From NCBI GenBank assembly GCA_965116875.1, contig OZ220733.1:4704001-4768000 (forward strand): a stretch of DNA of 64,000 nucleotides, written 5' to 3'. Below the pieces are notes generated by a model, which was given only the letters and a program-made list of their open reading frames with translations, did no database searches and had not been told where the DNA came from. A program made the translations under genes and the position numbers. Positions 1 through 64,000 of this stretch are shown here, in pieces; position 1 is the first letter of the stretch, and every line of letters starts with the position of its first letter. Source of the DNA: Candidatus Latescibacterota bacterium. Lineage in GTDB: Bacteria; Latescibacterota; UBA2968; GCA-2709665.

Positions 1-146
1 AAATGGGCACGGCCATCGGGGTCCTCTCGGAGTCATGCGATCGATGCGGGTGATTCCCGCCCCCGCGCAGCCTCCCGCCGGGTCTTTTCCGCCACGCGTG
101 AAAATGGGCATCGTTGTGAGGGAAATGGTCCCAACTTTATGAAACC

Positions 147-177
147 AAAAAAGACGACCGGAAGTTGCCGATCGCCT
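147..177 (-). terminator. Rho-independent terminator after pnp
   Basis: Minus strand AGGCGATCGG-caactt-CCGGTCGTCT then a T run, ~30 nt after the pnp stop. Confidence 0.75.
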
Positions 178-205
178 TCTGCCGACCTCTGGCTTGCCAG
201 GCGGG

Positions 206-2344
206 TCAGCGCCGATTGGGCCTTCGCGGGCCCCGTGAATGGCGCGGCGGCGGTTCCACGTATCCGGGGGGCGGTTGGAACGTCGCCTTGCGACTAAGTC
301 GAACCTTGCCCTGGTCGTCGATTGAAATCACCTTGACGTCCAGCTTATCTCCTTCGTTCAGCACGTCTTCGACCTTGTTTACCCGGTGGTAATCCAGCTC
401 TGAAATGTGGCAGAGCCCCTCTTTTCCCGGCAGAATCTCGATAAAGGCGCCGAAGTCCAGGGTTCGCTTGACCGTACCATTGTACACCCGGCCCACTTCC
501 GGATCCTCCACCAGCGCCTTGATCATCTCCATCGCTTCTTCACCGGCCTGGGCGTCGACCGAACTGACCGTGATCAGTCCGTCGTCGTCCACCGCTACGG
601 TCGCTCCCGTTTCTTCGATGCTGCGAATGGTCTTCCCGCCGGGTCCGATAACCGTACCGATCTTTGCCGGGTCGATGTAAAGGGAGAGAATTCGGGGCGC
701 ATAGGGTGACAACTCGGGCTTCGGGCGGGCGATCGCACCGTTCATCTTGTCCAGAATGTGGTCCAGCGCACCCCGCGCGCGTCCGAAAGCCTCCTGCATA
801 ATCTCGAAACTGATTCCCTTGATCTTGATGTCGAGCTGAATCGACGTCAGTCCCTCGGCCGTGCCGGCGATTTTCAGATCCATATCGCCAAGATGGTCTT
901 CCGCGCCCAGAATGTCGGTCAGCAAGGACCAATTGGAATTGTCCTCCCCCATCACCAGCCCGACGCCCGCGCCAGCGACGGCCGTCTTAATGGGAACCCC
1001 CGCATCCATCAGTGCGAGCGATCCACCACACACCGTGGCCATGGACGATGAACTGTTGGATTCCAGAATCTCGGAAACCACCCGAATTGTATAGGGAAAG
1101 TGTTTTTCGTTGGGTATGACGGGAACCAGCGCCTTTTCCGCAAGAACGCCGTGTCCAATTTCCCGCCTTCCCGGAGCCCCGATGCGGCGGGTTTCCCCCA
1201 CGCTGTACGACGGAAAGTTGTAGTCCAGCATAAAACTCTTATAGGACATTCCTTCGAGATCGTCCACCATCCGGGTATCCAGCTTGCTGCCCAGCGTAGC
1301 CACGCACAGCGCCTGGGTCTGTCCCCTCGTAAACACAGCCGACCCGTGTGCGCGGGGCAGTGACCCGAGTTCAATCTCGATTGGCCGCACTTCGTCCAGG
1401 GCCCTTCCGTCGATCCTCCGACCCTCCTCCAGAATCATCCGTCGCATTTCCGCCTTGACGATCGCACCGACCTCCGCGGCGATTTCCGCCCGCGATTCCG
1501 GAAACTCATCCTCCAGGGCCGTCTGCGTATCCTCTTCGATGCCGGCGATGACGTTCGCCCGATCTTCTTTCTCAGAGAGCCGGTTCGCCTCCCGGATGCG
1601 CAGGGCCGCCAGTGCCCTTACGGCTTCTTCAAGCGCTTCGTTGGGTTCGGGTTCCGTGACCTCCCGCTTCGGTCTGCCACATCTGGCCACCAGGTCTTCC
1701 TGCATTTCCACCAGCCTGGCGATGGCTTCCTGCCCCGCCCGCAGCGCCCCCAGCACATCGGCGTCGGGCACCTCGTGGCACTCGCCCTCAACGGAAATGA
1801 TCGACTCTTTGTTTCCGGACACGATGATGTTGATGTCGCTTTCATCCAACTGTTGGTAGGTTGGATTGATCACGTACTCGCCGTCTATCCGACCCACCTT
1901 TACAGCGCCGATCGGTCCTTCGAACGGAATATCGGAAATACAGACTGCCGCCGATGCGCCGTTCATCGCCAGCACGGCGGGGTCATTCTCTTCGTCGAAC
2001 GATAGAATGGTTACCAGAACCTGCGTTTCCACGTCCCGCTTCAAGAACAACGGCCGTATCTGGTGATCGATGAGCCTGGCGCTCAGCTTCTCCGTCGTGG
2101 AGGGTGCGCCCTCCCGCTTGAAGAAGTTCCCCGGTATCCTGCCGCTTGCGTAGAATTTCTCACGATAGTCCACCGTTAACGGGAAAAAATCCAAATCGGA
2201 TTCTCTGGTATCGGCCACCGTGGCCACCAGCACCACGGTCTCGCCATATTGCATCCAGACGGCGCCGTGGGCTTGCCTGGCTACCCGTCCGTGTTCAATG
2301 GATAATGTCCTTCCTTCCAGTTCCAACTCTATTTTCTCTGCCAT
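206..2344 (-). CDS. pnp: Polyribonucleotide nucleotidyltransferase (PNPase)
   Basis: FFPLTVDYREK, RREIGHG, DHLGDMD motifs; C-terminal KH (IGPGG) and S1 domains; follows rpsO. Confidence 0.99.
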   Translation of the reverse strand: MAEKIELELEGRTLSIEHGRVARQAHGAVWMQYGETVVLVATVADTRESDLDFFPLTVDYREKFYASGRIPGNFFKREGAPSTTEKLSARLIDHQIRPLFLKRDVETQVLVTILSFDEENDPAVLAMNGASAAVCISDIPFEGPIGAVKVGRIDGEYVINPTYQQLDESDINIIVSGNKESIISVEGECHEVPDADVLGALRAGQEAIARLVEMQEDLVARCGRPKREVTEPEPNEALEEAVRALAALRIREANRLSEKEDRANVIAGIEEDTQTALEDEFPESRAEIAAEVGAIVKAEMRRMILEEGRRIDGRALDEVRPIEIELGSLPRAHGSAVFTRGQTQALCVATLGSKLDTRMVDDLEGMSYKSFMLDYNFPSYSVGETRRIGAPGRREIGHGVLAEKALVPVIPNEKHFPYTIRVVSEILESNSSSSMATVCGGSLALMDAGVPIKTAVAGAGVGLVMGEDNSNWSLLTDILGAEDHLGDMDLKIAGTAEGLTSIQLDIKIKGISFEIMQEAFGRARGALDHILDKMNGAIARPKPELSPYAPRILSLYIDPAKIGTVIGPGGKTIRSIEETGATVAVDDDGLITVSSVDAQAGEEAMEMIKALVEDPEVGRVYNGTVKRTLDFGAFIEILPGKEGLCHISELDYHRVNKVEDVLNEGDKLDVKVISIDDQGKVRLSRKATFQPPPGYVEPPPRHSRGPRRPNRR

Positions 2345-2416
2345 CCAGCCTTTCTCCTCAACGAAAAGTACATCCAGCCCGTAGTACTCAATTTGAAAAA
2401 CACCCTACAGGCGAAA

Positions 2417-2686
2417 TTAACCACGTATTCCAAGCTTACCGATCAGTGCGCGGTATCCGGTCAGGTCGCGACGTTGCATATATTTCAGGAAACGCCGGCG
2501 CCGGCCGACCAGTTTGAGCAGCCCTCGGCGGGAATGGTGGTCTTTCCCGTGTCGCCGGGCGTGTTCGGTCAACATCCTGATGCGTTCCGTCAATAGCGCG
2601 ATCTGCACTTCGACAGATCCGGTGTCACCGCCGGCTCGACCGAAGGCTTCCACCAGTTCGCCCTTCTTTTCTTTCGCTAAACCCAA
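2417..2686 (-). CDS. rpsO: 30S ribosomal protein S15
   Basis: [13 protein letters not shown] and [14 protein letters not shown], 89 aa, TTG start after GGAGGTG. Confidence 0.99.
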
Positions 2687-3633
2687 TGCTTCACCTCCAT
2701 GTGATGGACCAGCTGCTGTCCCAGAATGTCACGGGCACGCTGCCCGTCCTTGTGAATTTGCGTAATCAGCGCGTCGGGGTTGGGAAACCGGCGTTCGTCG
2801 CGCAGACGATCCACCAGTTCCAGCGAAATCCGCCGCCCGTAAAGATCGCCGCTGAAATCCAGCAAATGGGCTTCAATCAACCTGCTCCTGCCGTTAAACG
2901 TGGGTCGTAGCCCGAGGTTTACAACCGCAGCATACGGTTCCGGCACAAACGCTTTGGCAACGTACACCCCGTTGGGCGGCAATAGTTTCATGGCATCGTC
3001 GGGCACGATATTCGCGGTCGGATACCCCAGCGCCCGCCCCCGGCCGTCTCCGTGCGCCACACGACCTGAAACAGGATATCCGCCTCCAAGCATCTCACGT
3101 GCTTCGTCGATTCCGCCTCTTCGAATCACTTCCCGAATCCGGCTGCTGCTTACCGGGCCCTCTCCAGCCATCGTGGGCGGCACGACAGAGACGTCGAAAC
3201 CGAACCGATGGCCAAGGGTACGCATGGTGTCGGGATCGCCGCTGCGACCCTTGCCGAATCCGTGATCGTAACCCAGAACCACGACGTTCGCGCCCAGGTA
3301 TTTCACAAGATAGGTCGACACAAATGCATCGGGACCCATCATTTGAACCTGTCTGGTAAACGGGATCACCGCCAGCACGTCGATTCCGGCATCTTCAAGC
3401 CGCTGACGCTTTTCGTCCATGGACGTAAGGACGACCGGCGGGTCGTCGGGATGGATCACGGCCCGCGGATGTGGATCGAACGTGACGGCGACGGCGCTTC
3501 CCGACCGCGCCCGTGCCATGGCAACGACGGATTCTAATACAGCACGATGCCCCTGGTGGACACCGTCGAACGTGCCGACCGTAACCACCGGGTTTTCCAA
3601 TTTGAGCGTCTGTTCCAAAGTCCGTGTCTGCAT
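2677..3633 (-). CDS. ribF: Bifunctional riboflavin kinase/FAD synthetase
   Basis: [31 protein letters not shown]; start moved to ATG 3633 to avoid overlap with truB. Confidence 0.97.
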
Positions 3634-3638
3634 CCGGA

Positions 3639-4532
3639 TCAACTTTCTGGCTGACGCAGCACCCGCACAGGCTTCAGCATCCGGTCGTCGGCCCGCCAGC
3701 GTCCGATGCCGAGCAACACCCCCTTGGGATAGAGCGCCCTGACAAGACGGCCTGACTCGAGAGCAGTTCCTTCCTCGATATTTGCCACAGCAGTTCCGTG
3801 AACAAAACAACCAGCCTGATCGGCGTCCAGGTTGAGACGCGGCATATCGCGCAACAACCGGTTGGGATCCATCAGAAACGGCTGCAACTCCTCCTTCGAT
3901 CCAATGGATTCGAGACGGTTGAGCGCGAGGCACTCGTCAATGCAAACCGGACCGGCGCCCGTGCGCCTGAGCCCGGCCAGATACGCGCCACAACCCAGCT
4001 TCCGGCCGAGGTCATCGGCCAGCGTGCGGATATAGGTACCTTTTGAACAGGAGACCGTCAGGTGTAGATCGGGAGGCCTGAATTCTTTGATATCGATTCC
4101 GTAAATCCGCACGCGGGACGGTCGTCGGGCGACTTCCGTGCCCTCCCGTGCCAACTGGTACAACCGTCTGCCATCCATCTTTCGAGCCGAGAACATCGGC
4201 GGAATCTGTTCGACTTCGCCCAAAAAGGAAGCCACCGCGGCACGGACGTCCGCCGATCGGTCGGGTACGCTGCCGGATCGCGCGACAACTTCGCCTTCGG
4301 CGTCGAGCGTGCTTGTCCGGACCCCGAGTCGGATATGGGCGGCGTACGTCTTGTCGTGGTCCGCGAGATAGGAGCTGAGCCGGGTCGCCCGGCCCAGACA
4401 CAGCACGAGGACGCCGGTCGCGAGCGGATCCAGGGTGCCCGTATGTCCTACTTTCCGAATATTCAGCCGTCGTCGAACGCGGTCGATCACGTCGTGCGAC
4501 GTTATTCCGGGGGGCTTGTCGATCGGCAGCAC
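3639..4532 (-). CDS. truB: tRNA pseudouridine(55) synthase
   Basis: KVGHTGTLDPLATGVL and CSKGTYIRTL; exact start uncertain. Confidence 0.97.
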   Translation of the reverse strand: MLPIDKPPGITSHDVIDRVRRRLNIRKVGHTGTLDPLATGVLVLCLGRATRLSSYLADHDKTYAAHIRLGVRTSTLDAEGEVVARSGSVPDRSADVRAAVASFLGEVEQIPPMFSARKMDGRRLYQLAREGTEVARRPSRVRIYGIDIKEFRPPDLHLTVSCSKGTYIRTLADDLGRKLGCGAYLAGLRRTGAGPVCIDECLALNRLESIGSKEELQPFLMDPNRLLRDMPRLNLDADQAGCFVHGTAVANIEEGTALESGRLVRALYPKGVLLGIGRWRADDRMLKPVRVLRQPES

Positions 4533-4560
4533 GCCTGTGACGTTGATTCTGCCCTCCAGT

Positions 4561-4899
4561 CTACGGCTTCAGGTCGTCGAGCAGCCTGTCGATCCTGCTG
4601 GCCTGTTCCAGAGATTCGTCCAGCCTGAATTCCAATTCCGGCACGTTTCTCAGCCGGATGCGTCCGCCCAGTTCCCTGCGGAGGAATGGAAGCGACCGCT
4701 GGAGCGTCTTGAGGCTCGTGTCCTGACTCTGACTGTCACCCATCACACTGACGTGTACCCGCGCGAATTTCAGGTCTCGCGACACCTGCACACCAGTGAC
4801 GGTAACGTATCCAAGACGAGGATCTTTCAGGTGCCGGTGAATCAGGTCACTGAGTTCAAGCTGTATCTGCCGTCCGACACTCTCTGCACGCCACATCAC
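4561..4899 (-). CDS. rbfA: Ribosome-binding factor A
   Basis: LKDPRLG.VTVT.V.VS.DL..A.V and LR.VPEL.F..D pattern; canonical position. Confidence 0.97.
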   Translation of the reverse strand: MMWRAESVGRQIQLELSDLIHRHLKDPRLGYVTVTGVQVSRDLKFARVHVSVMGDSQSQDTSLKTLQRSLPFLRRELGGRIRLRNVPELEFRLDESLEQASRIDRLLDDLKP

Positions 4900-5183
4900 A
4901 TCAGTTCCAGAGAATAGTCAACGAGCTCCACACGATGGTCCCGTTGCACATGGTCTACGACTTTGGATAGCACGCGATTGACGTAACGCGATTCGTTCGC
5001 CACCATCGCCACGCCAACCTCAGCCTTCTGCCACAGTTCGTTTTGACCGACCTCAGAAACGGATACGTTGTATTTCGCCCGGATCCGTTGCCGAAGACTC
5101 TCCAGAATACGGCGTTTACCCTTTAACGATCCGCTTTCGGGCAGATATAACACCAGACGACACAGGCCGATGGTCATGGACAA
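4896..5183 (-). CDS. DUF503 (YlxP-like) protein
   Basis: SLKGKRRIL...KYNVSVSEV; typical location between infB and rbfA. Confidence 0.9.
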   Translation of the reverse strand: MSMTIGLCRLVLYLPESGSLKGKRRILESLRQRIRAKYNVSVSEVGQNELWQKAEVGVAMVANESRYVNRVLSKVVDHVQRDHRVELVDYSLELM

Positions 5184-5200
5184 GGTTTCAATGCGGCATT

Positions 5201-7657
5201 TTAGAGCGTGCGCGCGGTTTCAACTTGTTCATATGCCTCGATAACATCGCCGAGCTTGGTATCATTGAAATTCTCCAGGCCGATGCCGCATTCAAATCCG
5301 GACTGGACTTCCCTCACGTCGTCCTTGAACCGTCGCAGGGACCCGATCCGGCCCTCGTAGACCACAACACTGTCTCGCAGCACACGCACCATGGCGCTGC
5401 GTGTCATTCGTCCGTTGGAAATGTAACAGCCGGCGATGATGCCAACCCGAGGAACCTGGAACGTCTCCCGGACTTCCGCCGATCCCACGATCTGTTCATC
5501 GATATCGGGCGTGAGCAATCCGGCAAGCGCGGCCTTGATGTCTTCAACCGCCTCATAAATCACCCGGTAGGCGCGGACGTCGACTCGCTCCTGGGCAACC
5601 ACTTCTCGCGCACGGACATCCGGCCGCACATTGAATCCGATAATGATCGCGTCCGATGCGGAAGCGAGCAGAACGTCGGACTCCGACACCGCACCCACCC
5701 CCCGGTGGATCACGTTGATGCGGACTTCGTCGCTGGGGATCTGCATCAGGGAGTCGTGAAGCGCCTCTACGGAACCGTCGACGTCTCCCTTGAGTATCAG
5801 GCGCAACTCCTGGACCTGACCGGCCTTGATCTGATCGTGGATGTCAACCAGGCTGACCCTGCGTATCCGGTGGGCTTCCCGCTCCCGGCGCAGTTGCTGC
5901 CTCTTCTGGCTGATTTCCCTGGCGGTACGTTCGTTTTCCACGGAGTAGAACGAGTCTCCAGCCTGGGGCAGTCCGGACAGGCCAAGCACCTGGACCGGCA
6001 CCGAGGGGCCTGCTTCCGAAACCCGATGCCCTCGCTCGTCCAGAAGCGCCCGCGCCCTGCCGCTGAAGAGTCCGGTGACGAAAGTATCGCCAACCCTCAG
6101 CGTACCTTCCTGCACGAGTACCGTCGCCACGTTCCCGCGGCCGCGGTCCAGGCGGGCCTCGACAATGGCGCCCTTGGCGCGTTTCAGCGAATTGGCCTTC
6201 AACTCCAGCAGATCGGTTTCCAATGCCAGCAACTCGAGCAGATCGTTGATGTTCTCGCCGGTCTTTGCGGAGATCTCACAGGATTGAACCTTGCCCCCGT
6301 ATTCCTCGAGAACCACATTGTGTTCCGTCAGTTGCCGCTTGATTCGATCCACGTCAGCGCCCGGAAGGTCTATCTTGTTGATGGCCAGTACCATTGGAAC
6401 GCCCGCGGCGCGCGCATGGTCGATCGCTTCCACCGTCTGCGGCATGACATTGTCGTCGGCAGCCACGATCAGGACGACGACGTCCGTCACCTGGGCTCCC
6501 CTTGCGCGCATTGCGGTAAACGCCTCGTGACCGGGGGTATCGAGGAAAGTCACCATGCGGCCGTTGTCCAGCTCCACGTGATATGCGCCAATGTGCTGGG
6601 TAATGCCCCCCGCCTCGCCCGCAACCACGTTGGTGTTGCGAACATAATCCAACAGCGACGTCTTGCCGTGGTCTACATGACCCATTATGGTGACCACAGG
6701 CGGACGCGGCGCGAGATCGTCTTCCACGTCTTCGTCTTCATGGTCGAGCACGTCTTCGGCATACTCCTGGAGTTCTTCAACGTCAATTCCGAACTCGTCG
6801 GCAACCAGGGTAATGGTGTCCATATCCAGTCGCTGGTTGATGGTGACCATCAGGCCCAGGGTGAGACACTGCTTTATGACATCGGTAAGCGGAATGTCCA
6901 TGAGCGTGGACAATTCGCCTACCGTTGTAAACTCGTTCACCTTGATGACACGTTCCACGCCCTCTTCGTCCTCGACGTCCGCGTCGTCTCTGCGACGACG
7001 TCGTCGCGAACGGGCCGTCCCGGTTTCCATCTCGGCCATCGTCCGGCGCACGCTGGCTTCGATTTCCGTCTGGTCCGGCGCGGGTCTGCCGCGCCTGCGG
7101 CGGCGACGGCGGCCTTCGCTTTTTTCGGGGGCGGGCTTTTCCTGCGGCCGTGCCGGCTTGGTCTCACTGCGGGTGTCCGCCGCTCCAATGACTTCTACCT
7201 TTGGTTCTCTCCTCGCGGCGTCCCGCCTGCGCCGGCGCGTTGCCTGGTCGTCGCGAATTTCGCGAATCTCGACAGCCTTCCGGACCGGCTCCGCCGGCTT
7301 CGGGGTTTCGGCTGCTTTGGATTCCGTCTTTTTCGCGCTCCCGGCTTTGGCCCTTGCGGGGGCTTTCCGGACTTCCTTTTTTGTATCCTGACGCTGCCTT
7401 CTCTGTGCGGTCTTGCGCTTGATTTCCTGACGGGAGGCGTTACGCTCCTCCTCAAACTTTCCCTGGATGCTATCGAACATCTCCCTGGTGCATACGGCCA
7501 TGTGGTTCTTGACGTCGAACCCCAGTCCCCTGACCACTTCGACCATCGCGACACTCGAGAGATTGAACTCCCGTGCAACTTCGTAGATGCGGCGCTTTTT
7601 GCCATCGGTGTCGTCGGGTGTCGCCGTGACCGTCGCCGCGGGCGCATTTCTGTTCAT
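5201..7657 (-). CDS. infB: Translation initiation factor IF-2
   Basis: [34 protein letters not shown]. Confidence 0.99.
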
Positions 7658-9264
7658 TCGCCGACTCCCCTCCCCTCATCTTCCGGTGGTCCGCCGACCT
7701 GATTGTCTTCAGATGCCGCGGGCTGTACTACCGCGCCGTCTTCCGAAAGCTCGATTTCTTCGTCCGCCGCGGGCTCATTCCCGTCCTCGTCTGCGGCAGC
7801 AACGGCTTCGGCAGTCGCCGCCGCTTCCTCTTCCGCGATACGCGCTGCTTCCTCTTCCGCGATACGCGCTGCTTCCTCCTCCGCGATACGCGCTGCTTCC
7901 TCCTCCGCAAGACGCGCCGCTTCCTCCTCCGCAAGACGCGCCGCTTCCTCCTCCGCCAGACGCGCTGCTTCCTCGGCCCGCTGCTTTTCAAGTTCCTCGC
8001 GGTAGGCCTGAACCTTTACGTTCACGATTTCTTCCGCGGCACTCTGGATTTTTTCTCCGGTGGACTCCCCGACTCCGGGCACTTCGAGCAATCTGACCAG
8101 CGATACATCCACAAGATCGTTGGCGGACAATATTCCGGCGGCCTCGAGACGTTCCAGCATCACCTTCCCCACCCCGGCGACTTCCGACAACGGAACAAAT
8201 GTCGCCTCCTTCTCCAATTGCATTTCCTGGAACCGGGTCTCGGTGATGATGTCGACCTTCCAGCCCGTAAGTTGCGCGGCCAGACGGGCGTTCTGTCCCG
8301 ACTTGCCAATGGCGAGCGACAACTGATCATCGTCGACGATCGCCGTCATCGTCGTTTTGTTTCGATCGACAACCACACGCTTGACCGTGGCGGGACTCAG
8401 CGAACGCGAAAGGAAGATGGCTTCATCGTCGCTCCAGGGAACAATGTCGATCCGCTCGTTGCTCAACTCCCGGACAACCGCCTGGACGCGGGAGCCCTTC
8501 ATCCCCACGCATGCGCCAACCGGATCGATCCTGGCGTCGTTCGAGTACACCGCGATTTTCGCCCTTTCGCCCGGCTCACGAGCGACAGCCTTGATTTCAA
8601 TGACGCCCTCATAGATTTCAGGGACTTCGAACTGAAAAAGCCTGACCACAAATTGCGGATGGGTCCGCGACAGCACCACCTGAGGTCCCTTGGAGGTGCG
8701 GAGGACGTTCACAAGATAGGCTCGGATCGGGTCGCCCTGACGGTAACGCTCCTTGCGAATCTGCTCCTTGAGCGGGATGACCGCCTCCGTGCGCCCCAGG
8801 TTGATGAGAATATCGCCGTGGCTGATCTGCTGGACGGTTCCGCTGATGATTTCGCCGATCCGGGTCTGGTAGTCCTCGTAGATCTTCTCGCGTTCGGCCT
8901 CCCGTACCCGCTGGATCAGGATCTGTTTGGTGGACTGGATGGCATTCCGGCCGAAATCGGCGAACCGGAGCATCTCCCGGATCTCAGTGTTGACCTTGAC
9001 GCCCGGCTGAATCTCCCGGGCAGCCGTAAGACCGATCTGCAAGGCAGGGTCCTCAACCTCATCGTCCTTGACGACGGATTTGGTGGCGAAGACCTCGATA
9101 TTGCCGGAGCTGGCGTCGATATTGACCTCGACGTTGTCCGAGGTGCCGAACCGCCTCTTCGTTGCGGAAAGCAGTCCGATTTCAAGGGTTTCGATAACCA
9201 GCGTCTTGTCGACGTTCTTTTCCTGAGCAATCTGGCCCAGCGCCTCCAGGACTTCGTAATTCAA
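7654..9264 (-). CDS. nusA: Transcription termination/antitermination factor NusA with long acidic tail
   Basis: AREPGERAKIAV, DPVGACVGMKGSRV, LAIGKSGQNARLA; HhH-like region then EEEAAR(L/I)A repeats. Confidence 0.99.
   Translation of the reverse strand: MNYEVLEALGQIAQEKNVDKTLVIETLEIGLLSATKRRFGTSDNVEVNIDASSGNIEVFATKSVVKDDEVEDPALQIGLTAAREIQPGVKVNTEIREMLRFADFGRNAIQSTKQILIQRVREAEREKIYEDYQTRIGEIISGTVQQISHGDILINLGRTEAVIPLKEQIRKERYRQGDPIRAYLVNVLRTSKGPQVVLSRTHPQFVVRLFQFEVPEIYEGVIEIKAVAREPGERAKIAVYSNDARIDPVGACVGMKGSRVQAVVRELSNERIDIVPWSDDEAIFLSRSLSPATVKRVVVDRNKTTMTAIVDDDQLSLAIGKSGQNARLAAQLTGWKVDIITETRFQEMQLEKEATFVPLSEVAGVGKVMLERLEAAGILSANDLVDVSLVRLLEVPGVGESTGEKIQSAAEEIVNVKVQAYREELEKQRAEEAARLAEEEAARLAEEEAARLAEEEAARIAEEEAARIAEEEAARIAEEEAAATAEAVAAADEDGNEPAADEEIELSEDGAVVQPAASEDNQVGGPPEDEGRGVGE
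7817..7976. repeat. 24-bp coding tandem repeat (about 6.5 units of AEEEAAR[L/I]) in nusA
   Basis: Repeated cgcgc(t/c)gcttcctc(t/c)tccgc units read directly in the sequence. Confidence 0.95.
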
Positions 9265-9276
9265 AAGGACGTCTCC

Positions 9277-9726
9277 TCAAAAATCAAAATGGAGATTGGC
9301 TTTTCGTATTTCGTCGGCCGCAACGACCCGGGTCTCGCCATCCACCGCGAGCACGAGTTGGGGCCCATCGAATCGAGTCAGCCGACCGATCAGGACGCAT
9401 CCGCCTTCGAGTATTACCCTGACGGTCTGACCGACGGCGCGGTTGTAGTCGCGATCCGACTTCAGGGGTCTGTCGAGCCCGGGCGAGGAGACCTCGAGTA
9501 CGTAGCGCCCGCTGATTGGATCATGAGTATCGAGGACATCGGCGATTCCGCGGCTGAGGCGCGCGCATTCATCTACGGTGATGCCGTCCAGACGGTCCAC
9601 ATCGATGCGAAGCGTTCGGTTCCGGGGACTGCCGGAAAGCTGCAGGTCGACCAGATCCGCTCCCTGGTACTTCAGATAGGGTGCGACCAGCTTTTCGATG
9701 GAGTCCTGCAGTGCCGGATCGTCCAT
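9277..9726 (-). CDS. rimP: Ribosome maturation factor RimP
   Basis: GITVDEC..LSR and YVLEVSSPGLDRPL; immediately upstream of nusA. Confidence 0.97.
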   Translation of the reverse strand: MDDPALQDSIEKLVAPYLKYQGADLVDLQLSGSPRNRTLRIDVDRLDGITVDECARLSRGIADVLDTHDPISGRYVLEVSSPGLDRPLKSDRDYNRAVGQTVRVILEGGCVLIGRLTRFDGPQLVLAVDGETRVVAADEIRKANLHFDF

Positions 9727-9727
9727 A

Positions 9728-9889
9728 GAAGTTGCTTTAATTTTACCGGTGAGTTCCCGAGCGCGAGCGAAAAAGTGGTGGTCAAGCCGGGAAAATCCGC
9801 CCCTATTTGTCTATACGGGTGGGTTTGACCAACGCCGACCGCCGCTTTTGCAGCCGCGCGAAGACCGCTGGGAATTTTAAGACCGCTTC
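9728..9889. mobile_element. 162-bp MITE-like palindromic element, copy 1, inserted at the rimP start codon
   Basis: Imperfect terminal inverted repeats GAAG...CTTC; ATA duplicated at 9725-9727 and 9890-9892; 8 mismatches versus copy 2. Confidence 0.8.
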
Positions 9890-9925
9890 ATAATTCCTCA
9901 AGACTCGAATGTGGCCCCTATATTC

Positions 9926-9950
9926 AAAAGAGCGGGCATCCGCCCACTCT
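9926..9950 (-). promoter_or_regulatory. rimP leader terminator/attenuator hairpin
   Basis: AGAGTGGGC-ggat-GCCCGCTCT-TTT between the promoter and rimP; resembles the known rimP leader. Confidence 0.7.
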
Positions 9951-9967
9951 CGCTATTCAGAAAAATA

Positions 9968-9996
9968 AATATATGGTATTTCACGTTATAGCGCAA
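9968..9996 (-). promoter_or_regulatory. Sigma70-type promoter of the rimP-nusA-infB operon
   Basis: TTGCGC-17 bp-TATATT. Confidence 0.65.
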
Positions 9997-10022
9997 GCAC
10001 AAATTTCCCAACCGGCGCCTGC

Positions 10023-10385
10023 TCACGCGCCTCCGTCGACAAGATGCCTGAGCTCAACCAGCATTCTGCGCATCTCGTCAATGACCTCTTCCGGTCTCCG
10101 GGGTTGCCGGGACCCTGCCGTCTCCGCCTCCACACGGAGATCCCGCCACAGAGAGGGCTCTTCCCTGAGCCTTTCACGTGCCCCTCTGACCGTGTATTTT
10201 TCGTCCTGCCTCAGGCGTCTGATGGCCAGGATGATCTTGATGTCCCGCTCCCGGTAGAGCCGCTTCCCGGCACGGGCGCGCCGGGGCTGGAGCATTGGAA
10301 ACTCCTTCTCCCAATAGCGCAGTACCTGAGGTTCAATACCGGTTCTTTCAGATACATCCCGGATGGAATAGTAAATCCTGTTCAT
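10023..10385 (-). CDS. MerR-family HTH transcriptional regulator
   Basis: YYSIRDVS...VLRYWEKEF...R.Y...DI; ATG 10385 chosen because the longer ORF starts inside the repeat element. Confidence 0.9.
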   Translation of the reverse strand: MNRIYYSIRDVSERTGIEPQVLRYWEKEFPMLQPRRARAGKRLYRERDIKIILAIRRLRQDEKYTVRGARERLREEPSLWRDLRVEAETAGSRQPRRPEEVIDEMRRMLVELRHLVDGGA

Positions 10386-10387
10386 TG

Positions 10388-10549
10388 GAAGTTGTTTTAA
10401 AATTACCGGTGAGTTCCCGAGCGCGAGCGAAAAAGTGGCGGTCAAGGCGGGAAAATCCGCCCATATTTGTCTATACGGGTGGGTTTGACCAACGCCGACC
10501 GCCGCTTTTGCAGCCGTGCGAAGACCGCTGGGAATTTTAAGACAGCTTC
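10388..10549. mobile_element. 162-bp MITE-like palindromic element, copy 2
   Basis: Direct repeat of 9728-9889 at an offset of 660 bp; ends 2 nt before the MerR ATG; flanks TTG/GTG (imperfect duplication). Confidence 0.8.
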
Positions 10550-10556
10550 GTGGGCG

Positions 10557-11876
10557 TCATCGCTTCTTCTTGAATACAATCCGTACCGGGGTCCCCTCCA
10601 GTTCGAATCGCTCCCGCAACCGCCGTTCCAGATACCGACGATAGTGTTCCGGCACGTCCCGTGGTCTCGTGGTAAAGAAGATCACCGTTGGCGGCTCCAC
10701 CGTGGGCTGAACACAATAATATACCTTTGACGCCCGTCCCCTCCTTGTGGGCGGCGGATGGGAGGCATTGACCTCTTCCAGGAAACGATTCAGGGCGGAG
10801 GTTGCAATTCGCTGGCGGCGCCTGTCGTAAATCTCGAGCGCCGTTTCCACCAGCTTCCAGGCACGCTGGCCGGATAGCGCGGAGACGAAGAAGATCGGAA
10901 AATCCCTTAACGAGGGAAACCGGCCGACGATGTCCCGTATGTGTACGATGGCCGTTTTGTCGTCTTTCTCAATCAGATCCCATTTGTTCATCGCCAGCAG
11001 CGCGCCCTTGCCCGCTTCGGCCGCGTCGCCGAGAATCTTGACGTCCTGAAGTGTGATGCCTTCGTTCGCATCGGCAATGACGATGGCAACGTCGCACCGG
11101 TCCAGACTCGTCCTGGTGCGTACCGTACTGTAATATTCGACCTGCTCCTTCACCTTCGTACGCCTGCGAAGTCCCGCGGTATCGATCAGCAGGAGTTCTC
11201 GTCCGTCTCGCTTCAATGACAGATCGATTGCATCCCGCGTCGTTCCGGGAACCGGGCTGACCACCATCCGGTCTTCACCGGCCAGCCGATTGATAAAGGT
11301 GGACTTCCCGACATTGGGCCGGCCCACAACCGCAATTCGGGGCGGGCCGTCATCCTCATCGGCGGACGGATCGGCCTCCGGTATGAGCGAGACCACCTCA
11401 TCCAGAAGATCGCCGGACTTCCGCCCGCTCAACGCTGACACTGGAACGGGCTCGCCAAGGGCCAGGCCGTAGAAGCCGGCCACATCCGGCTCGTCCCGGT
11501 CTGAATCCACTTTGTTGACAACCGGCAGGCACGGCGTCCCGTTCAGGCGCACAAGCCGGGCGATGGCCGAGTCGTCGTCGGTCGGACCCGTCTTGGCGTC
11601 CATCACCAGCAGGACCACGTCCGCTTCCGCCACGGCCATTTCCACCTGGTCTCCGACGGATTGTGCGATGCCCGCCTCCGGATTGAGCGTATAGCCGCCC
11701 GTATCCACCAGCGTGAAGACCCGGCGGTTCCACGAAACCTCCGCGTAGTTTCGATCCCTGGTCACGCCTGGCAAATCGTCCACGACGGCCCGCCGCTGCC
11801 CCAGAAACCGGTTGAAGAGCGTGGATTTGCCGACGTTGGGTCGCCCGACTATCGCTACGACGCGTTGCTTCGGCAC
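10557..11876 (-). CDS. der: Ribosome biogenesis GTPase Der (EngA)
   Basis: Two GRPNVGKST P-loops, DTGG/DTAG, NKVD/NKWD; GTG start after GGAG. Confidence 0.98.
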   Translation of the reverse strand: MPKQRVVAIVGRPNVGKSTLFNRFLGQRRAVVDDLPGVTRDRNYAEVSWNRRVFTLVDTGGYTLNPEAGIAQSVGDQVEMAVAEADVVLLVMDAKTGPTDDDSAIARLVRLNGTPCLPVVNKVDSDRDEPDVAGFYGLALGEPVPVSALSGRKSGDLLDEVVSLIPEADPSADEDDGPPRIAVVGRPNVGKSTFINRLAGEDRMVVSPVPGTTRDAIDLSLKRDGRELLLIDTAGLRRRTKVKEQVEYYSTVRTRTSLDRCDVAIVIADANEGITLQDVKILGDAAEAGKGALLAMNKWDLIEKDDKTAIVHIRDIVGRFPSLRDFPIFFVSALSGQRAWKLVETALEIYDRRRQRIATSALNRFLEEVNASHPPPTRRGRASKVYYCVQPTVEPPTVIFFTTRPRDVPEHYRRYLERRLRERFELEGTPVRIVFKKKR

Positions 11877-11901
11877 AGATTGGACTCCATTGCCTGCCGC
11901 G

Positions 11902-13320
11902 TCAGGCCACCTGATGCGACGTGATATACGGATGCTGCGTTTCCGCTGGATCGTGAACTGCGCCCGGGCGCCGCGCATCCCCGCGGGCGACCCGCGCCGC
12001 CGTATCCGCAAGATCATAGGTGCCAACCCGGACCGGGCGTTTCATGGCCAGTTCCACGTCGTTCGGGGTGAGGTCGTCAAGAAACAGGCCGTGATGACTG
12101 ACGCAGTTGGGCGGCAAAATCACGACGTCGGTCTCCTGCCACTGCGTTTCAAGGGCATGCAGCATGTCCGCTCCTGTCAGCAGTCCCGAGACCGTAATTC
12201 CTTCACCCAGAAAGCGGTTCTTCACCTCCACAACGTGCGCGGTCATCCACGGGATCCGGTTCAGTCGCTCCGCCATCGGCCGGATGAAACCCGCACCAAG
12301 CACGCTCGTGACCAGCGTCATTGTAATCGGTCTGCAATTCAGCGTTTCCAGATCGGCCACTCCCTCCTCGAAGAGATCCGAGAACCGCCGGACCATTCCA
12401 ACGCCGTTTTCCACGAGCGGAAAGCCGTCGTAGTGCGCGGCCTCCGGGATTCCCTGACCGGCCATCAGATAGAACTCGTCCCCGAAATAGACGAAATTGA
12501 CGCCGAACCTGCGGTGAAGTTGGCGCTGCCACGCCGCGGCGTGGTCCAGGCACGTTTGTGCGACTTCGGGAGTTACCGGGTCCAGGCGCGGCAGATTCTG
12601 GCGGTACCGGGTCAGTCCCAGTGGAACAATGCCCACGGACGCTATGGAAGGGTACCATTGGGCCAGATCAAACACCGTGCGCTTCAGGTGCTGCCCGTCG
12701 TTGACGCCCGGGCACAGAACAACCTGCGCGTGCATTTGAATGTTGTGTTTCGCCAGGAATCCGATGCGCTCCATGACGTCCACCGGCTCCGAACGCCCCA
12801 GCAACGTACCCCTGAGATCCGGATCGGTGGCGTGGACCGAAATGTACATGGGACTCAGACGCTGTTCGACAATTCTCATAAACTCCGCTTCGGACAGATT
12901 CGTGAGCGTTACGTACGCGCCGTGCAGGAATGAAAGTCTGTAATCATCATCCTGATAATAAAGGGTTTTACGCATTTTCCTTGGCATCTGGTGGAGAAAA
13001 CAGAATACGCACTTGTTGTTGCATTTGATGATGGGCATCTCGGCCAGGGTCAGGCCAAGATCGTCGTCCGTGTCCTTTTCGATATCCACCACGACGACGT
13101 CCGTTCCCCGCCGGAGAACCACCTCCACCGCTTCTTCGGCGACGTGGAAACGATAGTCGATGGGATCGCGAACGGATTCGCCGTTGATGGTCTCGATGAC
13201 GTCCCCGGGAAGGATGCCGACAGCCTCTCCGGTACCTCCGGAGACAACGGCTTCAACACCAATTCCAGCGACAGCTTCATCGACCTGAGGCAGTCCCTCT
13301 ATCTTTCCCGACTTTAACAT
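11902..13320 (-). CDS. PDZ + radical SAM-like DUF512 protein
   Basis: CNNKCVFC, DDDYRLSFLHG, ENGVG, ITVSGLLTG; family commonly adjacent to der. Confidence 0.9.
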   Translation of the reverse strand: MLKSGKIEGLPQVDEAVAGIGVEAVVSGGTGEAVGILPGDVIETINGESVRDPIDYRFHVAEEAVEVVLRRGTDVVVVDIEKDTDDDLGLTLAEMPIIKCNNKCVFCFLHQMPRKMRKTLYYQDDDYRLSFLHGAYVTLTNLSEAEFMRIVEQRLSPMYISVHATDPDLRGTLLGRSEPVDVMERIGFLAKHNIQMHAQVVLCPGVNDGQHLKRTVFDLAQWYPSIASVGIVPLGLTRYRQNLPRLDPVTPEVAQTCLDHAAAWQRQLHRRFGVNFVYFGDEFYLMAGQGIPEAAHYDGFPLVENGVGMVRRFSDLFEEGVADLETLNCRPITMTLVTSVLGAGFIRPMAERLNRIPWMTAHVVEVKNRFLGEGITVSGLLTGADMLHALETQWQETDVVILPPNCVSHHGLFLDDLTPNDVELAMKRPVRVGTYDLADTAARVARGDARRPGAVHDPAETQHPYITSHQVA

Positions 13321-13458
13321 ATGGCGTTATATGTACCTGTTAGAGAATAAAGTGCATAAAAAACTTAACCCATCACTTTGAAGTTAAAGCAAATCGGTGA
13401 AAGGTCAAGAAAAATGTGAGAATCCGGCGGCAAAATCGGATGCGTCTCTGCAAGAACT

Positions 13459-14001
13459 CTACGGTTCGGGAGCGGACAGCAGCCCGGGTCGATCGCCGGC
13501 GATCTGGCACAAAAGGAGTGGGTCCAGATCGATGGCGCCATGCAGGGACTGCGCCTTCAGGAGCTGCTGCGCGGTCAGTCCTTCCGCGCCCGTAAACGTG
13601 GTGCTTCGAAGGTCCGTATTGTGGAATACGGCGTCTGCAAGTTCCGTTTCTTTAAGCGAGCCCTCGCTCAGATCGCAATCGGTAAAATCGGCGCCTGCAA
13701 GCACCGCCCCGTAGAGGTTCACGCAGTTCAGGTTGGCCTGCCGGAAGGTGGCATTCCGGAGATAGGCATCGCTCAGGTCCGTGTGGTCCAGCACGGTGCA
13801 GTCGAAGTTCGCGCCTATAAGCGTGGCGGAACTCAGGTTGTCGTAGCTCAGGTCCATGCCGCTGAAATCCACGCCGCTGAGGTCTTCGTAGCTGAAGTCG
13901 GCGCCGGACAAATCAGGCGTGAGACTCTCGTTTTCAGTCCGCCATCGATTCCAGCCCTGAACGCTGTTCCTGATGATCTCAAGGTGGTTCGGATTCGCCA
14001 T
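13459..14001 (-). CDS. Pentapeptide repeat protein
   Basis: WNRWR..N...PDLSGADFS followed by many A(D/N)(L/F)xx repeats. Confidence 0.92.
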   Translation of the reverse strand: MANPNHLEIIRNSVQGWNRWRTENESLTPDLSGADFSYEDLSGVDFSGMDLSYDNLSSATLIGANFDCTVLDHTDLSDAYLRNATFRQANLNCVNLYGAVLAGADFTDCDLSEGSLKETELADAVFHNTDLRSTTFTGAEGLTAQQLLKAQSLHGAIDLDPLLLCQIAGDRPGLLSAPEP

Positions 14002-14031
14002 ATTTCGACCGTACTGGATGTCTTGAGGCGC

Positions 14032-14931
14032 TTACGTCGCGAGCGTTTCGACGAAAAAGCTCACGAAGCGCCCGGAATCCACATCCACACAAACCTCCGC
14101 GTTCGCCTCTACGTCGTCGGACCGGACCGGGACCGTCGCGCCGTTGAGCCTGTCGGAGCACGTTTCAACGTGGATGGCGCCGGACCGGGTTTCACAGAAC
14201 GTGGGATCGAACACCATCGCTACGGCGAGAGGATCGTGCAGTATGGGATGTTCACGCCCGGAATCCTCCCGCCAGAGCTGAATAAGATCGAGGCAGAGCC
14301 GGTTGATGGGCCTGCCCGCGTCACCGATCGCCTGTACCTGCGCGGTATCCAGGCGGCACTTTTCGGTCACGTCGAGGCCCACCATGGTGATCGGAGCCCC
14401 GGCGCCGAACACCACGTGCGCCGCTTCGGGGTCGCAGAGGATGTTCCACTCCGCCCTCATCCGCCCCACGCATCCGCCCATCAGACAGATCGTCATCTTC
14501 CGCGCCAGACGCGGCTCCACCGTCAACGCGGCCGCGATATTCGTCAGTGGGCCGATTGGAACAAGCGTTATGTCTCCGGCGCCGCCCATTACCGTTTCGA
14601 CGATGAAATCGACCGCCCGCTCCTCGGCAGGCTGCGACGGTCCCGGGTATCGCCGGATGGCCGCCATCTGCCGCGGTCGATGCTTCTCAATGGCGGCCTG
14701 CCCCTTCGATGCGGTATCGAAAAGCGGCTTGCCGAGACCGGCGTAGACGGGAACGTCGCCCCTTCCCAGCGCATCCAGGACGCAACACGCCAGCTCAGCT
14801 CGTCGCGCCGTATCGCGGAACACCGTCGTCACACCCACAAGCTCGATCTCCCCGCAAAGCAGCGCGAAAGCCAGCGCCAACGCGTCATCCACGTCGTCGC
14901 CGATATCCGTGTCGAGGATGATTTTCTTCAT
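14032..14931 (-). CDS. Nucleoside hydrolase (IU-NH family)
   Basis: DTDIGDDVDD, IGPLTNIA, AEWNI..DPEAA, LHDPLA. Confidence 0.93.
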   Translation of the reverse strand: MKKIILDTDIGDDVDDALALAFALLCGEIELVGVTTVFRDTARRAELACCVLDALGRGDVPVYAGLGKPLFDTASKGQAAIEKHRPRQMAAIRRYPGPSQPAEERAVDFIVETVMGGAGDITLVPIGPLTNIAAALTVEPRLARKMTICLMGGCVGRMRAEWNILCDPEAAHVVFGAGAPITMVGLDVTEKCRLDTAQVQAIGDAGRPINRLCLDLIQLWREDSGREHPILHDPLAVAMVFDPTFCETRSGAIHVETCSDRLNGATVPVRSDDVEANAEVCVDVDSGRFVSFFVETLAT

Positions 14932-14989
14932 TGGTTTCCCTTTTCCCGTACCTGTACACATATCACACCTGTTCAAAAACGGATCAATT

Positions 14990-15019
14990 AACTACAAATG
15001 TCGCGAATATACGCGAAAT
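14990..15019 (+). repeat. Solo AACTAC-type repeat unit (GxxExxY-flanking family)
   Basis: AACTACAAATGTCGCGAATATACGCGAAAT; close to the unit AACTACAAATGACGCGAA upstream of GxxExxY. Confidence 0.6.
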
Positions 15020-15060
15020 ATATGGCTGGAGAAATCGTCCACATACGCGAACCGACGGCC

Positions 15061-15170
15061 AACCTGGTTTTCGTGATCCGGATCAATCCCGTACAAAACC
15101 GCCAATTGAAGCCACTTTTCGAACCTCATCTCCGAGAATTCCACGGTTCCTGGACAACAATGTCCGCACA
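15061..15170 (-). pseudogene. Fragment of an unknown small gene, copy A
   Basis: HCCPGTVEFSEMRFEKWLQLAVLY; homologous to 16497-16602 with synonymous changes in this frame. Confidence 0.45.
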
Positions 15171-15177
15171 TGTATTC

Positions 15178-15202
15178 GTAGGGGCGACCCTTGTGGTCGC
15201 CT
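15178..15202 (+). repeat. GTAG-class REP palindrome
   Basis: GTAG-GGGCGACC-cttgt-GGTCGCCT. Confidence 0.75.
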
Positions 15203-15247
15203 TGGGGTCGGCAGACTTCGAATGTCAATGCAGACCTGCCGAAACGT

Positions 15248-15271
15248 GGTCATTGAGCTTGTCGAAATGCC
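15248..15271 (+). repeat. TGAGCTTGTCGAA micro-hairpin repeat
   Basis: GGTCATTGAGCTTGTCGAAATGCC; same core as 16323-16345 and 25631-25650. Confidence 0.65.
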
Positions 15272-15286
15272 CGTGTATCGTACACC

Positions 15287-15952
15287 CTACCCCACTTCAC
15301 CTGCTTCTGATTCAGAATTAGACCATTCCTGGATCAAGACGGATGGATTATCCGCATCCACGGGCCGCGCACCTTGTTCAAACAAGTGCGAATTATCCTC
15401 TGAAGCCAGCGCGAACACCGTTTTCCCAGCCCCAGTCGCCTCCCGGCAGAGCGCCTCGATCTTCCCCCCTGTTTCCCCGTGGGCGATCAGGATGACGTCC
15501 GCGAGCCCGGCGACACGTGCATTTCGTTCGGCTGCGGTCGCTGCGGTGGGACGACGGACCCGGTCGTCGAAAAAGGACAGAAACATGAGACGGCCATCAT
15601 TGAGCGGTTGTTTCCATACCTCTAGAATCCGCATCTTGCAGAGCCCGCGGGCCGGACAGACGACGACCTGTGCCGATCCTCGCAACAACAGGCTCAGGAA
15701 TTCCCGTTCCATTGGCGACTGAAACCCACCCACAAACGTGACGCCAAAGTCCCGCACAGCCCTCGCAAGATCGAACGTCTTCAGGATCACGTCGCCGGGA
15801 CATCGGACCGAACAGAAGAAACCGATCAACCGGCCCTCAAGGATCGCCGGATCCCCCAATACTGCAACCGGCTCCTCTCCCCGGGCGCCGATGCATCGCC
15901 TCAACACCGCCGGCAGTTCCGGCGTGCATCTGTCGAAACGCACGATATTCAA
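15287..15952 (-). CDS. Short DprA/Smf-like (SLOG fold) protein
   Basis: LGDPAIL..RLIGFFCSVRCPG, VGGFQSPMERE, AERNARVAGLAD. Confidence 0.75.
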   Translation of the reverse strand: MNIVRFDRCTPELPAVLRRCIGARGEEPVAVLGDPAILEGRLIGFFCSVRCPGDVILKTFDLARAVRDFGVTFVGGFQSPMEREFLSLLLRGSAQVVVCPARGLCKMRILEVWKQPLNDGRLMFLSFFDDRVRRPTAATAAERNARVAGLADVILIAHGETGGKIEALCREATGAGKTVFALASEDNSHLFEQGARPVDADNPSVLIQEWSNSESEAGEVG

Positions 15953-16086
15953 TAGATTATTTCCGGGCTGATTTTCGGGCGAAAGCTCAGGTTTGGTTCA
16001 ATTCGAAACAAAACAACCGTCAATTTACCGCAAAAAGCACAAAAGGCACAGAAGGTTACATTGCGTGAACGAGGGGAAAGGGAATC

Positions 16087-16130
16087 AAACTACGAATAAC
16101 GCGAATCGACGCGAAAAAGGCTGAAAGGCA
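16087..16130 (+). repeat. Solo AAACTACGAA repeat unit (GxxExxY-flanking family)
   Basis: AAACTACGAATAACGCGAATCGACGCGAAAAAGGCTGAAAGGCA; near-consensus of the 17.7-kb array. Confidence 0.8.
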
Positions 16131-16166
16131 GAAAAAAGCATTGGTCAGTGGTCAGCGAGAAAACGG

Positions 16167-16468
16167 GAGATTCTTCGACTCCGCTCAGAATGACACGTTG
16201 ACCGATAGGCGGGCACGTTGCTTCCCGCTGTCATCCAGAGGAGGCCTGCGCGCGACGCCGGCGAAACATACCCGTTACACGTACTTCCCACTGTCATTTC
16301 CGGAAGACTTGCCCTGAGCCTGCGGTCCCTGAGCTTGTCGAAGAGTCGAAAGATGCGCAGGCCGACGAAGGATCTACTGCAGCATCAGATCAACGGCGAG
16401 CGTCTCCCTATCAGTCTGAACAAAAATGCAGCACAAGCGTTCCTGCTTCGACTTCGCTCAGAATGACA
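16167..16468. repeat. Cluster of TGTCAT-headed hairpin repeats in both orientations, including a nested copy
   Basis: 16167-16195 and 16446-16468 (minus: TGTCATTCTGAGCG(G/A)AGTCGAAG); starts at 16229 and 16292 on the plus strand. Confidence 0.7.
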
Positions 16469-16496
16469 TGGGTTGCAACAGATGCGAACCCATGAC

Positions 16497-16602
16497 AACC
16501 TGTTCATTGTTATCCGAGTCAGACCTGTACAAGATCGCCAATTGAAGGCACTTTTCAAACCTCATCTCCAGGAATCCCACGGTTCCTGGACAGCAATGTG
16601 AC
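16497..16602 (-). pseudogene. Fragment of an unknown small gene, copy B
   Basis: HCCPGTVGFLEMRFEKCLQLAILY; homologous to 15061-15170. Confidence 0.45.
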
Positions 16603-16651
16603 CTCATAAATATTTCTCTAATTCGCGCTGGACGGGTTCAGTTCTTCTGTT

Positions 16652-16741
16652 TCATGCACGTGTCGAGCCTGGCATTACATCCGCAACTTCGCCTAGATCA
16701 ACGCGTGCCGTTTCAAGCCACACTCTCACTTGATTTCTCAT
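16652..16741 (-). pseudogene. Truncated HEPN-domain toxin (N-terminal remnant)
   Basis: MRNQVRVWLETARVDL then stop after 29 aa; overlaps the end of the MNT gene as in MNT-HEPN pairs. Confidence 0.6.
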
Positions 16742-17071
16742 ATAGCGTCTTTCCTGAGCGTTCAATCCGATTGAGAAACGAAGCGCCCTGCAGCTTTAGA
16801 AGCTCGTACTCGGCCCTGGTGTACACAACAAGGTCTATCGGAAGCCTCCTGTTTATCTCTCGGATACGATTCCGTACTGTAATTCTTGCTGCCATCCTTT
16901 CGTGATAGTTGCGCGGGACCGCCTGCGAGTCCAGCATGACCAGAAGATCGATATCGCTCGCCGCACCTTGCACCCCCGATGCGGCCGATCCGAACAGGAC
17001 GATCCTGTAAGGATCGACGTTCAAGAGAAGCGATACGATACCATCCAGATTGCTTGCTGTTTTGCATCCAT
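16713..17071 (-). pseudogene. Minimal nucleotidyltransferase (MNT antitoxin), apparent frameshift near the start
   Basis: IVLFGSAA...SDIDLLV...PIDLVVYT; GGAG-led ATG at 17071 is out of frame; TTG 17024 could still give a shortened protein. Confidence 0.7.
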
Positions 17072-17125
17072 ATTGTCAACTCCAACGGTATAGTCATCAG
17101 GCGACGGCTCACGAAAGCCTACATC

Positions 17126-17365
17126 TCACGCGAACTCATAGAGCGGCACTGTCGTTTCCTGCTGGCGGTCCTCCTCCAGCAGGCGTTCAATCCTCCGAAC
17201 CGTCTCGAGATTCAGCAGCACATCGCCGCAGGAGGAACAGACCTCGACCGGAACATGGTCGATGACGATCAGCTGGCCGTCATGTCGTACGGTGTGCGTC
17301 ACCTCCTTCGCTTCGTATTGTCCCTGGCATCCGTCGAAGCTGCAATTCACGTCGATCGTCTCCAT
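17126..17365 (-). CDS. YgiT/MqsA-type zinc-finger protein
   Basis: CSFDGC...VIDHVPVEVCSSCGD, 79 aa. Confidence 0.85.
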   Translation of the reverse strand: METIDVNCSFDGCQGQYEAKEVTHTVRHDGQLIVIDHVPVEVCSSCGDVLLNLETVRRIERLLEEDRQQETTVPLYEFA

Positions 17366-17659
17366 TCATACGAAAAGCGCGTCCTTTTCGATACGTAGAA
17401 TTAACGGAGTGCGGATGTTCTTACTCAGTCGGCGGATATCCACCCTGCACCCGAGAGCTTGTTCCAGATAGATGTGAAGTCCGGCCAGATCGTCAAACTT
17501 TGGTTTCCTGAGTTCTACAACGAAATCGACGTCGCTGTCTTCCCGCTGCGTACCCGAAGCGTATGACCCGTACAGGCCGATCCGGCGGACGCCAAATTGA
17601 CGATCCAGTTCCGCTTTATTCTGGGCAAGAAACCTGAGGATGTCCTGTCTCGATTTCAT
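17366..17659 (-). CDS. Minimal nucleotidyltransferase (MNT antitoxin)
   Basis: GVRRIGLYGSYASG...DSDVDFVVE...LG..VD. Confidence 0.9.
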   Translation of the reverse strand: MKSRQDILRFLAQNKAELDRQFGVRRIGLYGSYASGTQREDSDVDFVVELRKPKFDDLAGLHIYLEQALGCRVDIRRLSKNIRTPLILRIEKDALFV

Positions 17660-17702
17660 TGTCGCTTCTCAAATTACGGGTGCGTGAAGTTCGATGAAAG
17701 CA

Positions 17703-17916
17703 AAACTACGAATAACACGAATTGACGCGAATAAGGCGGAAAAGCACGAAACTACGAATATACGAAAAGGCACGAAAAGGCAGAGGCATTAAACTACGAA
17801 TAACGCGAACAAGGCGGAAAGTCACAAACTTCGAAAAAGCGCGAAAAAGGCTGAAAGGCAAAACTACGAACAGCGCGAATAGACGGGAAAAAGGCTGAGA
17901 ATCATCAAAATACGAA
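17703..17916 (+). repeat. Degenerate tandem array, six AAA(C/A)T(A/T)CGAA-headed units (five of 35-46 bp plus a truncated sixth)
   Basis: Units read directly; internal CGAA/GGAA recurrence every 8-10 bp. Confidence 0.85.
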
Positions 17917-17935
17917 AAAATGGGAATGATGAGGC

Positions 17936-18321
17936 CTATTGTTCGTTTACGAAACGTTCGTATTCCAGCCCTGGATGATGGCCGAAGTTGACGAGCAGAC
18001 CGAGTTTCACGCCGGTTGATTTCAGGTAGTTGATGATCTGGGCGCGATGTTCATCGTTCAGTTGTTTCACTGCCTTGATTTCCACGACGATTTTATCGGA
18101 ACAGAGAAAATTCGGCTGGTAGAACTGATTCAACGCCAGTCTCTTATAATGAAGTCTTGAATCTTTTTTCTCCTGTTACGGGATCGCGGAAGAAGCGAAT
18201 TCTATTGCAAGACACTCCTTGTAAACCGCTTCGAGAAAGCCGGCTCCTTTCTCGTTATGCGCTTCAAAACAGCCCCTATAATTCGATAGCTTTCCTCTCT
18301 GTAGACGATTGTGCTGGTCAT
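17936..18321 (-). pseudogene. GxxExxY protein (PD-(D/E)xK-like nuclease), frameshift plus internal TAA
   Basis: MTSTIVYREESYRIIGA / FEAHNEKGAGFLEAVYKECLAIEF...IP* ...KIVVEIKAV...HRAQIINYLK..G.KLGLLVNFG. Confidence 0.88.
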
Positions 18322-18325
18322 TTCT

Positions 18326-18388
18326 TTCGCTTCTGTTCGCGTCATTTGTAGTTCATCAGGTTTGCGTCTATTCGTGACTTTCGTAGTT
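18326..18388 (-). repeat. Two AACTAC units inverted relative to the 17.7-kb array, abutting the GxxExxY ATG
   Basis: Minus strand AACTACGAAAGTCACGAATAGACGCAAA...AACTACAAATGACGCGAACAGAAGCGAA. Confidence 0.8.
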
Positions 18389-18473
18389 AATCAGGAACAT
18401 GGAGCGAATAGTTCGAGGATCTTGCGGTCTGTCCGAAGCGGTCCTGAGCACGTCGGTGTCCAGAACGTGGGAA

Positions 18474-18746
18474 TTAGCGGCCATCATTGCTATAGATCTC
18501 ATCCCTATTCCACGACGTCGATCTTCCCGTCCTGACTGTCACCAGTTCCAGCTTTGGGATATCCGTATCTGTCGTACTTGTCCGGACCAACCCATCGAGA
18601 CCGGATTCATCATTCGACACGGGACGAACAACGAAGCCGCCATGCCCTTTCTCAATCTTAAGATGGTCTCCGGGACCTACCCGCAGCATGTTCAGCACCC
18701 GCTTTGGCAGGGTAACCTGGCCTTCTGAGCTCATCTTGACAATCAT
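18474..18746 (-). CDS. AbrB/MazE-family antitoxin-like protein with no toxin downstream
   Basis: MIVKMSSEGQVTLPKRV...L.VGPGDHL; C-terminal WNRDEIY as in VapB-type antitoxins. Confidence 0.8.
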   Translation of the reverse strand: MIVKMSSEGQVTLPKRVLNMLRVGPGDHLKIEKGHGGFVVRPVSNDESGLDGLVRTSTTDTDIPKLELVTVRTGRSTSWNRDEIYSNDGR

Positions 18747-18890
18747 TGGATCCTCCTTAAAACCAGATACTTCCTGACGTTGTTTCTATTCAGTTTCGTC
18801 GGCATTGGGAACGTCCGCATGATCGTGATGGTTGTGTCTTGGATCACGTATTGATGTGGATTGGACGAGACCGGACTGCAGAGCTCTTTT

Positions 18891-19289
18891 CTACAATTGA
18901 CGGACGTCGGGCAGGGCGGCCATCTTTCGGTCCAGGGTAAGGACCTCCAAATCAGCGCGTGTATAGTCGTCGGCGATCAGCCGATCAAACAGGCCGGCGC
19001 TGCCGGAAGCCTCAAGGGCTTCGAAAACCGAGCCGCCGTTCAGGGGGGAGACCAGGCCGCTGCGCAGCGCGTCTAGCAATGATTCTCGTGCATCGGCTTT
19101 TGATACGCCATAGTGGTGCTGTACCGCAACGTAGGTCTCTCCGATGACCTGGTTTGAAGCGAAGACCTCGTGGCCATGCTCGTTGATCAGCGTCCCTAGT
19201 CTGCTTACGCAGTAGGCGAAGTCTTCTTCCGGGTCTCTTGTGAGCAAACGCACGAGGACTGACGTGTCAATCCCGAAGCGAAGGGGCAT
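18891..19289 (-). CDS. PIN-domain (VapC) toxin
   Basis: GIDTSVLVR, VIGETY, LFDRLI, TLDRK. Confidence 0.88.
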   Translation of the reverse strand: MPLRFGIDTSVLVRLLTRDPEEDFAYCVSRLGTLINEHGHEVFASNQVIGETYVAVQHHYGVSKADARESLLDALRSGLVSPLNGGSVFEALEASGSAGLFDRLIADDYTRADLEVLTLDRKMAALPDVRQL

Positions 19290-19509
19290 ACGATTGCTCC
19301 CTGAAGTCCTGAAGATCAAACGTCCCCTGACCGCGCCGGATCTTATCGCGTAACGTCCCGAGACGGGAAAGATCGATGCGTCTGGGCTTCAGGGCGAATC
19401 CGTCGGGCCCTTCAACGATTTCCAGATGGTCGCCCGGGCCAACCCCCAGTGCGTCCAGCACGCGCGCAGGAAAGGTGACCTGGCGTTTTGAAGTGATTTT
19501 GACAATCAT
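19267..19509 (-). CDS. AbrB-family antitoxin (VapB)
   Basis: MIVKITSKRQVTFPARVLDALGVGPGD; overlaps the PIN gene. Confidence 0.9.
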   Translation of the reverse strand: MIVKITSKRQVTFPARVLDALGVGPGDHLEIVEGPDGFALKPRRIDLSRLGTLRDKIRRGQGTFDLQDFREQSYAPSLRD

Positions 19510-19518
19510 CGCATGCCT

Positions 19519-19557
19519 CCTTACTTAAATTATAATATAGTAAGGTGAGCGTGTCAA
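19519..19557 (-). promoter_or_regulatory. Consensus sigma70 promoter with palindromic operator for AbrB-PIN
   Basis: TTGACA-17 bp-TATAAT; CCTTACT-N13-AGTAAGG straddles the -10 box and runs into the SD. Confidence 0.85.
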
Positions 19558-19687
19558 GTCTGAGGCCCAGTCAAGACAATGGAGCAGATGACTCGCGGTT
19601 CACGAACATATCGACCGCTAAAGAACGAACATTGGACAGATTTGACGAACGCCTGAAATAGACGACAAACGATCCGGACGACATGTA

Positions 19688-20002
19688 GAATCCCACCTTC
19701 GTCACACCCGCCAATGCTTCGTCCAATGTCATCATGGTTAACGATCCCACTCTTCCCGAAGGCGATCAACGTACTTTTGAGCATCCATTCCTTGCCAGAT
19801 TTCCTTACCCAATCCATGCAATTCCAGAATGCTCCTGTCTTTGGGCTCCTGTTGGGCGATGAGAGCCAAATCATGAACCGTCATATCCAACAGGCGAAGG
19901 CGGTCTGCTGTTGGCAACGGTTTGACAACTTTTTCGTAGATGCCCTCCAATTGTTCCGCCACAATCTTTCCTTTCTCTTTGCGCGTTAAATTGTCACGTT
20001 GT
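19688..20002. repeat. About 315-bp diverged direct repeat, copy 1 (antitoxin plus first ~16 codons of a PIN toxin)
   Basis: Aligns by eye with 23591-23905; toxin remnant MMTLDEALAGVTKVGF then homology ends. Confidence 0.85.
19738..19962 (-). CDS. Putative antitoxin (paralog of 23641-23865)
   Basis: SILELHGLGKEIWQGMDAQKYVDRLREEWDR; lies upstream of a PIN remnant. Confidence 0.8.
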   Translation of the reverse strand: MAEQLEGIYEKVVKPLPTADRLRLLDMTVHDLALIAQQEPKDRSILELHGLGKEIWQGMDAQKYVDRLREEWDR

Positions 20003-21170
20003 CCGGCATCTCCCCCACTGGTCGGTCCGGCCCCGGTCGAAAATCAGGCACCTTCATGAGCTTGCCGCCTTCGACAATTGAATCGTGCGCCCGGATGGCG
20101 GGTGCGGTTGTATCCATCGCCCTGTAGACGTCCAGCGGCAGCGGCGTTCCTTCGCGCACCGCGTCCCTGAAATGCGTGTGAACGTAATAGTCGGCATCGC
20201 CGTGACCGCTGCCCCGGGCGCCTGACGGGGCATCCGTGCGCTGATACTGCCAGTCCACGTCCGCCCAGTCGTTCATCTGGGTATCGGCAAGCCACATCTT
20301 CGGCTTCTCGTTGAGCGACCGCCGCCACTCGACGCTGCCCTTCGTGCCGATGAACTGCCACCAGTGGTGATCGCCGTGCGGCCTGGGCTGGGTGAATCCG
20401 CACAGCATCCGGATCACCGTGTCCTTCTCCGTCTTCATCAGCGCGACCTGCATATCCGCGCGTGAGATCTCGGGGAACGCGTAGCTGGGCTCCTTCGTGC
20501 TCATCCCTACGACCTCCGCGACCCGGTCGTCCAGAACTGTCAGCACCACGTCCATATCGTGCGAACCGATGCCTCCGACGATCACCGGAAGCGAGTGCAG
20601 CACGGTGGGTTCGGCTTCCGGATGGTCGGGCAGCGCTTCGATGGGATATTGTCTTCCCGTCTTGAAATCCTGGAAGTATTGATGGGTGCCGTACCACCCG
20701 ACGTACTGGCCCTCGGCATAGGTAATCTTGCCCAGCCGTCCCTCCGCCACCATCCGCCGCCAGCCTTCAACGACACCCCAGAACCGCGTCTGCTCGGCGA
20801 GGCTGTAGACCAGTCCGGTCCGCTCCACGTCCGTTACGATCCGCCAGCAGTCCGCCATGGTATAGGCCGCGGGCACTTCTGAGTTCACTTGTTTCCCGGC
20901 CTCCAGCGCCCGCGCCGCCATCTCCCCCACCTCCTTCCGCCTCACGCAAAGGCCGACCGCGTCCATCCCTTCGTACGACAGGAAGTCTTCGTAGTCCGAG
21001 AACACCCTTACGTCGGCGCCATAGCTGATGTGCCCCAGCGCACGCTCCTGCAGCGGCTCGATCCAGTCGTACACCGCTGTAATCCGGAAACCCGGGATCT
21101 CCTGCAACAGGCGGATCCAGTGCAGCCCGCGATGGCCCAGCCCGGCGATCCCGATTCGCACGTCGTCCAT
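19986..21170 (-). CDS. Gfo/Idh/MocA-family oxidoreductase
   Basis: IGIAGLGHRG Rossmann motif, SEVPAA (EKP-equivalent), GSGHGDADY. Confidence 0.9.
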   Translation of the reverse strand: MDDVRIGIAGLGHRGLHWIRLLQEIPGFRITAVYDWIEPLQERALGHISYGADVRVFSDYEDFLSYEGMDAVGLCVRRKEVGEMAARALEAGKQVNSEVPAAYTMADCWRIVTDVERTGLVYSLAEQTRFWGVVEGWRRMVAEGRLGKITYAEGQYVGWYGTHQYFQDFKTGRQYPIEALPDHPEAEPTVLHSLPVIVGGIGSHDMDVVLTVLDDRVAEVVGMSTKEPSYAFPEISRADMQVALMKTEKDTVIRMLCGFTQPRPHGDHHWWQFIGTKGSVEWRRSLNEKPKMWLADTQMNDWADVDWQYQRTDAPSGARGSGHGDADYYVHTHFRDAVREGTPLPLDVYRAMDTTAPAIRAHDSIVEGGKLMKVPDFRPGPDRPVGEMPDNVTI

Positions 21171-21182
21171 ATCGCGCTCCCC

Positions 21183-22286
21183 TCACCCTCTCCTGGAAAC
21201 CCGAACCGGGCTGACGAAGAGGTCCTCCGGCAGCAGGCTCGTCGTCACGATTGAATGCGTATGATTGAAGCCGTCGGTGGTGACCTGGGCCATTGCCGTG
21301 AAATACGTGCTTTCTCCACTCACGCCGCAGCGGTTTCCACCGCTGTGTCCCCGCAGCCAGTCCGGATCGACCAGTTGCTCGCCCTCCCACCGCCCCCGTG
21401 TCGCCAGCAAATGGCCGAAACGGGCGATATCCAAAGGGCTCATCACCACCCAGCCCGGACCGCTCCGTACCACGTGGCCGTTGATTTCAAAGGGCGGATC
21501 GAGATACGTGTACGAATCGGGTATGTCCGGATAGAAGAACCTGCTTTCGCTCACCGCCTTTCCCGTGTACCAGTCCCACCGCTCTGGCGGAATCCCGATC
21601 TTTCCAAACAGCCGCTCGTCCAGCACGTCTTTCAGGTCCCGGTCCCACACGCAGGTCAGCGCCTGACCCAGCCGCCAGAACCCGGCGCTGCTATAATGGT
21701 CTACCGTGCCGGGTTCGACGTGCGAATAGAGATCGTAGAACGGATCCCCAGTCCAGGTCGCCCACGCCGGACACCATCGGTCCGCCTCCGTCCGGGAGCG
21801 ACCCTCACGGCCCTTCGACCACTCGTTTCCCAGTTCCATGGGGAAGCCCCCCTGGTGTGTTCTATTCCTCTTCGGACCGATGAGATGGCGCCAGGTAAGC
21901 GTCCGGTGGTGTCCATGGTTCAGGTATTTGTGTGGATGCGAAAGCTCGCCTTCACCGGTCCAGGACCTGTGGATCGGGTCATCCGGGTCCAGCATCCCCT
22001 CTTCCACGGCAAATCCGATCAGCACCCACATGAACGCCTTGCCCATCGAGGCGGTCTGAAACCGGTAGTGCCGGTCGCCCCAGGTATGTACCAGGTACCC
22101 GCCTCGCGTAATCACGGTGCCCCATTTGTTTCCGGTGTGGTCCTCGCCGCCGAATGACGCACCTTTAACGTCCAGGCCCGACAGGAAGCGTTCGAATTTC
22201 CCAACGTCCAATCCGGCTTCAGCGGGCGAAATCTCGTTCCAGTCGTCCTTCGGATATGTCACCCAATCCGGGATCTCGCATTCCAT
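21183..22286 (-). CDS. Serine hydrolase, beta-lactamase class C-like family
   Basis: SxxK (SMGK), YSS, DIARFGHL...G.WEGEQL. Confidence 0.8.
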   Translation of the reverse strand: MECEIPDWVTYPKDDWNEISPAEAGLDVGKFERFLSGLDVKGASFGGEDHTGNKWGTVITRGGYLVHTWGDRHYRFQTASMGKAFMWVLIGFAVEEGMLDPDDPIHRSWTGEGELSHPHKYLNHGHHRTLTWRHLIGPKRNRTHQGGFPMELGNEWSKGREGRSRTEADRWCPAWATWTGDPFYDLYSHVEPGTVDHYSSAGFWRLGQALTCVWDRDLKDVLDERLFGKIGIPPERWDWYTGKAVSESRFFYPDIPDSYTYLDPPFEINGHVVRSGPGWVVMSPLDIARFGHLLATRGRWEGEQLVDPDWLRGHSGGNRCGVSGESTYFTAMAQVTTDGFNHTHSIVTTSLLPEDLFVSPVRVSRRG

Positions 22287-22440
22287 ATTATCGTCCCCGC
22301 ATCAGACATGTTGCAAGGGTTCGCCTCAATTCTCAAAGAGAAAACCGTCAATTTGGCCACAAAAAGCACAAGAGGTTTCGGTGCGAAACGGCGTGTACGG
22401 AAAAACGAGCTACTTTTTCAATGCGAACCAACTCCCATAT

Positions 22441-23058
22441 TCAATTTGTCTCTCCATCGCCGTATGCCTCAAGTACGGCGGTTCGCAACTGCCGATACCC
22501 GACCGGCGCGGCTCCCAGTTCCCGCAAACGCGAGAGCCTGACGGTCTTCTGGTCGCCGAGCACCTCATCCAGCGTTTTTGTGGGCACGACGGTAAACTCC
22601 CACTGTGTCAGTTCGAGAGGGTTGATAGTCATTTCGTCACGATGAAAAAGCAGGCAGAAAACATAGACGTCGGCGCTACGAATTGGTGTTTCCGAGTATT
22701 CCCCCGTCACTGAATCCCAGGACAAGGTTTTCGCGATACGAAAGTCAATTCGAGATGGTCGCGGCTGACGCCAGGACTGAATGTATGCCGCAGATTTGAC
22801 CTCAATTGAAATCCCCTCGGGCGTCCTGATGTCAACCTGATCCCATTCGACCCGTACGGCTGCGTGGTTCCATGCCCCAGTGGCCTGGCCGACAATGTAT
22901 TCAGCGACCATTCCGCGAAAAGCGTTGTTCAAAACGTCTGAACCCATCCAGACCCAGAAGTCAAGTATGGTGAAGGAGGTCGACTTCCCATCAACAGTAA
23001 AGGTAGACTGAGGTCGAAGTCGCTGTGGACCGTGCTGAACCGACTGAAACTCGCTCAT
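22441..23058 (-). CDS. Uncharacterised PD-(D/E)xK restriction-endonuclease-like protein
   Basis: RGMVAEYIV, WDQVD...IEVKSAAYIQSW, RSADVYVFCL. Confidence 0.7.
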   Translation of the reverse strand: MSEFQSVQHGPQRLRPQSTFTVDGKSTSFTILDFWVWMGSDVLNNAFRGMVAEYIVGQATGAWNHAAVRVEWDQVDIRTPEGISIEVKSAAYIQSWRQPRPSRIDFRIAKTLSWDSVTGEYSETPIRSADVYVFCLLFHRDEMTINPLELTQWEFTVVPTKTLDEVLGDQKTVRLSRLRELGAAPVGYRQLRTAVLEAYGDGETN

Positions 23059-23161
23059 TGTTTTCGTTCCAAAGGCGTAGACTTCCGAGGCCGCCACCAG
23101 GCACCCAGCATTCCCCGATGGGAATTGCGGAACAACGCTGGATTCATGAAGATGTGTAGTT

Positions 23162-23638
23162 CTATTCCACAACCGTTCCGCCTTCTGGTTTGAATTCTAA
23201 CTCACTGAGAATGAGCACGTTCACATCCTCGACCCGTTCAAGTGCTTTATCGTTGGTCAGAAATACCCCACACTTCGCAGTCGCAGCTACAGCAACCTAC
23301 AAAGCGTCAGGCGTGCGCAACCCATACCGCGCCCGAAGACCTGCGGCTTGCTCGGCAATCTCTGCATCGACGGGCAGCGTATGGAAATTGGCACTGTGAA
23401 GCAACAGATCGCGATACTCTCTTTGTAGATGAATCTTCCCTTGTTTCATTGGTTGAGTTAACACTTCCGTCAAGGTAATCGCCGACGTAAACCCTGTACT
23501 GATCCCTTGATCGATTCGGCGAAAAATCTCCGTTACCAACTCGTCGTACTCCGGATGTGTTTCTATCAGATAAATGATGGGCGATGTGTCGAATCCCACC
23601 GTCGTCACACCCGCCAATGCTTCATCCAACATCATCAT
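23162..23638 (-). pseudogene. PIN-domain toxin with premature TAG at 23297-23299
   Basis: FDTSPIIY...TLTEVL...LRTPDAL* then in-frame VAVAATAKCGVFLTNDKAL completes the PIN motif. Confidence 0.85.
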
Positions 23639-23905
23639 GGTTAACGCTCCCACTCTTCGCGAAGGCGATCAACGTACTTTTGCGCATCCATTCCTTGCCA
23701 GATTTCCTTTCCTAATCCACGCAACTCCAAAATGCTCCTGTTTTTGGGATCCTGCCGGGCAATGAGAGCCAAATCGTGAGCCGTCATTTCCAACAGGCGA
23801 AGGCGCTCTGCTGTCGGCAATGGTTTGACGTATTTTTCGTAGATGTCCTCCAATTGATCCGCCATACTGATTCCTTTCTCTTTGCGCGTTAAATGGTCAC
23901 GCTGT
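23591..23905. repeat. About 315-bp diverged direct repeat, copy 2
   Basis: Aligns with 19688-20002. Confidence 0.85.
23641..23865 (-). CDS. Putative antitoxin of the downstream PIN toxin
   Basis: MADQLEDIYEK...GLGKEIWQGMDAQKYVDRLREEWER; ATG after AAAGGA. Confidence 0.8.
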   Translation of the reverse strand: MADQLEDIYEKYVKPLPTAERLRLLEMTAHDLALIARQDPKNRSILELRGLGKEIWQGMDAQKYVDRLREEWER

Positions 23906-23912
23906 TTGGAAC

Positions 23913-24116
23913 TCATGTCGGTTCTACTCTATATATCGTTTCAGCTACTTTCAATTGGGTGCACCTCAATCCAAAATTCCCTGCGAGTTCAGTCTCCGGT
24001 TCTAATCAAACCTTAGCCTCACCTTCCGTACGGATCACATGAACATGCATCCGTGGCTCCTCTCGGGAGAAGAGAAAGAACCTGAATCCACGTTCTCTGT
24101 GAATCGTGGGCGCCAT
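23913..24116 (-). pseudogene. DUF4160-family small toxin-like gene with premature TGA (absent from the ORF track)
   Basis: AGGAGG then MAPTIHRERGFRFFLFSREEPRMHVHV..EGEAKV*LEP; the stop at 24006-24008 replaces the usual Trp of AKFWLEP. Confidence 0.8.
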
Positions 24117-24424
24117 AACGGGACTCCTCCTGTTACGGTTTCATCCCGGTTAACCGTTTTCGTTGGCTCTAGCGGATTTCCGTGGATTGACTGCACGATT
24201 GCCCATTGGAGACAACCGTTTCTTTCTCTCAAAAATGCCGCTTACATTCCTCTGGGCTGTATTACCTGTTATCCGCAGGGATATTCGAGTACAATGCGTG
24301 GCACTGATTTTTCACATATGCTTGAGACTTTCCGTCCGATGGAATGGCGATCCAATGATCGGTGTACAGATTCAAGTCTTCATTGGAATCGATGTTCGGG
24401 AGTAAGCGGACTGGGATTCCTTCA

Positions 24425-25312
24425 CTATTTCTTGAACATATCCCTTGCGTGCACAAAAACCTGTTTAAGAGCGTCCCGCTGTGAATCATCCATGTCTTCA
24501 CGAATAGGAACAATGTACTCTTGATCTTGCGGTGTATAGTCAATACCGACACTATCCAATAGTTCATCAGTCTCTAGATCCTGCGGAAGCCTAATCTCCA
24601 TCCTCACATGCCCCCTGCGTGGCCTAAACTTGACGAAATTCAATGTGTTGCCGTCGACTTCAAGCCCAATATAGTACTTGTTGTACTTGAGTGTAGCGCT
24701 AGACTCGACTTCTTTCACGACCGCGAATAGGTCGTCTGTTAAACTCAGCGTCTTCTTTGTGCCTCGAACCGTTTCCCAGTACGACCGGTCAACTGGTTGC
24801 GGTAACGGCTCATCATCGTCGACTGGCCCGCCCCTGATTTCGTCCAATACTTTAACGAAAGTCAACGCATATTGGTTATCTGTATGGTACGCGGTCATCT
24901 TGAGCGCGATCAACGGAATTGCACCGTTAAACAACTGGATTACGTTGAAAAATCGCGTCGTAATGTCCTCCGCCACGATAACAGCCGCGTGCTTGTATTG
25001 TGGATTTCGTCTGCGTTCGCAGTCCCAATACTCAATGGTGCGAATAATATGACTCTCGTCTGTCGCACCAAGCTGAATCTCAACTTCATACCGCTTCGAC
25101 GTATTGGGGTCAACAAGAAGCAGGTCGAGGCGACCGCCGTTCGGTTGCCGTCTCTCTCGATCGCGGACCTCAAGTTCACTAGCTAATCCCAGAATAGTTG
25201 GATCATCGGCGATCAGATCCTGCACTTGTTTCTCAGAGATTTGTTTCAACCCTTTTAGACTAACTGGTTCGAGTTTGGTAAACTTTGAGAGTGTTTCGTT
25301 CTCGGTAGACAT
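24425..25312 (-). CDS. NucS/Mrr-like endonuclease-domain protein with DUF5655-like C-terminus
   Basis: GRLDLLL.D...YEVEIQLGATDESHIIRTIEYW; LKYNKYYIGL. Confidence 0.7.
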   Translation of the reverse strand: MSTENETLSKFTKLEPVSLKGLKQISEKQVQDLIADDPTILGLASELEVRDRERRQPNGGRLDLLLVDPNTSKRYEVEIQLGATDESHIIRTIEYWDCERRRNPQYKHAAVIVAEDITTRFFNVIQLFNGAIPLIALKMTAYHTDNQYALTFVKVLDEIRGGPVDDDEPLPQPVDRSYWETVRGTKKTLSLTDDLFAVVKEVESSATLKYNKYYIGLEVDGNTLNFVKFRPRRGHVRMEIRLPQDLETDELLDSVGIDYTPQDQEYIVPIREDMDDSQRDALKQVFVHARDMFKK

Positions 25313-25405
25313 GGCGCGCTCCCTTCATAAATTCGTTTCGGACGTGCTGCCTATCGGGTCGGGCTCCGTCAGTGGCATAAGCTCAGATGTCATCCGATGC
25401 CGCAG

Positions 25406-25690
25406 GAGATGCTTCGTCGGCCTGACGGCTTCCTCAGCAAGACAATTTAGCCCGGGCGTGACGTAAGCTCCTCTACTTTCTCATTTTCGACAGAAGGACA
25501 TCGAGGCAGGCAGACAGGAATGTCTGCCCCACCTTCATATAGGCTTCCTGAGCGTGACAGCAATTCGCACCTTAGAAGCTGAAAGGAGTTACGTAGAGTT
25601 GAACTCCCCCTCCGCATCAGCCGTCGCCGGCCCTTCGACAAGCTCAGGGACCGGCTCGGCTTCTGCGACTCCCCCTCAAGGGGTGAGTGA
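25406..25690. repeat. Cluster of four different hairpin repeats next to the tRNA
   Basis: 25406-25444 TGTC...GGCCGACGAAGCATCTC (minus); 25509-25532 GTGG-headed REP GGCAGACA-ttcc-TGTCTGCC; 25601-25690 CCCCTTGAGGGGGAG-type element containing 25631-25650 CCCTGAGCTTGTCGAAGGG. Confidence 0.7.
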
Positions 25691-25799
25691 TTAAACCCGT
25701 AGTCCGCTATACTCCACCACTTTGTATCGAAGCTTGCTACCTACAACACCAGACGATCCGCATGGATGCGAAGGCGTCCAGGGACATTTCCCGATCAAC

Positions 25800-25838
25800 A
25801 AAAAAAACGGCCATTCAGACTCGAAGGTGAAATGGCCA
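25800..25838 (-). terminator. Terminator after tRNA-Gly
   Basis: Minus strand GGCCATT...AATGGCC-G-T8. Confidence 0.65.
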
Positions 25839-25864
25839 TTGATTGCGCGATAAAGCTGTTTTTA

Positions 25865-25940
25865 TGGAGCGGGAAACGGGACTCGAACCCGCGACATCAA
25901 GCTTGGGAAGCTTGCGCTCTACCAGCTGAGCTATTCCCGC
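25865..25940 (-). tRNA. tRNA-Gly (CCC)
   Basis: GCGGGAA acceptor stem, AGCTCAGCTGGTAGAGC D arm, CAAGC-TTCCCAA-GCTTG anticodon arm, GGTTCGAGTCC T arm, encoded CCA; 76 nt. Confidence 0.98.
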
Positions 25941-25954
25941 CCCGGTACCTGTCG

Positions 25955-25984
25955 AAAATAACCATCGCCACTAATGCGTGTCAA
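25955..25984 (-). promoter_or_regulatory. Candidate tRNA promoter overlapping the miaA 3' end
   Basis: TTGACA-18 bp-TATTTT. Confidence 0.5.
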
Positions 25985-26912
25985 GGGTTTTGAGGATCGT
26001 GTCCGGCGCGTCTTCCGGGCCAGCATTGATCCACGTGACCCGCCCTTCTTTCCGGAACCACGTAAGTTGGCGTTTGGCGTAACGCCGTGTGCCCATCTTG
26101 ATCTGCGCCGCGGTTTCATCCAGATCCAATTCGCCGTCCAGATGTCGGAAAACCTCCTTGTACCCGAAGGTATTGAGCGCGTTTAGCTCGCGGCCGTATC
26201 CACGCCGTTTCAATTCACGGACCTCATCCACGAGTCCGTCCGCGATCATGCGGTCCACCCGTTCTTCGATCCTCCGGTAAAGCAGCGCGCGGTCCGTTTC
26301 CAGGCCGAACCACGCCAAGCGCCAGTCCCGCGGGCGATTGGCGGGCAACTCGTGAAGCACCGACAGCGGCGTCCCGGTCAGTTCGAAGACCTCCAGCGCG
26401 CGCACGATACGCTTGGTATCGTTGGCGTGCAAACGGCCGGCCGTCACAGGGTCGACTTCGCGCAACCTGTGATAGACCCCCGCCGGATCTTCGCCGGCTT
26501 CACCGAGAAGACGTTCCCGGACCGCCCGCGGCGTGCGCGGGAGCGGAGAGAAACCATCGAGCGCAGCCTTCAAATACAGACCCGACCCTCCCACAAGGAT
26601 CGGGACGCGATTCCTGTCCAGAATCGACTCGATCGCCTTGGATGCGTCGCCGGCGTAGTGCCCGGCGCTGTAATTCTCATCGGGGTTCACAACGTCAAGC
26701 AAGTGGTGTTTCGCAAGCGCGCGCTCTTCCGCGGTTGGTTTGGCGGTGCCGATGTCCATATACCGGTAGACCTGCCGCGCGTCGGCGGACACCACTTCGC
26801 CGCCAAGCGCCCTCGCCAGGGCAATGCCGACCCGCGTCTTCCCGGATGCGGTCGGGCCCACAAGCGCCAATACGCGGCGCCGCCTATCGGTTGAATTGCC
26901 GATCGAGTTCAT
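25971..26912 (-). CDS. miaA: tRNA dimethylallyltransferase
   Basis: GPTASGKT, DARQVYRYMDIGTAKP, GGSGLY, TRRYAKRQLTW. Confidence 0.98.
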   Translation of the reverse strand: MNSIGNSTDRRRRVLALVGPTASGKTRVGIALARALGGEVVSADARQVYRYMDIGTAKPTAEERALAKHHLLDVVNPDENYSAGHYAGDASKAIESILDRNRVPILVGGSGLYLKAALDGFSPLPRTPRAVRERLLGEAGEDPAGVYHRLREVDPVTAGRLHANDTKRIVRALEVFELTGTPLSVLHELPANRPRDWRLAWFGLETDRALLYRRIEERVDRMIADGLVDEVRELKRRGYGRELNALNTFGYKEVFRHLDGELDLDETAAQIKMGTRRYAKRQLTWFRKEGRVTWINAGPEDAPDTILKTLDTH

Positions 26913-28716
26913 CCAGAGACATCTTTACCACGACAGGTCTGCCCTGCGGACAAACGAACGGCTCGCGTGTGGCGAACAGCCGATCGATCAACGCCCGCAT
27001 TTCCTTTGCGGAGAGCCGTTCTCCAGTCCGGATGGCCGTGCGCCGGGCGTATGCGGCGGCCAACCGGTGCTCGAGTGGCGATACCGCCTTTTGTCCGCCA
27101 ACCGGGACGGATGTCTGACGCTCCCTTTCGCCAAGCTCGTCCACGACTTCCTGCAGAAGCCGGCCGTCTTCCCAACCCTTCAATTCCACGGGAATGGCAT
27201 CCACAACCACGGTGTTGCCGCCGAAATCCCGTATGCCGAAGCCCATGGCTTCCAGCAGCGGCATTGCCTCTCTGACTCTGTGGATCTGACGCAAACCGAA
27301 ATCGAGCGTAACGGGAAACAGGAGCCGCTGGCCCAATCCGGCGTTCGATTCAAAACAATCCAGCGTCTGTTCGTAGACCATTCGCTGGTGCGCCAGGTGC
27401 TGATCGACAAAAATCAGGCCGTTCTTGATATGCGCCAGGACATATTTCTCGTGTACCTGCCAGACGGGGACCTGTTCGACCGTTTCTTCATCCACCAGCT
27501 CCGGATCAACCGCGCCGTCGGCCCGCGTTTCGTACCCACCGGCCGACTTCCTGACGGTCAGGGAAAGCGCCATCTGCACGTCTTCCAGACCAAGGGGACC
27601 CGAAAGATATGCCTCCTTCTCCCCGGGCGCGTCCGCAACGCCACCGGACGTGTCCGCCGCTGCATGCTCTGATCCGTGTGCCGGAATCGCGGGCGAAGCA
27701 ATTCCACTGTCCACCTCGGGTACCAGGTCCTCCTCCCGCAACCCCGCCCGCACGACTTCAGCTACAGCGTCGTAAACCGCGGCTTCATCCGAAAAACGCA
27801 CCTCGCGTTTGGCGGGATGCACGTTGACATCGAGGCGGGAGGGATCCAGTTCCAGAAGCAGCGCAAACGCGGGATGGAATCCCTTCACCAGCAATCCGCC
27901 AAAGCCGTCGTGTACGGCGTACGTCACCCCCCTGTCGCGTACCCAGCGACCATTCACGACCGTTGCCTGCTGCGCGCCCGACTTTCGCGCCCGTTCCGGC
28001 CTGCCGGCAAAGCCCCAGACCCGAACGCCATGGCGTTCACCGTCCAGAAATACGGCGTCGCGGCCGATCCGGACGCCGAATATCTCCTGCAGCCGGTGCT
28101 TGCGCTCCGTCCTGCCAAGATTCAGTATTTCACGCCCATCGTGTGAAAGTACAAACGCAACGGACGGATAGGCCAATGCCAGGCCCGTAAGCGCATCCGA
28201 CACGTGTTTGAATTCAGTCTCTACACCCTTCAGAAATTTCCGCCTTGCGGGTACATTGAAAAACAGGCCGTGAACGGCGACCGTTGTTCCCCGGTCCCGG
28301 CCTGTTGACGAAACATCGCGTACCCGGCCGCTTTCGACCCGAACACGGGTGCCCTGCAACGCTTCCGAATCGCGGGTTTCGATCACCATCCGCGACACAG
28401 CCGCGATACTCGGCAGCGCTTCCCCGCGAAACCCGAGGGTACGCAGCGTGCGGAGGTCGGAAAGATTGACGATCTTGCTCGTTGCGTGCCGTTCCAGGGC
28501 CAGCAACGCGTCGTCACCAGACATTCCGCAGCCGTTGTCGCTGACCCGTATGGTCTCTTTGCCGCCGCAGGTAACTTCAGCCACGATCCGGTCCGCACCT
28601 GCATCGATGGCGTTTTCCACCAACTCCTTAATCACGGAGCCGGGGCGCTCAACGGCTTCGCCCGCGGCGATTCGATTGGCAATTTCGTCGGACAGAATCC
28701 GGATCCGATCAGGCAT
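26884..28716 (-). CDS. mutL: DNA mismatch repair endonuclease MutL
   Basis: IAAGEAVERP, GFRGEAL, DVNVHPAK; C-terminal DQHLAHQR and CPQGRP. Confidence 0.98.
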   Translation of the reverse strand: MPDRIRILSDEIANRIAAGEAVERPGSVIKELVENAIDAGADRIVAEVTCGGKETIRVSDNGCGMSGDDALLALERHATSKIVNLSDLRTLRTLGFRGEALPSIAAVSRMVIETRDSEALQGTRVRVESGRVRDVSSTGRDRGTTVAVHGLFFNVPARRKFLKGVETEFKHVSDALTGLALAYPSVAFVLSHDGREILNLGRTERKHRLQEIFGVRIGRDAVFLDGERHGVRVWGFAGRPERARKSGAQQATVVNGRWVRDRGVTYAVHDGFGGLLVKGFHPAFALLLELDPSRLDVNVHPAKREVRFSDEAAVYDAVAEVVRAGLREEDLVPEVDSGIASPAIPAHGSEHAAADTSGGVADAPGEKEAYLSGPLGLEDVQMALSLTVRKSAGGYETRADGAVDPELVDEETVEQVPVWQVHEKYVLAHIKNGLIFVDQHLAHQRMVYEQTLDCFESNAGLGQRLLFPVTLDFGLRQIHRVREAMPLLEAMGFGIRDFGGNTVVVDAIPVELKGWEDGRLLQEVVDELGERERQTSVPVGGQKAVSPLEHRLAAAYARRTAIRTGERLSAKEMRALIDRLFATREPFVCPQGRPVVVKMSLDELDRQFNR

Positions 28717-28834
28717 TACGACCCACCCGCCATTTCTGCATTGCCGAAAAAACGCGGATCAGTGCGGTTCAGAATTGCCTTTGCCGCACCCCTCCGGATC
28801 TCTGGCGACAGGTGTCGGAATACGCCCTGCCGCC

Positions 28835-30235
28835 TCAGGAACGTCCATTCGTACCACGGCCGTTACTGCCAATCCTGCCCTGGCGTTTCAATCGGTGCAG
28901 AGTGCAATCGAATGCCCGGACAACCTGATCCAGATCTTCGCTTGTATGCACCGATGCCGTCAACCCGGTCAAACCGTGCAGATCCACACCCTCCAGTTGC
29001 ATGCTGGCGCGGAATGCATCTCGAATCACCGGGTCGGGCGCCTTCAGCCGGCGGTAGTCATAGGTTCCCGCGGCAATCGCTTCCAGGCTCTGGTCCATCG
29101 GGCCGCTATCGGGAAGGAATTTAACGCCGGAAAAGTCGCCGTATACAACCCAGTCCACGCCGTGGTCCGAGATGACGCGGTTGAGACGACCGCGCAGGAT
29201 TTCACCGTTCCGGTTCGCGCGCGCGACGTGTGTGCCGTCTTCGACGATCTTCAGCGTGGCAATCCCGGCTGCCGCGGAAACCGGGTTGGCGTTAAACGTG
29301 CCCTGGTGGGGCATTTTCCTGCACGTGTCCCACTCCCTGTCTCCTCTGAACGAAAGCAGGTCCATGATATCCTGCCGGCCGGTCAGGCAGCCTCCCGGAA
29401 GTCCGCCCGCCAGGATTTTTGCCAGCGAGGTGAGATCGGGCCTGACGTTGAAGCAGGACTGCGCGCCCCCGGGCGCGCATCGGAAACCGGTGACCACTTC
29501 GTCGAAGATCAGAAGCACGTTGTGCTGAAGCGTTACGCGCCGCAGTTCTTCCAGGAAACCCGGTCGGAGGGGCGCAACGCCGAATGTGGCGCCGGTGGGC
29601 TCCACAATCACACACGCGACGTCGTCATCCCGGTCGAGAATGGCCTCAACCTGATCAATCCGGTTCGGCGGGCAGAGGCAGACGGTATCCGCGACTTCGC
29701 GCAGAACGCCGGCAGGCACGGGCTCGTCGAAAGGCGGCAGCACACCCACGTTGACGTTGTCATGCCACCCGTGGAAGTGACCGATGAATTTCAGGACCTT
29801 TCGCTTTCCGGTAAACGTCCGCGCCAGCCGGAGCGCCATCAGCGTCGCCTCGGTGCCTGAGCTTGTAAATCGAACGCGTTCGGCGGTGGGGATCAGCTTC
29901 AGGACCCACTCTCCCCATTCCACTTCCAGTTCGTGACACGCGCCGTAGTGGGTCCCTCGCGCCACCTGTTCCGAGACGGCTTCCACCATTTCCGGGTAAC
30001 AATGCCCCAGCAGCAATGCGCCATGCCCCATCCAGAGGTCCACGTATTCACGTCCGTCCACGTCCCACTTGCGTCCGGCTTCGGCGCGACTTGCGTATAT
30101 GGGAAACGGCGCGGTGAAGCGCGAATCGTGGGTAACGCCGTTTGGAAAAATACGCGACGCCTTTTCGTAGAGCGCCAGAGACCCGCCGAGCACATTTTCA
30201 AACTCGGCATTAAATGCTTTAACTGATTCTTCCAC
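28835..30235 (-). CDS. Class III PLP aminotransferase, glutamate-1-semialdehyde aminomutase-like
   Basis: SGTEAT, FHGWHD, LIFDEVVTGFR, AKILAGGLP, GTFNANP. Confidence 0.9.
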   Translation of the reverse strand: MEESVKAFNAEFENVLGGSLALYEKASRIFPNGVTHDSRFTAPFPIYASRAEAGRKWDVDGREYVDLWMGHGALLLGHCYPEMVEAVSEQVARGTHYGACHELEVEWGEWVLKLIPTAERVRFTSSGTEATLMALRLARTFTGKRKVLKFIGHFHGWHDNVNVGVLPPFDEPVPAGVLREVADTVCLCPPNRIDQVEAILDRDDDVACVIVEPTGATFGVAPLRPGFLEELRRVTLQHNVLLIFDEVVTGFRCAPGGAQSCFNVRPDLTSLAKILAGGLPGGCLTGRQDIMDLLSFRGDREWDTCRKMPHQGTFNANPVSAAAGIATLKIVEDGTHVARANRNGEILRGRLNRVISDHGVDWVVYGDFSGVKFLPDSGPMDQSLEAIAAGTYDYRRLKAPDPVIRDAFRASMQLEGVDLHGLTGLTASVHTSEDLDQVVRAFDCTLHRLKRQGRIGSNGRGTNGRS

Positions 30236-30356
30236 AGTTCTTTATCTCACTTTTTTAATGTGATCTTGTGGGGCCGACGGAATCCGTCCGTGCACGCGTC
30301 GGTTCGCAATTGAAAATAACGTACAACTGAAAAAAAACAAACGGCAAGTTGTATTG

Positions 30357-32450
30357 TCACGCCTTCGTTGCCAGCGGGTAGGAAAACGTCCGATCGGCCA
30401 CGATGTCCGACGTGTCGAAAGCAGTTTCCGACATGACCCAGAGATGGGTCTCAGCCCCCGTGCGCACCAGGAATCCGCGAGCCCTGCCGGATCGATCCCG
30501 CCCGACGGCCGTGACGCGGCTGACGGCCGGCTCCGTGTCCCAGTGATGCATGAGCGCGACAAAGGTTGTCTCGCGGGCGGTCCGGCGGCGGATGAGCAAA
30601 TCGCCGGTTTCGGATGCGGGCTGCAGCGGCGCTTCTCCCAGGATGACCCTAGTGCCCGCTTCTTCCGGGAGGAATACCCCGACCCCGCCCTTCGAAAGGC
30701 CCCATTCCAAAGAAACCGCATCCTCAGACATGAACTCGACCGGCCTGCGAACGTGGGCGTATCCGTCGCCGCAAAGTGACGTCGACCCGAGACGAGACAG
30801 ACCGGTGTGCCTCCGGCGATCGGCCTGGTACCTGCAGACCCAGTCCATCTGGCATTCCTCCGGCGCCGCCACGAGGAACAGATCCCAGAAGTAGGAATCC
30901 GTCCAGAGGATCACCCGACGCATCGCAACCCTCGCATAGGGGTCACCCTCCCATGCAACCCTCGCGTCGACCGCTTCGAATCCGTCGTCGCGCTGTATGT
31001 CGAGATTCACCAGCCGCCCTTCCGCCGGAGGCTGGGAACGGCCGTCTACCGTCACGGTGTTGTGGCTCAATGTCTGCCGATACCAGGTTTCGTTCATGTC
31101 GACGCCATAGCCGGGCGTGCCCAGGTCCGTCGCCACCGGAAGCCCTTGCGCGTAGAAGGAAATCGAAAGCTTATCGGGGTGTCCGTGCCCGCCGCCGTGC
31201 GGTCCGTATTTCAGAAGCACGCAGCTTTGCGCTTCGATCGCGTCCCTCGATCTCAGAATGGCGACACCCGACGGTTTCAGTACGGCGCTTTCCGTAACGA
31301 ATTCGCCACCCGTGTCGGGTAACTCTTCGCCGTATAGAAGCGACTCCACGGCCGTTCGGGGCCTTCCGGCATAGTTGCGTTCGAGTATCCCGGCATAGAC
31401 GGGCTCGTTGTACCACCCGTACGCCACCTCGTAGAAAGCGTCCGCCGGCGGTACGCCGTGGCAGACGTCCGACAACAGGGAGGAGAAATACCAGCAATCG
31501 TTGGTGGCGGGAAGCCTGAAATCGGGAAATGCCAGCGAGACCGGCGCCCGGAACATCGCCCTGATCCGCTCGTCGTCGTGCAGACGACGAGCGGTGCTTT
31601 CCGATACCTGGACGTGGGCAATCAGGGCGGCAAGGGTATAGAAGTGGTAGCTGGAAGACCCCTCCCACCACATCCCGTCGTCCAGAACACCTTCCCGGAG
31701 CTGGTGGTGGAATCCGAACCTGTCCTCCAGGGCAATCTTCTGAAATCCCACGTCGTCCAGGCAGACTCCAACCGCCGCCATTGCGGCATTGTGCCAGCAT
31801 TCGATGTTGTGAATGCGGTGGAATTTCTGGCCCTGAATGTGCTCCGCCGCAAGCGCGAGCAGGTTGGTTTCGATCAGCGTCCGCTCCCGGGCATCCAGGA
31901 ACTCCCGCACCAGGTCGTACGCCCTCGCAATGGGAATCAGCCACACAGCCTCGTCGAGTGAATGATTGGCCACCTTGCCCCAGCCATACGGCAGTTCCCT
32001 CTCGATCGGATACCCCGGATAACGCTCCGCGTAAGCCAGCAGGATCTCTCTGCATCTTGTCAGATATGCGGCGTCCGCGTCCAGCTGCCACAAAAGCGCG
32101 AGACGGTATGCCATACCGGACAATCTGTTGTTGACAAACCAGCGCCATGCGGAATCGTACGGTTCGCCGGAGAAAACCCGTCCGTCTCTGGGACATCGAT
32201 GCAGTTTCGGTGATTCGGCGTCAAACACGAGTTCGACGGCGTGGTCAGGACAGAAGTAGTTGTGGTAGTACCCCGCCGGGAGATCCTGTGGTTGCATTCT
32301 TTCGTCGAGGAAAGCCCTTGCTTCAGATTCCAGTTGACGGTAGGCGTCGCGGAACGCCGGACTCGACCGGCGTTCTCTCGCCCGTTCCAGACGCCATCCA
32401 GGTATCAGATTCATCGCACGTTCAACCCGTTCACAAAGGCCGTTTGCCAC
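30357..32450 (-). CDS. Heparinase II/III-like (alginate/oligo-uronate lyase-like) protein
   Basis: IHNIECW, DGMWWEGSSSYHFY, GGGHGHPDKL, SHNTVTVDG. Confidence 0.85.
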   Translation of the reverse strand: MANGLCERVERAMNLIPGWRLERARERRSSPAFRDAYRQLESEARAFLDERMQPQDLPAGYYHNYFCPDHAVELVFDAESPKLHRCPRDGRVFSGEPYDSAWRWFVNNRLSGMAYRLALLWQLDADAAYLTRCREILLAYAERYPGYPIERELPYGWGKVANHSLDEAVWLIPIARAYDLVREFLDARERTLIETNLLALAAEHIQGQKFHRIHNIECWHNAAMAAVGVCLDDVGFQKIALEDRFGFHHQLREGVLDDGMWWEGSSSYHFYTLAALIAHVQVSESTARRLHDDERIRAMFRAPVSLAFPDFRLPATNDCWYFSSLLSDVCHGVPPADAFYEVAYGWYNEPVYAGILERNYAGRPRTAVESLLYGEELPDTGGEFVTESAVLKPSGVAILRSRDAIEAQSCVLLKYGPHGGGHGHPDKLSISFYAQGLPVATDLGTPGYGVDMNETWYRQTLSHNTVTVDGRSQPPAEGRLVNLDIQRDDGFEAVDARVAWEGDPYARVAMRRVILWTDSYFWDLFLVAAPEECQMDWVCRYQADRRRHTGLSRLGSTSLCGDGYAHVRRPVEFMSEDAVSLEWGLSKGGVGVFLPEEAGTRVILGEAPLQPASETGDLLIRRRTARETTFVALMHHWDTEPAVSRVTAVGRDRSGRARGFLVRTGAETHLWVMSETAFDTSDIVADRTFSYPLATKA

Positions 32451-32474
32451 ATTGTCGGCCGAACCTTATCTTTG

Positions 32475-32526
32475 CAGCCCGTTGAAAAGACCCATCCGGA
32501 CTCCGGATGCGCACCGTCCACGGCTG
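32475..32526 (+). repeat. Degenerate CCCGTTGAAAA mini inverted-repeat element
   Basis: GCCCGTTGAAAAGACCCATCCGG matches minus-strand GCCCGTTGAAAAAGTCCATCCGG at 37.3 kb. Confidence 0.5.
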
Positions 32527-32552
32527 AATTCCCGCGCCTGCCCGGTATTTCC

Positions 32553-33152
32553 ATGCCCAACGCCAGATTAGAGATTCTGATACCCCCGGAACGCATCAGG
32601 GAAAGGATCCGGCAAATGGGCGCCAGGATCACGTCGGACTTCCGCACGGCCCGCGCCGCGATTGCGGATCGCCCGAATGCCGGTGAAGGCCGACCGGGGG
32701 ACGATACGGAACGGTCGCTCATCCTCTTGGGGGTCCTGAAAGGCGCCCTCTACTTTCTCGCGGACCTGTCCCGGGAAATCCCCGTCGCCGCTGAGATCGA
32801 ATATATATCGGTCGCCAGTTACGGCAAGTCGACAAAGAGTTCCGGCGTTGTAAGAATCCTGAAGGACCTGGATCGCGACATTACCGGCGCCGACGTGCTC
32901 CTTGTGGAAGACATTGTTGATACGGGCCTCACACTGGAGTACCTCTTGCGCATTCTGTCTACCCGGCGCCCTCGAAGCCTGAAGGTGTGCAGCCTTCTCA
33001 ACAAGCCCGCACGCCGGGTCGTGGACGTGCCGGTCGACTACGTGGGCTTCACCATCCCTGACGAATTCGTTGTCGGATACGGGCTGGACTACGATCAGCG
33101 ATACCGGAATCTCCCGTACATCGCGGCATTGAGGAATCTTGAAACGACGTAA
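32553..33152 (+). CDS. hpt: Hypoxanthine phosphoribosyltransferase
   Basis: GVLKGA, VLLVEDIVDTGLTL, FVVGYGLDY..YRNLPY. Confidence 0.96.
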   Translation: MPNARLEILIPPERIRERIRQMGARITSDFRTARAAIADRPNAGEGRPGDDTERSLILLGVLKGALYFLADLSREIPVAAEIEYISVASYGKSTKSSGVVRILKDLDRDITGADVLLVEDIVDTGLTLEYLLRILSTRRPRSLKVCSLLNKPARRVVDVPVDYVGFTIPDEFVVGYGLDYDQRYRNLPYIAALRNLETT

Positions 33153-33181
33153 AGGCGACATTTCCCGACGCCGCCAACTAA

Positions 33182-33342
33182 TGTCCTGTCCCAAAAATTC
33201 CTCACCATTCGGCCGCCGATTCATCCCGTCTCGCTACGTTCCCCTCGCTCGCCGACCATACGCAGGTCGCCTGCGCTCGGGCGCCTTGCGAGACGGGCGA
33301 CTCAGCGGCCGAATTTAGGCAACTTATTTCCGGGACAGAACA
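33182..33342. mobile_element. 161-bp MITE-like element with CTAA target duplication
   Basis: TIR TGTCCTGTCCCAAAAAT / reverse complement TGTTCTGTCCCGGAAAT; CTAA at 33178-33181 and 33343-33346; internal stems TTCGGCCGC/GCGGCCGAA and CCCGTCTCGC/GCGAGACGGG. Confidence 0.8.
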
Positions 33343-34086
33343 CTAAGTCCCGCGATTCCCGCCTGAACCCGCCAGCAGGCGATTCACCGTCTTGAACAAC
33401 TCTTCAACCATCTGTTCCGTGAGCGTTCCCGTGTTCATATTGTAACGGCTGAAGTGGTAGCTGGCAACCAGAATCCTGGAGTCAAGGTCGAAACGATAGG
33501 TCCCGCCGTGCAAGAACCGGTAGCATCCCATCCTCTCGATGATATCATCCTCCTTCAGAAGGCGCAGGTAGGCCTCAAACGCGTCCCTGCCCATTGCAAG
33601 CACAACGCGGCTACGCCTCAGACGTTCCGTCTCCAATCGCAGCCAGCCAAGGCAGGCGCGTTTTTCGCCCCCGTTCGGCCTGTTCTCGGGAGGGACGCAT
33701 TTTACGGCGTTCGTAATGTAGACGTCCCTGAGTTTGAGACCGTCGTTCGGCCGGGTGGCGTCCGGCCGATTGCTGAATCCGTGCCGGTATAATGCACCGT
33801 AGAGCACTTTGCCGGCAAAGTCGCCCGTAAACGGCCTGCCGGTGCGGTTCGCCCCGTGGGCGCCCGGCGCAAGTCCTATCACGAGAAGCCGGCCCGATGC
33901 ATCGCCGAAACCCGGTACCGGTTTTGCCCAGTAACCGTCGACGTGCGCCTTCCGATTGTCCGGCGATTCGAACGTCGCCCGGTAGTCGACCAGCCGTTCA
34001 CAGGTGTCGCAGGCCGCAATCTGTCTGAACAGCAGCCGTTCCGCACCCGCCCGGCCGCACCCGTTGAGACCCGGTTTGAATCCCAT
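33343..34086 (-). CDS. Uracil-DNA glycosylase family 5
   Basis: GLAPGAHGANRTGRPFTGD, CxxC, KCVPP.N.P, SYHFS..N..TG; start uncertain. Confidence 0.92.
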   Translation of the reverse strand: MGFKPGLNGCGRAGAERLLFRQIAACDTCERLVDYRATFESPDNRKAHVDGYWAKPVPGFGDASGRLLVIGLAPGAHGANRTGRPFTGDFAGKVLYGALYRHGFSNRPDATRPNDGLKLRDVYITNAVKCVPPENRPNGGEKRACLGWLRLETERLRRSRVVLAMGRDAFEAYLRLLKEDDIIERMGCYRFLHGGTYRFDLDSRILVASYHFSRYNMNTGTLTEQMVEELFKTVNRLLAGSGGNRGT

Positions 34087-34109
34087 TGTCTTGCCTTCGG
34101 CGCACCCAT

Positions 34110-34142
34110 GAAAAAGAGGCGGTCCCGCTGGGGCCGCCTCTT
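34110..34142 (-). terminator. Terminator after the glutaredoxin-like gene
   Basis: Minus strand AAGAGGCGGCCCC-agc-GGGACCGCCTCTT-TTT. Confidence 0.75.
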
Positions 34143-34169
34143 CCAAAGTCAGAATCTGAACCCGAGTGG

Positions 34170-34532
34170 CTAGCTACCCGCCCTGTTGTTGAAGAAAACC
34201 GCCTGTTGAGACCGCGCCATCGCCTCGTGCTCCTCGTCGGTGCAGGAACTGTCGGTGGGAACGTTGGGGTCCGGCCCCGCCGGCCGGTATCCGTTTTGAA
34301 CCAGATAGGACTCCAGTTCGTCACCGCTGACATCGGCAAGGATCTGCCCGTTGAAGTCCAGCGTGGGTTGCAGAGGCTGGCCGCTCTTGCGAACCATCTC
34401 CTCGTAGTTTTCCGGATAATTGATAATATCCTTGTCTTCGTATTCGAGCCCGTATTTGGCCAGCACCGCCCGAATGCCCCGGCTCCATCCACATTGGGGT
34501 TTGAGATATGCGGTAATCGCGGGATTACCCAT
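34170..34532 (-). CDS. Monothiol glutaredoxin-like protein
   Basis: YLKPQCGWS, KSGQ..QPTL.FNG..L.D; CGWS resembles CGFS. Confidence 0.85.
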   Translation of the reverse strand: MGNPAITAYLKPQCGWSRGIRAVLAKYGLEYEDKDIINYPENYEEMVRKSGQPLQPTLDFNGQILADVSGDELESYLVQNGYRPAGPDPNVPTDSSCTDEEHEAMARSQQAVFFNNRAGS

Positions 34533-34601
34533 CTGAAATTCTCCTTATCCTTGGAAGCCGTCCTGGTTTATCAACCGGAAAATACACGGAAGCGACACTT
34601 T

Positions 34602-34630
34602 AACATAAAGAACTATTCCCGATTTCGCAA
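34602..34630 (-). promoter_or_regulatory. Candidate sigma70 promoter for the glutaredoxin-like gene
   Basis: TTGCGA-17 bp-TATGTT. Confidence 0.5.
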
Positions 34631-34785
34631 GTCCAATCGCCATGCGGAAGGGCGGTCCGGAGCAATCGGGACTCCGGGTTCTGCGGGTACGGGATCCGGC
34701 CTGCCCGACCTTCGTCCATGCGAATGTCCTGCAATACGGCCGCGAACCGACGGCACATTGCAACGAACCGGATGCGAACCTCCGG

Positions 34786-35088
34786 TTATTCCGCGGCATT
34801 CACCGCATTGGCAAAATCGAGATCGGCCCGTGTGACGGCGTTTTCGCTGTGCGTCGTCACCGTAACCGTGAGGGTCTTGCTCCTGCTGTCCAGATTGAGG
34901 TCCGAGTGATGATTGTTGCTGTCCATGACCCGGGTAATCGTCCGCACGAATGCCATCGTCGGAACGAATTTCTGAAACTTCCATACTCGCTGAATCGACT
35001 TGCTTTCCCCATCGTATTCCCAGCCTTCCAGCCCCTTCAGCGCTTCCCGGATTTCATCCTCGGTGACCAGGGTCTTGTCCTCGTGCAT
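34786..35088 (-). CDS. Pterin-4-alpha-carbinolamine dehydratase (COG2154)
   Basis: L.GW, D-x3-HHS catalytic motif (DSNNHHS), TTHS..AVT..D..FA. Confidence 0.9.
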   Translation of the reverse strand: MHEDKTLVTEDEIREALKGLEGWEYDGESKSIQRVWKFQKFVPTMAFVRTITRVMDSNNHHSDLNLDSRSKTLTVTVTTHSENAVTRADLDFANAVNAAE

Positions 35089-35214
35089 TGAAGCCTCCCA
35101 GAGATTTGTGACAACGTTTCCAACGGCGCTCCGCCCTCCGGCTTAATTGTGCCTCGACCAAACACGGAATGTCGTACGGCCCGGGATTCAATATACCAAG
35201 ATTTCGCGGGCCGA

Positions 35215-35826
35215 TCAATCCCCGCAGAGGATACCGGCAGTCGAGAGCGCGATTCTGTATTCGTCCGGGGTGTTGATGTTTCGCAGTGACTCCAGTTCAG
35301 GGTCTACGTCACGCAATGCGGAACCGGGCACGCTGCGGCAGATGCATCGTTCCGTCAACGTCGTGAGCCGGAGGGCGCCGGCATCCAGCATCTTCTGAAT
35401 CACAGGCAGGACCGACACCCGATAAACGGCTGCAAGCGGATGCAGACGTCCTTCTTCACGCGGCACGGTGATTTCGGCCTCTTCCGCACCTCGCGCCATG
35501 CGAAGCACGAATTCCCGGCGCAGAAAGGGCGCGTCGCACCCGCAGACGAATGCCGCGTCGGCCTGTCGCGAAATCGCTTCGAGTCCCGCCGCCAGCGCCT
35601 CCAGCGGGCCCCTGTCGGACACCCGATCCTGTATGATTTCGACGCGGTCGGGAAGGCGCGGCAGTGGTTGCCGACGCGCGGAAACCACGAATACGGGCTC
35701 CAGCGTGCCCGTGAGTAAGCGAACCACGCGCTGGAGCAGGTATTCTTCGCCGAAGCGCAACCAGGCCTTGGACGTCCCCATTCTTCGGCTTCGTCCGCCA
35801 CACAACACGAGGGCGCCGACTCTCAT
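35215..35826 (-). CDS. mobA: Molybdenum cofactor guanylyltransferase
   Basis: LCGGRSRRMGTSKA, GPL, CDAPF, HPLAAVY, NINTP. Confidence 0.9.
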   Translation of the reverse strand: MRVGALVLCGGRSRRMGTSKAWLRFGEEYLLQRVVRLLTGTLEPVFVVSARRQPLPRLPDRVEIIQDRVSDRGPLEALAAGLEAISRQADAAFVCGCDAPFLRREFVLRMARGAEEAEITVPREEGRLHPLAAVYRVSVLPVIQKMLDAGALRLTTLTERCICRSVPGSALRDVDPELESLRNINTPDEYRIALSTAGILCGD

Positions 35827-35827
35827 T

Positions 35828-36259
35828 TCAGATATCCAGGACAACGAACGCCCGCCACCGTCCATCGACGCGTTCTACGACAAACCGGTGGAGCGTGACG
35901 GCCTTCACGTCCACAATCAGGTCGTGGCGTTCCATATCCAGTTCTTCACCTACAAGGTCGGCCTGAACCTTGAATCCTGTCTCATGCTCTTCCACGACGA
36001 CGTTCGCCGGCCGCAGAAGAAGCCGATTCGCATCCTTGAAGAAGATCACTTCCTGCAGAAAATCGAACAGCAGCAAGTCGGGTTCATCGGCCTCGAGATT
36101 CACGGTACGCCGTTCCCCTGACGCTACGGAATCCAGGTCCGAAACCATGACGTTGAGCGTTGCTTCGGCGGCCGCGGTCAGTACCCCGCCGAGGTCATCG
36201 CCCCAGGCTTCGAAAGCCACGTCCGCGATCGCGATATCTTCGATAAACCGATATGACAC
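35828..36259 (-). CDS. Archease
   Basis: YRFIED...ADV..EAWG, DVKAVTLH, C-terminal VVLDI. Confidence 0.93.
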   Translation of the reverse strand: MSYRFIEDIAIADVAFEAWGDDLGGVLTAAAEATLNVMVSDLDSVASGERRTVNLEADEPDLLLFDFLQEVIFFKDANRLLLRPANVVVEEHETGFKVQADLVGEELDMERHDLIVDVKAVTLHRFVVERVDGRWRAFVVLDI

Positions 36260-36290
36260 TGCGGCATCCCTTCCCTGGACAGAACACTAC

Positions 36291-37178
36291 CTATACCTGA
36301 CAGGCTTCGAGTTCCGACACAACCCTCGCCCGCGCTCCCGCCGCGCCGCTGCCAATGAAAACGAGTTCCGTACGGTCTGCCTCAAAGGGTTCCAGCGTCC
36401 ATCTGCCCCCCGCGAAATTGAAGAGAAACGCCGCTTCGACGCATCGCAGGAATCCCTTCGAGCGGTACACGGACTTTGGCATATTCTCTGCGAGACGTTC
36501 GAACTTTCCGCGATCCATGGGCCTGTCGGAAACGAAATCGAAGCTGTCGATTTCCACAAGATCCGTGTGCGTTGCCCGTGTGCGCAGGTGTCTCTGACCC
36601 TTCTCGACAACGCCGAACAGGAGCCCGATATCCACCGCGCATTTCAAGGTGCGCACGACGGACGCATCGGGATTTACCCGCCTCAGTTGGGCTTCGACCG
36701 CGTCGAGCTGGCCGTGCGTGACGAGGTCCACTTTGTTCAACAGCAGCAGATCCGCGGATTCGAACTGGGTGGTGGTCACGTATCCCAGGTCGGGAAATCG
36801 CACCATCAGGTCCGCATCCGCAATCACGACCACACTGTCCAGGCGAACGCCTGGAAGATTGTCCTCCACGTCGAAGATGACCGCATCCGGTTCCGCGACG
36901 CCGGTGGTTTCAACCACAATGAGCTCGGGACGCACCGTCTCGACGATTTCCTTGACCGCTTCTTCGAATTCACCTGCCAGAGAACAACATACGCAACCTC
37001 CTGCAAGTTCGGTCATACGAATGTGCTCGCCCTCCACGACCTTGCTGTCGATGGCGATCTCACCGAATTCGTTCATCAGAATCGCGATCCGCCGGTCGGC
37101 ACGCGCCACCAGGTGGCGCAGGAGCGTGGTCTTGCCGCTGCCCAGCGAACCTGCAATCAGAATCATGGAGATTTTCAT
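36291..37178 (-). CDS. COG0523 (CobW/ZigA-type) G3E GTPase metallochaperone
   Basis: GSLGSGKT, NEFG, GCVCC, ETTG, NKVD, YRSKG, LVFIG. Confidence 0.95.
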   Translation of the reverse strand: MKISMILIAGSLGSGKTTLLRHLVARADRRIAILMNEFGEIAIDSKVVEGEHIRMTELAGGCVCCSLAGEFEEAVKEIVETVRPELIVVETTGVAEPDAVIFDVEDNLPGVRLDSVVVIADADLMVRFPDLGYVTTTQFESADLLLLNKVDLVTHGQLDAVEAQLRRVNPDASVVRTLKCAVDIGLLFGVVEKGQRHLRTRATHTDLVEIDSFDFVSDRPMDRGKFERLAENMPKSVYRSKGFLRCVEAAFLFNFAGGRWTLEPFEADRTELVFIGSGAAGARARVVSELEACQV

Positions 37179-37259
37179 TTACCCGTATCCATTCGACCCG
37201 ACGTTTCGCCCGGCTCGTGTTCAGGCGCACGAACGCGGCCTCCCGCCAGGTCGATCAGT

Positions 37260-37309
37260 CCGTTGATAAAGTCGCTCTCCAGGCGAGGCCGGATGGACTT
37301 TTTCAACGG
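37260..37309. repeat. Inverted repeat directly after the rtcB stop
   Basis: CCGTTGATAAAGTC-22 nt-GACTTTTTCAACGG (13 of 14 complementary). Confidence 0.7.
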
Positions 37310-37313
37310 GCGG

Positions 37314-38771
37314 TTACCCCTTCACGTTGCCGATGGGCGAGAAACGCACGACGCGGCGGCTGAGCCCCGCCTTCTGGGTCGCTTCGATGACCTCGTCGAT
37401 ATCCTTGTATGCGCCGCCCGCCTCTTCCGCGAGTCCCGCAAAGGAAACGGACCGGACGTAGATGCCGCGGGCTTCCATTTCCTTCTGAAGCCGCTTGCCG
37501 TGGAACTGTTTGCGCGCCTTCGTGCGGCTCATTGTTCGTCCGCTGCCATGAGCCGTGGAAAAGAACGCCTGACCTCCGTCCGGCGACCCCGCAAGCAGAT
37601 AGGAACCTGTCTCCATGCTGCCGCCGATGATCACCGGCTGACCGTGGGATTTGAAAGCGTCGGGGACGCCGTTCATATCCGGTCCGAATGCCCGGGTCGC
37701 GCCTTTGCGGTGTACGAGCACCGTGCGATTCCGGCCATCGACCACGTGTCGCTCGAGCTTGGCGGTGTTGTGCGCCACGTCGTACACCTGGCGCATTTCC
37801 ATCTCTTCGGGGCTGCGTTTCAGTACGTCGGAGAACACCTCCCTGATGCGATGGAGAATCACCTGCCGGTTCGCGAAAGACATGTTGATCGCACACTTCA
37901 TTGCGGCGAAATAGTCCTGCCCCTCCGGGGACTGGAACGGGGCGCACGCCAGTTCGCGGTCACGGATTGAAATGCCGTATTTTTTTTGCATCACCTTCAG
38001 AAAAACCCGCAGATAATCGGTTGCCACCTGGTGGCCGAATCCCCGGCTGCCGCAGTGAAACATCACGACAACCTGGTTGGGAAGCGTAATGCCGAACGCC
38101 CGTGCCGCAGCATCGTCGAACACCTGGTCGGGTCTTGCAACCTGGATTTCGAGATAGTGGTTCCCCGAACCGAGCGTACCGATCTGGTTGAATCCCCGCT
38201 CCACCGCCTTGCGGCTGATTTTCGCCGCGTCCGCGCCCGAAATGCAGCCATTCTCCTCTGTACGCTCAAGATCCTCCCGCCAGCCGAAGCGATTGTCTAC
38301 ACACCACCGCGCACCCTCCTGCACGACGGTTCGAAACTCATCGTGGGAGATCCTGAGAAAGCCCGTACTCCCAACACCCGCCGGCACACGGTCGAACAGG
38401 CGATCCACGAGCTTTCTGAGGTGGGGCCTGACCTCGTCGTACGTCAGATTGGTGGTCACCAGACGCATTCCGCAGTTGACGTCGAAGCCGATGCCTCCCG
38501 GTGAGATCACGCCCCGCTCGACGTCCATTGCAGCGACCCCGCCAATGGGAAAGCCGTATCCCCAGTGCCCGTCGGGCATGCAGAAGGCATAGTTCAGGAT
38601 GCCCGGCAACGTGGCCACGTTGGTCACCTGATCGATTACGCCACGGTCCATTTCCGCCATCAGTTTTCGTGTCGCGTAGATTCGCGCCGGGACAAGCATG
38701 CCCTTCTTGAATGAAATCGGGATCTCCCACAGTGTGGGCGAAACCCGGGTTGCCTCGGGCGGAATGGGCAT
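37314..38771 (-). CDS. rtcB: RNA 2',3'-cyclic phosphate/5'-OH ligase RtcB (long, archaeal-like type)
   Basis: MPDGHWGYGFPIGG, GFDVNCG, GSGNHYLE, HCGSRG, HNTAK, HRKGAT, HGSGR. Confidence 0.98.
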   Translation of the reverse strand: MPIPPEATRVSPTLWEIPISFKKGMLVPARIYATRKLMAEMDRGVIDQVTNVATLPGILNYAFCMPDGHWGYGFPIGGVAAMDVERGVISPGGIGFDVNCGMRLVTTNLTYDEVRPHLRKLVDRLFDRVPAGVGSTGFLRISHDEFRTVVQEGARWCVDNRFGWREDLERTEENGCISGADAAKISRKAVERGFNQIGTLGSGNHYLEIQVARPDQVFDDAAARAFGITLPNQVVVMFHCGSRGFGHQVATDYLRVFLKVMQKKYGISIRDRELACAPFQSPEGQDYFAAMKCAINMSFANRQVILHRIREVFSDVLKRSPEEMEMRQVYDVAHNTAKLERHVVDGRNRTVLVHRKGATRAFGPDMNGVPDAFKSHGQPVIIGGSMETGSYLLAGSPDGGQAFFSTAHGSGRTMSRTKARKQFHGKRLQKEMEARGIYVRSVSFAGLAEEAGGAYKDIDEVIEATQKAGLSRRVVRFSPIGNVKG

Positions 38772-38780
38772 GTGTCGCTC

Positions 38781-39731
38781 CTAGGAGTCGTGTTCGCAAT
38801 CCGCATAGTGGTTCCGTAACGGATCGAGGCCGAAGTCGTTCTCCAGATCGCGCAGTACGGAATGAATGTGGTTCGCGTCATTCTGGGTGTTGTCGTATTC
38901 CACGAGGTGAGTGGGGCCGTGAATCCGGTAGTAATGCTTCTCCCCGGGGCGAACCCCGCCGGCCCACGCAAAGTGCAATCGTTCCACGCCGGCCCTGCGG
39001 ATTCTCGACATGTGCGCTTCGCCGAGGTCCGCCCGAAGGTTGGACGCGTACAGTTTCAGAATCCGCGTCACGGTTTCCTTCTGCGCTGGCGGCATTTCAG
39101 ATACGGGGACGCCCGCCGGATCGCCGATCCGGGCCACTTTGCTGTTTCGGGTGAGGATATCGCTTGGCGCCTCATCGGCGATGCGGGCCCCGGACTGCAG
39201 GTCGACCGGCAATGCATTCAGAAGCCCCCGCGCCAGGTCCTCTTCGTCTCGCAGGACGCGCCAGCCCGTCCGTTCTCCCGAAGGCACCCGCGCCGGATTC
39301 GCGCCCCAGAAAGCCGGCGTGGACGCCACCTTTCTTTCGGCGTCGACCGAGACGGTCAACGACAGGTGGTGGCCGTCGATCCGCCAGCCCCAGGGATCGG
39401 TTCCCGAAACGAGGTCTCCGAAAAGCGTCAGATAATACCCGTCCGGGTCCCTGCTGAAGCGCGATACCGTCCGGGACTCGATTTCGCCGAGAATGCCCTC
39501 CAATACCATGATATCCACCGCCTTCTGATATCCGGTATCGCTGAGAGCGCTTCTCAGGAGACGGTGCGCCGACTCCAGCTGCGCCTGTGACATCTCCCTG
39601 AAAGGCACGCCGTTTCGCTTTACGGGTACGTAGTTCCAGTTGAAACGCTCCTCGTGATCGAACGTGTACAGAACCCGGCTCCGCTGGTCCGCACTCAGTT
39701 CGTTCATGAATTCCTGAGCTGCTCTAAGCAT
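38781..39731 (-). CDS. DUF3500 protein
   Basis: WGWRIDGHHLSL, FWGANPA, YYRIHGP..LVEYDNTQ..ANHIHSVLRD..NDFG. Confidence 0.88.
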   Translation of the reverse strand: MLRAAQEFMNELSADQRSRVLYTFDHEERFNWNYVPVKRNGVPFREMSQAQLESAHRLLRSALSDTGYQKAVDIMVLEGILGEIESRTVSRFSRDPDGYYLTLFGDLVSGTDPWGWRIDGHHLSLTVSVDAERKVASTPAFWGANPARVPSGERTGWRVLRDEEDLARGLLNALPVDLQSGARIADEAPSDILTRNSKVARIGDPAGVPVSEMPPAQKETVTRILKLYASNLRADLGEAHMSRIRRAGVERLHFAWAGGVRPGEKHYYRIHGPTHLVEYDNTQNDANHIHSVLRDLENDFGLDPLRNHYADCEHDS

Positions 39732-39788
39732 GGCAGTCCTCCCCGTCGGGGTGCTGTTGGGTATGAATGCTCTCTGCGATTTGACGCG

Positions 39789-41855
39789 CTAATCGGCCGA
39801 GTCGACCGCAGCCGCACGGAAATCCGCAACCGCCCTCTTGCTGTTCGTCGACTCCCCTGATTTGAGCGCCACCAGGATCGGGTCCGGATGCGACTCCGCG
39901 ACGGCCGAAGCGTCCGCGGGGACACCGGTCTTCACGTCGACCGGTACCTCGTAGACGCCGTCGGGCTTCCAGAAATCACGCGACTCGCGTCCGGCCGTCG
40001 CGCGGGCCATAAACGCCGTCCAGATCGGCACCGCGTCACGGCCGCCCGTTATCCGCGTCTTCCTCGGGGTCTTCCGGTCGAATCCGATCCAGACACATGT
40101 TGCGAGACCCGGAGTGAAGCCGGTAAACCATGCATCCGTATGGTCGTTTGTCGTACCCGTTTTGCCCGCCGCGGGCCGAATGAATCCCCCGTCTCGGACC
40201 CCGCGGCCCGTACCTCGCAGGATTACATTCTGAAGCAATCGGATCATGACGTAAGCGTCCGCAGCGTCTATTTCGGGAACCGGCTGTACCCGGTGTTCAT
40301 ATACCACCCGCCCACCGGTGTCTTCGATCCGCCGGACGAACGCCGGATCCACGCGGACACCGTAGTTGGCGATTGTGGCATAGACCGAGGCCATTTCCAG
40401 CGGTGAAACCTCGTTCGAGCCCAGGGCGATGCTCGGATACGGGGCCAGGGGACTCCGTACCCCCAGTCGTCGGCCCATTTCCACAACCCGTTCGGGGCCG
40501 ATGAGATCCAGAACCTGCACGCTTGCCGAATTCGCGGAATTCACCAGGGCCCATGCAGCCGTCGTGATACCCAGATACCGGTCTCTGAAATTCCTGGGCA
40601 TCCATGGCTTCCCGTTTACGGTGTAGGTCCGCGGCTCATCGTCAAACAGCGAGACGGAGGAAATCTCGCCCGACGCCAGCGCCGCCATATACACGACAGG
40701 TTTGAAACCCGACCCGGGCTGGCGTCTCGCGGCCGTTGCCCGGTTGAAGTAGCTGATGAATATGTCACGGCCGCCCACCATTGCGCGCACGAATCCGGTT
40801 GCCGGTTCCAGGCTGACCAGAGCCGCCTGGATGTATTCACGCCTCTCCTCTTTGTCCGCAACCTCGTACACGCCGAACCCAAGCCGCTCATCTACAGATG
40901 CAAGTCCCTCGGCAACAGACTTTTCTGCGGATTTCTGCATGTGAAAGTTCAATGTCGTGTAGATATTCAGCGCACCAAAACTGAGTGCGGACCGTCCCCA
41001 TCGCCGCACGACCTCGTCTTTGATGATTTCAACGAAGTAAGGCGTCCGATTCCTGTCGCGCAATTGCGACGCCAGAGCCGGCGACGCGGCGAGCGCCTCG
41101 TTCAACGCGTCTGCTTCCAGGAAACCAACCGCGTGCATGCGCCTCAGAACGTGCGCGGTACGAGCCGCGGCCTGCCTGCCGCCGTCACGGAACGGATTCA
41201 ACGCACCCGGCGAGTTCGGCAGCCCGGCAAGCATGGCCGCCTCGGCCAGGCTCAGATCCGCGGCGGACTTTCCGAAAAACGTCTGCGACGCATCCTCCAC
41301 GCCGTATGCGTTGGTACCGAAGAAACTGCCGTTGATATAAATCTCCAGCAACCTGTCCTTGGCCGATTCACCGTACAGCCGCGAAAACATCGCTTCCAGT
41401 TGCACGGCCAGCAGCGCCTCACGCGCCTTCCGCAGATAGGTCTTCTCGCGTGTCAGGAACACATTCTTGACGATCTGCTGGGTAATCGTACTTCCACCCC
41501 TGACTTTCCGGAAATGTCTCAGGTTTGCCACGAACGCCCCGGCGATCCCTTTCAGACTTACGCCCCGGTGGCGGTAAAACGACTCGTCTTCGGTCGCGAT
41601 GACCGCCTTGACAAACCAGGGGCTCACCTGGTCCAGTCTCACCTGCCTGACCCGACGGTTGAACGTAAACAGCAACTCTCCGGTATCCGCGAAGATATTC
41701 ACGCCGGCCTGGCTGCTCAACGCGTCGGGGTCTGGAGGAATTCGCGGAAGGGTGGCCAACAGCCAGGCGAAGCCAAGGCCGGCGACGAGCAACGCGTCCG
41801 CCGCAAGAATCATACCGGTCCGGGTCCAGTCGTTTCGAAGCAGGTTCCGGAGCAT
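39789..41855 (-). CDS. Class A penicillin-binding protein (PBP1A family)
   Basis: EDESFYRHRG, GGSTITQQ; transpeptidase SGFK, SAN, KTG. Confidence 0.95.
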   Translation of the reverse strand: MLRNLLRNDWTRTGMILAADALLVAGLGFAWLLATLPRIPPDPDALSSQAGVNIFADTGELLFTFNRRVRQVRLDQVSPWFVKAVIATEDESFYRHRGVSLKGIAGAFVANLRHFRKVRGGSTITQQIVKNVFLTREKTYLRKAREALLAVQLEAMFSRLYGESAKDRLLEIYINGSFFGTNAYGVEDASQTFFGKSAADLSLAEAAMLAGLPNSPGALNPFRDGGRQAAARTAHVLRRMHAVGFLEADALNEALAASPALASQLRDRNRTPYFVEIIKDEVVRRWGRSALSFGALNIYTTLNFHMQKSAEKSVAEGLASVDERLGFGVYEVADKEERREYIQAALVSLEPATGFVRAMVGGRDIFISYFNRATAARRQPGSGFKPVVYMAALASGEISSVSLFDDEPRTYTVNGKPWMPRNFRDRYLGITTAAWALVNSANSASVQVLDLIGPERVVEMGRRLGVRSPLAPYPSIALGSNEVSPLEMASVYATIANYGVRVDPAFVRRIEDTGGRVVYEHRVQPVPEIDAADAYVMIRLLQNVILRGTGRGVRDGGFIRPAAGKTGTTNDHTDAWFTGFTPGLATCVWIGFDRKTPRKTRITGGRDAVPIWTAFMARATAGRESRDFWKPDGVYEVPVDVKTGVPADASAVAESHPDPILVALKSGESTNSKRAVADFRAAAVDSAD

Positions 41856-42697
41856 CAGGGCCGACCTCCCGAATCGTCGAAGAGTGCGTCAATTTCCCCG
41901 GATTCCACGTTGAACCTGACGGAGGCGCGTTCCGGATCGACGTAAACCAACTCTCCGTGGAACGTTCCAAGCCCGCTTTGAATCAGAATCTGGCTGACGC
42001 GACCCGACCGGAATTCTTCCATCAGACGCTTCCGCTCATCCGATTGGAATTGTTCAACGAAGTCCCTTTCCAGCCGCTCGCGCACGTCCGTTCGGATGGA
42101 GTCAGCGACGTCCGCGGTGTCGGCTTCGCCGTGACGTTCGGCCTCGCCCGCGTGCCGGTACAGGGCATCGACTCGATTCCGTATCCGAACACGGAATCGT
42201 ACGTCCGGCAAGATTGCCAGCTTCAGGAGAGACAACCCCAGATTGAATGCGCGAACGCTCTTCAGCAACTCGCGGGTTTCCCGACCCTTGTTCCGTAAGC
42301 GTTCCGTACGCCAGACCGCGATAAAGGAAGGCATACCGGACTCCGGCACGCGGTCCACGTTGAACCGGGCATCAGCCACGGCATCCGGCAGACCGCCGGC
42401 CACGGGTGTTTCCACTGTCTGCAACGAATCCCGTACCTGGGCCCGCGCGTCCAGCCGCTTCCATAGAGCGCCGGACGTGGCGCGCCCTGCATTGTTCCGG
42501 TCCAGCTCCTCGCCCACCCATATCGCAATGCAGTTCGTCCGGTATTCCAGGTACGCGAACAGTGCGCCCGCCGTTCCCACCAACGCCACACCGGCGGCGG
42601 TGTACAGCAGTTTCCTGAATCTCAAGGGTGAGAATTCACCATCGTCTGCCCGCCGGGACCGACAGATGCGCCGATATGCGCGTACCAGGAGATTCAT
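41855..42697 (-). CDS. Hypothetical single-pass membrane protein
   Basis: One hydrophobic segment (LLYTAAGVALVGTAGALFAYL); stop overlaps the PBP start. Confidence 0.65.
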   Translation of the reverse strand: MNLLVRAYRRICRSRRADDGEFSPLRFRKLLYTAAGVALVGTAGALFAYLEYRTNCIAIWVGEELDRNNAGRATSGALWKRLDARAQVRDSLQTVETPVAGGLPDAVADARFNVDRVPESGMPSFIAVWRTERLRNKGRETRELLKSVRAFNLGLSLLKLAILPDVRFRVRIRNRVDALYRHAGEAERHGEADTADVADSIRTDVRERLERDFVEQFQSDERKRLMEEFRSGRVSQILIQSGLGTFHGELVYVDPERASVRFNVESGEIDALFDDSGGRP

Positions 42698-42779
42698 CGT
42701 GACCCGATGCCGTCAAAAAAATCCCGAAACAGCGCGCCTGCTGCTGTAACGGGATCGGTGGGCGGATACCGGCAGAAGA

Positions 42780-43802
42780 TCAGGCGGCAATGCCCTCCAT
42801 CTCCGGGACATATCTGCCATCGCGTGCGGCGCCGTTGCAGCTTGCCCTGTGAAGGAACACTCTCTGTGCCGCCGCCACGTTTGTGGCCTGCCCGTTCCAG
42901 GCGGCGCGGGCGGGGTCCTGTAGCGCCCTGCCGTACGAATAGCTGAGTTCCCAGGGAGATCCGCCAAGCCGATTCATGGCATTGAGGTGCAGCGTGGAAA
43001 GCTCCGGGCTCTGTCCCCCGGAAAGAAACACCACACCTGGAATCGAGGCGGGAACCGTACGACGAAGGCACCGCACGGTCGCTTCAGCCACTTCCTCAAC
43101 GCCTGCCTGCGCCGGACAATCGACGCCGGAAAGGACCATACTGGCTTTCAGCAATGTGCCTTCCAGATTGACCCGGTGTTCTCCCAATTCCGAAAATACG
43201 CTGCGCAATACCCGTTCTGTTACTTCCTCGCACCGTTCGATGGTGTGACCCCCGTCCATCAGAACTTCCGGTTCCACGATTGGTACCAGCCCCGCTTCCT
43301 GACACAGGGCGGCATAACGGGCGAGGGCGTGGGAATTGGCGTGGATGCACCCCCGCGTTGGAATCCCGTCGCCAATAGCAATGGCGGCGCGCCATTTCGC
43401 GAACCTGGCGCCCCGCTCACGATATGCGTCCAGGCGCGCGCGGAGCCCGTCCAGCCCTTCGGTTATCTGTTCGCCCGGAAAGCCGGCCAGCGGGACCAGC
43501 CCTGCATCCGCCTTGATTCCGGGAATCATACCCCGATCCGACAGCAACCGTGGAAACGGAACACGGCCGTTCGCGGACGAATTCAGCGTCTCTTCGTAAA
43601 GAATGACGCCGCTGATGTAGTCCGACAGATCCGGTGTTGTGAACAACATTTCACGATACGCCCTTCGGGATTCGGCCGTGGGTTCCAGGCCAATGTCCGC
43701 GAATCGCTTCGTGATCGTCCCCATACTCTCGTCCGCCGCCAGAATTCCTCTCCCCGCAGGTACAAGTGCGCGAGCCGTGGCTTCGATTTCCCCTCTTGAC
43801 AT
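42780..43802 (-). CDS. Fructose-bisphosphate aldolase class I
   Basis: GILAADES, FAKWR, LVPIVEPEV, LEGTLLK, FLSGGQS, SYGRALQ. Confidence 0.97.
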   Translation of the reverse strand: MSRGEIEATARALVPAGRGILAADESMGTITKRFADIGLEPTAESRRAYREMLFTTPDLSDYISGVILYEETLNSSANGRVPFPRLLSDRGMIPGIKADAGLVPLAGFPGEQITEGLDGLRARLDAYRERGARFAKWRAAIAIGDGIPTRGCIHANSHALARYAALCQEAGLVPIVEPEVLMDGGHTIERCEEVTERVLRSVFSELGEHRVNLEGTLLKASMVLSGVDCPAQAGVEEVAEATVRCLRRTVPASIPGVVFLSGGQSPELSTLHLNAMNRLGGSPWELSYSYGRALQDPARAAWNGQATNVAAAQRVFLHRASCNGAARDGRYVPEMEGIAA

Positions 43803-43896
43803 CGTTTACGACCTCATCTCCGGGTGTTGTTTTTCCAACTGTCCTTCGCATCGTAGAATATACCCTTTAATCTGCGGATGTCCAGCAGATTCCGGT

Positions 43897-44907
43897 CTAC
43901 AGGCAAGAATTGCCGTCTGTGGCCCCGCTTGCCGATTCGGCTGTCTCCAGGGTCCAGACGTCGTTATACACGACGCTGCCCGCGATGGACCCGCTGTACC
44001 CCCCGAGCAGCCAGATCATCTGTTGAAAGTCCAGACAGGGAAACGCGTGGCGCACACCCCATGGCGCCCGGCGGTGCGTCTGCCGCCATGTCAGACCGTC
44101 GGTGGAACACCAGACGTCGTTCACGTTGATGGACGGTTCGATGGCGCCTCCGGCAATCCACAACCTTCCGGCGTACACAAACGAACTGTGAAACCGCCGC
44201 GGCGCCCATCCCGCATCGACTGCCACCTGTTCCCAGGTCGCGCCGTCCGACGAACACCACACATCGTTGTAATTGACCCGACGATCGTGGTAGTTTCCTC
44301 CTCCCAGAAGCCACATCCGGTCTCCGTGTTCGATGGCAGGGAACATGGCCCGCGGCGCCCATGGCGAGCGCTCTTCGACCAACTCCCAACGATGACCGTC
44401 GTTCGAGCACCAGACGTCGCCGTAATGCGTCCTTCGCTCCCAGTTCAATCCGCCGAGAACCCAGATCCGTTCATTGTAAACAATGCAGGCGAAAGCGCCT
44501 CGGCAACCCCACGGGGCGCGTTGCGTCACGCAATCCCAACTCCGGCCGTCGGTGGAACACCAGACGTCGCCGAGTGTGTGGACTCCGTCGAATCCGCCCA
44601 TCAACCAGACCCGATCCCGCAGGACGACGCAGCCCGCGAGATTCCGGGCCGGCCATGGCGCAGCCCGCAACACGCATTCCCATGTCAGACCGTCGGCAGA
44701 ATGCCAAACGTCGTTGAGGCGCGGAAAGTTCATGGGGCCCAGCATCTGCCAGCCGCCGAAGAGCCACATGCGGTCCTTGAAAACCGCGCCCCCGGGCGAA
44801 TCTCTGCGTGGCCACGGCGCGTGTTCGGAAACACGATTCCAATTCACAGTCATCCGGTACCTGTCCCTGCCGACAGACAATACGGTCTGCCGTTTTTCGT
44901 TTTCCAA
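43897..44907 (-). CDS. Kelch-like beta-propeller protein
   Basis: Six repeats of APW..R...W..GG...NDVW.S.DG..W. Confidence 0.88.
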   Translation of the reverse strand: MENEKRQTVLSVGRDRYRMTVNWNRVSEHAPWPRRDSPGGAVFKDRMWLFGGWQMLGPMNFPRLNDVWHSADGLTWECVLRAAPWPARNLAGCVVLRDRVWLMGGFDGVHTLGDVWCSTDGRSWDCVTQRAPWGCRGAFACIVYNERIWVLGGLNWERRTHYGDVWCSNDGHRWELVEERSPWAPRAMFPAIEHGDRMWLLGGGNYHDRRVNYNDVWCSSDGATWEQVAVDAGWAPRRFHSSFVYAGRLWIAGGAIEPSINVNDVWCSTDGLTWRQTHRRAPWGVRHAFPCLDFQQMIWLLGGYSGSIAGSVVYNDVWTLETAESASGATDGNSCL

Positions 44908-44987
44908 CGCTGCGCTTTTCCGATATATTGAACTCCGGCTGCCACTGAAGCCTGACCGGAATGTCTACCCCACAGTGTTGCGACCCT

Positions 44988-45806
44988 ATGTACAGTACGC
45001 TTGTCTACCTCGTATTCAGCCGGCTCGCCGTTGGCGGTTTGCTGTCGCTGCTGGCCGTTCCACTGGAGGCCGGTAAACGCTTTTTCAGGTTTTGCACACT
45101 CGCGTGCCTGGTGTTTCTCCTCCTGGCGCTGTGGGCGGGTCCCTTCTCCATTCTAACGCCAGCGGCGGACGCCTCCACGGTGTCTCTGCTGCCTCGCCTT
45201 CTATTGGCGGTTGGCGCCCTGATTGGATTTGTCTACCTGCTGGCTGTCGTCGCCGAACGCATACGACCGCAGAGACCGCTGCTGGCCGCCGCGGGTGCGG
45301 TTGGAACGGCCGGCCTGGTTACGGACGGATTCTTTTCGTACGCGGCCTGTTCTCCCTTTGCAGCCGGTGCGTTAACCGCAGCCAGTTACGTGATCTCCGC
45401 GCTTTTCCTCGGAAGCGTCATCTTCGCAATGATCCTGGGCCACTGGTATCTCGTGGTACCTGCGCTTCCCATACGGCCTTTGCGCAACCTCACGCAATGG
45501 ATGCTTGGCGCCACCCTGGCCAAAGCGATGCTGACCGCACTCACATTATACGTTTTCTGGACGTACGGCGACACGCAGTTGCGGGAGACGCTTCAGTCCT
45601 TCCGGGGTCTGGGCGGCCTTTTTCTGTGGGTACGTCTGCTCTTCGGGCTTCTCGGACCGCTAATCGTGGGCATTATGGTGTGGCAAACCGTCAAGATTCA
45701 CTCGACCCAGTCGGCCACGGGCCTGCTATACGTCGCCACGATTTTTGTTCTGATCGGCGAATGTGTTGCCGCCTATATCCTTTATACAACCGGGATACCG
45801 GTATAA
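44988..45806 (+). CDS. Polytopic membrane protein of unknown function
   Basis: About 8 hydrophobic segments; AMILGHWYL and STQSATGLLY motifs. Confidence 0.8.
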   Translation: MYSTLVYLVFSRLAVGGLLSLLAVPLEAGKRFFRFCTLACLVFLLLALWAGPFSILTPAADASTVSLLPRLLLAVGALIGFVYLLAVVAERIRPQRPLLAAAGAVGTAGLVTDGFFSYAACSPFAAGALTAASYVISALFLGSVIFAMILGHWYLVVPALPIRPLRNLTQWMLGATLAKAMLTALTLYVFWTYGDTQLRETLQSFRGLGGLFLWVRLLFGLLGPLIVGIMVWQTVKIHSTQSATGLLYVATIFVLIGECVAAYILYTTGIPV

Positions 45807-45810
45807 TTCC

Positions 45811-46257
45811 ATGACAATCAGCTTTCGCTGTCCCGAATGTCAGGCCGCCAATAACGTCCAGGCTTCACAGACCGATACGACCTGTCAGGACTGCGGTCGT
45901 GATTTTTCATTGGCCTTCTCGAAGGAAATCCTGAAAAAAAACCGGGTGGACGTGTGCCCGCGATGCGGAAAGACCGATTTTTACGTTCAGAGAGACTTCA
46001 ACGGTAAAATCGGTCTTGGGATTGCCGTTCTTTTCGCCCTGATCGGCCTTGTATTCGTGGCGCTGGACCGCCCCGTCTATTTCTACGCCTGTCTGGCCGC
46101 CGCCGCGATTATCGACCTCGCGCTGTACCTGAGTCTGCCGGAAATTACGATTTGCTACAGCTGCAAGACTGCATTCCGCGGCGCCCGCAAGAACCCGGCG
46201 CACCAGCCATTCGATCTGCATACGGCGGACATGTACGATCATCGCGCGAAGGGATAG
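45811..46257 (+). CDS. Cys-rich zinc-ribbon membrane protein
   Basis: CPEC, CQDC, CPRC, two hydrophobic segments, CYSC. Confidence 0.8.
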   Translation: MTISFRCPECQAANNVQASQTDTTCQDCGRDFSLAFSKEILKKNRVDVCPRCGKTDFYVQRDFNGKIGLGIAVLFALIGLVFVALDRPVYFYACLAAAAIIDLALYLSLPEITICYSCKTAFRGARKNPAHQPFDLHTADMYDHRAKG

Positions 46258-46304
46258 ACCGCTGTCCGCCGCGCCGGCGGCCGGTGATCAGACTGGCTCC
46301 TTCC

Positions 46305-46901
46305 TCAACCCTCCCTCTGCCGCTGAAGCAATTCGAGAAATTCCTCACGAGTTGTGCGATCCTTGAATGCGCCGCGGACGGCGGAGGTCGTCGCCCAGGC
46401 GCCCGGTTTTTCCACGCCCCGCATTTCCATACACAGGTGCCGTGCTTCAACCACCACTATGGACCCTTTCGGTGCAAGTTCCCGTTCCAGGAATTCCACA
46501 ATCTGATGGGTCATCCGCTCCTGAATCTGGGGCCGTCGGGCGTAATACTCTACGATCCGCACCAACTTGCTCAGACCCACAATCTGCGTCGTTGGAATGT
46601 AGCCCACGTGAACCCTGCCCCAGAAGGGCAGCAGATGGTGCGCGCACATCGAATAGAACGAAATATCCGTCATGGCCACCATATTGTCGAACCCGTCTTC
46701 GTTGGGAAACATCCTCACGTCGGGTTCGTTGTCTTCGTCGAGGCCCTTGAAAATTTCGAGGTACATCCGGGCGAACCGCCGCGGCGTGTCCCTCAGGTTC
46801 GGATCCTTCATATCCAGATTGAGCACCTTCATGATCTCGGAAATATGATATCCGATCCGCTCGATCCTGTCTTCCGCCATGCCCGCTCCTCCGGATTCCA
46901 T
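46305..46901 (-). CDS. folE: GTP cyclohydrolase I
   Basis: TPRRFARMY, SMCAHHLLPF, GLSKL.R, QIQERMT, HLCMEMRG; may start at 46880. Confidence 0.97.
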   Translation of the reverse strand: MESGGAGMAEDRIERIGYHISEIMKVLNLDMKDPNLRDTPRRFARMYLEIFKGLDEDNEPDVRMFPNEDGFDNMVAMTDISFYSMCAHHLLPFWGRVHVGYIPTTQIVGLSKLVRIVEYYARRPQIQERMTHQIVEFLERELAPKGSIVVVEARHLCMEMRGVEKPGAWATTSAVRGAFKDRTTREEFLELLQRQREG

Positions 46902-46911
46902 CTATGAAACC

Positions 46912-47481
46912 TCAGTCCGACGCGCCAAAGGCCAGTCCCAGACTGAACCTTAGCGAGGAGTCCTCCTCCTGGTCGGCGATGATCATCTTGAGTTCTCCGA
47001 ACCAGAGTACGCCCGGTCCAACCCGTTTTCGGAATCCTACGGGAATATTCAGGGTAACCTTCGTGTCGTCCGGGACAGTCACATTGATCGAGTTGCCCTG
47101 CCCGCCGGTTTCTATAATATCGAACCTTGTGAGGTGTACGCCGATTCCTCCGCCCACGTATCCGTAGGTATCGCCCTCGCCGAATATGAACTGCGTTTCG
47201 CCGTTGAGCGAGTAGATCTTGAGATTGTCCTGGATCACCAGATCCACGCCCGGAACGAGATGGAGACGGGGAATGAAGATGGATCCGAAATCGACGTGCC
47301 CGCCAAGGGTCAATCTCGCGGAATCGAACTCGTATCCGATGTATTCCTCGGACTCCTGGCGCGTAAGGTCCACGCCGACCTTGACGCCAAGGCCTCGCAG
47401 GCCGAGTGCGTCCGCCGCATTGTGGCCCATCAAAAGGCAGGCGGCAATCACTCCAACACCAAAGCGTGACCAATTGCTCAT
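46912..47481 (-). CDS. Probable outer-membrane beta-barrel protein
   Basis: Signal-peptide-like N-terminus, alternating strands, YVGGGIG, terminal FSLGLAF. Confidence 0.65.
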   Translation of the reverse strand: MSNWSRFGVGVIAACLLMGHNAADALGLRGLGVKVGVDLTRQESEEYIGYEFDSARLTLGGHVDFGSIFIPRLHLVPGVDLVIQDNLKIYSLNGETQFIFGEGDTYGYVGGGIGVHLTRFDIIETGGQGNSINVTVPDDTKVTLNIPVGFRKRVGPGVLWFGELKMIIADQEEDSSLRFSLGLAFGASD

Positions 47482-47561
47482 AGGGTTACCCCCTCGTCTC
47501 TGTGAGTGCCCGGTAGCCGGATCCGTCCCGGTGATGCGGTACACGGCCCGGCATCGTGCGA

Positions 47562-48653
47562 TCATTCGTTGAAGAGAAATTTGATTACGTCTCCCTCCTG
47601 AACCGGATACTGCCTGCCTTCCGCGCGCACTCTGCCCGTTTCACGCAATCCGGCGATGCCGCCGGCGGCGAGGACATCCTGGCAGGCGGCAACTTCCGCC
47701 CTGATGAACCCACGCTCCATGTCCGTGTGAATCCTGCCGGCGGCCGCTGCTGCCCGTGTGCCTTCACGAACTTCCCAGGCCTGCAGTTTTTCGTTGGCCG
47801 TGGTGTAGAATGTAATCAGTCCCAGCAGTACGTAGCCCGCCCGAATCAGCCGGCTGACCCCCGGCTGGTCCAGGCCCAGGTCTTCGACAAAGACCTGTCG
47901 TTCGGCCTGCGGCAATTCGCCAAGTTCCGCCTCGATCTGCGCCGCAAGCGGCAGTACGTTGCCGGTGCCGACGAGGGCGCGCAGTCGGTCCGTGGCGGCG
48001 CCACCGTCAGGCAGGTCCGTCTCCGAAACGTTCGACACGTACAATACGGGTTTGGCGGTAAGAAAATTGAAAGGCGCAAGAACATTCAACTGCGCATCCG
48101 TCAGTTCCTGTTCCCGCACAGGCACCGACCGTTCCAGACCTGCGATAGCCACTCCAAGCGCTTCGTATGCATCACGTTCCGGAGCCCGCGGGTGCGAACG
48201 CAGGACTTTCCCGAGTCGGCTGGCGATTCCTTCCGCCGATTCGAGATCGGCCAGCTTGAGCTCGGTGTTGACGGTTTCGACGTCCCGCACCGGATCCACC
48301 CGGCCGTCCACGTGCGGCACATTCCCGCTTTCGTAGCAGCGTACCAGATGAATCAGCGCGTCCACTTCCCGGATCCGCGCCAGAAAACGGTTGCCCAGAC
48401 CTTCTCCACGGCTGGCTCCCCGGACCAGGCCGGCAATATCCACAAAGTGAACGAACGAGGGTATGCAGGCTTCAGGGTGGAGCAATTCATTCAGCCGCTG
48501 AAGACGCTCGTCGGGCACCTCCACAACGCCGACATTCGGCTCGACGGTACAGAAAGGATAGTTCGACGCTTCAACGCCGGCCCTGGTCAGCGCATTGAAC
48601 AGGGTCGACTTCCCCACGTTTGGCAGGCCGATAATGCCGATATGGAGGGCCAT
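47562..48653 (-). CDS. ychF: Ribosome-binding ATPase YchF
   Basis: GLPNVGKST, NYPFCT, DIAGLVRGAS.GEGLGN, IHTDMERGFIRAE. Confidence 0.98.
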   Translation of the reverse strand: MALHIGIIGLPNVGKSTLFNALTRAGVEASNYPFCTVEPNVGVVEVPDERLQRLNELLHPEACIPSFVHFVDIAGLVRGASRGEGLGNRFLARIREVDALIHLVRCYESGNVPHVDGRVDPVRDVETVNTELKLADLESAEGIASRLGKVLRSHPRAPERDAYEALGVAIAGLERSVPVREQELTDAQLNVLAPFNFLTAKPVLYVSNVSETDLPDGGAATDRLRALVGTGNVLPLAAQIEAELGELPQAERQVFVEDLGLDQPGVSRLIRAGYVLLGLITFYTTANEKLQAWEVREGTRAAAAAGRIHTDMERGFIRAEVAACQDVLAAGGIAGLRETGRVRAEGRQYPVQEGDVIKFLFNE

Positions 48654-48753
48654 ACTCGCTGCCCGGATGCGGCAGACGCGTGTGCGCCAGAAAATAGAAA
48701 CAGCCAGCGGCTAGACGTAAACCACTGGCCGACAGAACCTTGACCGCCTAAAG

Positions 48754-49020
48754 CTAAAGACCGCCACTAATGGCGGTAACAAAGTGTACCTCGCTCTTCT
48801 CTTCGACCCTCTGGCGCATTCCGTCGTTGCCGACAACGCCGTCGATGGCAACAGCCAGACCGGGCTTGATACGGCCATCTTCGCAGATTCGCTCCCCGAT
48901 TCCCGGGAACCGCGCTTCAAGGTTTTCAATAACCTCCCGTATGGTCTCTCCGGGAACCTGAACCTGCTCCTGACCGTCGGCGAGACCGCGCAGAAGGGAC
49001 GGTATCCAGACCTCCGGCAT
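48754..49020 (-). CDS. MoaD/ThiS-family sulfur carrier
   Basis: Beta-grasp size (88 aa), C-terminal AISGGL. Confidence 0.9.
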   Translation of the reverse strand: MPEVWIPSLLRGLADGQEQVQVPGETIREVIENLEARFPGIGERICEDGRIKPGLAVAIDGVVGNDGMRQRVEEKSEVHFVTAISGGL

Positions 49021-49026
49021 GGCTGC

Positions 49027-51330
49027 TCACCCCTTCCCGTTGCCTCCGCCACCATTTGCGATGAGGGTTTTCAGAACACGGCCCGGGGACATGGGCAGGT
49101 CGCGCAAACGCACGCCCACGGCATCGTAGATCGCATTCGCCACGGCGGCCGGTGGAGGAACAATGGGTACTTCTCCCACGCCCCGCACACCGTACGGGTG
49201 GCCCGGATTGGGCACTTCCACGATTACCGTCTCGATCATCGGCAGATCCAGACAGGTTGGCATCCGGTAGTCCAGAAGGCTGGCGTTTACGAGGTCGCCC
49301 GCTTCGTTGTAGAAGTATTCTTCGTTCAATGCCCATCCGATGCCCTGTGCCACGCCGCCCTGCATCTGCCCTTCCACGTACGAGGGGTGTATGGCTTTAC
49401 CTGCATCCTGGACGATGGTGACCCTGAGAATGTCCACCTTTCCGGTCTCGGGATCGACTTCCACGTCCACCACCATGACGGCGTACGCAGGCCCCGCCGC
49501 TTTGCCCGCCACCGCCGCGCGCCCGACCACGGGACCGCCCGTGGCGCCCAGCTTGCCTGCCAGTTCGGTAAACGTGATCGACTTCTCGGGGGCCGACCTC
49601 GACTTGAACACCCCGGTTTCGAAACCCACGTCGTCCTCCGAAATCTCCCACAATCTGGCCGCCCTGGCCTCCATCTGACGCTTTGCGTCCATGGCAGCCT
49701 CGTATCCCGCCCAACCCGTGGCAAACGTCACCCGGCTCCCGCCGGTGCCGTCTGTCTGTCCGATGGCATCGGTATCCACCACCATAGGCTTCACCTGCGC
49801 GGCCGGGATGCCCAGCACCTCTGCAACCTGCATCGCGATGGAGGTACGTGTACCACCGATATCGGGAGAGCCTTCGACCAGGCTGACCGTTCCGTCGGCA
49901 TTGACGCTGACCATAACCGTGGACGTGCCTCCCCCGTTGAACCAGAACCCCGATGCCACACCCCGACCCCGGTTGGGTCCGTCGAGTCCGGATTGATAAT
50001 GGTCTGACGCCATCGCCGCTTTCACGCATTCGTCGTGGCCGATCCGGGGAAACACCGGGCCGTCGGCCCGCCGGCTGCCCTCCCTGGCGGAGTTCTTCAG
50101 GCGAAACTCGAGCGGGTCGGTTTGAAGGTTTTCGCAGATCTCGTCGATCACCGTTTCAGCAGCGAATGCGCCGTTGGTTGCGCCCGGCGCGCGGTATGCG
50201 GAGGTCTGTGGCTTGTTCACGACCACGTCGTACCCGTCGATGACAACATTGGGAATGTCGTACGGAGAAAAGATACAGCCGGCGCCGGCGCCGACGGGTG
50301 ATCCCGGATAGGCCCCGGCTTCGTAGGCGAGATACGCCTGGGCGGCGACCAGCCTGCCGTCGTTCGTTGCGCCCATCTTCACCTTCATGAAGGAGCCCGG
50401 AGTCGGACCCGTCGCCTTGAGGACTTCCGTCCGGCTCATCACCATCTTTACGGGCTTGCCCGTCATCCTGGACATCACAGCGGCCGTCGGTTCCTCGTAG
50501 ACGCGGAACTTGCCGCCGAACCCGCCGCCGATCTCCGCCGGCACCACCCGGACCGTTGAGGCCGGCACTCCCAATACGACCGCGACCTGGTCTCGTACCT
50601 CGAACGGCCCCTGGGTACTCGTCCAGATGGTGATCTGGTCGTCCAGATTCCAATACGCCGTCGCGTTATGGGGCTCTATGTAACCCTGGTGTACCGTCTG
50701 CGTGCTGAACTCCCGTTCAACGACCACGTCGGCCTCGGCAAATCCCCGGTCGATGTCGCCAAGGGAATGCTGGAAATGACTGGCGACGTTTCCCGGTTTG
50801 TCCGTCGTCTGACCCAGTGACTTCATCCTCATGTTTTCGTGCAGGATTGGCGCGCCTTCTTCCATTGCGGGACGGACGTCGAGTACGGGCTCCAGAACTT
50901 CGTACTCCACGCGTATCAGATCGAGGGCTTCTTCCGCGATATGGGCCGACGTCGCCGCGACAGCAGCGACCGCATGCCCCTCGTAGAGCACTTTATCTGA
51001 AGCCAGTACGTTTTTGATGAGATCGGGCAGGTTTACGGACTCCTCCCCGATGGCGGCCACCTTGTCTTCGTAGTGTTGCGCGAGGTCTGCGCCCGTCATC
51101 ACGGCCTTTACGCCCGGAAGGGCTTCGGCAGCACTCGTATCAACGGATAGAATACGGGCGTGCGCATGCGGACTGCGGAGGGTTTTTCCGATCAACACGC
51201 CCGACGTATGGGTATCCGCTCCGTACTTCGCGCGGCCCGTCACCTTATCCGTACCATCGTGGCGAATCGGCCGGGTTCCCACCACATTGTAGCTCTCGAT
51301 GCCAAGATAGTCTTCGGTCTTCGTGGCCAT
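49027..51330 (-). CDS. Xanthine dehydrogenase-family molybdopterin-binding subunit (copy 2)
   Basis: KVTGRAKY, LRSPHAHA, GGGFGGK, AYRAPG, VEGQMQGG, GVRGVGE. Confidence 0.95.
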   Translation of the reverse strand: MATKTEDYLGIESYNVVGTRPIRHDGTDKVTGRAKYGADTHTSGVLIGKTLRSPHAHARILSVDTSAAEALPGVKAVMTGADLAQHYEDKVAAIGEESVNLPDLIKNVLASDKVLYEGHAVAAVAATSAHIAEEALDLIRVEYEVLEPVLDVRPAMEEGAPILHENMRMKSLGQTTDKPGNVASHFQHSLGDIDRGFAEADVVVEREFSTQTVHQGYIEPHNATAYWNLDDQITIWTSTQGPFEVRDQVAVVLGVPASTVRVVPAEIGGGFGGKFRVYEEPTAAVMSRMTGKPVKMVMSRTEVLKATGPTPGSFMKVKMGATNDGRLVAAQAYLAYEAGAYPGSPVGAGAGCIFSPYDIPNVVIDGYDVVVNKPQTSAYRAPGATNGAFAAETVIDEICENLQTDPLEFRLKNSAREGSRRADGPVFPRIGHDECVKAAMASDHYQSGLDGPNRGRGVASGFWFNGGGTSTVMVSVNADGTVSLVEGSPDIGGTRTSIAMQVAEVLGIPAAQVKPMVVDTDAIGQTDGTGGSRVTFATGWAGYEAAMDAKRQMEARAARLWEISEDDVGFETGVFKSRSAPEKSITFTELAGKLGATGGPVVGRAAVAGKAAGPAYAVMVVDVEVDPETGKVDILRVTIVQDAGKAIHPSYVEGQMQGGVAQGIGWALNEEYFYNEAGDLVNASLLDYRMPTCLDLPMIETVIVEVPNPGHPYGVRGVGEVPIVPPPAAVANAIYDAVGVRLRDLPMSPGRVLKTLIANGGGGNGKG

Positions 51331-51395
51331 TGTATTTGAATCTCCGGAAATTGGCGCACGGCCCCGTTACGCGAGGCACGCGCATGGGTTCTTCT

Positions 51396-53675
51396 TCACG
51401 GTCCGTTTTTGCTCCACAGCGCTTTGAGGACATTGCCGGGAGACATCGGCAACACGTTCATACGGATACCCGCGGCGCGGTAGATGGCATTGGCGAGTGC
51501 GGCCGGCGGCGGCACGATGGGCGCCTCTCCCACACCGCGCACTCCGTATGGATGACCGGGGTTTGGAACTTCCACGATAATGGTTTCGATCATCGGCAGG
51601 TCCAGGCAGGTCGGCATCCGGTAATCCAGCAGGCTGGCGTTGGTCAATTCACCCTTGTCGTTATACCAATACTCCTCGTTCAGTCCCCAACCGATCCCCT
51701 GCGCCGCGCCCCCCTGCATCTGACCCTCTACGTATGCGGGATGGATGGCCTTGCCCGCGTCCTGCACCATGGTGACCCTGAGAATATCCACCTTACCTGT
51801 ATCGGGATCGGTTTCGACGTCGGCGATCATCAGGGAAAACGCGCCTCCCACTCCCTGCGGGTCGACGGTCGCACGCCCGACGACAGGCCCGCCAGTCTCA
51901 TTGAGTTTTCCAGCCAGTTCCTTGAATGTCAAGGATTTCGACGGATCTGACCTGGATTTGAACGTGCCGTCCTCGAAAGCGACGTCGTCAGGCGAAATCT
52001 CCCAGTATTTCGCGGCGCGCTCGACCATCTGCGCAATGATGTCCTGTGCTGCGTTGTATGCCGCCCAGCCCGTGGCGAACGTCACCCGGCTTCCGCCCGT
52101 CACGTCGGTCTCCCCAACGCCGTCGGTATCCGCCACGACCGGATTCACGTCTTCCGCCGGGATGCCCAACGGCTCGGCGAGCTGCATCGCCACCGAGGTC
52201 CGCGTACCGCCGATATCGGTGGACCCTTCGACCAGGCTTACCGTGCCGTCCGTATTTACGGACGCACACGCGCTGGATTTGAGCCCCACATTGAACCAGA
52301 AGCCGGAAGCCACGCCGCGACCCCGGTTTTTCCCCTCCAGGGGCGCATTGTAGTGTTCGCTCGTCATCGCCGCCCTTAACACTTCCTCGTGGCCGATACG
52401 GGGAAACGTGGGGCCGTCCGCCCTGCGCGTACCTTCTCTTGCCGTATTCTTCATGCGGAACTCGAGTGGATCCTCGCCAAGCCTCTCGCAGATCTCGTCG
52501 ATGATGGTCTCCGACGCAAAGGCCGCATTGGTGGCGCCAGGTGCTCTATAGGCCATCGTCTGGGGCTTGTTTACAACGACGTTGTACCCGTCGATGACCA
52601 CGTTCGGGATCTCATAAGGAGCGAAAATGCACATGGCGCCGGGTTCGGCCCATGCTCCGGCGAACCCACCCGATTCGTAGGCCAGGTAAGCCTGTGCGGC
52701 CACGAGTTTGCCTTCGCTGGTGGCGCCCATCCTGACGCGGACGTAGGATCCGGGAGTGGGTCCCGTGGCCTTCAGCACCTCGTCGCGGCTCATCACCATT
52801 TTCACCGGATGGCCGGACTTTTTCGAAAGAACAGCGGCAACCGGCTCCAGGTACACCCTGATCTTGCCGCCGAATCCCCCGCCGATTTCGGTTGGGATCA
52901 CCCGGATATTCACGGGCGATATCTGTAGCAGCCCCGCCAGCTGCTCGCGCACCGTAAACGATCCCTGGGTGCTGCACCAGACCGTAAGACGCCCATCGGG
53001 GTTCCAAAGCGCCGTGGCATTCTGCGGTTCGATGTATCCCTGGTGTACCGTGTCGGTAAAAAACTCCCGTTCAATCACCACGTCGGCCTCTTCGAAGCCC
53101 GACTCGACGTCCCCAAGCTTATGCTGAAAGTGCGTGGCGATATTGCTTGGCTTTCCGGTATCTTCGCCCAGCGACTCGGTGGTAAGGCTTTCATGCAGGA
53201 GCGGGGATTCCGGTTTCATTGCCTCCCGCACGTCGAGCAGCGGCTCCAGAATCTCGTATTCCACGTCGATCAGCCCAAGCGCCTCCTCCGCAATATGCGC
53301 GCTTGTCGCGGCCACGGCCGCCACCGCGTGGCCGTCGTAGACCACCTTGCCGTCGGCCAGTACGTTGGCGCGCAGATCCACCATATCGGCCGCGCCTTCT
53401 CCCAGGTCCTCCACCTTCTTCTCGGGTACGGGAATGTCGGCGACGGTGGCAACGGCCTTCACGCCGTCGAGCGCTTCGGCCCGATTCGTGCGAATGGACA
53501 CAATGCGCGCGTGGGCATGGGGGCTTCGCAACACCTTCCCGTAGACAAGGCCGGACATGTGAACATCGGCTCCGTATATGGCCCGTCCCGTGACCTTGTC
53601 CACGCCATCGTGCCTGATCGGCCGGCTGCCCAGCACCTTGTATTCCTGTATTCCGAGATAGTCCTCAGTTGGCAT
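51396..53675 (-). CDS. Xanthine dehydrogenase-family molybdopterin-binding subunit (copy 1)
   Basis: Same motifs; ATG 53675 overlaps the small-subunit stop and aligns with the N-terminus of copy 2. Confidence 0.95.
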   Translation of the reverse strand: MPTEDYLGIQEYKVLGSRPIRHDGVDKVTGRAIYGADVHMSGLVYGKVLRSPHAHARIVSIRTNRAEALDGVKAVATVADIPVPEKKVEDLGEGAADMVDLRANVLADGKVVYDGHAVAAVAATSAHIAEEALGLIDVEYEILEPLLDVREAMKPESPLLHESLTTESLGEDTGKPSNIATHFQHKLGDVESGFEEADVVIEREFFTDTVHQGYIEPQNATALWNPDGRLTVWCSTQGSFTVREQLAGLLQISPVNIRVIPTEIGGGFGGKIRVYLEPVAAVLSKKSGHPVKMVMSRDEVLKATGPTPGSYVRVRMGATSEGKLVAAQAYLAYESGGFAGAWAEPGAMCIFAPYEIPNVVIDGYNVVVNKPQTMAYRAPGATNAAFASETIIDEICERLGEDPLEFRMKNTAREGTRRADGPTFPRIGHEEVLRAAMTSEHYNAPLEGKNRGRGVASGFWFNVGLKSSACASVNTDGTVSLVEGSTDIGGTRTSVAMQLAEPLGIPAEDVNPVVADTDGVGETDVTGGSRVTFATGWAAYNAAQDIIAQMVERAAKYWEISPDDVAFEDGTFKSRSDPSKSLTFKELAGKLNETGGPVVGRATVDPQGVGGAFSLMIADVETDPDTGKVDILRVTMVQDAGKAIHPAYVEGQMQGGAAQGIGWGLNEEYWYNDKGELTNASLLDYRMPTCLDLPMIETIIVEVPNPGHPYGVRGVGEAPIVPPPAALANAIYRAAGIRMNVLPMSPGNVLKALWSKNGP

Positions 53676-54157
53676 CAGGCCGTCTCCTTCATCGTTCCGG
53701 CCGTGTCCATCACTGCTCTGACGATCTTGTCGTATCCGGTACACCGGCAGAGATTCCCGGCCAGCCACAGGCGAATCCGCTGTTCGTCCGGTTCCGGTTC
53801 CCGATCCAGCAACGCTTTCGCCGCCACGATAAACCCGGGCGTGCATACGCCGCACTGAAGCGCCGCGTGTTCCAGGAACTTCTGCTGCAACGGATGCAGC
53901 CCCTCCGCGGTCGCCACGCCTTCAATGGTTGTGATTTCGCACCCTTGTGCCTCCACTCCCAGCGCAAGACAGGAATTGATGACGCGTCCGTTGATTATGA
54001 CGCTGCAGGCGCCGCAGTTGCCGTTGCCGCAACCCTCTTTGGCCCCGGTGAGATCCAGGATGTCGCGAAGCACCTCCAGCAACGTATCCCTGGGTTCGCA
54101 CAGAAACTCCGTTTCTTCTCCGTTGATCGTCGTTGTGACGTGAACTTTGCCGGCCAT
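53675..54157 (-). CDS. (2Fe-2S)-binding small subunit, CoxS/XdhC-like
   Basis: GCGNGNCGAC...SC, QCGVC, NLCRCTGY. Confidence 0.96.
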   Translation of the reverse strand: MAGKVHVTTTINGEETEFLCEPRDTLLEVLRDILDLTGAKEGCGNGNCGACSVIINGRVINSCLALGVEAQGCEITTIEGVATAEGLHPLQQKFLEHAALQCGVCTPGFIVAAKALLDREPEPDEQRIRLWLAGNLCRCTGYDKIVRAVMDTAGTMKETA

Positions 54158-54209
54158 CTTTTGCGGACTCCTTTATTCGCGATTATTCGGAAAACTCCAG
54201 ACACGCTGA

Positions 54210-55079
54210 CTAACGTGCGCGTTCCACCGCGCCGCAAACCGCTCGCCGGGTCAGGACACCGGCCAGATGAACGCGTTGCTCAATGGTACCACGCATATCC
54301 GTAATCGGTCTGGCGGACTGCCGGGCGATCTCGGCTGCCATTTCGATTGACTGATCCGATACCTCGCTGCCGGCAAGGGCCGCCCCGGCCGCGGGCAGGA
54401 AAAGCGGAACGGGCGCCACGGCGCCGACAGCGATCCGGGCGGATTCGAACGTGCTCTTCTCCTCGTTCAATACCACGGAAGCCGCGGCGTTGACCACTGC
54501 GATATCCATTTCGTTCCTTGGGATGAACCGGAGGAAGTACGCACCCGAGTTCGCCGCGGGAGCGGGGAAATGGAGAGATACGAGAAATTCGCCGTCCTGA
54601 AGCACCGTCTGCCCCGGCGCCAAACAAAAGTCCTCCACGGCAACTTCCCTTTCTCCCTCCGGGCCGGCGATCCTGGCGGTCGCCCCAAGAACGATGAGCG
54701 TTGGGATGGTATCCGCCGCGGGTGACGCATTGCAAAGGTTCCCGCCTATTGTCGCCCTGCCCTGAATCTGAATGGATCCGATCAGCTCCGTCGAATCTAC
54801 GAGCGCCGGGTAGTTCGACGCTACGTCTTCGTTTTCGTAAATGTCGCAACAGGACACCCCCGCCCCGATCGTCAGTCCCTCCCGGGGATCGAATGCCAGT
54901 TCGTTCGCCGCGGGTATCTTCTTGACATCCACCAGCACCTTCACCTGACGCCGCCCCTCTTTCAACTGTGCGATGATATCGGATCCGCCCGCCAACATCC
55001 TGGCATCCGACCCGCTTTCAGACAGCACGGCGACGGCTTCGTCTACCGATTGTGGCGCAACGTAATCGAACGCATGCAA
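54210..55079 (-). CDS. FAD-binding medium subunit, CoxM-like
   Basis: LAGGSD, ATIGGNLCNASPAAD; TTG start after GGAGG. Confidence 0.95.
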   Translation of the reverse strand: MHAFDYVAPQSVDEAVAVLSESGSDARMLAGGSDIIAQLKEGRRQVKVLVDVKKIPAANELAFDPREGLTIGAGVSCCDIYENEDVASNYPALVDSTELIGSIQIQGRATIGGNLCNASPAADTIPTLIVLGATARIAGPEGEREVAVEDFCLAPGQTVLQDGEFLVSLHFPAPAANSGAYFLRFIPRNEMDIAVVNAAASVVLNEEKSTFESARIAVGAVAPVPLFLPAAGAALAGSEVSDQSIEMAAEIARQSARPITDMRGTIEQRVHLAGVLTRRAVCGAVERAR

Positions 55080-55156
55080 GGTTCGTTCCTCCTGTACGGA
55101 AGTCGTAGATCTACCGGCCGCTATTGACCCACGTGGAATGGCCGGGATTGCGGCTA

Positions 55157-55185
55157 ACGATAAGGCCCCATCCGCTTGTTGTCAA
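55157..55185 (-). promoter_or_regulatory. Candidate sigma70 promoter of the molybdoenzyme operon
   Basis: TTGACA-17 bp-TATCGT. Confidence 0.6.
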
Positions 55186-55219
55186 GGGTTTTCCGGGCGC
55201 CCGATGCGATCCGTGCAAC

Positions 55220-56368
55220 TCAAGCGGGCGGGATGGCCGACTTCGCATCTCGGGCACAGACGACGGTATATCCCCCGCGGGATTCCAACTGATCCACGGT
55301 ATCGAACGCACGCTTCATTTGCTTGACGTAAATGCCCGGACGCATCGCGACAACCGCGAATCGCCCCTTCGAACTGAGATGCAGAGCGGCGCCCTGTACG
55401 AATCGACGTGCCGTTGCTGCGCCGTCATGCGTGGGCGCGTTGCAGAGGATGAGATCGAAGACCTGCCCCGGAACGGCTTCGAAACCGTCGCTGAGACCGA
55501 CCCGTGCGTTCGCCAGCCCGTTGCGGACGATATTTCGCCTTGCGCAGCATACGGCCAACAGGCTGGTATCCAGCAAATGAACTTCGCGAGCCCGTTTCGC
55601 CGCGGCGATTCCGATTGCGCCGTATCCGCAGCCCAGATCGAGCACGCGATCGTCCACCGTGACATCGACCGCCTCAATCAGAATCCGGGCGCCGGCATCC
55701 AGTCCGCGGCTCGAAAAGACGCCCGCCGAAGCCTCAAACGTGAGAGGGCCTCCGGGCAGATCGGCCACCTCAAAGACATACGCCGGATCCACGGGATGCG
55801 CGCCGGTTCCCGGAGAGCTTTTTTTCGATCTGTAGACCCGATAACCCGATCTCACCGTTGCCGTTTCAACCCCTCCGAAAACAGCCTCAATTCGCCTCCG
55901 ATAGCTCTCCACGCCCGCGTTTCGCCGGCCCCCCAGAAGGAAACGTCCGCGAATTGCCATTTTCCGGTATGCCGCTTCGATGAGTTCGAACACACGCGGC
56001 TTGGATTCCCATCGGGCGGGAGCGTAGAGGACCACGTCGAAACCGGGGCCGGTGAGGACAGCCGGTGAGACTTCGAGCCAGGCGCACGCGTTGTGCAGCT
56101 CCATGCGCCGGATCGCGTCCTCGCAGACCCTCACGTCGCGCAGATCGGAACCCATGAACTGGATACTGCCAGTATCCAGTTCCAGCCCAACCGGGCGCCC
56201 GGCCATTCCCAGGTCCAGAACCCGCTCATGGGGTTCGACCGCCGCCGCCGCGAGCAATTCGGAGACCTGGCGAGACCGGAGATTTCGGAATCTGTCGATG
56301 AGTCTTCCCTTCGTTTCTGCTGTCGCGAGCGGTTCGGACTGGTGCAATAGCGACTTGACAACAGGCAA
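55220..56368 (-). CDS. RsmC/RlmG-like tandem-domain SAM methyltransferase
   Basis: GVFSSRGLDAG, VLDLGCGYG, SDGF, CNAPTH; degenerate N-terminal VLDLG domain; start uncertain. Confidence 0.8.
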   Translation of the reverse strand: MPVVKSLLHQSEPLATAETKGRLIDRFRNLRSRQVSELLAAAAVEPHERVLDLGMAGRPVGLELDTGSIQFMGSDLRDVRVCEDAIRRMELHNACAWLEVSPAVLTGPGFDVVLYAPARWESKPRVFELIEAAYRKMAIRGRFLLGGRRNAGVESYRRRIEAVFGGVETATVRSGYRVYRSKKSSPGTGAHPVDPAYVFEVADLPGGPLTFEASAGVFSSRGLDAGARILIEAVDVTVDDRVLDLGCGYGAIGIAAAKRAREVHLLDTSLLAVCCARRNIVRNGLANARVGLSDGFEAVPGQVFDLILCNAPTHDGAATARRFVQGAALHLSSKGRFAVVAMRPGIYVKQMKRAFDTVDQLESRGGYTVVCARDAKSAIPPA

Positions 56369-56399
56369 TGAGCGACGTAAATTAATCTAGACAGTCTAG
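56355..56399 (+). promoter_or_regulatory. Promoter and palindromic operator of phd-vapC
   Basis: TTGACA-17 bp-TAAATT then CTAGAC-A-GTCTAG (56387-56399). Confidence 0.8.
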
Positions 56400-56437
56400 C
56401 TTAATATGACTAGATATAAGTATGAGGAGAAAAATCG

Positions 56438-56689
56438 ATGAATACGGTCTGGGCGTTGCAGGATGCCAAGAATCGATTGAGCGAGTTGGTGAACAGCGCT
56501 GTGCGTGAAGGACCTCAAACCATCACCCGAAGAGGCAAAGAAACGGCCGTCGTCGTCTCCATTGAAGACTTCAGGCAACTGACGACATCACCGGGCTCTC
56601 TGGTCTCCTTCTTCCGCAATTCACCCCTGGCAGGATCGGGCGTCGATCTGGAGAGGATTACCGATTACGGACGGGAAGTCGACCTGTGA
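56438..56689 (+). CDS. Phd/YefM-family antitoxin
   Basis: WALQDAKNRLSELV...GPQTITRRG...AVVVS. Confidence 0.93.
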   Translation: MNTVWALQDAKNRLSELVNSAVREGPQTITRRGKETAVVVSIEDFRQLTTSPGSLVSFFRNSPLAGSGVDLERITDYGREVDL

Positions 56690-57120
56690 AGTTCCTGATC
56701 GACACCTGCGTCATTTCGGAACTCGTGAAAAAGGCGCCTTCAAGCGGGGTGACGCGGTGGCTGGAACAACAGGATGAACTCTCGTTGTATTTGAGCGTGA
56801 TCACTTTCGGCGAATTACATAAAGGTATTGCACAATTGCAGGCCGGTCGGAAAAAACGGGAATTAAATGAGTGGGTCGAAGGCCAACTGAGCAGGCGATT
56901 CACAGGACGAATTTTGGATGTCGATATCGACGTTGCCGTCCGATGGGGCGAGATCTCGACAGCAGCCGGTAAAGTTGGACGTACCGTACCCGTTCTGGAC
57001 GGCCTGTTGGCGGCAACCGCCCTGACTTTCGGTATGACGTTCGTCACCCGAAATACCGACCACGTCCAGGAAACCGGCGTTCGTTTGCTCGATCCATGGG
57101 TAACAGGACTCCAGCAATAG
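56686..57120 (+). CDS. VapC PIN-domain toxin
   Basis: LIDTCVISE, TFGEL, DGLLAATA, VTRN. Confidence 0.95.
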   Translation: MKFLIDTCVISELVKKAPSSGVTRWLEQQDELSLYLSVITFGELHKGIAQLQAGRKKRELNEWVEGQLSRRFTGRILDVDIDVAVRWGEISTAAGKVGRTVPVLDGLLAATALTFGMTFVTRNTDHVQETGVRLLDPWVTGLQQ

Positions 57121-57137
57121 GTCTCGACTCGAAGGAT

Positions 57138-57956
57138 TCACCCGCTGCGCTTCAGACGCCCGGTCCGCTTGGCGTACACCTCGGCCACGTGAAAGATCCA
57201 CAATCCCAGCGGAACCATGATTACGCCTGAAATCGTCAGGATGATGAGGTCGCCCTGTACATCGGCGATGCTCGCGTTGTCGAGCAGCGCCGTCCTGATG
57301 GATCGGAGCGCATAGGTCCCGGGCGAAAACGTCGAAAGCGGCCGCAGCCAGTCGGGGAGTACCGACACATCGTAGTAGACCCCGGATATCAGGAGCACCA
57401 GCGTTCCGAAAATGTCGGTGGCGCGCGCGCCCTTCTCCGGCGAGAGTAGCGGAAACACGGCAGCCATCAGGCCCATGCCAAGGAACGAGAGACTGGCCGT
57501 TGTCAGAACGGCGACCGCCGTGGTCAGATTTGCGTCCGACAGGCTCAGATCGAAAAACAGAACGGCCGATACGAGGACGATGCCGGACCTGAGAAAACCG
57601 TAGACGATCGCGTATATGCATTGCCCGGCGAGGTGCGTAAGCCTGTAGACGGGAGACATGAACGTGTATTCTATCGTGCCTTCCCATCGCTCCCAGGCGA
57701 CGGCGTCAGCGACTTCGAAGAACAGGAGTCGCAGGAAATTCCAGAGCACGGCGCCCACGATCAGGAAGAGTACCGCCTCTCGCACTTTCTCCGGGTCGTC
57801 TCCGCCCATATACACCCCGATCAACCCGATCGTCAACGCGTGCACCACGTTCCAGACGACAAAAATCAGCTCCCAGCTCGCGTATCGCCTGGCGAGATTG
57901 AAATTCCGCTCGATAAACGCTACCGACGCCTTGATCTCGGCGGTCAGCGGGTTCAT
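57138..57956 (-). CDS. ABC-2 type exporter permease
   Basis: Six hydrophobic segments, ERWEGTIE, SGVYY.VS.LP.W. Confidence 0.9.
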   Translation of the reverse strand: MNPLTAEIKASVAFIERNFNLARRYASWELIFVVWNVVHALTIGLIGVYMGGDDPEKVREAVLFLIVGAVLWNFLRLLFFEVADAVAWERWEGTIEYTFMSPVYRLTHLAGQCIYAIVYGFLRSGIVLVSAVLFFDLSLSDANLTTAVAVLTTASLSFLGMGLMAAVFPLLSPEKGARATDIFGTLVLLISGVYYDVSVLPDWLRPLSTFSPGTYALRSIRTALLDNASIADVQGDLIILTISGVIMVPLGLWIFHVAEVYAKRTGRLKRSG

Positions 57957-58903
57957 TCTCCGTCTCCTTCCGACTCCCCTTCCAGATCGGCATGGGCAAG
58001 ATCCATTCCCGTCATCTTGAAAAACACATCCTCCAGACTGCCCCCCACGCACCCGGCGCGAACCTTCAGTTCGTCGACCGTGCCCATGGCGATGAATTTC
58101 CCGTGGTGGATGATCGAAACCCGGTTGCAAATCCGTTCCGCTTCGTCCATGTCGTGCGTCGTCAACAGAACGGTCGCTTCGTGGCGTTCTCGAATTCCTG
58201 TAACATAGTCCTGAACCTGTCGTTTGGACACCGGGTCCAGTCCCGTCGTCGGCTCGTCCATCAACAGCAGTACCGGAGACGTCAGGAGCGCGCGGGCGAC
58301 GGCCACCTTCTGCTGCATGCCCCGTGAAAGGTCCTCCACAGGCTGATCCACCCGGTCTTCGCCGAAACCCAGTTCCGCCAGGATCGCCGTGGCTCGTCGG
58401 CGGCCTTCACGCACGGGAACTCCATACAAACGAGCCGCGTAACTCAGGTTTTCCCACGCCGACAGTTTTTTGAAGAACGCCGCGTCCACGGACACCCTGT
58501 TGATGCAGCGTCGTACACGCATCGCATCCCGCTCAACGTGCAGACCGAATACAAGGGCCTCGCCGCTGTCCGGAAAGACGAGTGTCGAGAGGATTCGAAT
58601 CAGCGTCGACTTTCCGGAACCATTCGGACCCAGAATCCCGAAGATCTCGCCCCGCTTCACCTCGAACCCAACCCGGTCGACGGCCAGGATCTCCCTGCGA
58701 CGCCGTCTGAATCGGTCCAGAAATCCGTTCGACCTGCCGGATTCGTTGTCGGGCACCCGGAAGACCTTCGTCAAGTCCGTCGCCCGAACCGCTGGCGCGT
58801 CATAATCGATGTCCAACGCAGTTTTCCCCTTCCCTGTGGAGACCGCCGTTCCTGCCCCGGTCCACCCGCATCCGTTCGGTTCCCGCCAGTTGGTTCCGGA
58901 CAC
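57953..58903 (-). CDS. ABC exporter ATP-binding protein
   Basis: GPNGSGKST, LSRGMQQK, LLMDEPT, TTH; true start may be downstream (~58817). Confidence 0.93.
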   Translation of the reverse strand: MSGTNWREPNGCGWTGAGTAVSTGKGKTALDIDYDAPAVRATDLTKVFRVPDNESGRSNGFLDRFRRRRREILAVDRVGFEVKRGEIFGILGPNGSGKSTLIRILSTLVFPDSGEALVFGLHVERDAMRVRRCINRVSVDAAFFKKLSAWENLSYAARLYGVPVREGRRRATAILAELGFGEDRVDQPVEDLSRGMQQKVAVARALLTSPVLLLMDEPTTGLDPVSKRQVQDYVTGIRERHEATVLLTTHDMDEAERICNRVSIIHHGKFIAMGTVDELKVRAGCVGGSLEDVFFKMTGMDLAHADLEGESEGDGE

Positions 58904-58957
58904 GCAGACTGCGCGAACCGGGAATGAAAGCGGCCGCGGTGGACGAAGTCAGTAAAT

Positions 58958-58982
58958 AAAAAAAGATGCGCCTTTGCGCATC
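58958..58982 (-). terminator. Terminator between rhodanese and the ABC genes
   Basis: GATGCGC-aaag-GCGCATC-T7. Confidence 0.85.
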
Positions 58983-59125
58983 CTGATATGGACCCACGTT
59001 ACGTCGACCGTAACGTCCGAACCGCTCCTCGTACGCCCTGCGTCTGCACCCTTTTGGGCCCGAACCGCCCAATTCCGTGGTGAACACCCGCCGCGCCCCG
59101 GACACCCCGAATCGAACCCGGGGGC

Positions 59126-59563
59126 TCAGCGCCCTTTCTGTCCATCGTAGGAATTCTGTTGGGTGACCTGTGTTGAAACCGGCAATCCCGAATCCCGCCA
59201 TCCGGCGACCTCCACCGTGCCCGTACCGGGATTGACCTTGCCGCCGTAGCCCCCGACGACATTTGCAATGTTCGAATAACCGGCCTTATCCAACATCTCT
59301 GCCGCGTACTGCGAACGCACACCCGACTGGCAGCCGCAGTAGATCTGCGTCTCATGGTTCAGCACACGCTCCACCACTGCCTGGAAATCGGGATTGGGCA
59401 TCATGCCGCCGGCCGGACTCTGAAACGCGACCGGGATATTGACCGCGCCCTCGGGGTGACCCGCGGCAAATTCGGCTTCGGTACGCACGTCCAGGTACAC
59501 CGCGTCGGCATCGGCGTCCAGCCCCGCCTTTGCATCGGAAGGGACTACCTGCTCAACTGCCAT
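59126..59563 (-). CDS. Rhodanese-like protein
   Basis: YLDVRT.AEF..GHP.GAVNIP, CQSGVRS. Confidence 0.93.
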   Translation of the reverse strand: MAVEQVVPSDAKAGLDADADAVYLDVRTEAEFAAGHPEGAVNIPVAFQSPAGGMMPNPDFQAVVERVLNHETQIYCGCQSGVRSQYAAEMLDKAGYSNIANVVGGYGGKVNPGTGTVEVAGWRDSGLPVSTQVTQQNSYDGQKGR

Positions 59564-59786
59564 AGACGAAACTCCTATTCTCTCATTCGAAACCGGCGCA
59601 CCGGACCAACGCCTGAGAGCCGGCGTCTGACGGCGCGTGATTCCGAAAGACGGAACGTATCAGCCCGCCGCCTCTGACCAGCGGATGATTTCACGGCCAC
59701 AATTGCAGAAAAAGGCGCGTTACCCGGATGCGACAACGAGTTACGAACATCAAATATACGTACCTGGACGCCACTTTGCAAGTCTT

Positions 59787-61706
59787 CTACCGCGAACCGT
59801 CGAATTCCCGCAGATCCACCTGGCAAATCTCGAATCCGGCAGTAAAGTAAAGAATGCGGTCTACGATCTGCAGATGTTCTCCCTTCTCTCCGATCCGAGG
59901 CACGAAACCGACGTTTTCGCCCCGGACTTCCAATTGACCGACCCCATCCTGCGCAGACGTCCAGAGCCGTCCGGTGGGCTCATCCCGAACCACCTCTCGA
60001 CACCCCGGTGGCATCGGCCCCAGATCGCGCAGGTCGCCTTCCTGCGCATTCCACGCGTAGAATCGTCCCCGCTGCGACGCAAGCACGCCCCCCGACGCCA
60101 GGACGACCAGCACCCTGGCAGCGCTCTCGCCGTCCTGAATGGCCTGGGAGCGGTCGACCGCCAGACTGTCCATGTCGAATGCCACGAGGCGGCCGGTGGT
60201 CTGAGTGGGCGGAGCGGAGTTCGCGTCCGCGAAGATTTCAGTTCCGCAATAGACCCGGCGGCGATTTGAATCGACCTGCAAGGAGTTTACCTTCTGGTCG
60301 CGCACGAGATGACGCCATACCCGGATCTCGCCCGTGGTTGGATCGATGCGGCTGAGCGCGCCGCCCAGTCGTCCGTATTCGGGGCTGGTGGCCATCCAGA
60401 CGTATCTGCCGTCGTGTACAAGCCCCGTGGGTCTCATCTGGCCTTCATGCTGCGCGCTGGCCAGCACCCGGGGGTTGTCGGGCCAGTCCGGCCTTGCTTC
60501 CGGATCGAATGCGGTCACGCTGGACGTGGTGTAGCTGCTCTGCAGAACCCGCCGTGTGATCGGCTCCCAGATGATCTGGTTGATCTGCCCGCCGCCCGGC
60601 GCCGCCCGGCCGCAATCCTCGCCGTCTCCGGTTTCCATGTCGACGACCCAGAACCGCTGGTTGATGAACGGCGCGCCAACGATGACCTTTCTGTCCGGGA
60701 CCGGGCACAGGGCATGCGCCGCCATGGGACCGGAGGATTCCAGGTCGATGCGGTCCGTCCGCGCCGTCCGTGTATCGTATCGAAGCGCCACGCCGGACAG
60801 GGTCACACCGCACACGTCGGCGTCGCCCCACGGATGTAACGTTACCGATTCCCCATCCGACCACTCGGGCGCGGCGACCTCCCACTTTTCAGCCTCTCGG
60901 TCCAGTACATGAAGGGAGTAATCAGCAGCGTTGTGCGCATAGAGGCGGCCGTCCACGACACAGGCCTTTCCTCCAGGACTCCCGCGTCCGGTACGTGGGA
61001 TCCGCTGCATGAATTCAAAACCCGGATACGCCATGAAATGGAGTTCTCCGCCCACAAATGCCGCAAGTGTCTCGTTGTCCCAGAAAAAAGCGTCTGTCGT
61101 GGAACCCACGCCCCGGATGTTCGCAGGTGTGTGGGATTCCGCAGTCATCGTCTCCAGGTTCAGCATGACAAACCGTGCCTGCGGCACGTCGATGGCGAGA
61201 AGGACACGACCGTCCGGCGCCTCCACGACGTTGTGGCCATATAGCGCGGTCGGGGATTCCGTATCGACGGGTCGGAAAACCTTCACCAGCCTGGACTCGC
61301 GCCAGTCGTACACCCCCACGTCGCCCGGGGATGCCTCCCAGACCGCGTACCGGTCCGTCACGCAGCCGCCCCACGTGATGGATTTCAATTCGCCGGTTAC
61401 CAGGACTTCGAAGCGATCGGCAGCCGGATCGTACCGGATCAGATCCCCGTTTCCGCAGCCCAGATAGAGGCAGCCGTCGGCGGCGGTTCTCAACATATAG
61501 GCGCCAGGTATTCCTTCGGGCAGATTTCGAAAACCTCTTGATCCGGTGTCCGGATTCCAGAAGTAGATCCTCCCCCCCGAACTCCCACCCCAGATGCTGC
61601 TGACCAGATGGTCGGCTCCCTGGAACGAGACCTGCTCCACCTCGGCATTGATGAAGGGCAGCCTGCTGTGCGGTATGGGGTAGCGTCTGACGGTTGCCAT
61701 GACCAC
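59787..61706 (-). CDS. Hypothetical protein, probable double beta-propeller
   Basis: Repeated short strand motifs (G.LIRYDP, GGALSRIDP.TG); no signal peptide evident. Confidence 0.7.
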   Translation of the reverse strand: MVMATVRRYPIPHSRLPFINAEVEQVSFQGADHLVSSIWGGSSGGRIYFWNPDTGSRGFRNLPEGIPGAYMLRTAADGCLYLGCGNGDLIRYDPAADRFEVLVTGELKSITWGGCVTDRYAVWEASPGDVGVYDWRESRLVKVFRPVDTESPTALYGHNVVEAPDGRVLLAIDVPQARFVMLNLETMTAESHTPANIRGVGSTTDAFFWDNETLAAFVGGELHFMAYPGFEFMQRIPRTGRGSPGGKACVVDGRLYAHNAADYSLHVLDREAEKWEVAAPEWSDGESVTLHPWGDADVCGVTLSGVALRYDTRTARTDRIDLESSGPMAAHALCPVPDRKVIVGAPFINQRFWVVDMETGDGEDCGRAAPGGGQINQIIWEPITRRVLQSSYTTSSVTAFDPEARPDWPDNPRVLASAQHEGQMRPTGLVHDGRYVWMATSPEYGRLGGALSRIDPTTGEIRVWRHLVRDQKVNSLQVDSNRRRVYCGTEIFADANSAPPTQTTGRLVAFDMDSLAVDRSQAIQDGESAARVLVVLASGGVLASQRGRFYAWNAQEGDLRDLGPMPPGCREVVRDEPTGRLWTSAQDGVGQLEVRGENVGFVPRIGEKGEHLQIVDRILYFTAGFEICQVDLREFDGSR

Positions 61707-61829
61707 TCCTGTTTTTCAGATTGTGTTTGATCTTTCCTTGACTGAGTCCCTACGGACTCCACATTGAGATCAACTCTCAAGAGAGTTAATTCACTGTATC
61801 GCAGTTCTCTACAACAAATATATCATGTT

Positions 61830-62447
61830 CTACTCGATATATCTCCGAACCTCGATCACCTTTCCCAGGATCGAAAACGTCTCGCCGTCTTCCCGAGGAA
61901 TGATGGATTCGAAGGCTTCGTTTTCAGGGTGCAGTTCTATCCGGCCGTTTTTCTCCCGGTATCTCTTGACTGTCGCCTCCTCGCCTACCATGGCAACGAC
62001 GATGTCTCCCGGCCTGGCAGCGTGCTGACGTCGAACAATCACGGTATCGCCGTGCAGGATGCCCGCCCTGAGCATACTGTCTCCCTGTACCGTGAGGGCG
62101 AAGAGTTCCGCGCCCTCGTAACGGGTCTGCTGAACGGGAAGATAGTCTTCCGGATTCTGAATGGCCGCGGTCAGGTCCCCGGCCTGGACGCGTCCCAGCA
62201 CGGGGATCAGATGAGAGGAACGCGCGCTGCCCATCTTCGGCAGCCGGTGCGACCTCGCCTTACCAGATTCCTTGACCAGTCTGCCCTCCAGAACGAGCGC
62301 TTCCAGATGCTGCCGGGCCGACTGAACAGCACGGAATCCGAACGCTTTCTGTACTTCACGGGTGCTGGGCGGCGAGCCGTTGAGAATCCGCTCTTTTACG
62401 AATTCATAGATTTTCTCACGCGTCTGACCGGGCGGTGTGTAGGCCAT
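61830..62447 (-). CDS. lexA: LexA repressor
   Basis: PSTREV...FG HTH, GRVQAG cleavage site, GDSM catalytic Ser, ATVK catalytic Lys, L.PEN. Confidence 0.93.
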   Translation of the reverse strand: MAYTPPGQTREKIYEFVKERILNGSPPSTREVQKAFGFRAVQSARQHLEALVLEGRLVKESGKARSHRLPKMGSARSSHLIPVLGRVQAGDLTAAIQNPEDYLPVQQTRYEGAELFALTVQGDSMLRAGILHGDTVIVRRQHAARPGDIVVAMVGEEATVKRYREKNGRIELHPENEAFESIIPREDGETFSILGKVIEVRRYIE

Positions 62448-62515
62448 ATTGCGATCCTGGACTCGAACCACTACCATATGCTGTCGATGAGATCCGGCTA
62501 CGGACATAAAAAAAC

Positions 62516-62537
62516 AGACAAACATCTGTCTTGTCAA
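62516..62537 (-). promoter_or_regulatory. -35 box and palindromic operator upstream of lexA
   Basis: TTGACA immediately followed by AGACA-N6-TGTCT. Confidence 0.65.
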
Positions 62538-62651
62538 GCGGGTTCTTGCGAATTGGACATAATAAAGGCCATGTTGATCACAGAATGAACAGGACTCGGG
62601 TTTCGTGGACGAATGTGTGAAGGCGGATCCTACGTTCCCCTGTTCCCATCG

Positions 62652-62790
62652 CTAACGTCCTTCGCTGAGTGGAGCGGAAAGTTTGACTTCGAGATTTCGA
62701 TCAAGTCTGTCTTGAAGGACACAAAAGATACCCGTGAGATTGTCCATCGTAGGATTTCCTTTTAACGACAACATACGATGGATTCGAGAT
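62652..62790 (-). pseudogene. C-terminal remnant of an HTH antitoxin (addiction-module antidote type)
   Basis: IHRMLSLKGNPTMDNLTGIF; no credible N-terminus. Confidence 0.5.
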
Positions 62791-62864
62791 GTATCTTGCC
62801 TGTCGACCGGCACCTGCGATCTGGTGTTGCCGACGGCCAACCTGCTGTGACTTCGGATCCGTCG

Positions 62865-63815
62865 TTACGTGTCCTCGCCTTCGTCTGTGTCGACCCGATT
62901 GGATCGCCTTGTTGACCTGGCCAGACGTTCCACAATCGCAAACCAGAGCCCCGCCAGGCCGATTTTGCGCCGTGACACCCGGGTCGCGTCGTCGAGGTCA
63001 TCTACCTCGTCGACGGTCGCATCTTCCGGAGCCATACCCTCCCCACTATCGGGTGCCGGGGCGTACAGCAATACCGTTGTGTTGTCCTGATACGGTTCGT
63101 CTGCCGCTTCAACGGCATCCATGAGCGAACCGGCCGCATCATTCAGGGGCCTGTCGCTCATTCCCCGGAGTATGCGCGCGATCTCCTCGTCCTTCAGCGT
63201 CATCAGTCCGTCGCTGGCCAGCAATACACGGTCGCCATTCCGCACCGCAACAGGCTGGGGCGACACGTCGATCAGGTGGATTTCATCGCCCATCACCGCG
63301 GACCGAAGCGCGTGCCGATTGGAATCCATTGCCGCCTGCTTTTCGGTCATGCGGCCCACCTTTACCAGGTTTTCAAGCACGGGCGCCATGGAATGGTCGG
63401 CATTGAGGCGGTGCAAGCGGCCGTCTCGGAACAACCACAGGGGGGAATCTCCCACGCTGATCCACTCCAGTCCGCGTTGAGACACGACGGCTGCGGCCAC
63501 GGTGGCCCCCATGCCGGTCAACTCCGGGTTCCTCCTCGTCGCATCCGCAAGGGCATCGTTGGCCGCGAAGAGACACGCGCGCAGTCGGTCCGCGATCTGC
63601 CCTTCCGTGCGACCATACGTCTCGACGAACGCATTGACGACCATTCGGCTGGCTGTATCGCCACTGACGTGACCGCCCATCCCGTCCGCGAGCAGCAACA
63701 CGTCGGCGCCGTCGGCATCCGGACCACCGCCTTCGATCAGGCCGTAGTCGTCCTCCTGGTAATCGCGGTCGCCGGTTATCTGTCCCGCGGCGAAGCGTCC
63801 TTCCAGCCGGTTCAT
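62865..63815 (-). CDS. PP2C-family Ser/Thr phosphatase
   Basis: RDYQED, LADGMGGH, SVGDS, ASDGL, DNTT. Confidence 0.95.
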   Translation of the reverse strand: MNRLEGRFAAGQITGDRDYQEDDYGLIEGGGPDADGADVLLLADGMGGHVSGDTASRMVVNAFVETYGRTEGQIADRLRACLFAANDALADATRRNPELTGMGATVAAAVVSQRGLEWISVGDSPLWLFRDGRLHRLNADHSMAPVLENLVKVGRMTEKQAAMDSNRHALRSAVMGDEIHLIDVSPQPVAVRNGDRVLLASDGLMTLKDEEIARILRGMSDRPLNDAAGSLMDAVEAADEPYQDNTTVLLYAPAPDSGEGMAPEDATVDEVDDLDDATRVSRRKIGLAGLWFAIVERLARSTRRSNRVDTDEGEDT

Positions 63816-64000
63816 TGCGGTCCTCCGAGCCAGCGCGAGGCCGCTGACGTGCCATCGAGGACACTTTCTCCGCGTTGAAGGGGAAATCTAACGTCTTGAG
63901 AATACCCGGGGATTGGCTCTGAACTCTCGTTCATCCTCAACTCTCGAATGTAACTGTCCAACATGGATATCTTCCTGCCGCGCAGGAATATTGAAGGATC
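63812..64000 (-). CDS. 3' end of an unidentified gene running off the window
   Basis: Frame open from 64000 to a TGA that overlaps the phosphatase ATG (ATGA). Confidence 0.5.
   Translation of the reverse strand, partial: DPSIFLRGRKISMLDSYIRELRMNESSEPIPGYSQDVRFPLQRGESVLDGTSAASRWLGGPQ

Follow-up and report, generated by a model that had tools for sequence, protein, structure and literature searches.

Inverted triple-iteron arms bracket GxxExxY nuclease genes in many bacterial phyla and probably delimit a compact nuclease-repeat cassette

A pseudogene of the GxxExxY family (TIGR04256/PF13366) of PD-(D/E)XK nucleases lies on the minus strand at positions 17936-18345 of the window, the 64-kb stretch of DNA that was analysed, as identified by HMM matches and by alignment with orthologues. 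PF13366 matched the C-terminal ORF of this gene with an E-value of 9.2e-19 (68.4 bits; cut-off 22), and TIGR04256 matched the read-through translation, P0001, with an E-value of 1e-34 (119.4 bits; cut-off 35). The first ATG is at 18345, with the ATG at 18321 being, to judge from homology, the likelier start, and the gene ends with a TAG stop codon at 17936-17938. Comparison with the intact orthologues present in two homologous loci, L001 and L002, revealed a 1-base deletion near 18272/18273 that causes a frameshift and an in-frame TAA at 18176-18178; additionally, the near-invariant Asp of the PD motif has been replaced by Asn (codon 18110-18112). These three lesions together identify the window copy as a pseudogene member of the family, as had been claimed in an earlier annotation made from the letters alone, referred to here as the sequence-only reading. 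No intact GxxExxY paralogue was found inside the 64-kb window. The GC content of the cassette region is 44-45%, as against 59% for the window.

Repeats are present on both sides of the pseudogene and face it. On the 3' side, six tandem arm units of 35-46 bp each, purine-rich and located on the plus strand, antisense to the gene, extend over about 17703-17920. The final unit stops 20 nt short of the GxxExxY stop codon, and the array occupies the whole of the spacer between that codon and the gene for an MNT-type nucleotidyltransferase (ATG at 17659). On the 5' side are two inverted units, both on the minus strand and in the sense of the gene. The inner arm (18326-18353) comprises three iterons, is degenerate by comparison with L001 and L002 and overlaps the first ATG, whereas the outer arm (18361-18388) is 82% complementary to the outermost 3' unit (17704-17731), whose inverted partner it is. 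The sequence-only reading had described six units ending about 20 bp from the stop codon and inverted units before the start, all pointing at the gene, with sub-repeats every 8-10 bp and a strong purine skew. Each of these points held, the period being measured as 9-10 bp and the AT skew reaching 0.66 at 17700-17899. Matches to AAACTACGAA with no more than one mismatch number 11 in the window, compared with 1.79 expected, and 11 was reached in none of 100 shuffles; eight of them fall within 16087-18389, and the remaining three, at 34401, 35682 and 51067, look like chance matches.

The 3' array of the window is orthologous to arrays in L001 and L002, in which the number of units differs. Multi-unit arrays, which the sequence-only reading had put forward as part of the general plan, proved to be confined to the clade of the window (the window and L001-L006), and elsewhere there is one triple-iteron arm per side. 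The tandem 3' units are a lineage-specific duplication of the cassette end. Decay in the window has affected both the gene and its proximal arm.

Further traces of the same kind of element lie nearby. A 5' remnant of a second element, on the plus strand and hence in the opposite orientation, was located at 14990-15045, where an arm starting at 14993 is followed by approximately seven codons (MAGEIVH) and then by unrelated repeat DNA. This remnant is missing from the equivalent spacer in L001 and L002, which is too rearranged in both loci for a clean empty site to be defined. The plus strand at 16026-16115 carries two solo arms, one degenerate (16026-16053) and one well preserved (16088-16115), and neither is accompanied by a gene on the inside or the outside of the pair. 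Solo units had been proposed at 14990 and 16087; the latter stands, as the arm at 16088-16115, and the former is instead an arm together with the first seven or so codons of a second gene copy. Every strong arm match in the 64 kb falls within 14993-18388, and since the arms are restricted to this island of the window nothing suggests that they have spread through the genome of this organism. The window contains a dead copy, the 3' end of which is duplicated, along with two remnants in its vicinity.

The island itself consists of small toxin-antitoxin and defence-like genes (MazE, PIN, MNT, MqsA-like and PsyrA-like) with housekeeping genes on either side, and the differences between it and its counterparts in L001 and L002 involve entire small genes. 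The sequence-only reading had suggested that the repeats may promote cassette turnover here. A succession of small cassette-like genes in the same orientation, varying between relatives and with solo arms at the junctions, might be expected if the arms served a trans-acting recombinase as recombination sites, in the manner of integrons and their attC sites or of something similar, with GxxExxY genes merely the commonest cargo. Nevertheless, a scan of the 57 ORFs of the 64-kb window against Pfam revealed no integrase or other recombinase, and together with the contents of the arm pairs and the behaviour of the iterons considered below this makes the explanation a very improbable one. The integron form of it was rejected because the window contains no integrase.

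The generality of the arrangement was examined in homologous loci collected by one scan of species-representative genomes, which confirmed at least 597 loci, the best 80 of them being taken. The phyla represented among these 80 include Latescibacterota, Gemmatimonadota, Verrucomicrobiota, Kiritimatiellota, Planctomycetota, Acidobacteriota, Pseudomonadota and Calditrichota, with some uncertainty in the taxonomy, and in some of the joins, because most of the loci come from metagenome-assembled genomes. One locus, L064, appears to be mis-binned. Inverted repeats were scored as the best match between the 150 nt upstream and the 220 nt downstream of each gene, with 421 displaced windows serving as the control and with L049 left out on account of its short flank. 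In 69 of the resulting 79 loci (from the best 80 of at least 597) inverted arms bracket the gene with a score above the 99th percentile of the controls, the median score being 41 at the loci and 16 in the controls; the other 10 loci are without a significant inverted repeat. The sequence-only reading had made its proposal depend upon an enrichment of inverted arrays beside GxxExxY homologues, and this enrichment is plainly present.

A strict arm pattern, namely three cores of [CT][AG]C[GAT][AG]A at 8-11 nt spacing, identified 216 arms in the 583,810 bases of the loci, where about 5 would be expected, although it was satisfied on both sides of the gene in just 28 of the 80 loci (again the best 80 of at least 597). 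In these 28 loci the cassette is 437-533 bp long (median 459.5), the sense arm ends a median of 3.5 nt before the ATG, and the antisense arm begins a median of 5 nt past the stop codon or overlaps the end of the ORF. Each arm is made up of three direct iterons of 9-10 bp, for example AACTACGAA-ACACGCGAA-AGGCGCGAA, in each of which eight positions are constrained and one is free, and the arms have no internal palindrome. The sole ORF of the cassette encodes the PD-(D/E)XK protein of ∼125 amino acids. Among gene-sized convergent arm pairs, 37 enclose a GxxExxY gene, four a second copy or fragment and two a short stretch of non-coding DNA, with no pair in the same set of loci enclosing some other gene; an arm pair that contains only GxxExxY genes or their remnants is not what a recombinase with varied cargo would be expected to leave.

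Variations on this plan were encountered. In Planctomycete-type loci the layout at the gene is reversed, with an antisense arm upstream and a sense plus antisense pair downstream, and gene-less arm pairs flank the gene on both sides. The survey was extended to eight more distant members (30-48% identity) from cultured bacteria, in which they are carried on plasmids or chromids, and four of the eight share the arm plan with other iterons. The arm iteron is CACAGAGGA, present three times, in Bacteroides finegoldii, CACAGAGA in Bernardetia and CGCGAAG in Sphingomonas, while Gemmatirosa has a CGCGGAT pair downstream of the gene and the Treponema locus one unit per side. The flanking repeats of the Fusobacteria and Prevotella plasmid loci are direct rather than inverted, and none were seen at the Persicobacter locus, one of these eight plasmid or chromid loci. 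Gene and repeats together constitute a cassette family of many phyla and are not peculiar to the genome of the window. The 120 closest proteins, which are 63-88% identical, provide a further trace of the arms, since many are annotated with N-terminal extensions (TTKYAKGAK) and C-terminal tails (LSRISRIS) that are spurious and arise from translation of the repeat in the sense and antisense directions, respectively.

Complementary arms that bracket an ORF exactly, in cassettes that lie within transcription units, could feasibly operate at the level of RNA, by pairing in the transcript and looping out the ORF in the manner of rRNA intervening sequences, with effects on processing, stability or translational control; gene-less arm pairs would likewise fold as hairpins. 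The pattern of arm conservation renders this unlikely. The core pentamer is identical in both arms of a locus in 59 of 61 loci, and where both arms have 9+9 spacing, as in 16 loci, 276 of 288 core positions are equal between arms, whereas one position per iteron matches at chance level (6/16 and 4/16). Mismatches between arms comprise 40 that are G-U-compatible in the sense strand, 48 that are G-U-compatible in the antisense strand and 125 transversions, and are therefore free of G-U bias. Matching cores, a free position at chance and the lack of G-U bias indicate that selection acts on each iteron as opposed to the pairing of the arms, and the maintenance of an identical double-stranded sequence, inverted, at both ends indicates a ligand that reads DNA and not the transcript. 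An RNA stem as the main constraint on the arms was rejected on the basis of this mismatch pattern and iteron-wise conservation. Rfam families gave no support to an RNA-level role either: at gathering thresholds the window yielded a tRNA and nothing else, the region 14800-18600 yielded nothing meaningful at E≤5, and the only matches in 17 homologous loci were a cobalamin riboswitch and a group II intron located elsewhere in those loci. A residue of the protein that tracks a base of the iteron, as described next, is similarly at odds with a function exerted through the transcript.

The sequence-only reading had also supposed that the type of repeat would follow the phylogeny of the protein. Iteron type does cluster on the protein tree (122 columns; 39 of 77 forks unresolved), requiring 18 changes compared with 25.2 ± 1.5 in shuffles, none of 500 of which gave so low a number, and the correspondence extends to a specific residue. 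Position 9 of the iteron covaries with the residue that follows FEV[YH], equivalent to N23 of P0005. This residue is Asn in 17 of the 18 loci in which position 9 is T; among the 45 loci with A at position 9 it is never Asn, and is Lys or Arg in 43 (Fisher 1.8e-14, uncorrected for phylogeny). The same rule, T with Asn and A with Lys or Arg, is valid within five iteron backgrounds (CACGAA, CACGGA, CGCAGA, CGCGAA and TACGAA). A tree constructed without the covarying column requires 12 changes of either trait and 13 of the two combined; a strict phylogenetic test retained three independent pairs on well-supported branches, a number so small that a sign test cannot reach 0.05.

Cases outside the original sample were consulted also. 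Treponema and Gemmatirosa have the T/Asn combination, the second gene copy in L056 has A/Lys and that in L075 has T/Asn; in Sphingomonas, likewise outside the discovery set, position 9 is G and the residue is Arg. Of the 120 metagenome proteins, those with A-type tails carry Lys (45), Arg (6) or Thr (1) at this site and in no case Asn. Tails permitted iteron typing of only five of 150 representatives, including an apparent exception, P0264, whose reading is ambiguous, C being a possible third base of an Asn codon. A second association was noted at the start of the same helix, where Thr rather than Ser accompanies G at iteron position 7 (9/12 vs 0/51). Distinct iteron families coexist within single loci (L020, L033, L036, L056 and L075), and at L056 each of two paralogues carries its own iteron type, which together point to a cis-encoded factor and away from one supplied by the host. 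The tie between iteron type and a residue of the protein that the arms enclose, which extends to the two paralogues at L056, also counts against a recombinase supplied in trans. The ligand of the arms is most likely the encoded GxxExxY protein itself.

The AlphaFold2 model of the protein, which is a confident one (pLDDT 92.1, pTM 0.86), comprises a minimal PD-(D/E)XK core, in which both covarying residues are placed on the helix spanning residues 8-25, and an alignment of 47 family sequences shows E31, D71, E81 and K83 (E, D, ExK) to be invariant. The top Foldseek match in the PDB is Cas4 SSO0001 (4ic1; E 2.7e-4, TM 0.51), with Hjc (2wcw) at a TM of about 0.41, and no sequence homologue was found in the PDB at E≤1. 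The family is large, with 20,473 cluster representatives (50% identity) at E≤1e-3, and is known to form large paralogous sets within genomes. PADLOC returned only a weak, partial match to PDC-M36A (E 3.6e-4 to 3.6e-3) and no membership of a defence system, PHROGs gave no match, and a tblastn search of 50,697 phage records yielded nothing. A 2012 survey of PD-(D/E)XK enzymes lists PDDEXK_3 as being of unknown function with multiple transfers (PMC3424549), and two other papers mention GxxExxY in passing (PMC8934634, PMC12085832). No description of repeats flanking genes of this family was found in the openly searchable literature.

Filled and empty versions of the same site were sought, as the sequence-only reading had suggested, and two pairs were found. 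In Bacteroides finegoldii the arms and gene lie between radA and a FAD gene, occupying the spacer from 1 nt past the radA stop codon to 5 nt short of the next ATG, whereas in Parabacteroides distasonis the same two genes are separated by 13 nt; in Phocaeicola a different gene occupies the radA/FAD spacer. Similarly, arms and gene lie between fabD and fabG in Sphingomonas parapaucimobilis, and 32 nt separate these genes in S. paeninsulae. The extra DNA is bounded exactly by the outer ends of the arms in both comparisons, with arms and gene behaving as one unit. These comparisons show the cassette to be a discrete insert; its usual place is a short spacer whose two neighbouring genes share an orientation. 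According to a crude ORF caller, 58 of 71 upstream neighbours and 53 of 68 downstream neighbours are co-oriented, as are both neighbours in 42 of 59 cases, which is just modestly above the usual rate for adjacent bacterial genes. A direct repeat of 3 nt or more immediately outside the arms was found at none of 28 loci, indicating that there is no target-site duplication, and 2-nt direct repeats occurred at two of the 28, where about 1.75 would be expected. Neither a transposition event nor an excision product was seen in the loci compared.

Derivatives of the cassette are numerous. Gene-less convergent arm pairs were found 26 times in 15 loci, those of L038 being arranged in tandem at intervals of 162 bp. 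L004 has 4.9 repeats of a 127-bp unit that comprises the 5' arm together with the opening codons, and copies with internal deletions between the arms are present in L002, L006 and L017. The last of these was set aside as a potential autonomous/MITE pair: it may represent a segmental duplication or an assembly artefact, since the duplication extends to the flanks, which the short and the full copy have in common. Among 31 pairs of genes with at least 78% nucleotide identity, 19 are without flank homology and 12 have a shared flank, the former including pairs between Gemmatimonadota-like and Latescibacterota loci that are 86-90% identical. Conversely, cassettes occupy orthologous sites in different genera in four cases (L043/L078, L028/L037, L025/L065 and L047/L048), which fits long vertical residence as well as mobility.

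This last observation would be equally at home with a resident gene equipped with operators, in which the arms regulate or insulate expression of their own gene, through the encoded protein or a partner, and the nuclease performs some other cellular role, for example in repair or defence. The close apposition of the arms to the ATG and stop codon, the largely co-oriented neighbours and the lack of target-site duplication can all be accommodated in this manner, and the residue-base covariation would suit an autoregulator as well as it does a mobile element. However, regulation leaves the invariant nuclease site unexplained and provides no role for gene-less pairs, for tandem arrays such as that in L038 or for internally deleted copies. 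The two empty-site comparisons, in which arms and gene were gained or lost as one unit, and the presence of closely related genes in unrelated flanks are also contrary to it, and decayed copies such as that of the window argue against a function that the host requires. The resident-gene explanation is accordingly considered rather unlikely, albeit less so than an RNA-level role for the arms.

Building on the observed architecture and its generality, the boundaries of the insert, the matching of the arms and the residue-base covariation, the explanation that is favoured, and which is probably correct, is that of a hitherto undescribed, compact cassette of nuclease gene and repeats, which encodes a protein that binds the inverted iteron arms at its ends and which is a discrete and probably selfish insert. 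Most likely the protein would bind its iterons as double-stranded DNA, through the N-terminal helix, with several subunits on each arm perhaps serving to bring the two cassette ends together. The conserved nuclease site could then act, presumably by cutting, at or near the arms, and this action may move or maintain the cassette. Such a selfish system, comparable to REP/RAYT, would leave behind gene-less arm pairs and internally deleted copies.

A bolder version of this nuclease-repeat cassette is put forward only tentatively, as being perhaps half as probable: that it represents a new class of minimal autonomous mobile element, in which a PD-(D/E)XK nuclease of ∼125 amino acids suffices to recognise, synapse, excise and insert its own 0.45-kb unit. 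Such an element would dispense with DDE, HUH and recombinase domains and would use the triple-iteron inverted ends as its substrate, reading them by a residue-to-base code in which Lys or Arg specifies a purine and Asn specifies T. It would enter operon spacers without target-site duplication and would also seed gene-less, REPIN-like arm pairs.

The central idea of the sequence-only reading has therefore been largely borne out and generalised. The PF13366/TIGR04256 family gains a defined genomic unit, a likely DNA ligand and a testable recognition rule, and the covariation of one residue with one base may offer an entry to how a minimal nuclease fold reads DNA sequence. The arms account for extensions in many annotated GxxExxY proteins, as noted above, and are a likely source of assembly breaks and of variation in operon spacers. 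Should the minimal mobile element prove to be real, this family, which numbers over 20,000 sequence clusters and has no assigned function, would acquire one. Movement driven by the encoded nuclease would make the cassette the smallest of all self-contained mobile elements in bacteria and would give REP/RAYT a second counterpart that differs from it in mechanism.

Comparison with known systems places the cassette close to several and within none. Unlike the gene cassettes of integrons, which have a single 3' attC, it has arms on both sides of the gene, and an integrase is missing from the 57 ORFs of the window. It resembles transposons with terminal inverted repeats and their MITEs, and also Tn7 and Mu, in having inverted ends composed of several repeated sites and in giving rise to deleted, gene-less derivatives that keep those ends. 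It differs from transposons and insertion sequences of this type in having neither a DDE nor a serine or tyrosine enzyme and in leaving no target-site duplication (0/28), and it is, to our knowledge, far smaller than any known autonomous transposon. PD-(D/E)XK homing enzymes exist, and free-standing homing endonuclease genes share with the cassette the form of a lone small nuclease gene that occupies a short spacer, has conserved genes of like orientation on either side and is found in some relatives but not in others; they are not, as the cassette is, bounded by inverted iterons that match their protein, and for the cassette no target site was identified in an empty allele. Likeness to Cas4 SSO0001, the core of lambda exonuclease, Hjc and tRNA-splicing endonuclease lies in the core fold and is at the level of the superfamily only, and we know of no flanking iterons for any of these other minimal PD-(D/E)XK nucleases.

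The system of closest resemblance is REP/RAYT, which comprises a nuclease gene between inverted short repeats, with gene-less pairs or clusters, and several repeat families per genome, each tied to its own gene copy and often vertically inherited (PMC5581495, PMC8266576, PMC3479197, PMC3733652). The sequence-only reading had drawn this parallel, and aptly so: inverted repeats flank the nuclease gene here also (69 of 79 loci), gene-less inverted pairs akin to REPINs occur, and several families coexist. A REP is a palindromic hairpin with a GTAG or CGTC tag (PMC3733652), whereas the arm of the cassette is a set of three direct iterons. The enzyme, too, is different, being a small PD-(D/E)XK protein, for which PDDEXK_3 is the only Pfam match and with which the model fold agrees, rather than an HUH/Y1 transposase; and, unlike in REP/RAYT, the arms directly adjoin the ORF, with gene and arms together making up a single unit of 0.45 kb.

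Comparison of the island of small toxin-antitoxin and defence-like genes around the GxxExxY pseudogene (window 14032-19962) with the corresponding loci of the same clade (L001-L006) revealed that these genes differ in order and number among relatives. The island in the window comprises two MazE-like genes, a PIN gene, two MNT-type nucleotidyltransferase genes, a MqsA-like gene and a PsyrA/DprA-like gene. That of L002 is without the PIN gene and has an additional HicB-like/toxin pair carrying its own arm array, and the MazE genes are on the opposite side of the GxxExxY gene in the Latescibacterota loci.

The spacers of the island are made up, in patchwork fashion, of several repeat families. 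A repeat element of ∼120 nt, of a kind other than the cassette arms and including CCPGTVEFSEMRFEKWLQLAVLYG as read on the reverse strand, is present in two copies in the island (window 15041-15163 and 16480-16590) and once in L001 (5633-5754; 82% identity); one of these copies cuts short the second GxxExxY remnant, an arm followed by ∼7 codons. Further short interspersed repeats, among them the hairpin GGGGCGACCC...GGTCGCC and GTCATTCTGAGCG..GTCGAAGAATC-like copies, occur at 15165-15200, about 16170-16200 and about 16440-16470.

Cassette ends also build large tandem arrays. In L004 (3364-3981) a 127-bp unit consisting of the upstream flank, the 5' arm and the first codons is repeated 4.9 times, and in L038 (4389-5337) a 162-bp unit with a sense/antisense arm pair is present in at least 4.8 copies. 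Separately, the ORF at 7703-8005 in the window carries an in-frame tandem repeat at 7819-7974 (24-bp unit, 6.5 copies, 94% match). Neighbouring paralogous genes for molybdopterin-binding (xanthine dehydrogenase-type) large subunits are located at 49027-51330 and 51396-53855, both resembling a single L049 gene with about 64% identity.

At three pairs of loci from different genera (L043/L078, L028/L037 and L058/L063) the same neighbour gene adjoins the cassette and the iteron types differ, CGAAT versus CGAAA being an example; the change is concerted across all six iterons and extends to the K/N residue, the Lys or Asn after FEV[YH]. Cross-phylum identities between metagenome-assembled genomes should be read carefully: the bin assignment of L064, a 4-kb contig labelled Nitrospirota, is doubtful because its downstream flank and cassette type match those of the verrucomicrobial L050. 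In the Planctomycetaceae locus L045, the cassette is followed about 1-3 kb downstream by a group II intron (5483-5557 and 7152-7371; Rfam RF02005, RF00029).

In Bacteroidales, the radA spacer holds the cassette in B. finegoldii, is empty in Parabacteroides and is occupied in Phocaeicola by another ORF, which in Phocaeicola massiliensis (L090, about 1060-1710) encodes a different, Cys-rich product of ∼215 aa. Insertions seem to recur at this spacer.
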